A stretch of DNA of 64,000 nt from Gracilinanus agilis (Eukaryota): contig NC_058133.1 of assembly GCF_016433145.1 (NCBI RefSeq), positions 194,560,625 to 194,624,624 on the forward strand. The letters run 5' to 3'. The notes beneath the pieces were generated by a model, which was not told where the DNA came from, did not search any database, and worked only from the letters and a program-made list of their open reading frames with translations. A program made the position numbers and the translations under genes. This document shows, piece by piece, positions 1 through 64,000 of the stretch. Numbering within the stretch: position 1 is the stretch's first letter; each line of letters begins with the position of its first letter.

Positions 1-26333: not shown

Positions 26334-27446
26334 CATTGGATTTTCTTGCTTTCAATTTTAATATCTCCTTTGATTTTTCAGGATTTCTACATTAGTGTTT
26401 GAGATTTTAACATTTATTGGTCTTCTAGACTTTTTTAGTTGCCCAATTCATTGATGTACCCTTTATCTTTTTTTTTTTTTTTGATGGAGACATTTAGAAA
26501 TATATGTTTTCCCCCAAGTCCTACTTTGGTTGCATCCACAAAATATTAATATATTGTCTCCTTGTTGTCATTATTTTAATGAAATTAGTTATTGTTTCTA
26601 TGATTCATTCTTTGACCCATCCAGTCTGTTCTTTAGTATTACTTAGTTTCCAATTAATTTGCAATCTTTTCTCCAAAGTCCCTTCAGTGAATGTAATTTT
26701 TGTTGTATTATAATCACAAAAGATTTATTTTTTTACTTTTCTGAATTTCTGAGGTTTTTCAGTTTTTGTGAAAGTGCCATGCAAGGTAAGAAATAAGTAT
26801 TCCTTTATAATATTCCATTCAATATTTTCTAGAGTTCTATTATGTCTACTTTTTCTAAAATTCTGTTGAAGTCCTTTTTGAAGTCACTATGGTAGTCAGA
26901 AGACATTAAAGTCAGATTGCTTTTCTGTATTTTTTTTTTTAGATTTATCTAGATCTAAAAAGTAAATTGAAATATACCACTAATAGACTTTTACTGTCTA
27001 TTTCTCCCTGTATCTCATGTAATCTTTCCTTTAAGAACTTAAATATTAGGCCATTTGGTACATATGTGTTTAGTATTTATATTAATTCACTGGCTATGGT
27101 TCTTTTTAGCAAAATGTAGTTTCCTGGTTTATCTCTTTTAATTAGGTCTATTTTTGCTGTTGCTTTATCTGAAAGTATGATTGTTACCCGTTTTTTACCT
27201 TCAACTGACACATGATTAGATTCTGCTCTATCTTCTTATTTGAACTCTTTCTGTATTTTTCTGCTCCAAGTGTATTTCTTGTAGACAACATATCACTGGG
27301 ATTCTGGTTTTGAATCCATTCTGCTATCTTTTTCCATTTTATGGACAAGTTCATCCTGTTCATTCTTATAGTTATGATTGTGGTGTAATTCCCTTTATTC
27401 TCTTTTCTTATACTTTTTTCTCTTTTCCCCTGACTTCTCTTTAAGG

Positions 27447-27671
27447 CAGGGATCGGCAATTTATGGCTCTCGAGCCCTGTCTGGCTCTTTTGAGGGCCAG
27501 ATATGGCTCTTTCTGCAGGAGCCATAAAGTCAATTTTTTTTCAGGCGCCGTTACAGGAGCACACACTGTTACAGGAGCGCGCACTGTGAGCACTGTACGG
27601 CTCTCATGAAATTACATTTTAAAAAATGTGGTGTTTATGGCTCTCACGGCCCAAAAGGTTGCCGACCCCTG
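27447..27671. mobile_element. 225-bp non-autonomous hAT/Charlie DNA transposon (MITE; OposCharlie-like, family tentative)
   Basis: TIRs CAGGGATCGGCAAT / GTTGCCGACCCCTG. Perfect 8-bp TSD CTTTAAGG at 27439-46 and 27672-79. Repeated subterminal TATGGCTCT motifs. Confidence 0.92.
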
Positions 27672-27688
27672 CTTTAAGGGATAGTTTT

Positions 27689-29489
27689 TTTTTTAACCAT
27701 TTATTAATATTCATTTTTAACATGGTTACATGATTCATGCTCCCACTTTCCCCTTCACCCCCGCACTCCCCCCACCCATGGCTGATGCACATTTCCACTG
27801 GTTTTAACATGTGTCATTGATCAAGACCTATTTCCAAATTGTTGTTAGTTGCATTGGTGTGGTAGTTTCAAGTCTACATCCCCAATCATGTCCACCTCAA
27901 CCCATGCATTCAAGCAGTTGTTTTTCTTATATGTTTCCTCTCCTGCAGTACTTCCTCTGAATGTGGGTAGCATCTTTACCATAAATCCCTCAGAACTGTC
28001 CTGTGTCATTGCATTGCTGCTGGTACAGAAGTCCATTACATTCGATTTTACCATAGTATATCAGTCTCTGTGTACAATGTTCTTCTGGCTCTGCTCCTTT
28101 CATTCTGCATCAGTTCCTGGAGGTCTCTCCAGTTCACATGGAATTCCTCAGTTTATTATTCCTTTGAGCACAATAGTATTCCATCACCAGCATATACCAC
28201 AATTTCTTCAGCCATTCCCCAATTGAAGGACATACCCTCATTTTCCAGTTTTTTGCCACCTCAAAGAGTGCAGCTATAAATATTTTCGTACAAGTCTGTT
28301 TATCTATGATCTCTTTGGGGTACAAACCCAACAATGGTATGGCTAGATCAAAGGGCAGGCATTCTTTTATAGCCCTTTGAGCATAGTTCCAAATTGCCAG
28401 CCAGAATGGTTGGATCAGTTCACAGCTCCACCAGCAATGCATTAATGCCCCACTTTTGCCATATCCCCTCCAACATTCATTACTCTCCCCTTCTTTCATT
28501 TTAGCCAATCTGCTAGGTGTGAGGTGATACCTCAGAGTTGTTTTGATTTGCATTTCTCTGATTATTAGAGATTTAGAACACTTTCTCATGTGCTTATTGA
28601 TACTTTTGATCTCTTTACCTGAAAATTGTCTATTCATGTCTCTTGCCCATTTATCAGTTGGGGAATGGCTTGATTTTTTATGTAATTGATTTAACTCCTT
28701 GTATATTTGAGTAATTAGACCCCTGTCAGAGTTTTTTGTTTAAAGATTTTTTCCCAATTTGTTATTTCCCTTCTGATTTTGGCTGCATTGTTTTTGTTTG
28801 TACAAAAGCTTTTTAGTTTAATATAATCAAAACCATTTAATTTACATTTTGTAATTTTCTCCAACTCTTGCTTGGTTTTAAAATCTTTCCTTTCTCAGAG
28901 ATCTGATAGGTATACTATTTTGTGTTCACTTAACTTATTTATAGTTTCCCTCTTTATATTCAAGTCATTCACCCATTCTGAATTTATCTTGGTGTAGGGT
29001 ATGAGATGTTGATCTAAACCTAATCTCTCCCATATTGTTTTCCAAATTTCCCAGCAGTTTTTGTCAAATAGTGGATTCATGTCCCAAAAGTTGGGCTCTT
29101 TGGGTTTATCATACACTGTCTTGCTGGTGTCATTTACCCCAAGTCTATTCCACTGATCCTCCCTTCTGTCTCTTAGCCAGTACCATATTGTTTTGATGAC
29201 TGCTGCTTTATAGTATAGTTTAATATCTGGTACTGCTAGGTCCCCTTCCTTCACATTTTTTTTCATTATTTCCCTTGATATTCTTGATCTTTTGTTATTC
29301 CAAATGAACTTTGTTATAGTTTTTCCTAATTCAGTAAAGAAGTTTTTTGGTAGTTTGATAGGTATGGAGCTAAATAGGTAAATTAATTTGGGTAGAATGG
29401 TCATTTTTATTATGTTAGCTCATCCTACCCATGAGCAATCAATGGTTTTCCAATTGTTTAGATCTAGTTTTATTTGTTTGGAAAGTGTT
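27689..29489 (-). mobile_element. Younger 1.8-kb 5'-truncated L1 (ORF2 C-terminal part plus 3'UTR)
   Basis: ORFs 28895-29404 (ILPKLIYLFSSIPIKLP...YYKAAVIKTIWYW) and 28134-28637 (Cys-rich CWRGYG...HCWW...CP). 16-bp TSD TTTAAGGGATAGTTTT at 27673-27688 and 29490-29505. Confidence 0.93.
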
Positions 29490-30490
29490 TTTAAGGGATA
29501 GTTTTGCGTCTGATTAATCCCATCCTTAACCTCTCTCTTATTTATTAACTTTCCCTTAACTCCTTTCCCTCATCTTTGGGCAAAAAGTATGTTTGTATGC
29601 AACTCTTTGAGTCTGAACATGTGTGTATATGTGTGAGTGTATTCTTCTATCCTTTGACTAATTCAGATGAGAATAAGGTTTAAAGATCACCTATTCTCTT
29701 CTACTCCCTCATCCTTGTGCTATAGACTTTTGCTTTTGTATCATACTTATGTTAGATAATTTCCCCCATCTTCTAATATATTCTTTCCCCATCCTTTCCA
29801 TTCTTCTTTAAAGATTATCAAAATATAGTAGAATCTATCCCAAGCCTTCTGTCAAATTGGACTCTCTCTGTGATCCCTAATAATGATTGAGTTCTGAAGA
29901 GCTACAAGTATTCTCTCCCCATATAAGAATATAAACAGTTTTACTTTGTTTAGTCCCTTATGATTATGTGTTCATGTTTACATTTTATGTTTCTCTTTAC
30001 TTCTGGGTTTGCAAGTCAACATTTCTATTTATCTCTGGTCTCTTCATCAGGAATGCTTGGAAATTCTCTATTTTATTAAAGATTCATTTTTTTCCCTTAT
30101 AAGACTTACTTCATTTTGCAGGGTAAATTATTTTTGGCTGTAAGTGTAGATCTTTTGCCTTCTGGAATATCATATTCCAAGCTTTCTATTTATTATAATG
30201 ATGTGTGCTAAATCTTTTGTGATCCTAATTATGACTCTTCAGTGTTTAAATTCTTTCTTTCTTTCTGACTGCTTCAAAAATTTTCTTTGACCTGGAAGCT
30301 ATGGATTTTGACTACAATATTCCTAGAAATTTTGATTTGGAGGTTTCTTTCAGGTGATGACTGATAGATTTTTTTTTCCTTCTTCTTTGCCCTTTAGTTC
30401 TGAGGAATTATGGTATCTCAAAACATGATGCCCAAGCTCTTTTTTTTTTTTTTTTTTTGGTCATAGCTTTCAAGTAGACCAATGATTCTT

Positions 30491-30682
30491 TTTGTTTTTT
30501 TTTAACCTTACCTTCTGTTTTAGAATCAATACTGTATATTGATTCCAAGATAGGAAAGTGGTAAGGGCTAGCTAATGGGGGTTGTGACTTGTCCAGGGTT
30601 ACATAGCTAGGAAGTATCTGAGGTCAGATTTAAACCCAGAACCTCCTGTCTCTCAATCCATAGAGCCAACTAGCTATCCCCT
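30491..30682 (-). mobile_element. SINE1_Mdo-like SINE inserted in the old L1
   Basis: Antisense SINE. Probable TSD GTAGA(C/T)CAATG(A/T)TTCTT at 30474-90 and 30862-78. Confidence 0.8.
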
Positions 30683-30686
30683 AAAC

Positions 30687-30859
30687 CTGTGGTGGTGAAC
30701 CTATGGCACACATGTCAGAGGGAACACTCAGAGCCCTGTCTGTGGGCACATACCCAGTTGCCCCAGTACAGAATTCCCCATCATTTATTATTAGGAAGCC
30801 AGAGGGACATCTCTCCATGAGCACCAGAGCACATTTCTCATATTGCCAGCCCCTCACTG
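30687..30859. mobile_element. Degraded hAT-type MITE
   Basis: Left end CTGTGGTGGTGAACCTATGGCACACATGTC resembles hAT TIRs of the CAGTGATGGCGAACCT type. Right end is ...CTCACTG. The 8-bp flanks match only 4/8. Confidence 0.5.
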
Positions 30860-31339
30860 CTGTAGATCAATGTTTCTTAAATGATTTTTCCTTGAACTGT
30901 TTTCCAGGTCAGTTGTTTTAGTTGTGAGATACATCACATTTTTTCAATTTTTTCAGACTTTTACTTTATTTTTATTATTTTTTTGATCTCTCATGTTGTC
31001 ATTTGCTTTTATTTGGTCAATACTAATTTTTAGGAAATTATTTTTTGGGTAAAGTTTTGTATTTCTTTTTCTAAGCTATTACTTCTCTTTTCCTATCTTT
31101 CCACCATAGTTATCATTTGGTTTTTAAAAATAATTTTTAACCCATTTTTAAATTTCTTGCTTTATCTCTTCCAGAAATCCTAAGTTGGACTTGTCCAAGC
31201 TGCATTTTTCTATGAGATTTTGCTTATAGATGTTTTTGAGACATTTTGTTCTTCTGTTTGGAGCTTCCCCTATTATCCCTCTCATATGCAGCAGCTTTTC
31301 TTGTTGATTGTTGTTTTTGTTTGTTGTTGTCCTGTTCAA

Positions 31340-32015
31340 TACATGGGGACTCCATTTGGAGTTTTCTTAGCAAGGATACTGGAGTGATTTGTCCTTCTTC
31401 TCCAGCTCCTTTTAGATGATGAAGGATGAGGAAATTGAGGATAACAGAGTTAACTAACTTACCCAGGGTCACATAGGTAGTAAGTATCTGAAGCCAAATT
31501 TGAACTCAGGAAGATGAGTCTTCCCTACTCAAGGCCTAGTACTCTATCCATTGCACATCTAGCTCTCTGCTCCCAAGTCAGAGAGACATGAATTCAGATC
31601 TAGCCTCAAACATAGACTAGTTGAATAATCCTAGGCAGTTCAGTTTCTTTGTCCATAAAATGGGGACAAAAATAGTATCCAAGTCCTAGGGTTTTTGTGA
31701 AGATCAGATGAAATAATATTTCTAAAGCATCTTCCTACAATGCCTGGCACATAGTAGGAACTCTATTATTATTATGATCATAATACCTCTTTTTGTTGTT
31801 GTTGTTGTTGAGTCATATCCAGTTTGTCATGACCCCATCTGGGATTTTCTTGGCAAAGTTACTTGAATGATTTGCTATTTCCTTATCAAACTCATTTTAC
31901 AGATAAAGAACTGAGGCAGAGTCACAAAGCTTGTAAGCTTCTAAGGCTATATTTGACATAAAGAAGAGTCTTCCTGACTCCAGGGCTGGTATTCTACTGC
32001 ACCACCTAATTGTCC
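31340..32015 (-). mobile_element. Two MAR1-like marsupial SINEs plus MIR-like piece
   Basis: CCCCATTTGG..TTTTCTT(G)GCAAAG..ACTGGAGTG..TTCCTTCTCCAGCTC...GGAAGATGAGTCTTCC signatures at ~31340-31570 and ~31800-32015. Confidence 0.75.
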
Positions 32016-32048
32016 TCTCATCAAAGCATATAAAAGACTTATATACAT

Positions 32049-32768
32049 TGTAATAGGCAACTTCTGGGAAGAAGATGGAGACCAACTTGAGTGATAGACC
32101 ATCAGTTATAGAATTTAGAATTTACCCAGATGGCATGAGCCAAGGGCAAAAGACAGTTGCTACCACTACTATAAAAACCCAGGGGCTGATCCCTTCAGGG
32201 TCTCAGTCTTGAGAAGAATCTCATTTGAGAAGGGTCCCGGGTGGTGAGGCCTATAGACCTGCACTCCAGCATATGTACCTTATTGTCTCAAGAAATCAAT
32301 TCACCTGTTGCTGAATAGGGCTGAGAGATATACATAAAACATCTATCAAGAAGAAGAAGATCATAAGCCCTCCTTTCACCTGGTCTAGGCCGCGGCCGGG
32401 ACTGACCAGGAACTGTGAGGGAAAAGAACCTCTCCAGCCAGGTGCCAGCTTGTTAGTGATTGATTAGCTTACTCTAGCCCCATTAGATTAGCATAGCCAT
32501 CCCCAACACCACTTTCCTTATCCTGGATCCTACCCCTTTGAGTTTAGTAGTATTAAAGCCTTAAACTAAATCAAGTGAAGACTGGTGTCATTCTAAAGGG
32601 CAATCTAATAGATACCTCTAAGGGGAAAGGAAATAGTTGTGTAAATCGCAGTCAACCATGTTAATCCAACCTTATCAATTATTATCCTTATCATAAACCT
32701 TATCCATCAACCCAACCCCAAGCCAAGTAACCAGAGGAGCTGTGCAGATCAATACACAGCTTCTCACA
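32049..32768 (+). mobile_element. Possible solo ERV LTR
   Basis: TGTAA...CA-bounded ~720 bp of non-SINE/non-L1 sequence with TATAAAA (32170-76) and ATTAAA (32552-57). No convincing TSD found. Confidence 0.4.
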
Positions 32769-32999
32769 TAGTCACTTTGGTTTGAGCACTATTCGTGGGG
32801 TCAAGTGCTTAGCTGAGCTGAACATTTACCAGCCCTGGTGGTTACTAGCATACTGTGGTGGCTATTCAGGCATCCCTCTCCTCATTCAGCTTAGATCCAT
32901 ATACCACCTAAGGATCTTGAGCCACCTTCATCAGGCCCATCCTACAGAAGCACCATACCACCCTGTAAAACAACATTCAGTTATAAAGTATTAATGGCT

Positions 33000-35900
33000 T
33001 ATGGCAAAGGGAGGCTAACTTACTAAAAATTACAATACTACCAAAATTAATTTATTCTTTTAATACTATACCAATCAAATTGCTAAGGGAATGCGTTATA
33101 GAACTTGATGAATTAATAACAAAAGTCATTTGAGAAACAAAAGATCTTAGAAAATCAAGGAAATTATGAAAAGAAGTAGGGATGTAAGGGGAAAGCACTT
33201 CTAGACTTCAAACTATATTATAAAGTCATCGAAAATACCTTGTATTGGTTAAAAAATAGATAGCTCAATGAATAGACTAGAAAATTAAGAATCAGAAACA
33301 ATAGAACACAATAATCAAATGTTTGATAAAGTAGAAAACAAAATTACCTAGAGTTACAACAGTGAACAATATGGAAATATGTTTTGCATGATAATTTTTT
33401 TTTTTTTATCCTGGGACTCCATTCTGGGAGCATAGGGCCACAACCAGTAGGCAATGGGACACACAGTTGCTCAGGGTCACCCAGCTGGGAAGTGTCTGAG
33501 CCCGGACTTGAACCTAGGACCTTTCGTCTCTAGGCCTGGCTCTCAATCCACTGAGCTAGCCCAGCTGCCCTTACTTTTAGGTTTGCAGTTTCTTTAGCAG
33601 ATAAATACATGTATAAAATTGCTTACCATCTCCAGGAGGGGAGAGTTAAGGGAGGGAAGGGGACAACTGGGATCTTATAACTTCAAAAAATATATGTGGA
33701 TCCAGAGAAAGAAACATGGGAGTAGAAACATGGAAGAAAAACATTTCCTTGATCACGTAGTTCAGGGAGGACATGATTGGGGATGTAGACTCTAAATGAT
33801 CACTCTATTACAAATATTAATAATATGGAAACAGGTCTTGGTCAATGATACATGTAAAACCCAGTTGAATTGCTTCTTGGCTATGGGAAGAGAGAGGGCT
33901 GGGAAAGAATATGAATCATGTAACCATGGGAAAATATTCTAACTTAATTAATTAATTTAAAGAATATGTGGAAAATTGTTATTACATATAGTTGAGAAAA
34001 TAAAATATCTTTTAAAAAATTTACCTAAGGAAAAGTTCCTTATTTCATAAAAGCTATTGTGAAAACTGGAAATTATCCTGGCAGAAATTAGGCTTAGACC
34101 AATACCTTTTACCATATTCAATAAGACATTTTAAATGTATTCATGACCTTAAGATTAAAGATCATACTTTTGAAAAAATTAGAAGAGAGAAATATATCAT
34201 ACACATCTCACAGCAATGGGTTGGTATATTCTTAACCAAATGAGATAGTGGCAATTACAAAAGATAAAATACACAATTTTCATTACATGAAACTGAAAAG
34301 CTTCTGAATAGACAAAATTAATGCACTTAGGATAAGAAGTGGTTAAATGAAAAAAAAATCTTTGTATCAAACTTCTCCAATAAGGGTCTGATATCCACAA
34401 TATATAAAGTTAATAAATAAAAAAACAAATATATATAACTAATACCCATTCCCCAAAAGATAAATGGTCAAAGGATATGAACAAATAATTGTCAAGAGAA
34501 CTGCAAAGTATTCATAAACACCTGAAAGAATATTCTAATCACTAATAAGAGAAATACAAATCAAAAAAAACTCTGAGGTTTTATTTCAAATATTGCAAAT
34601 TAGCAAAAATGATAAAAAATGGCAATAGTCAAAATTTATGGGGTTGCAGAATGATAGACACATTAAACATTAATACATTTTCGGATAGCAGTGAAATGGT
34701 ATAGCCATTTTGGAAAGCAATTTGGAATTATACAAATAAAGTGACTAAAATGTCTTTGATCTAGAAATTCCATTACTGGGTTTATACTCCAAGGAAGTCA
34801 CTATTAAAAGAAAGTTCCCTACACTCCAAAATATTTATAGCAGCATTTTGTTTTTGGTGACAGTTAAGAATTGGAAACAATGTAGAAGTCCATCAGTTAG
34901 GGAGAAGTTAAACAAATTGTGGTACATGAATACAATGGAATATTTTGTGCTCTAAGAAATGATGTGTGTGATAGATACAAAGAATAATGGAAAGATTTAC
35001 ATGAACTGAAGCAGAGTGAAGAAAGCAGAACCAAGAAAACAATATACACAGTAACAACTATGTAAATGAAAGTATAGCACCACCCCACAAAAATCAAAAG
35101 TAAATGTAAGAACACTTAAAAGATTACTAAGATTCAAATGAAGAGATAAGAGAGGACACTCTCAACTCACTCTTATACAGAAGTAGGATGTTCACAGGTG
35201 TTACATATTGCCTGTTTTTTAACTTTTTCAATCAGTTGTGCTGATCCCCACCCAATACTATTGTTATATGGGATTGCTCTTTGGGAGCAGGATAGGGAGA
35301 GATATTTTAAATAACTATGATCATGTAAGACATAGAAGACATCAATTAAAACATTTTAAAAAAAGAAATGGATTAGGCCAGTTGACTTACTTGTTTAGGA
35401 GACTTAGGGAACAAGTTCCACTTTTGAAGGGATATTTGGTTCAAATCCAGATTCCCTCTGTTTCTTGTCAGCTTATCCCAAAATTAGTTTTAGGACATTA
35501 CTTTGATTCAGCTGAATGATATCAACCTGTCCTTACCTCCTCCCTTCACACAAGAGCCATAATCAAATAGGGACTACATGGGCTTTATTCAAGGGATAAG
35601 GATGAGCATATAGGTTGAACCTATGATTTTAATGGTTAAAGGAATGCTCAAATGAGAAAATTCCTTCTACATATGCAAGTCATTACCTTCTCCACAATTA
35701 ATAATCATAGAGAAAACAAGGATTCTGATTATCACCAATATTATTTAATATTGTACTAGACATGCTAACAATAAGAGAAGAAATCAAAGGTATCAGAATG
35801 GGCAGAGGTAATAAAAATATATCTTTTTATAGATGAACAGGATATAAAATAAACTCACATAAATCATCAGCATTTCTATAGGCCACTAACAGTGTCTTGA

Positions 35901-37560
35901 AAGAAGAGATATGAAGAAAGAATCCATTTAAATTAACCATAAATAGAATAAAATGCCTACATGTATATCTTGCAAAGCAAATCCAGAAACTATATGAATA
36001 TAATTAAAAAACACTTTTTATACAAATAAAATCATATTTAAATAACTGGGGGAATATTAATTGTTCATGGATGGGCTGAGTCAATATAATTAAAATGACA
36101 GTCCTACCTAATCTACTTATTCAATGCCATCATAATACCAAAAATTATTTTATTGAATTGGAAAAAATAATAAAATTCATTTGGAAAAACAAAAGATCAA
36201 GAATATCAAAGGAAATAATGAAAAAACTTAAGGAAGGAGATCTAGCAATACCATATTTCAAACTATTTTATAAAGCAGTAATTATCAAGACTATCTGGGA
36301 TTGGCTAAGAAATAGAAAAGTAGATTGGTGGAACAGAATAGACACAAATAAAAAAGCATAAAAGATTATATTAACCTTGTGTTTGACAAAGGTAAAGTTT
36401 TAAGTTTTTGGAATAAGAATTCACTACTTGATAAAATTCTTAGAAATACTGGAAAGCAGTCTGACAGAAACTAAATCTACATCAGTATCTTACACCATTT
36501 GCCATGATAAGATCAAAATGTATATATTACCTAGGTATAAAGGGAAATATTATAAATAAATTAGTACAGGAAACATATTACCTATCAAATATATAGACAG
36601 AAGAATTTACAAATATAGGAGAGATAGAAAGCATTGTGAAATATAAAGTAGATAACTTTGAATATATTAAATTGAAAAGTTTTTGTACAAATAAAACTAA
36701 TATAGATAGCCAAGATTAGAAGAAAAACAATAAATTGGAGGGAAAATCTTATACACAGTTTCTCAGAGGTCTCATATCTAAAATACATAGAAAACTTTGT
36801 CAAATATATAAAAAATATGAGCCATTCTCTAATTGATAAATGGTCAAAATATGAAAAGTTTTTAGTTGAAGACATCAAAGCTATATATAATCATGTGAAA
36901 AATGTTCCATATTACTATTAATTAGAGAAATGCAAATCAAAACAATTCTGAGATATCATTTCACACCTACTAGATTCCCTAAAATGATAAAAGGGCAAAA
37001 TAACAAATGTTGGAGGAAGTGTGGAAAAATAGGGATATTAATACATTGTTGATAGAACTATGAACTGATCTTTGCCATTTTGGAGAACAATCTGGAATTA
37101 TACTTGAGTTATAAAACTTTGTATACCTTTTGACCTGGTAATACCATTATTAGTTTTATTTTCTAAGGTGATCAAGGGAAAAGGAAAAGAAACTATATGT
37201 TCTAAAATAGATATAGCAGTTCAAACAGACTCTTGACGAAAAAGGATATCCATTGCCATAGAAGGAAAAGATAGAGTCCAAATATATCATTCTTCACTTT
37301 ATTTCCACTTTGTTAAATTTATGAATTTTTCTTTAGTGTAAGCAGTATGTGCCTTGTTTCATAACATGATGAACAGGGAAATATGTATTATATAATAATA
37401 TATATATACAATCTATATCATGTTACTTGTCTTCTTGGGAAAGGGGGATGGTTAGGAAGGAGAGGAGAAAAAAAGAATGAGACAGATTTTCAGACATAAC
37501 TAATGTGAGAATTTGTTTCTCTTGGATAAGCATATGTATTATGAATAAATAACCTTAAAT
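33000..37560 (+). mobile_element. Array of old L1 ORF2/3'UTR fragments with nested SINE and L1 pieces
   Basis: ORF 36095-36361 (MTVLPNL...FYKAVIIKTIWDWLRNRKVDWWNRI) and similar motifs at 33050-33350 and 34030-35050. Two tandem units, ~33000-35350 and ~35720-37560. Confidence 0.85.
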
Positions 37561-38864
37561 AGATATCTAAAACATAGAGATATTCAATATCTTGTCTAAT
37601 ATCACACAGACAGTATGTGTCAGAGGCAAAACATGAATCTTTGTGTCTTTGACTCCAAGGCCAGCTCTCCCTCTATAATACTTTGCCCTCTTAATCTTTG
37701 TTCCAGAATGCTGAAGTTGGGAGAAGGCTGATAGCACTTGGCTTGTCTCTTTCTGGGGGATGAGCTGATTAATTTCTTAAAGCTATTTGTCTTCATGTGG
37801 CAGATGACTTTTTTAAAGATTTTTTTTTATTTTCCTAATTAGATATAATAATCTTCACCATACTTTTCCTGAAATTATAAGATCCATATTGTTTCCTCCC
37901 TCTTTTTCCTCCCCCCCTTGCAGAGGAGATGGTAAGCAATTTTATCTGGATTATACATATATTAGCATGCAAAACTGCCAAAGAGTTATATATTTTTATT
38001 GGAGGTTGAATTGGCCTGTGAGAAAATCTCAGAGAATGAATGCCTGATGCTTCCTAGGAATCTTTTGGGAAGACAGAATGTTTAGGGCTCTTTAGGGATG
38101 TGATGGCTCAGGACTGAAAGGGCTTTGTGTTTTGAGATGATCAGGTCATATATTGGCTTTTGAAAAAGAAGAGTGGATGACTCAATAGATATTGCAATGT
38201 GCTGGGCCTGATTTATCTTCTTGAGTTCATATCTGGCCTCAGATACTTAACGTGTGATTCTGGGCAATTTGCTTAATCCTGTTTGCCTCAGTTCCTCATC
38301 TGTAAAACAATAAGGGAAACAGTAGAGTTTGTAAATAATAAGAGAAGAAGTTGAAAATTAGGGAAAGAGCTTGTCATAGAAGGGGCAAACTCCTGGAATA
38401 GACAGGAGGGAATGGGATCAAGAACACAGATTGGGTTGGTATTGGCAAAGAGAAAGGTCACTTCTTTCTCTGATACCGAAGCAAAGGAGAAAAGTGAACA
38501 GTAATATAGAAAGGATTTGAAGTGAAAAACTGGGGATAAGAAAAGGATTCTGTTGAATAGCTTTTTTTTTTAAACCCTTACCTTTTTCTTAGAATCAAGA
38601 ATCAATACTAAATATTGCATCCCAAGGTAGAAGAACAGTAAGGGCTAGGCAATTGGGATTAAATGATTTGCCCAAGGTTACACAGCTAGGAAGTATATGA
38701 GAGATCTGAGGTCAGATTTGAACCCAGGACATACTGTCTCCTGGCCTGGCTCTTTATCCATTGAGCCACCTAGCTGCCCCCTCATTTTCTTTCAGTAAAG
38801 TGTGTGGTGAGATACTCTGCTCACAAGAAGATAATGTTGATGCCCTTTTGTTAAAGGCTGTATC

Positions 38865-38941
38865 CCTTCCCTTCCATTCCTTTTCCTTCCCTTCCCTTCC
38901 CTTCTTTTCCCTTCCTTTCTTTTCCCTCCCCTTCCCTTTCC
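38865..38941. repeat. (CCCTT/CTTTT)n polypyrimidine repeat
   Basis: Pentameric pyrimidine-only tract. Confidence 0.85.
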
Positions 38942-40689
38942 TAGTTTTGTTTGTATATACATTACCTAGCATAATGTTTAGATGAATTTGAATGGAATTG
39001 GCTCAGTAGGAGGAATACCTTGATGTATTATTTGACTATAGAAATAACAGGTAACATTCAAATTTAGCTGTCTACCTTTTTCTTCTTTTTCATCTAAATG
39101 TTTACTGAGCACCAACTCTAACTTAAGCCTGAGAAACTTTGGAGGACACTTTTCCTACTATTTCACTTTTCCACTATTCTGCTCTTCTCCAACTTCTAGG
39201 GATGCCTAACTATTAGAAGTTGTTTCTAAGTAGCAGCTTCTAGGAGAACCATGTATACAGTAACAGAAATGATGATCAAGTATGAAGGACTAAACCATTA
39301 TCAGCATCATAAATTTCCAAGATAACCACGAGGAATTCATGGTAAGTGCTATCCACAGTCAAATAAAACCTTTTGGAGTCTAAGTACAGATCAAAGCATG
39401 CCATCTTCCACTTTATTTCCTTCATGATATTTTTATTGTATGCATGATACATGCTTTTTATCATGATATGAGCAATATGGAAATATATATTGCATGAAAG
39501 TATTAGTATAACCTATATCAAACGATTTTACCACCTGGGAAGATAGGGAGAAAATTGAATCCTAAAATATCAGAAGACAATTGTCACAAATCATTTCTAC
39601 ATGTAACTGCAAAAAAAAAAAATCAAAGTGCTATTTAAAAAAAAAGCAGCTTCTAAAACTCTCCTTCACCTTCTCCAGTTTGTTGGAATTTCACACCTAT
39701 ATAAATTACACTCAGAATTGTTCAAGAACATCTTGAATTATTTGTGTAACACAATTTAAAAGAGAAAAAATGTCTATCTGTTAAGACTCTAGAATTTTCT
39801 TGGCAGTCATTGTGGATTGTTAAATGTGATGACTTGAGAAAAACTGAGAAGACAGAAAGGATGAAAACGACTTTTTTTTTCTGGAAGAGAAGCATTTGAA
39901 TCCTACTTTGCTAAGAGAGTGACAAGAATTATTGAAAAGAGATTTTAATTGGCATTGGAGTGAACTGAGTGGTGGGAATGTGATTTTGTGATTGGGATTG
40001 TGAAGTCACTAGTTAAAGTGATGGTGAGAGGTGACTGACTGCCATCATCTTTCTCATAGCTGAAACATTGTAAATAATCACTTATGTCTTTAAGCCACCT
40101 GTTACTCTGCTAATAAATTGCAAAGCCAGTAATTTTGATATTTTTAAAAGCCTACTTAAGAAATGAGAACATTTCCTTTGCTTGACTCCTATGCTGGTTC
40201 TTCAACCAGGTTATACTCATTAACTGTGGGTATTTCTCCGAAGGTCCTTCTGTCCTCAGCCCTCTTCTCCTCTACATTACATCACTTGATTTCATCAAAT
40301 CCAGTGGATTCAATGACCAGTTCTATGCAGAAAATTCTTACATCCACTCATCACAATATCACATCACAGCCTTTCCCCCTGATCTCTATTACCTACTGCA
40401 TGTTGAACTGGATGGTATATAGTCAATGCAAATTCAACCCATCCAAAACAGAAACCTGTTATCTTTCCTCCAAAGCCCTCCTCTCTTCCCAGATTCCCTG
40501 TCATTACTGAGGGCACCACCATCACCCTTATTATCTATGGTTCATTAGCTAAATGTAATCTTCAACTTCTTACTTGCATTCACCTCACAATCAGTCTTTC
40601 CCTGGAAGGTCACAAGAACTTGGCCCTATTCTAAAGACTATTTGTCTTAACTTTAGAGAACAGGGAGGGCCTTTGAGGATGAAAACCCA

Positions 40690-41450
40690 AACTTGAATGA
40701 TGACCTCGCTCTACGAACAATAAGCCAGCTAACATGACCGCGTTCACAGTGGTGCTGGGTAAAGACGCAATTTGGAGACACCACACTTTCTGATTAGAAG
40801 TGGGTAATGACACGCAATAATAATTAATCGAAGGGCGTGGCTTAGGCCTGCTACCAGAAGGTTGCTACAGCTGGGATAAAAACGGAGACAAAAATGGAAG
40901 GGGAAGGGCTGTGTGACGTAAAATAAGTGCGCCATGATGTCCGGGAAACGCCGCAGAGCGTCACAAGGCCGCAGGTCTCCTTTCCCGCACTCCCCACCAC
41001 CCCATCCCGCCCCTCGCTGGCCTGCTCAGCCATCGCAGCGTGATGACGCACTCCCGGAAGTGGCGCTCTAGTCCAGGTAATAAAGACCGAGGCGGCCTCG
41101 GGAGAAAGAGGCTTGGGACTGTTTTTCTATCCATAGTCTCTTCTTTCCCGGTCCCCGGAGCCGTCCGGAACTTCCCCCGAAAGAAGAGCAGGTCGTCATG
41201 GGAGGTGGAGATCTGGTGAGGCGAAAGGAGTCCTGGGCTGGGCTGGGCTGAGTTGGGCTGGGGAAGGGTGGGGGAGGGGGGAACTGGTAACCATGGCAAC
41301 GGAGGAATGCGGGGGGCGAGGGGAGAGGGAAAGGACTGTTTGACCTTGGCGCAGAGGGGCTGAGGCCGAAATCCTGCTGTGAGGGTTAAGGAGAGGAAAA
41401 AGGAGGGAGGGCAGAGGAAACTGCGGAGACTGAACTCGTCCCTCAAAAGT
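40690..41450 (+). promoter_or_regulatory. CWC25: CWC25 CpG-island promoter
   Basis: CpG-rich. ETS site CCGGAAGTG at 41054-62; CRE-like TGACGTAA at ~40914 and TGACGCA at 41044-50; X-box-like GTAACCATGGCAAC at 41287-41300. Confidence 0.82.
41198..41215 (+). CDS. CWC25: Pre-mRNA splicing factor CWC25, coding exon 1
   Basis: ATG GGA GGT GGA GAT CTG (MGGGDL) with GTGAG donor at 41216. Confidence 0.93.
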
Positions 41451-43885
41451 AGTTTGGCTCTTATTGTTAAGCGCCTACTGTGTGCTAAGTGCTGGGGGTA
41501 CAAAGAAAGGTAAAAAGTCAGTCCCTACCCTTTAGAAACTCACAGTCTAATAGGGGAGACAACATGCGAACGGTTGCATAAAGCAATCTGTGGACAGCAG
41601 CAGTGATTTGGCTTATGAGTTGAGAAGAAGGGAGAAAATTAAAGGGAGGGGGCACCCCTGGGCAGAGAGAGGGGAGACATGAGAGACAAGACACCTAGAG
41701 AGAACATCTTGCTCCTCCAAAGAAAGTAAGGTGGCCTCTGCGAATCTGAGGTGGTAGCATTAAGAGGAAGTGGCCAGCTCTCCCGAGGCCCCAGGATGAT
41801 TGCCTCAGTTACTGTTATCCCCTTTCTCCATCTTCCCATTCTCTTCAGGCATATCTTACTCTCTTTTCTCCTCTTTGAGTTTTCCTTCACATCATGCTAC
41901 CAGATGAATCTTCCCCAGGCACAAACCTCATCCTATCACTTTTCTTCAGAATCCCATTCAGTGATTTCCTATTGCTGGTCAAATAAACACCAGACTTTCC
42001 TTCAACTGTCTGAAGTGCCAATTTTGTAGCCTTGTTGTTTAATCTTATTCCCCACTGTCTGTCGTACATTCTAACCAAACTTGACTTCACACTGTCCATA
42101 TTATTATCCCCCTTAAATATCTCTTTTTTGGGAGGGAGGTGAGCTGACACATTTTCTCATACTCTTTCCTCTATGTTATTTACTGATTAGCTCCACTATA
42201 TATGGAACATCCTTTCTTAAAGTCCATATTGGTAAGAGTTGAAGTCCTAGTCATCATTTGAAACACTTTAAATTTTACTTTCTTTATGAAAGTTTGCTTG
42301 CTCTTTCTAGTTGGAATTGATCTTTTAATTTAGCAAACATTTATTAAACTCCCTTTGTGGGCAGAGCACTGTTAATCCCTGAAGGAAAAACATTTAACCA
42401 AGACATGCATGGTTCTTGCATTCCTAGAACTTTTAATCTAGTAGGAAAGAGGAAAAGACACAGATAATAACATAAGTTTATTAGAGAGCTGCAAAATTGC
42501 TCTTTTGAGAGCCAAAAAAAAAGAAGGTTGTTACTGAGTTTGGGAAACAGAGAAGGCGTTATTATGATATTTGAGTTGGAAAAGCTGACTGTTAAGAGGT
42601 GACTGGTATTTATGGAAGGCTCTGTTAAGGAATGGCTGACATTTGTAGGATAGTAGTTATTAAACATTCATTAAGTGCCTGCTATGAGCCTGGCAATGTG
42701 CTAAGCCTTGGGGGGGATAGAGACTGTTCAGTTCTGATCTAGAATCAATCACCTCAATTTAGGCTTGGTCTTATTTGAATGGTCTTGGCTCCCTTGCCAA
42801 AGACGTTGAGAGATTGTGTTACAGAAACACTGAACAGTACATAAAATGTTATTATTATTATTATTGTCAGGAAGGAAACCTTGAAAACCCAGTTTAGCCG
42901 AGTACAAACTCAAATCCCCTTTGCAAGTTGTTCTCATTACAAAGGCTGCCTTTGCTAATTTTGGTATCCCTACAAAAGAAAGGCTTGGACCTCATAATAC
43001 TTTATACTTTTCCACATTATTTTGTCTTGTTTTGCTTTGTTTTGTAGCTTTTTGTAAATGCCTTTAAATATACTCCACAGGAGAAAATATTGTCTTTTTT
43101 TGTAGCTCTTTGGCACCTGTGGCATATAGTTTGTAATTAATAAGTGTTTGTTGAACTGAATTGATGTTTAAGTGAGGAGGATTTTTAGCTATCTTAAAGC
43201 CATCTAAGTTTTTTTTTTAAACCCTTACCTTCTATCTTACAATTGATACTGTGTCATTTATAAGGAAGAATTGTGGTAAAGGCTAGGCAATTGAGGTTAA
43301 GTGACTTGCTCAGGTTCACACAGCTAGGAAGTATCTGAAGCCAAGTTTGAACCCAAGACCTCCTGTCTCTAGGACTGGCTCTCTACCTACTAAGCCACCT
43401 ACCTGCCCCCTACATGCTTTTTATGACAACCTGAGAAGGACTCTATTTATCCTTGAACTCGGTGCACCTTATCCAAAACTCCATAGGTGTGTTGGAGATG
43501 CAACTTTTATTTTTCTGACTGAGATTGTTTTTAGGAGAAAGGGATTATAGTTGCCTTTTTGCTGTCTTCAGTCATCTGAAGCTTTGCCAACTTTGCCAGG
43601 CACTGGCTTAGAGCAGACCCCATAAAGAAAGGCCAAAGGGGCAGCTAGGTGGCTTAGTGGATAGAGAACCGGGGTTCAGATCTGACCTCATAGACTTCCT
43701 AGCTGTGTGACCCTGGACAAGTCACTTAATCTCAATTGCCTAGCCTTTATTGTTCTTCAGCCTTCCATTCTAAGACAGAAAATAAAGGTTTAAAAAGAAA
43801 AAAGCAAAAACAAAAACAATCTTGACCCTCTGAGGGTTTCCATTTTAACAGGAGGAATAACATACAAATAAAAAGTTGCCTACAG

Positions 43886-44064
43886 GGGCAGCTGGGTAGT
43901 TCAGTGGATTGAGAGTCAGGCCTAGAGATGGGAGGTCCTAGGTTCAAATCTGGCCTCAGACACTTCCCAGCTGTGTGACCCTGGGCATGTCACTTGACCC
44001 CCATTGCCCACCCTTACCACTCTTCCATCAAGGAGCCAATATACAGAAGTTAAGGGTTTAAAAA
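43886..44064 (+). mobile_element. SINE1_Mdo-like SINE, young
   Basis: Perfect 16-bp TSD AAAAAGTTGCCTACAG at 43870-85 and 44065-80. Confidence 0.92.
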
Positions 44065-44361
44065 AAAAAGTTGCCTACAGAATAGAAGAGAGATAAACTT
44101 AGAGGGGAAGGCTCAGTGCTAAGAAAGCCATTCTGCAGAGGGTAGAGCTTGAATTGAGTCCCCCAAAAAAGCAAGAGATGTTAGGAAATTGAGATGAGGG
44201 AGAGTATTCCAAACTTAAAGGGCAGAAGGTGCATTGTCACATGTGAGTATCAGGCAGGCCAAAGGTGCTCGATTTCATGGAAGGAATAACCTGAGAAGAG
44301 GCTTGAAAGGTAGGAAGGGCCCAGATGTTATGAAGAGCCTTAAATGGCAAATGCAAACATT

Positions 44362-44580
44362 ATTTATTTGTTTGTTTGTTTTTTAAATAAAGCCTTACCT
44401 TCAGTCTTGGAGTCAATACTGTGTATTGGCTCCAAGGCAGAAGAGTGGTAAGGGTAGGCAATGGAGGTCAAGTGACTTGCCCAGGGTCACGCAGCTAGGA
44501 AGTGTCTGAGGCTAGATTTGAACCTAGGACATCCTGTCTCTAGGCCTGACTCTCAATCCACTGAGCCACCTGGCTGCCCC
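44362..44580 (-). mobile_element. SINE1_Mdo-like SINE
   Basis: TSD TGCAAACATT at 44352-61 and 44581-90. Confidence 0.9.
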
Positions 44581-44945
44581 TGCAAACATTTTTTAATTGA
44601 TTGAAGATGTTAATAGGGAGCCACTGAAAGTTATTGAGAAAGGGTGGAGGGGGAACATGGTCAGACCTTATTCTAAGGAAAAATCACTTTGACAAGCTAT
44701 GTGAAAGATAGGTGAAATGGCAAAAAGACTTGAAGAAGATGTAAGACCAGTTAGAAATTCAGTACAATAGCCCAGGTCAGAGCTTATTAGGGCCTGAACT
44801 AAGTTGGTGGTTGGGTGGTAGAGAGAAGAGAGAGGTAATAAGATATGGCAAATGCTTGATTGGATTTATGATATGGGAGAAAGTGAATAATAAGGAATAA
44901 TACTAATATATCAAACCTCAGGAATTGGGAAGATGGTAGTACTTT

Positions 44946-45159
44946 TTTTTTTTTTTTTCCCCTCAAACCCTTACCTTCTATCTTAGAGTTAATACTTATA
45001 TTGGTTCCAAGGCAGAAGAGTGTTAAGGGTTTGGCAATGGGGGTTAAGTGACCTGCCCAGGTCACAAAGCTAGGAAGTATCTGAGGCCAGATTTAAATCC
45101 AGGACTTCCCTTCTCCAGGCCTGGCTCTCAATCCACTGAGCCAGCTACCTGCCTCTAGA
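44946..45159 (-). mobile_element. SINE1_Mdo-like SINE
   Basis: TSD ATGGTAGTACTTT at 44933-45 and 45160-72. Confidence 0.9.
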
Positions 45160-45800
45160 ATGGTAGTACTTTAAAACATTTTTTTTATTAAGGAAAAAAT
45201 TTTTTAATTTTCTGGGTTAAAAAATGGAATAATATGGAAATATTTTGCATGATATACACGTATAACCCAGATTGAATTGCTTGTCAGCTCTGGGAGTGGG
45301 GAGGGAAAAAGGGAGGGAGACAATATGAATCATATGACTTTGGAAAACTTATGTGCAAATTTGTTATTAAAATAAAAAAATTTTTAAATTAAAAATTGGA
45401 AGAAAAAACCCAAAACATACACCCAAATAAAGAAGTGATAAATCATGTTTTCATTTGCATTCCTACTCCAACAGTTCTTTCTTTGGAGATAGGTAGCATT
45501 CTTTTTCATAATCCCTCAGAATTGTCCTGGATCAATGTGTTGCTGAGAGTAGTTAAGCCTTTCACAGTTGATCGTCACACAATATTGCTGTTACTGTGTA
45601 CGGTGTTCTCCAGCTTCTGCTTATTTCATTCTGCATCAGTTCATGAAGGGCTTTCCAGCTCTTTCTGAAATCATTCTGTTCATCATTCCTTATAGCACAA
45701 TAGTATTCTATCACTATCATATACCACAATTTGTTCAGCCATTTCCCAATTGAAGGACCTCCCTTTAATTTCCAATTCTTTGCCAAATGGTGATACTCTT

Positions 45801-46014
45801 TTTTTTTTTGTAGGGTTTTTTTTTTTTTTTAAATTTTAAACCCTTAACTTCTGTGTATTAGTTCCTTGGTGGAAGAGTGGTAAGGGTAGGCAATGGGGGT
45901 CAAGTGACTTGCCCAGGGTCACACAGCTGGGAAGTGTCTGAGGCCAGATTTGAACCTAGGACCTCTAGTCTCTAGGCCTGGCTCTCAATCCACTGAGCTA
46001 CCCAGCTGCCCCCT
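45801..46014 (-). mobile_element. SINE1_Mdo-like SINE, young
   Basis: Perfect 16-bp TSD AAATGGTGATACTCTT at 45785-800 and 46015-30. Confidence 0.92.
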
Positions 46015-46267
46015 AAATGGTGATACTCTTAATAGAACAATGGAAGTTCAGAGGAGGATAGAGTTTTGGGGAAAATATAATGAATTTCTATTTTGGACTT
46101 GTTGGATTTGATGTGCCTACGAGACATCCAGTTTGAAATGCCTGTTAATAGGAGTTTGGAGATTTGGGATTAGAGCTCAGAAGAGACAGATATCTAAATA
46201 TGGGAGTTATCTGCATGGAGATGATAAAGGTCTGCCTGTTCTCTCTGCTCTCTCCTTTTGACTGCAG

Positions 46268-46440
46268 AATCTGAAGAAGAGCTGGCATCCACAGACCCTC
46301 CGAAATGTGGAGAAAGTGTGGAAGGCAGAGCAGAAACATGAGGCAGAACGGAAAAAGATTGAGGAGCTACAGCGGGAGCTTCGGGAAGAAAGAGCTCGAG
46401 AGGAGATGCAACGCTATGCAGAAGATGTGGGAGCTGTCAA
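46268..46440 (+). CDS. CWC25: CWC25 exon 2
   Basis: CAG acceptor; encodes NLKKSWHPQTLRNVEKVWKAEQKHEAERKKIEELQRELREERAREEMQRYAEDVGAV(K); GTAAGT donor at 46441. Confidence 0.97.
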
Positions 46441-46769
46441 GTAAGTGTTGGAATGTAATATTTGGTGAGAACTTTGGAACAAGGATCTTCTCATGTAGGT
46501 TACCAAATTTGCGTGTTTATTTTCATCTTGGGTTGATTTCCCTCCTGCATTTTGCATTTAGCACTTAACACCTGTGTGTCTTGCACACAAGCGATGTTTA
46601 TATGGAATTCACATAAATGCTCCTTCATTTGGGTAGGATTCACTTTGGGAATGTAGGTTTTTTTTTTATAAAAAAAACTTCCCCCTTCAATTAAAAAACA
46701 AAAACAAAAACAAAACCCCCCTGTAAAAAAATATGCACAGTCAAGCAGAACAAATTTCTGATTGGTCAT

Positions 46770-47430
46770 GTACCAGGCTGGAGTCTGGAAGGCTCAGGAA
46801 ATCTTCCTGAGTTCAAATCTGGCATCAGACACTTACTAGTAGAGAGACTCTGGGCAAGTCACTTAACCCTGTTTGCCTCAGTTTTCTCTTCTGTAAAAAT
46901 GAGTTAGAGAAGGAAATGGCAAACCTCTCTAGGATTTTTACCAAGAAAACATCAAGTGGGATCATGAAGAATCAGACATGACTGAAAAAATATAAATCTC
47001 AGTCTGCATCTCAAGACCATCATCTCTGCCAGGAGCGTGGATAGTGTGCTTTATCACTGGTCCTCTGGAATTGTGGTCAGTCATTGCACAGATCAGAGTG
47101 TTTTAAGTCTTTTAAAGTTATTTGTCCTTTCAATGTTGTTATTATTGTATTCTCCAAGGTTTCTCAGAAATTGTCTCTTATTATTTCTTAACAACATAAT
47201 AAGGCAATTAGGTGGTGAATGAATGGAGTACTATGGTTGGAGTCATAGGAAGATTCATCTTCCCAAGTTCAAACTGGCCTCAGACACTTATTAGCTGGGT
47301 GATCTTGGGCAAGTCACTTAACCCTGTTTGCCCAATTTTTCATCTGTAAAATTAACTGGAGAAGGAAATGCCAAGAAAAACCCAAATGGGTCATGAAAAG
47401 TCTGACATATCTTGATACCACTGAACAACA
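46770..47430 (+). mobile_element. Two MAR1-like SINEs with an intervening L1 3' fragment
   Basis: GGAAGA(T/C)TCATCTTCC..GTTCAAA...GAGAAGGAAATG(G)C..GAAAAC..CAAATGGG signatures at ~46770-46990 and ~47210-47430. Confidence 0.75.
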
Positions 47431-47825
47431 AAAACCACCCCCAGCATTACATTCATATACCATTACTCATTCAATCATTCATAAGCACCTCCTTTGTTTC
47501 CAGATCTTAGTCAGCACTAAAAAGCTGTTATAAATATTTTTGTATATGTATTTCCCTTCTTTCTTTGATCTCTTTGGAATATGGGCTTGATATAGTATCC
47601 CCCAACTAAAGATATAAAGAGTTTAGTAACTTTTGGAGCACATTTCCAAATTACTTTCTGGAATGGCTGAACCAATTTATAGCTTCACCAGTAGAATGTA
47701 GGTTTGTATTAAGAAGCCAATGTAGTATTATAGAACAAGGGAATGGATTAGAATACAGAGTCCTGAATTCTAGGAGTATTTCTCCCACTATTAATCCCAC
47801 AACATGTATTAGAAATACTAAAGAG

Positions 47826-48085
47826 GCGGCAGCCAGGTGGCTCAGTGGCTGGAGAGCCAGGCCTAGAGACGGGAGGTCCTAGGTTCAAATTTGACCTCAG
47901 ACACTTCCTAGCTGTGTGACCCTGGGCAAGTCACTTAACCCACATTGCCTATAACTAACTGCTCTTCTGCCTTAGTACCAATACATAGTAGTGATTTTTT
48001 TTTTTTAACCCTTACTTTCCATCTTAGAATCAATACTCTGCCCCCCATAGTAGTGATTCTAAGATGGAAGATAAGGCTTTAAAAA
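47826..48085 (+). mobile_element. SINE1_Mdo-like SINE containing a nested 49-bp antisense SINE remnant
   Basis: Outer TSD AAATACTAAAGAG at 47813-25 and 48086-98. Inner element 47997-48045 has TSD CATAGTAGTGATT at 47984-96 and 48046-58. Confidence 0.88.
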
Positions 48086-48964
48086 AAATACTAAAGAGTT
48101 GTGTACAGTTTTCTGTTGTGTAAAATGAAGATAACGATTTCTAGTTTCAACCTTATTATTTTGGGAGGATAAAATGAAATGTGAAAAACACAAAATCATG
48201 TAATAGATTCTAAAAGTAAAACCATAAATGATTTTCTAGATTTGTTGTATAGGTGCTTCTGTACCATTATTTTCTTCCACTAGTGCAAATAACTAATAGT
48301 TCACTATGTATGTATGGAGGGGACTCCTATAATCAATTACTATCATAATAGCATTTTTAAAAAAACCTGTTACTTTCTGTCTTAGAATTGATACTAAATA
48401 CCAGTTCCAAGGCAGAAGAGCAGTAAGGGGGTAGGCAATGGAGGCTAAGTGACTTACTCAGTCACATTGCTAGGAAGTATTTGAGGTCAGATTTGAATCC
48501 AAGATCCTACTATATTTGGGCCTGGCTCTCTAGTCAATTAGCTGACCCAGCAATAGCATTTAAAATTTATTTTTTTTTATGAGAATTCAGTTCTTTCCAG
48601 ATCACAAGGGCACAGAAGATGGGGGAGCTTATACTATTGACAACAGACTTCACCTTGAGCAAGTCTCCAGAATGGGTCTGTCATACTTCCCTCATTCGAT
48701 ATGCAGAAAGCTCTTCCTCTTTTATTAGCTGATATTTTTTATTTAATGCAGTAAGCATTTATCAAGTGCTTACTTTGTGCTAGGTACCAGAGATACAAAA
48801 ACAAGAGTGAAATAGTCCTAGACTTCAAGGACTTGGTAATTCTAATGGGGAAAATCATGTACCTAGATAAATAATTTCAGGAGAGGGATGAAAGGACCAT
48901 CAACAAAGGCCTCTTTTTGAAAGAGGTATGTGGGATGAGCCTTGAAAGGAGATAGAGGTTTCTT

Positions 48965-49580
48965 TCTTTTTTTTTTTAATTAAAAAAATTTTTTTAGTTT
49001 TATCATCTTTATTTTTTCTTTTTTTCTTAAAGAAAATTAATTAAAAATATTTTTCCATGGTTACATGATTCATGTTCTTTCCTTCTCCTCACCCCTTTCC
49101 CCTCCTGGAACTGATGAGCAATTCGACTGGGTTTTACAAAACCTATTTCCATATTACTATTTGCAATAGGGTGATTGTTTAGAGTCTACATCGTCAGTCA
49201 TATCTCTGTCAAACCATGTGATCAAGAAAATGTTTTTCTTTTGCGTTTCTATTCCCACAGTTCTTTCTCTAGATGTGGATAGCTTTCTTTCTCATAAGTC
49301 CCTCAGAATTGCTGCTAGTACAGAAGTCCGTTACATTCGATTTTACCACAGTATATCAGTCTCTGTGTACAATGTTCTCCTGGTTCTGCTCCTTTCACTC
49401 TGCATCAATTCCTGAAGGTCATTCCAGTTCACATGGAATTCCTCCATTTCAATATTCCTTTCAGCACAATAGTATCTCATCACCATCAGATATCACAATT
49501 TGTTCAGCTATTCCCCAATCAATGGACATTCCCTTATTTTCCAGTTTTTTGCCACCACACAGAGCACAGCTATGAATATT
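48965..49580 (-). mobile_element. L1 3' end fragment
   Basis: Poly-T followed by sequence homologous to 27690-28280. Confidence 0.85.
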
Positions 49581-49887
49581 TTTGTAGAGATAAAGTTTCA
49601 AGAGGTGGAGGTAAGGAGAGGCAACATTCTGGGTAAGTGCGTCATCCTATGCAAAACCATAGGCACAGGAGATAGACTATCATGTAGTGCATACAGCAAG
49701 TTAGCTGGTTTGGACCTCATAGAAAGTAAAGGGAAGGTGATCTGAAATTAGCTTGGATAAAGAGGTTAGGTTGAGATTATGAAATACTTGAAATGCCATG
49801 CTGAGAGTTTGTGTTTTAATCCTAGAGGCAATAGGAGGAGGTTATTGATGCTTCTTGAATAGGAGAGTGACATGGTTTCATGAACGA

Positions 49888-49926
49888 GATATATATATAT
49901 GCATATATATATATATATATATATAT
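49888..49926. repeat. Interrupted (TA)n microsatellite
   Basis: ATATAT...GC...ATATAT. Confidence 0.85.
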
Positions 49927-52814
49927 AAATGTGGTATATATTTGTGTGTGCATTTTAAATACAGGTGTGGAATATACACATACACACTTTAATTTCTAAT
50001 AACAACTATAGGCATTCAAATGTATTTATTTAAGAAATTAACAAACAGAATGAAACAAAAATGAGATTGTAAATAATAGTAGCTCTCACTAATGAAGCAA
50101 TATAACATTTGTAACATCTCAGGTCCCTCATTCTATTTTTCTTTTTCATAATTTCCCTTTGTGAAATAAAAAACTTTACTACTGTATTCTCTATTTTAGG
50201 CACATGAAGTTTACCGGGGGGAAAATTTTTTTTTTAATATCTTACCTTCCATCTGAGAATTAATGCTGTGTACTGGTTCTAAAGCAGAATGGTAAGGGCT
50301 AGGCAATGGAGGTTAAGTGACTTACCAGTCACTTAGCTAGGAAGTATCTGAGGCTAAATTTGAACCCAGGGCCTCTTGTCTCTTGGTTTGGCTTCTCAAT
50401 CTGCTGAGCCAACTAGCTGTTCCCCTAACAGAAGTTTTTAAAATATTAAATCCAAATATTTCTAGATCAGAGAAATAAATGTCCAAACTAAAATAGCTCC
50501 TTTTGCCCTTAGACATCTTTCTGCTACAAGGCAATTTGAGGTATTGTTTGCAGTACTTTTTTCCAATGTATAATATTTTATATATAATAATTTCTTACAT
50601 TTTAAAAAAATATTCATTTTCCAAGATTTTGCATTCCAAATTCTTTACCTCCCTATCTCTTCTCCCCCTTCCTTGAGATGGTAAGCAATTTGATCTAGGT
50701 TATACATATGCAGTCTTGTAAAGCATATTTCTACCTTGGTCATATTGTGGAAGAAGACTTATAGAAAGCAAACAAAATTGGCAAAAAAAAAAAAAAAAGG
50801 TGAAAAATGGTATGATTCAATTTACATTCAGACTCTATCATTCTTTCTCTGGAGGTGGATGGCATTTTTCATCATGAGTCCTTTGGATTTGACTTGAATC
50901 ATTGTATTGTTGAGAATAGCCGAGTCATTTGTGGTTGATCATCATACAATATTGCTGTTACTGTATACACTGTTCTCCTGGTTCTGCTCATTTCACTTTG
51001 CATCAGTTCATGTAAGTCTTTCCAGGTTTTTTCTGAAATCCTATTGTTCATTATTTTTTACAACACAATAGTATTCCATTATAATAATTTATCACAACTT
51101 GTTCATCCATTCCTCAATTAATGGACATCCCCTGAAAGATTTCTTTTGGGATCATAGCTATTCTTGGAAGAGACTTTAGAAACTATGTAGTCTACTTCCT
51201 TCATTTTAGACAAGAAAACTGAATCTCACAGCTATTTGAATGACCTGTGCAGTGACACAGAGGTAGTGAATATCTGACTCAGGGCCAGTACTTCTTTCAT
51301 TATTTCATAAAGTCAACATTTTTGAAATCCAGGAAAAAGATACCAAATCAAAATGATGGATCAGGGAGAAAAGTTAAAAGCTGAATATAAATGGGTTGCT
51401 GATAATTTAAATCTTCCAAATTAAAGATCTCACTAGCCCTATTTATGCCACCATGCATCATGAACATTATTAGACTATTAATATATAATAATTATTGTAC
51501 CTGAAGTCAAAGTCACATTGAAACAGTTCTTAATTTTTTGAACCCTTTAAAAAAAGCTACTCATTTTATTTTATATTACTCTTTATCATAAAATAGTAAA
51601 AACTTGCAGAAAAAGAAATCATGTTTTAAAACTACTCAACAAAACATTTCTAGTTGTATTACCACTAATTTTGAATTAGAGGAATACTAATTGATGCATT
51701 TTCCATGTAAATAGCTTTCTGGAGTTGAGTGTCTTGTATGTAAGACCACTTAGAAACCCTAGTTTCCTCTCTACCTACTCTGCCTACAGCAGTGGGTGTG
51801 TGGGTGGGGAGTGTGATAGTCTTTTATTTTCTCAGTGACATTTGAACAGAGAGCCATGAAGTGTAGTCTGTATACTATTCTTCATGCTGAACCATGTCTT
51901 GTTTGAATCATATGGTTCAGAAAGGCAGAATATTTGTCTGCCAGCCTTTCTTGTATAATTTTTAATATAGAATCATGCTTATATGGACATTTAATAGAAT
52001 AAAACCTCATTTAAACATGCTCGGTTATCATGTTCCCCCATCTCAGTAAATGCAGAACAGTTAACATCATTATCTGTCTATTCCTGTCTTTGTCTTGATT
52101 ATAATTTTATTTTTGGTGGTAAGAACATTTTCTTTGTTGGATACCATGTTTACTAAAGGAACTGAGTAGAAATAATTTTAAGTCAGATTAAGGAGCAGCT
52201 AGGTTAGCTAGCTCAGTGGTCAGAGAGCTAGGGGAGAAGGGAGGTCTTAGGTTCAAATTGGTCTCAATGACTTCTGAACTGTGTGACCCTGGGCAAGTAA
52301 TTTAATCCCAATTGCCTAGCCTTTACCACTCTTCAGCTTGGGAACGGATACTTAGTATTGACTATGGCACAAGGTAAAGGTTTAAGAAAAAGAAAGGAAG
52401 GAAGGAAAGATGGAAAGAAGGCAAGAAATAAGGAAATAGCTGGAACCATAATGGTCAGTCCTTATTTCCTTTAACTTGTCTGCTGAATTTGATTTTCCCA
52501 TAACATACCATACTACTGCAGTTGTCTGATTCAGCCTGTTAGTCATCCCTCTGTTTCCTTTGTTGGTGTGTCTTCTACTTTTTGACCCTTATGTATGGAT
52601 ATTTCCTTAAGACTTTTTGGACATTTAGACTGTTCTGCTGTTCAGACCCAAAATGTTTAAATCAACTCTTGAATCTATCTTCAAGACTTGCTTCTGATTT
52701 CTCTTCTTTGTCAGTGATATTACCATTCTGACAATCAGTTGGAATCTTGTTTTCTTTGGTTTATCTCTCTCTCAGTCCCCATATACATTCATTTACCACA
52801 TTTTGTAGCCCCCC

Positions 52815-53130
52815 ACTTTTTTTAAAACCTCTACCTTCTAAGTAGCAATTCTTTTTTTATTATTTAAACCTTTACCTCCTGTCTTAAAATTAATACTGGG
52901 TATTGGTTCTAAGGCAGAAGAGTGGTATGGGCTAGGCAATGGGGGTCAAGTGACTTGCCCAGGGTCACATAGTTAGGAAGTGTCTGAGGCCAGATTTGAA
53001 CCCAGGACCTCCTGTCTCTGGGCCTGGCTTTCAATCCACTGAGCTACCCCCTTAGTATCAATTCTAAGACAGAAGAGTGGCAAGGGCTAGGCCATCAGGG
53101 TGACCCAGGGTCACACAGCTAGGATGCTTC
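52815..53130 (-). mobile_element. SINE nested in SINE (both antisense)
   Basis: Inner copy 52853-53053 flanked by AGTA(G/T)CAATTCT at 52841-52 and 53054-65; host halves lie on either side. Confidence 0.75.
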
Positions 53131-54149
53131 AAGTTTCAACTCTTCTATGAGCCCTGGCTTCCTTGACTACTCCTGGCCTCTCCCCCTTTTGAATTCCTGA
53201 AGCACTTGAAATCCATACCACACGTTTAAGGAGTTCATTGATTGAGTCCTGCTCTTGACAACTGCTAGATGAGTTTTATCTGTGGGAAGTCATTAAGCTG
53301 AAAGTCATGAGACTTGGGTTTAATTCCAGCTCATCCCCCTTACTCTGTGATCTGGCTTCTCTTATATCTATTGCCCTGAATATAAAATAGAGATAATAAA
53401 ACTTGTACTATTTGTCTTATCTCCCACTAAAATCCCACTCTTGTATTGTGTAGCATTCTCAAAGACTACATTCCTTTGGCAGGCACTGCTAAATCAGAAA
53501 GACCTTTGGGCATTGGCTTCATGACATGCTGTTTGCCTTCCAGAGAGTCATTACTAAAAAGTGATTTTTTTTTCTTTTTATTGCAGCAATTCATGTACCT
53601 TCTCAGGATCATAGATTTAGAACTGGAAAGGACCTTACAGGACAGTGGATCCAACTCCCATTTTATAGATGAGAAAACTAAAGCCCAGATAGGTTAAGGG
53701 CTTTGCTTAGAATCACACAACCAATAAATGTTTGAAGCAGGATTTGAACTTAGGTCTTCATGACTCTCTATATGGTGTTCTACTTATTTTACTACATAGC
53801 TGTCTTCCTCTGCTTACTGTCTCCTGGGATGCACAGAGGCTGTCATTATATTGAGTACAAAGGCAGTAGACACACACCAATGAAATTGCAAATTTTTAGA
53901 AAGATTGTAATATTTATCTCTCTACTTCATAAGGTTATTTTGAATAACAAGTCATATAATGAATATAAAGTACTTTGTGAGCATGAAGCATTTATAGAAT
54001 ATGCATAAGTTATTATAAGTATTTATAAATTTAGTAGGTATCTAAGCTTTTTTTGATCACAGGGAAGGTGACCTGTTGAGTTGAAGGAATTTCTGAGAAC
54101 TTTTTTGGTATCCATGTTTTTTCTTCTCCCCCCCCCCCCTTGGAAACAG

Positions 54150-54386
54150 AAAAAAAGAAGAAAAACTGGACTGGATGTACCAAGGTCCTGGTGGAATGGT
54201 GAACCGTGATGAGTACCTAATGGGTCGTCCCATTGACAAATATGTTTTTGAGAAGATGGAGGACAAAGAAGCAGGTTGTTCATCTGAAACAGGACTTCTG
54301 CCAGGCTCCATCTTTGCCCCATCGGGTGCTAATTCTCTGCTTGACATGGCCAGCAAAATCCGGGAGGATCCACTTTTCATCATTCG
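54150..54386 (+). CDS. CWC25: CWC25 exon 3
   Basis: AG at 54148-49; encodes KKEEKLDWMYQGPGGMVNRDEYLMGRPIDKY...SKIREDPLFII(R); GT at 54387. Confidence 0.97.
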
Positions 54387-55346
54387 GTATTAGCATGGGT
54401 TTGAGAGGGAGGCTTTTTAAGGAAGATTTGCTGAACTGAATTAACTTGAATCTCTTTGTATTGGTTTCTTCTCAACTTCTTTTCCTTTTGAATGTATTTG
54501 TTCATATCTTAAGACTAGGGATCATGATGCTAGGACAACTCAATTAAGGAATTTCTTTAAGTTAACCAGACTTGGAGATAATGGCAAATTTCATAATCTA
54601 ACCCAAATCTATTTTCCTAATTTTGGCCTTTCTCTTGTAAATGTGGCTTCAAATACAGGCTAAAGGAAAACTGGCAATCTTAGAAGTATCTGGGGTTTGG
54701 GGTAAGAAAGAAATGGGCAAGTGGACAAGTTCATCCACTAGATAACTATTGAAACTAAAGTAAGGAAAAGAAAGTACCTTTATTAGGTTGTAGGCTGTAC
54801 ATGGGAAGTGACAGGACTGACCCACCTGTGTGTCCCTTGAATATCAGGATCATCTGGCCTGTAGACAGGGGAGCAATAAACTAGACACTGGGGCTATTGT
54901 GCTCTCATATCTTACTATATTGCTAGAAAAGGTAGAAAATGTGGTTCTTAATTGCTTCTATTGATAGTATAGACTTATTTAAGGGGGATCTGCCTTAAAA
55001 TACTTAGTTTCAGCATTATTTTAGCCAAAGGGAAGGAAGAGCAGAACCTTCCAATTCAGCATTAAGTGTCTTGCTCAATCATTTCTAAGAGGATTTAAGC
55101 ATTGAGCTCCTTGCTCAAATAAGAGGCAGGATGAGCTGATTGCCAGCAGGGAAGAGGAAAAGAACCAGAGCCTTCTAAAGATAATGAGTTCTACAGATTT
55201 GGGAAGGCCTCTGGTTTTAGCACTCTCATAAAGTTCTATATGAGATCTTGATGGATCTGTTTATAACAACGTCCATTTAGAGAATCATTAAATTTCCTTT
55301 GCAAAAAGAAATGTCAGTGATTTTTATTTTTACAATTTGTTTTCAG

Positions 55347-55416
55347 AAAGAAGGAGGAAGAGAAAAAGAGAGAAGTCTTGAATAATCCCGTGAAAATGAA
55401 GAAAATCAAAGAATTA
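55347..55416 (+). CDS. CWC25: CWC25 exon 4
   Basis: TTTCAG acceptor; encodes KKEEEKKREVLNNPVKMKKIKEL; GTAAG donor at 55417. Confidence 0.96.
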
Positions 55417-58349
55417 GTAAGCATTGCGAATAGGAGGACTCCAAAACTACCATTCCAATCATTCGACAAGCATTTATTAAGGGCCTACTATGTGCAAGAT
55501 GCTGAGGATACAAATACAGTAGGGTCTCTTTATCTGAGGTTTGCTTTCCATGGTTTCAGTTACTAGCAGATAGCCTGGAGCATAAGAGATCCACTCAAGA
55601 TGTGCTAGAAGTCTGCTTGCAAAGCCGGTAGAAGTTGCTGTTTGTCCTGGCAGTGTTCTCTTCTGCTTCAGCTTTCAGTCTTTTTTTTGTTGGGGAATGG
55701 TGGGAGGTTGAGGACCTGCATATCTTGTCAAGGTCAGAAGTGGGGAGAGAGAGCACATATATATGAGGGCCAGTAAGCGTTCAGCCATTTGGGATAGTCT
55801 CTTGGAAGGTATTCTCCTCAGATACGGGAACCCTGCTGTAAAATAAGTTAAATACTCTCTACTCAATAGAAGCTTACCTTCTAATAGAGGCAGAGGTATA
55901 ACAAGAACACATATAAGTATATATAGAATATCAATAAATGCAAAATAGTTAAACACAAGATGGTTGGGACAGCTAAGGTAGCACAGTAGCTAGAACACCA
56001 GGCCTAGAGACAGGACATCCTGGGTTCAAATCTGGCCTCAGACACTTTCTAGCTGTGTGAACCTTGGCAAGTCACTTAAACCCCCATTACCTAGCTCATG
56101 TGGCTCTTCTGTCTTAGAATTGTTACTAAGACAGAAAGCAAGGGTTTAAAAAAATATGCAGTGTGGTTTCAAGAAGGCATTAGTGCTTGGCAGTATTAGG
56201 AAAGGAGAAAATGGTATGGTGCTTGAGCCTCATCTTGAAGAGAAAGGCGTTCTCTGAGGCAGAGGTGAGGAAAGAGTGCATTCTGTGCATGAAGACAGGA
56301 GATATGGAGCATCATGTGAGGAACAATGAGAAGGCTTAGTCATGGAGTATTTCATAAAAGAATATCTCAAATTCTTATTCTGTCATAAGTCAGATTTATG
56401 ATCAAGAGCTGGAAGAGATCATCTGGTTCTCAACATCCTTCAGTTTTCTTGTGTTAAAGAAATATCTTTTAGTAGTTATATTTTTATTAATTTAATTTAT
56501 TTAAACCCTTACCTTTTGACTTAGAATCACTACTGTGTATTGGTTCCAAGGCAAAAGAGCAGTAAGGGCTAGGTAGTGGGAGTTAAGTGACTTGCCTAGA
56601 ATCACACAGCCAGGAAGTGATGAGCTAGATTTGAACCAGGACCTCCCATCTGTAGGTCTGACTGTCAATTTACTGTACCACATAGCTGCTCCTGACTATA
56701 TGTTAAATAGAGACAGTTTGTTTCACCATGGCCTTCAAAGCCACAACTAGTCCACTAGAGTAAAGTCCCCCAAATGGTTAAGCAAAATAGCATTAATGAT
56801 ATCTATGACAGCACATGCAGTCTTTCATTTTGATGGTTTATCATTTGTTAAAAGGAAGCAAGGAGTATGCTTTGACTTTAATATAAGTCCATTGTATTTT
56901 ATCAGATTTTTTTCCTTTGAGTGCATTTTTAGTGGAACATGATTCTTTTATCTACTTTTTGATTTCAGGGGAAAATGGCATTGTGTGACAATTTCCTTGA
57001 TAAAAGAGGGACCCTGAATTTTACTGTTTAACAACTGATCATGCTATTTTTTTTTCAGCAGATTGAAGCCTATTGCTGAATTTTTTGACAGAACCCTTAA
57101 CCCTTACCCACTTTAGCTGCTAGCTAGTCTCAGGCACAATCATGCAGAATTTGAAATTTGGAAGGTGTTGTTGCACCTAATATAACCTATACACCAAAAG
57201 AATCCCCATTATACCATACCTGACAAATAGTCATCCTTAGCATCTGTTTAAAGACTCCATGGAGAGGGATCTTGCCACCTCCTAAGGTTGCCTGTTCCAC
57301 TTTTGGACTGCTCTTATTATTAGAGAGTTTTTCCTGACATCCAGCCTAAATTGGCCTCTTTGCAACTTCCACCCATTGTTCCTTATGCTGCCCTCTGGGA
57401 CCAAATGGAACAAATCTCCTCCCCATGACAGCCTTTATTTCTTAAAGTTTTGCCCCCTCTTAATGTAGCCCAAGAATGAATTACCTTTTTTGGCTGCCAT
57501 ATCAATGAGTCAGCAGTCCACTAATTCCTCCCACCCCCAAATTGTTTTCTAAATAATGGATGTCTGTCCATAGCTCCCTTAACTTATACTTGTGAAGTAA
57601 CATTGAGCTGGGAGTCAGATAATCTGATTTTACCACTATTTAAGTCTCAATCTCTCACAGTCTTGGCTTCCTCATTTTATTAAGTGGGGATTGCTACTAT
57701 TTACAGGGAAAGATGTAGAGTACTTTATAAATGTGACTAATTTCTCCACCAAAGACCTCTCTGATGTCTCATTGTGGAAGAAAAACTAAAGACTACAGCA
57801 AGGGAACTTCTGCTATCTCTGGCCAGACTCTACTGGGTTGGAAAGTCTTTGAGAATGAAATATAAATCTTTTTTCTGAGGTCCAGCTTAGTTGAGTTTGG
57901 AGAGATTTGTCACTAGATTGGCCACAGACTGATGGATTTTTTTTTGCTATAGGATCACTCAGAATTTGGTAGTTGAAGGTTTGCCATCTTTGCTGGAGAA
58001 AACATTATTGAATAGTAATAAATGACTCCTTAAAGTAGTATGCTTTGGGCTTAAAATGGAAACTCCTAGAAGCTGTCAAATTTTGATCATGTTCTATACC
58101 ACTGACAACCACAAAGTCATGCAATCAGTAGAAAAGAGGTTTCTTGAGGAGAAGAACATTTTTTATCCTTTTATCCCAGGAGCCTAGTGTGGTGCCCAGC
58201 ACATAGTAGGTGCTTTATAAATGTTGTACTGTCTGTTGAGTGTTTGGTCCCCTAGAAGACAGATTGCTTGAGCCCTGGAACAATCTCACAGGAGGGAGTC
58301 AGGAACAAAAGGTGGAGAGAAGTCAGCATTGTGCTTTGTAATTTTCTAG

Positions 58350-58477
58350 TTGCAAATGAGCCTGGAAAAGAAGGAGAAGAAGAAGAAGAAGGAAAAGAAA
58401 AAGAAGCATAAGAAGCACAAGCATCGTAGCTCTAGCAGTGACCGCTCTGCCAGTGAAGAGGAGCGGAGCCATGGAAG
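58350..58477 (+). CDS. CWC25: CWC25 exon 5 (Lys-rich)
   Basis: TTCTAG acceptor; encodes LQMSLEKKEKKKKKEKKKKHKKHKHRSSSSDRSASEEERSHG(R); GT at 58478. Confidence 0.96.
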
Positions 58478-59225
58478 GTACTTGGAGGAGGCCTTTGGTG
58501 CCCTATTAGCACCCTTGCCTAGAGAGCTCACCTGGTCTTAGTGGTCTTTTATCAGAAAAACCATCTCATTACTGACTTGAGATCTTTCAGCTTCTGATTC
58601 TTAAAGGACAAGAATGGGTTTGTCTGGTGGTGGTTTGTTGTTTTTTTTTTTTTTTTTTTGTTATTTTAAACAGGCTAATCCACTCATTTAAAAATATTTT
58701 TTTATTCTGAACTTAGATGCCAAATTGCATATACTTAGTATAGAAAGAAAGGCTTGTATATGAAACCATACATAGATTATTTTTCTTTTAAAGCATGTGA
58801 TAAAATCCATTTGTAGCTTTCAAAACTGTTTTGCTTCCCTGGCCTTATTTCTGTTCTTTTTCTCCATTTATCCACCCATTCTTGCCCACGCTGTCTCTCT
58901 TCCCTGTGAGCGCAACAGCAGGCACCTCTGCCTCTGACTCATTGTCAGCCTTCAGAATAGCAGCACAAGGTGGGGGGAAAGAACTCCAGTTGGGGGTTGG
59001 GGCTGTCAAGCCAGGCCTACGATTTTTCACAGGAAAAACACAATTGTGCTGATTCGTCCTCCCAGCCAAGAAAACCCAAATAGGGAAACACACTCCCAAG
59101 TAATAACGGGAGTTGGGAAGGCCATGGAGGGGGCAGGAAGTATGTTTGAACATGAAATTAAACTGCTTTACCTCCTTCCTCACACAGTTGTTTGTATCTT
59201 TTTTTGCTTTTAAATTTCTTCTTAG

Positions 59226-59302
59226 ATATGAGTGTGCTCTTACAACAATGACCGATATGGAAGTGTGTTTTGCATGACAATAAAAACAAAATTAAAAAAA
59301 AA
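59226..59302 (+). mobile_element. 77-bp L1-3'UTR-derived insertion with A-tail; its TSD duplicates the CWC25 exon 6 acceptor
   Basis: ACAATGACCGATATGGAAGTGTGTTTTGCATGA resembles L1 3'UTR pieces at ~33365 and ~45230. AATAAA at 59279-84 plus A-rich tail. 14-bp TSD AA(A/C)TTTCTTCTTAG at 59212-25 and 59303-16. Confidence 0.8.
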
Positions 59303-59316
59303 AACTTTCTTCTTAG

Positions 59317-59380
59317 GTCTCAAAAGAAGATGGCAAGTCCTCCTCCTGTTTTGCCCAAAATTCCAGGTTATGGCTTACAG
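59317..59380 (+). CDS. CWC25: CWC25 exon 6
   Basis: AG at 59315-16; encodes (R)SQKKMASPPPVLPKIPGYGLQ; GTAGGT donor at 59381. Confidence 0.94.
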
Positions 59381-60107
59381 GTAGGTACCTGGGCTGCCCC
59401 CAAAGCAGTGCCATCATGCTATTTCTGATCTAGTAGTATTGAGCATCTTTGGCATCTGATAGTTATAAAAGATAATAAGATGCCTAAATATTCTGTGCAG
59501 GCACCTCTGAGGAGGAGCTTTTTCTTTTTCTATCACTTGTTTCTGTTTCTTGGCAGACGGGATACTCCCATGAATTACATGCCAAATTGTCAAGACTGTG
59601 ATTTGGGGTTCCATATCTCTCATTCTCCCTTGTATCCCTTGCCATAGGTCTAGAGTAGGAGAGATTTGAGAAGGGAAGTAGGGCAGGTGGATAGGTTTTA
59701 GAGTTGCTTTTTAAGATTACATTGTTCCTATATTTGCATGGTTGTACCTGCCTTGAAAATAGTTCTGTAAAGACAAGATGATGGGGGTCTGATAGTCTGC
59801 ACAGTGTTTAGAGCACCAGGTCTGGAGTTGGGAGGACCTGGGTTTAAATTTGGCCTTAGACATTTCCCAGCTATGTGACTCTGGGCAAATCACTTAATCT
59901 CCATTACCTAGCCCTTGCTGTTCTTCTGCTTTAGAATTGATACTAAGACAGAAGGTAAGGGCTTTAAAAAAAACAACAAAAAACAAAATGATGGGCTCTT
60001 GATGGCTCCTTATGTGGTCTTGGTGCTTATTCCTTCCTTGGTATCACTCAGTTTTTTCTTTAAACCATAGGTGTCTGAATAGCTCTTTTGCCTTATTCTC
60101 TCTTTAG

Positions 60108-60298
60108 ATTAAGAACACTGACCATGATCGGAGACTATCGGGATCTCTGGCGTCTGAAGCTGGGGGAGCTTACAGGGTCAAAAATCGTTCTAGGTCACGG
60201 AGTGCTTCCCGTTCGCCTCAAAAACATTCCAACAGGAAGGGCATGTGGGAATCTGAGACACGGGACAGGAGGTCACGGTCCCCTAAACATAGTAGGCA
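60108..60298 (+). CDS. CWC25: CWC25 exon 7 (RS-rich)
   Basis: TTTAG acceptor; encodes IKNTDHDRRLSGSLASEAGGAYRVKNRSRSRSASRSPQKHSNRKGMWESETRDRRSRSPKHSR(Q). GTGAGT donor at 60299; phase 2 matches exon 8. Confidence 0.88.
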
Positions 60299-60738
60299 GT
60301 GAGTATGCTAATAGAGAAATAGCTGTAGGGAATTCACTCCCCTGGCTGGCCACAGGACACTTGATTTCAGGTAGCAATATCCATAGGTCTTGTTTCCCCT
60401 GTACCTTCATAGATACATGTTTCTTAGATACTGTTTTTGTTACATTTAGCTTATCTTCTTATCCTTGGATGTAAAAATCAGAGGAACCATAAATTTATAG
60501 GTACATATTGTATTCCAGTGTACTTTGAAGGCTGACTAGATTAAATGCTGTTTTTGTCATCTGTGTATTTCTTTCTCTTTAAGAGATTCTCCATTCTCCT
60601 TTCTCTCTCTGAGTGACTTCCCCACCCCACACCCTCCCCACCCTGATTGCCTTAATATCATACATTATAGTTCTTCTCCCGAGGGTTCAGACATGGAATT
60701 AGGCCCTCTTGCTGAAAAGATTCTTTTCTTGATTACAG

Positions 60739-60837
60739 GCATAATTCCAAAGTAAATAGGAAAGAAAGAGGCCGAACTAGGAGTCCTTCCCCTAAAAAGG
60801 AAGGATATCAAAGACGACATGCTCCAGGTTACACCAG
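60739..60837 (+). CDS. CWC25: CWC25 exon 8; remaining exons lie beyond the window
   Basis: TACAG acceptor; encodes HNSKVNRKERGRTRSPSPKKEGYQRRHAPGYT(R); GTAAGT donor at 60838. Confidence 0.94.
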
Positions 60838-63144
60838 GTAAGTTGAATACCTGGTAGGATAGTTCTAGAATCTTGAGGTGTGAGACCAGGAATGGCATAG
60901 CAAGATGACATACTATCTATATAGATTATTTCCCGGCAAGTCATTTTGAAGATTTTTTCCTTTGTGTTATCTCCAACAACTTAAGCCCCCTAGAGATGTT
61001 CAGGACCAAACTTTTTTTCTTAGAAATTTGCTGTCTTGAGATACTAGCCAAAAATCAATTAAATAAAGGAGATATTGCTTTGTAGAAGAGTAAGGATCAT
61101 TTTAGATATGTTGTCATGGGGGAGGGGAGGAGTAGTTAAAACCCTACTGGGTCCCTAGACCAAAGGAAAAAGCCTCTCACCCTTAAGGGGGTTGTGAGTT
61201 ACAGGATACAGCATAGAAACAAGTACAAGATAATTTGGTAATGGAGAGAAAACTAATACCTAGAAGGATCAGAGAAGGTATTCTTTAGGAGGTAACACCT
61301 GGATTGTCTTGAAGGGTTCCTGAAGCAGAGATGAAAGTGCATTCTGGGTATGGGGAATAGCCTGTACAAAGTATGGAGAACAAATAAGCAATTTTGGTGG
61401 TAGTCAGTTAGTCAAACATTTATTTTTATGTATTTATTTTAAATCCTTATCTTCTCATCAAGTATTGATTCCAAGGCAGAAGAGCATTAAGGATTAGGCA
61501 GTTGGAGTTAAGTGACTTGCCCAGGATCTTGCAACTAAGAAGTAGCTGAGGCCAGATTTGAATCCAGGCCCTCCCATCTCCAGGCCAGGCTCTCTTTCTA
61601 CTGTGTTACCTAGTTGGCCTCAGATCAAACATTTATTTTTTTTATTTAAAATCTTTTAATTAATTAATTAGGAATATTTTTCCATGGTTATAGGATTCAT
61701 GTTCTTTTCCTCCTCTCCTCCCCCCCATAGCTGATGCACAATTCCACTGGGTTTTACATATGTCATTTGATCAAACATTTATTAATTGTTTATTATGTGC
61801 CAAGTACTTGGAATAGAAAGAAAAAAATTAAATAGTCCCTCCCTTCAAGAAACTTGCTTTCTTTTTTGTACATTAGTATATACATAGGTTAATATAACTA
61901 CAGCCCTCTCCATATGATTGGAGTACTAATGAGGTTCAGGAAGGAAGGCCTCATGTAAGGTATTTCACACCTGAATGTTGATGGGAAATAGGGTTTCTAA
62001 GAGGAAGAAGGGAAAGGAAATTAGAGTACAGGAATGAGGACTAGTATCTGCAAATAAAGATGGGAGAAGGGACATGGTATTAGATTTTCCTCAACTTGGC
62101 TGAACCGTAGAATATGTGAAGGGGAACAATGCAGATAATGCTGGAGAGGTAATTTTGAGCCAGGTTGAGACCCTTTAAATGTCAAACAGAGGAGTTTCAA
62201 TTTGATGCTGGATAGTGGGAAACCTCAGAATTTTGAACAGTTGGTCAGTTAGAAAGGTCAGACCTGTACTTCAGAAATAACACTTTGGCAGGTATGTGCA
62301 AGACTATAGAATATAATTTAATTAGTCTTCTGCCTCCAAGCCTCTCTAATTCATCTTCAACAGCCTGACCACTGAGTGGATATATGTGGGTGAGGGAGAG
62401 TGAAGAGTTAAGGGTTATGCCAAAGTTCTGAACTTTTTGTGACTGGGAAGCTGATGGCCCACAGAACTAGGAGAGTTAAACAAAATGGGGACCTGAATGA
62501 AGGTAGTGGTTAGGGACAAATGCAGAAGCAAGAGGCGATATGGAGATTGACAAGGCTTGGTAAATGATTCAATTTGGGAGGTGATAGAGAGTGAGGTGAT
62601 GGATCCTCAATTTATGAACCCTGGATGACTGGAAGTATGATGTATTCTTAACAGGAAAAAGAGAAGATTGGAGGAGAGGCAGGTTTAGAGGGGAAAGTAT
62701 TTGAATTCAATGTTTCATAACATTGCCCCATGAGAGTGCATCACTCATACAGTCTTGGGAGAAGAGCTTTAGGGAGTTTGAAATATTCTTGAAAGCCTAC
62801 CTAAATGTAATTGTAGCTTATACCTTTGCCCTATTTGAAGCTTCAAGGGAGAGACTACTACTCTATGGGATGTATATATAATGACATTGCATTTATTTTG
62901 GCACCATTTGAAAATTTCTAATTTTTTTGATTTTCTAATGATTCTGTGAGTGCATTTTTTTTTTCAGACAATGGAAGCCTATTGCAGCGCCCTGAGTGTT
63001 GGGCAGAGTCTAAGTTAAAATGATTTGCATAAGGTGACAGTAGTGAAGTGGTAGGCTTGGAACTAGAATCCAGGACCACTGCCTCCCAAGTTTGATGTTT
63101 TTTTTGGTGTCCAAAGTAGAAATCCTTTCCTTGTAGAACTAGAC

Positions 63145-63338
63145 CAGTGGTTCCCAAACTCTTTTGGCCTACCGCCCCTTTTCCAGAAAAAATATTACTT
63201 AGTTCCCTGGAAATTAATTTTTTTTTAATTTTAATATCAATTAATAGGAAAGATAAATGCACCTGTGGCCATCACCGTTCCCTTGGATCACTGCAGCACC
63301 CACCAGGGGGCGGTAGGCACCCACTTTGGGAATCACTG
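63145..63338. mobile_element. 194-bp non-autonomous hAT/Charlie MITE
   Basis: TIRs CAGTGGTTCCCAAA / TTTGGGAATCACTG. 8-bp TSD AACTAGA(C/T) at 63137-44 and 63339-46, matching the hAT-Charlie NNCTAGAN target preference. Confidence 0.9.
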
Positions 63339-64000
63339 AACTAGATCATTGAGACTTCTGACTTTATAAACAGAGTTTGATTTCTTTTATTTGTTGGACA
63401 GAAATGGATTTATATCTCTTTATTTCCTGAGGCCACTAGAAAGAATAGTGTAGGTTTTAAGATGTGGATTGACAGAGAGAGCTGTCATTTTTGTAAGGAG
63501 ATAAATTGAAATTCTTAAGCCACTATGGTTTCTAATTTAGTTCTAAATAGTATCTTGTCTTGAGGTTTCCAACTATCCCCAGACTTGCTTTATGGCTAAA
63601 ACCAAGATCAATTTTGAAATGTTTGTTTATTCAACAAATATTTGAGTATTTAATATGTATAAAGCACCATGCTAGCCATACTACATTTTGTCTGTGAATA
63701 TGAGGCCTTTCTTTTTTGTTCTTGTGGTCTTTCCTTAAATCATTCCAAAGACCTATTAATGACTTTCCCTGACTGACTCTAAAAAATGTCTTTAATTTGA
63801 TGCAGGATAGTCAAGGATGCTCTGCTTTCACTGTCCCCTTCTCTTTGGTTTTCTTAGATGAGGAAATTTGTGAGGGAAAGAAGGGAGTCTACAACATACT
63901 AAGTATTCAGTGATGAGAGAACTTTCCATTCACTTTGAACCTGGCTTTTTTCTTCTATACATGAGATTGTTCTCAGTTGGGAAAAGGTAGATCTAGCAGG

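What the first reader, a model, noticed from the sequence alone, without database searches (positions are those of the whole stretch)
59212..59316. Retro-insertion duplicated the CWC25 exon 6 splice acceptor, creating a candidate alternative terminal or poison exon
Seen in sequence: TTTCTTCTTAG occurs twice, 91 nt apart (59215-25 and 59306-16). The copies flank a 77-nt L1-3'UTR-like piece with an A-tail, inserted at a TTTT/AAAT site. The upstream AG keeps the longer ancestral polypyrimidine tract, while the AG adjoining exon 6 has only ~11 pyrimidines after an A-run. Splicing exon 5 to the upstream AG reads ...HGR-YECALTTMTDMEVCFA-TGA (stop at 59275-77), with AATAAA immediately after (59279-84). 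Inference: this would give either a 225-aa CWC25 lacking the RS-rich C-terminus, if polyadenylated there, or an NMD-targeted frameshifted mRNA, if splicing continues. Established: CWC25 is a step-1 spliceosome factor, and many splicing factors are regulated by unproductive splicing. A lineage-specific, TSD-created switch in this gene would therefore be notable. I know of no description of it.
Basis: partly seen in the sequence, partly recalled or inferred. Interest (0 to 1): 0.75.

Follow-up and report, generated by a model that had tools for sequence, protein, structure and literature searches.

The report
L1 insertion duplicated CWC25 splice acceptor
A tiny LINE-1 fragment landed exactly at the intron 5/exon 6 border of the splicing-factor gene CWC25 and copied the last 14 intron bases, leaving two candidate splice acceptors 91 bases apart. 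The insertion is real, but I could not test whether the extra acceptor is ever used.

Summary
TTTCTTCTTAG occurs only at 59215 and 59306. It is the core of a 14-nt direct repeat with one mismatch (59212-25 / 59303-16). The repeat flanks a 77-nt insert that ends in AATAAA plus an A-tail. A 23-nt motif of the insert occurs three times in the window (0 expected). One copy ends an element whose translation matches L1 ORF2p. An A-run followed by such a repeat occurs 3 times in the window against 0.005 in shuffles. The gene is CWC25, and the two flanking exons match human residues 167-209 and 210-230 without a gap. So the downstream AG is the productive acceptor.

The origin by target-site duplication is therefore well supported. 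The functional claim is untested. No marsupial orthologue or transcript could be reached. From sequence alone, the upstream AG keeps the likely ancestral branch point and pyrimidine tract. The productive AG must take a branch point from inside the L1 piece. The upstream AG is thus a credible competitor that would give a premature stop. Nothing indicates regulation. This is a new member of a known kind; the canine merle SINE is the closest analogue. Interest is modest.

The parts
58350..58477 (+). CWC25 exon 5 (its last two bases, AG, begin the split Arg codon)
   Evidence: The translation matches human CWC25 residues 167-209 without a gap. AG|TTG acceptor and G|GT donor read.
58478..59316 (+). 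Intron 5 (839 nt), including the insertion at its 3' end
   Evidence: Bounded by the exon 5 and exon 6 matches. No Rfam family in 55000-59850.
59178..59183 (+). Candidate ancestral branch point, CTCAC with A at 59182. It lies 43 nt before the upstream AG and 134 nt before the productive AG.
   Evidence: yUnAy scan. This is inference, not mapped.
59188..59223 (+). Ancestral polypyrimidine tract and AG-free zone leading to the upstream AG
   Evidence: 75-80% pyrimidine over 20-40 nt. No AG between 59187 and 59224.
59212..59225 (+). Upstream copy of the target-site duplication, ending in the duplicated AG (59224-25), the candidate alternative acceptor
   Evidence: the repeat finder family D1.
59226..59302 (+). 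77-nt 5'-truncated L1 3'-end-like insert in sense orientation
   Evidence: 59240-77 is 87% identical to 33354-91. The 23-nt motif has 3 copies against 0 expected. Alignments.
59273..59278 (+). ATGAC inside the insert, with A at 59277, 39 nt before the productive AG. It is the best candidate for a new branch point and overlaps the TGA.
   Evidence: The AG-free zone 59264-59314 means the branch point for the productive acceptor should lie in the insert. Inference.
59275..59277 (+). In-frame TGA if exon 5 is joined to 59226. It lies 103 nt before the end of exon 6.
59279..59284 (+). AATAAA, probably the L1 RNA's own poly(A) signal
   Evidence: The A-tail starts about 10 nt after it.
59294..59302 (+). 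A-tail of the insert. The A-run continues into the first two bases of the downstream TSD copy.
59303..59316 (+). Downstream TSD copy: a 10-nt pyrimidine run plus the productive acceptor AG (59315-16)
   Evidence: Protein continuity at human residues 209|210.
59317..59380 (+). CWC25 exon 6 (64 nt), with donor GT at 59381-82
   Evidence: The translation matches human residues 210-230. Bat orthologue tblastn.
32999..33391 (+). Degraded L1 whose 3' terminus (33354-91) is the closest relative of the insert in the window
   Evidence: The 32987-33130 translation matches human L1 ORF2p residues 805-846, E 5e-5..
39475..39497 (+). Third copy of the L1-like motif. Here it continues into other sequence rather than an A-tail.

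Best explanation
A heavily 5'-truncated LINE-1 3' end (77 nt, with its own AATAAA and A-tail) was inserted by target-primed reverse transcription. It lies in sense orientation, exactly at the intron 5/exon 6 border of CWC25.

Shown:
- The bottom strand was nicked at ATTT/AAAA.
- The top strand was cut 14 nt downstream, right after the acceptor AG. The 14-nt target-site duplication therefore copied a short pyrimidine run plus AG.
- The downstream copy abuts exon 6 and is the productive acceptor, because the coding sequence stays continuous with human residues 209|210.

Inferred:
- The ancestral branch point and long pyrimidine tract now lie 134 nt away, behind three AGs. Productive splicing must therefore use a branch adenosine inside the L1 piece, with ATGAC at 59277 the best candidate. 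It relies on only 10 pyrimidines.
- The upstream copy keeps the ancestral branch point, tract and AG. It is therefore a competing acceptor.
- Its use adds 91 nt (a frameshift) and meets TGA after 16 codons, 103 nt before the next junction. Such mRNAs should be removed by NMD.

My reading is that this is unproductive by-product splicing tolerated by the gene, at a low to moderate level, and not an evolved switch. My probabilities: origin by TSD about 0.9; upstream AG detectably used about 0.6; regulated use below 0.1.
For: - Repeat and insert anatomy.
- The TSD-plus-A-tail signature is far above chance: 3 observed against 0.005.
- The two other such events in the window are tRNA-like SINEs with TSDs of similar length. 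The same insertion machinery was therefore active in this genome.
- L1 relationship.
- CWC25 identity and exon borders.
- Branch-point, pyrimidine and AG-free-zone layout.
- Literature: AGs between branch point and acceptor are normally excluded and, when created, often take over or silence the acceptor (PMC1431707; PMC9284458).
- Literature: retro-insertions into 3' splice sites disturb splicing (PMC3219598).
- Literature: the merle SINE shows choice between original and cryptic acceptor governed by branch-point distance (PMC7349775).
Against:
- RNA-like runs X1-X23 hold 0.08-0.13 of the sampled words. That is about what exons 5 and 6 alone would give (about 0.10 by my count) and below the roughly 0.16 expected if the 91-nt extension were also held. 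This hints weakly that assembled transcripts are mostly canonical. Those runs carry other organism codes than the DNA holder and were never laid.
- CWC25 is, from my own knowledge, an essential first-step factor. A strongly used poison acceptor should have been selected against.
- Branch points are predicted, not mapped.
- No empty site was seen in any relative.
Confidence: 0.55

Rival explanations
1. The duplicated upstream AG is a functional, lineage-specific switch. It gives either a composite terminal exon polyadenylated at the L1 AATAAA, producing a 225-aa CWC25 without the RS-rich C-terminus, or a poison-exon-type extension that tunes CWC25 level through NMD, possibly by autoregulation.
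For: - The upstream AG has the stronger intron-side context.
- The stop lies 103 nt before the next junction, which meets the usual NMD rule.
- AATAAA follows the stop, with a U-rich stretch after the A-run.
- Many splicing factors use unproductive splicing (papers listed, none of which mention CWC25).
Against: - No reads, no annotated isoform and no conservation data.
- Among the proteins retrieved, the only CWC25-like one of about this length (227 aa, P0004) reads through intron 4, a different event, and is 94% identical to the window's exons, so it is not this genome's protein.
- Poison exons of splicing factors are typically deeply conserved. This element is a TE insertion with no sign of constraint.
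- A poly(A) site immediately before a used 3' splice site is rarely chosen (own knowledge).
Confidence: 0.08
2. The upstream AG is effectively silent. Exon definition, the purine-rich start of exon 6, the G at +1 and repressors on the old tract direct virtually all splicing to 59317. The duplication is then a neutral scar.
For: - The gene is intact and its exon 6 border is the conserved one.
- The word shares of RNA-like runs are close to the exon-only expectation.
- An 10-nt pyrimidine run is not unusual for this gene; exon 5 also has a modest tract.
Against: - The upstream site keeps a perfect yUnAy, an 80% pyrimidine tract and an AG at a normal 43-nt distance.
- By the first-AG rule it should be chosen whenever the old branch point is used (PMC1431707; PMC9284458).
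- No RNA structure hides it: fold z = +1.2.
Confidence: 0.3
3. The repeat is not a target-site duplication. It would be a chance or slippage duplication in T-rich intron sequence, an assembly artefact, or an allele private to the sequenced animal.
For: - The repeat is pyrimidine-rich and of low complexity.
- Only one DNA run holds the stretch (X24, share 0.99), and it may be the source sample itself.
Against: - The A-tail abuts the downstream copy. The insert carries AATAAA and an L1-like motif found 3 times against 0 expected.
- The chance expectation is 0.005 per window.
- The target site fits the L1 endonuclease preference.
Confidence: 0.04

Closest known systems
Canine merle allele: SINEC_Cf insertion at the PMEL (SILV) intron 10/exon 11 border (PMC7349775, PMC6091007)
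   Same: An L1-mobilised retro-insertion sits exactly at an acceptor and is flanked by a roughly 15-bp target-site duplication that contains the original acceptor. The insertion pushes the old branch point away from the original AG, so two acceptors compete.
   Different: Merle is antisense, so its tail supplies a poly(T) tract and the cryptic acceptor lies inside the SINE. Tail length sets the outcome, the allele is polymorphic and it has a visible phenotype. Here the insert is a 77-nt sense L1 end, the competing acceptor is the duplicated target site itself, and no transcript or phenotype data exist.
Disease-causing Alu/L1 insertions into 3' splice sites, e.g. NF1 (PMC3219598)
   Same: L1-endonuclease-dependent insertions into the AG or the pyrimidine tract of an acceptor, with TSDs.
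   Different: Those are about 300 bp or longer, are de novo, and cause exon skipping and disease. This one is very short, keeps a minimal acceptor through the TSD, and sits in a gene that still has an intact coding exon structure.
[quoted passage not shown]
   Same: The layout leaves AGs between the old branch point and the productive acceptor. This is the configuration in which a first AG takes over or silences the acceptor.
   Different: Here the extra AG comes with a full copy of the acceptor core and 77 nt of new sequence that can supply its own branch point. The two sites may therefore act as independent 3' splice sites.
Poison exons and AS-NMD autoregulation of splicing factors (SR proteins, TRA2B; PMC11791180)
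   Same: The predicted product is a PTC-containing mRNA of a spliceosome protein.
   Different: Known cases are ancient, highly conserved and experimentally responsive to the factor's level. None of this is shown here.

Membership tests
L1-mediated (TPRT) retro-insertion | Direct repeats (TSD, typically 7-20 bp) flank the insert | tested here: met
   14 nt with 13/14 identical, at 59212-25 and 59303-16. Shuffles give 0.005 such events per window.
L1-mediated (TPRT) retro-insertion | A 3' poly(A) tail directly abuts the downstream TSD | tested here: met
   The A-run 59294-59302 runs into the TSD and is preceded by AATAAA at 59279-84.
L1-mediated (TPRT) retro-insertion | The target resembles the L1 endonuclease site 5'-TTTT/AA-3' on the primed strand | tested here: met
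   The pre-insertion top strand reads TTTT|AAATTTC. The bottom strand therefore reads ATTT/AAAA at the nick. The consensus is from my own knowledge and PMC3219598.
L1-mediated (TPRT) retro-insertion | The insert is homologous to a LINE-1 3' end, or to another L1-mobilised RNA | tested here: met
   38 nt are 87% identical to the terminus of an ORF2p-matching element at 33 kb, and the motif occurs 3 times against 0 expected. Only about 50 of the 77 nt align, and no family consensus was available.
L1-mediated (TPRT) retro-insertion | An empty site with a single copy of the target exists in an allele or a related species | not testable with these tools
   No marsupial locus could be reached. The echidna intron 5 is GC-rich and cannot be aligned.
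Poison exon / AS-NMD switch of a splicing factor | The alternative junction is seen in transcripts | not testable with these tools
Poison exon / AS-NMD switch of a splicing factor | A premature stop lies more than 50-55 nt upstream of a later exon junction | tested here: met
   TGA at 59275-77 and the exon 6 end at 59380 give 103 nt.
Poison exon / AS-NMD switch of a splicing factor | Evolutionary conservation, or response to the factor's own level | not testable with these tools
   No orthologues and no expression data. The element is a TE insertion.
Composite terminal exon / intronic polyadenylation | A poly(A) signal with a usable downstream element, and mapped 3' ends | tested here: inconclusive
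   AATAAA is present and a U-rich stretch follows the A-run. No 3'-end data.
CWC25 (pre-mRNA splicing factor CWC25 homolog) | Cir_N and CWC25 domains, collinear with human CWC25 | tested here: met
   Pfam PF10197 and PF12542 both score above their cut-offs. PDB chains 5yzg_X and 6zym_t match residues 73-143, 167-209 and 210-230.

The most novel reading that the evidence does not exclude
The L1 insertion rewired the 3' splice site of an essential first-step spliceosome factor. Productive CWC25 splicing would now depend on an L1-derived branch point. The displaced ancestral branch point and tract, with the duplicated AG, would act as a lineage-specific AS-NMD (or truncating) outlet whose use responds to spliceosome or CWC25 activity.
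Probability: 0.07. Interest if true: 0.65.

Novelty: new member of a known kind. Interest (0 to 1): 0.3.

Why it matters
If the upstream AG is used, this is a clean natural experiment on 3' splice-site choice. An intact ancestral branch point, tract and AG would compete with a minimal acceptor rescued only by a 14-nt target-site duplication and an L1-borne branch site, in a gene the spliceosome itself needs. It would show how a retro-insertion that should be harmful can be tolerated, and how a TSD alone can create an alternative acceptor. Without transcript data it remains a well-documented insertion scar with a testable prediction.

Tried and rejected
Local scripts used the whole window file only as a BLAST subject.
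2. Orthologues or transcripts through proteins.
   - The ORF over exon 6 gave no candidate.
   - The exon 3 ORF returned only short ORFs on contigs under 8 kb. They look placental-like and may be human contamination, so I did not fetch or compare those contigs.
   - The representative search gave no marsupial sequence.
   - The word search with a lizard CWC25 (P0006) listed 120 of 526 hits with no marsupial, checked by local tblastn.
   - Exact look-ups of window ORFs are not on record.
Exons were searched one by one by reference.
4. Outgroup. The echidna locus L001 has a single acceptor in a short GC-rich intron that cannot be aligned, so it is uninformative about the empty site.
5. Two metagenome pattern scans, one exact and one degenerate for exon 6, were both empty.
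6. I tested whether the A-tail pairs with the old U-tract and loops out the upstream AG. The fold of 59165-59330 has z = +1.2, so there is no support.
7. No ncRNA in the intron: Rfam found nothing in 55000-59850.
8. Literature on CWC25 unproductive splicing: none of the listed papers mentions CWC25.
9. No MaxEnt-type splice score was computed, because no model is installed. I report only transparent counts.

Full report
**The observation**

TTTCTTCTTAG occurs only twice in the 64-kb window, at 59215 and 59306. The repeat finder extends the pair to 14 nt: AAATTTCTTCTTAG at 59212-25 and AACTTTCTTCTTAG at 59303-16, 91 nt apart with one mismatch.

The 77 nt between the copies (59226-59302) end with AATAAA (59279-84), an A-rich stretch and an A-run that abuts the downstream copy.

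As a chance control I asked how often an A-run of 8 or more is followed by a 14-mer that recurs, with at most one mismatch, within 400 nt upstream. This holds for 3 of the 16 A-runs in the window. Local shuffles give 0.005. The other two cases are tRNA-like SINEs with A-tails and 14-nt duplications. This is therefore the ordinary signature of L1-driven insertion in this genome.

**What the insert is**

- Positions 59240-77 are 87% identical to 33354-91.
- A 23-nt motif from the insert has three copies in the window (33369, 39475, 59255) against none in 100 shuffles.
- The 33-kb copy lies at the 3' terminus of a degraded element. The translation of that element (32987-33130) matches human L1 ORF2p residues 805-846, E 5e-5 (sequence, frames).
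- The 39-kb copy continues into further sequence instead of an A-tail. The insert may therefore come from an L1 subfamily, or from an early-polyadenylated L1 RNA, that ends just after this motif.
- Only about 50 of the 77 nt align, and no consensus library was at hand. 'L1 3'-end-like' is supported but not proven to family level.
- The pre-insertion top strand reads TTTT|AAATTTC. The primed bottom strand is therefore ATTT/AAAA, close to the L1 endonuclease preference.
- The second nick fell exactly after the acceptor AG. That is why the duplication ends in AG.

**The gene**

Window ORFs carry the Pfam domains Cir_N (46307-46444) and CWC25 (54175-54390), both above their cut-offs. Exon translations match the human CWC25 chain of spliceosome structures (5yzg_X, 6zym_t) at residues 73-143, 167-209 and 210-230.

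Exon 5 is 58350-58477 and exon 6 is 59317-59380. Their human matches are contiguous (209|210), so the downstream AG (59315-16) is the productive acceptor. A bat orthologue places exons 2-8 at 46.3-60.8 kb on the + strand, and one search shows all the acceptors.

I left out any search with a joined, spliced model.

Joining 58477 to 59226 gives AG|A, that is Arg, then YECALTTMTDMEVCFA and TGA at 59275-77. The genomic ORF 59113..59277 shows the same frame. The extension is 91 nt, a frameshift. The stop lies 103 nt before the exon 6 donor, so the usual NMD rule is met. '225 aa' follows if the unseen exon 1 encodes six residues, as in other species.

**Splice-site anatomy**

| Feature | Upstream AG (59224-25) | Productive AG (59315-16) |
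|---|---|---|
| Pyrimidine context | 80% over 20-30 nt | 10 pyrimidines, then the A-run; 50% over 20 nt, 43% over 30 nt |
| AG-free zone | 59188-59223 | 59264-59314 |
| Best branch-point candidate | CTCAC, perfect yUnAy, A at 59182, 43 nt away | ATGAC, A at 59277, 39 nt away, overlapping the TGA |

AGs lie at 59224, 59231 and 59262, between the old branch point and the productive AG. Branch point and acceptor are normally separated by an AG-free zone. An AG created there often takes over or silences the acceptor (PMC1431707; PMC9284458). Two inferences follow.

1. Productive splicing cannot easily use the old branch point. It must use an adenosine inside the L1-derived sequence.
2. Whenever the old branch point is engaged, the upstream AG is the first AG met.

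The upstream site is thus a credible competitor. A hairpin that might hide it is not predicted: the fold of 59165-59330 has z = +1.2.

**Transcript evidence**

None was obtained. The look-up of sequencing runs returned one run holding 0.99 of the sampled words (X24, organism C), which may be the source sample. It also returned 23 RNA-like runs of organisms A and B holding 0.08-0.13.

By my count, exons 5 and 6 alone would give about 0.10, and about 0.16 if the 91-nt extension were also held. This hints only weakly that assembled transcripts are mainly canonical. The runs were never laid, and their organism codes differ from that of the DNA holder.

Local scripts used the whole window file only as a BLAST subject.

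**Orthologues**

- None of my three word searches reached a marsupial protein (checked).
- The representative search found no marsupial sequence. It gave the lizard protein P0006 that I used as query, and a 227-aa form (P0004) that reads through intron 4 in another species, which is a different event.
- The short ORF hits at 96-97% identity look placental and could include human contamination. I did not fetch or compare their contigs.
- Exact look-ups of window ORFs are not on record.
- Two metagenome scans were empty.
- The echidna locus shows one acceptor in a short GC-rich intron that cannot be aligned to this one.

The empty-site test and the 'lineage-specific' claim therefore remain open.

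**Comparison with known cases**

The nearest analogue is the canine merle allele. A SINE sits at the PMEL intron 10/exon 11 border with a 15-bp TSD containing the original acceptor. The increased distance from the branch point shifts splicing to a cryptic acceptor (PMC7349775).

Alu insertions into NF1 acceptors cause exon skipping (PMC3219598).

This case differs in three ways. The insert is a very short sense L1 end. The competitor is the duplicated target itself. And the gene keeps an intact exon structure.

No paper on unproductive splicing of CWC25 turned up.

**Verdict**

The insertion and the duplicated acceptor are real, and the TSD origin is about 0.9 likely. I put detectable use of the upstream AG at about 0.6, most likely as tolerated, NMD-cleared by-product splicing. 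I put a regulated switch or a stable 225-aa protein below 0.1. This is a new member of a known kind. Interest is modest until junction reads are counted.

Noticed in passing
window 43872-44081 and 47813-48099: Two tRNA-like SINE copies (GGCAGCTGGGT... head) with A-tails and 14-nt target-site duplications. The second copy carries a nested T-run and extra piece.
   Followed up: partly
window 32999-33410: A degraded L1: the ORF2p-like stretch (human residues about 805-920) runs straight into a 3'-terminal motif, so some 350 codons and most of the 3' UTR are missing. A 13-nt T-run follows instead of an A-tail, perhaps the tail of an inverted element inserted there.
   Followed up: partly
window 39240-39600: An L1-3'UTR-like stretch that shares the ATATGGAAAT...TTGCATGA motif but continues for more than 100 nt. 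The motif is therefore internal to at least one L1 lineage and terminal in another.
   Followed up: no
window 58640-58662: A T-run of more than 20 nt in CWC25 intron 5, about 160 nt after the exon 5 donor. It is probably the tail of an antisense retro-insertion.
   Followed up: no
window 55378-55566 and protein P0004: In this window the frame stays open past the exon 4 donor (KIKEL|VSIANRR...). A 227-aa database protein from another species (P0004) is exactly such an intron 4 read-through form of CWC25.
   Followed up: no
L001 11725-11945 (echidna CWC25): Echidna intron 5 is only about 150 nt and very GC-rich, against 839 nt and AT-rich here. Exon 6 has the same phase but a diverged peptide.
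   Followed up: partly
window 7278-7506: A run of 229 N (assembly gap or masked).
   Followed up: no
I worked beside them and did not examine them further.
   Followed up: no
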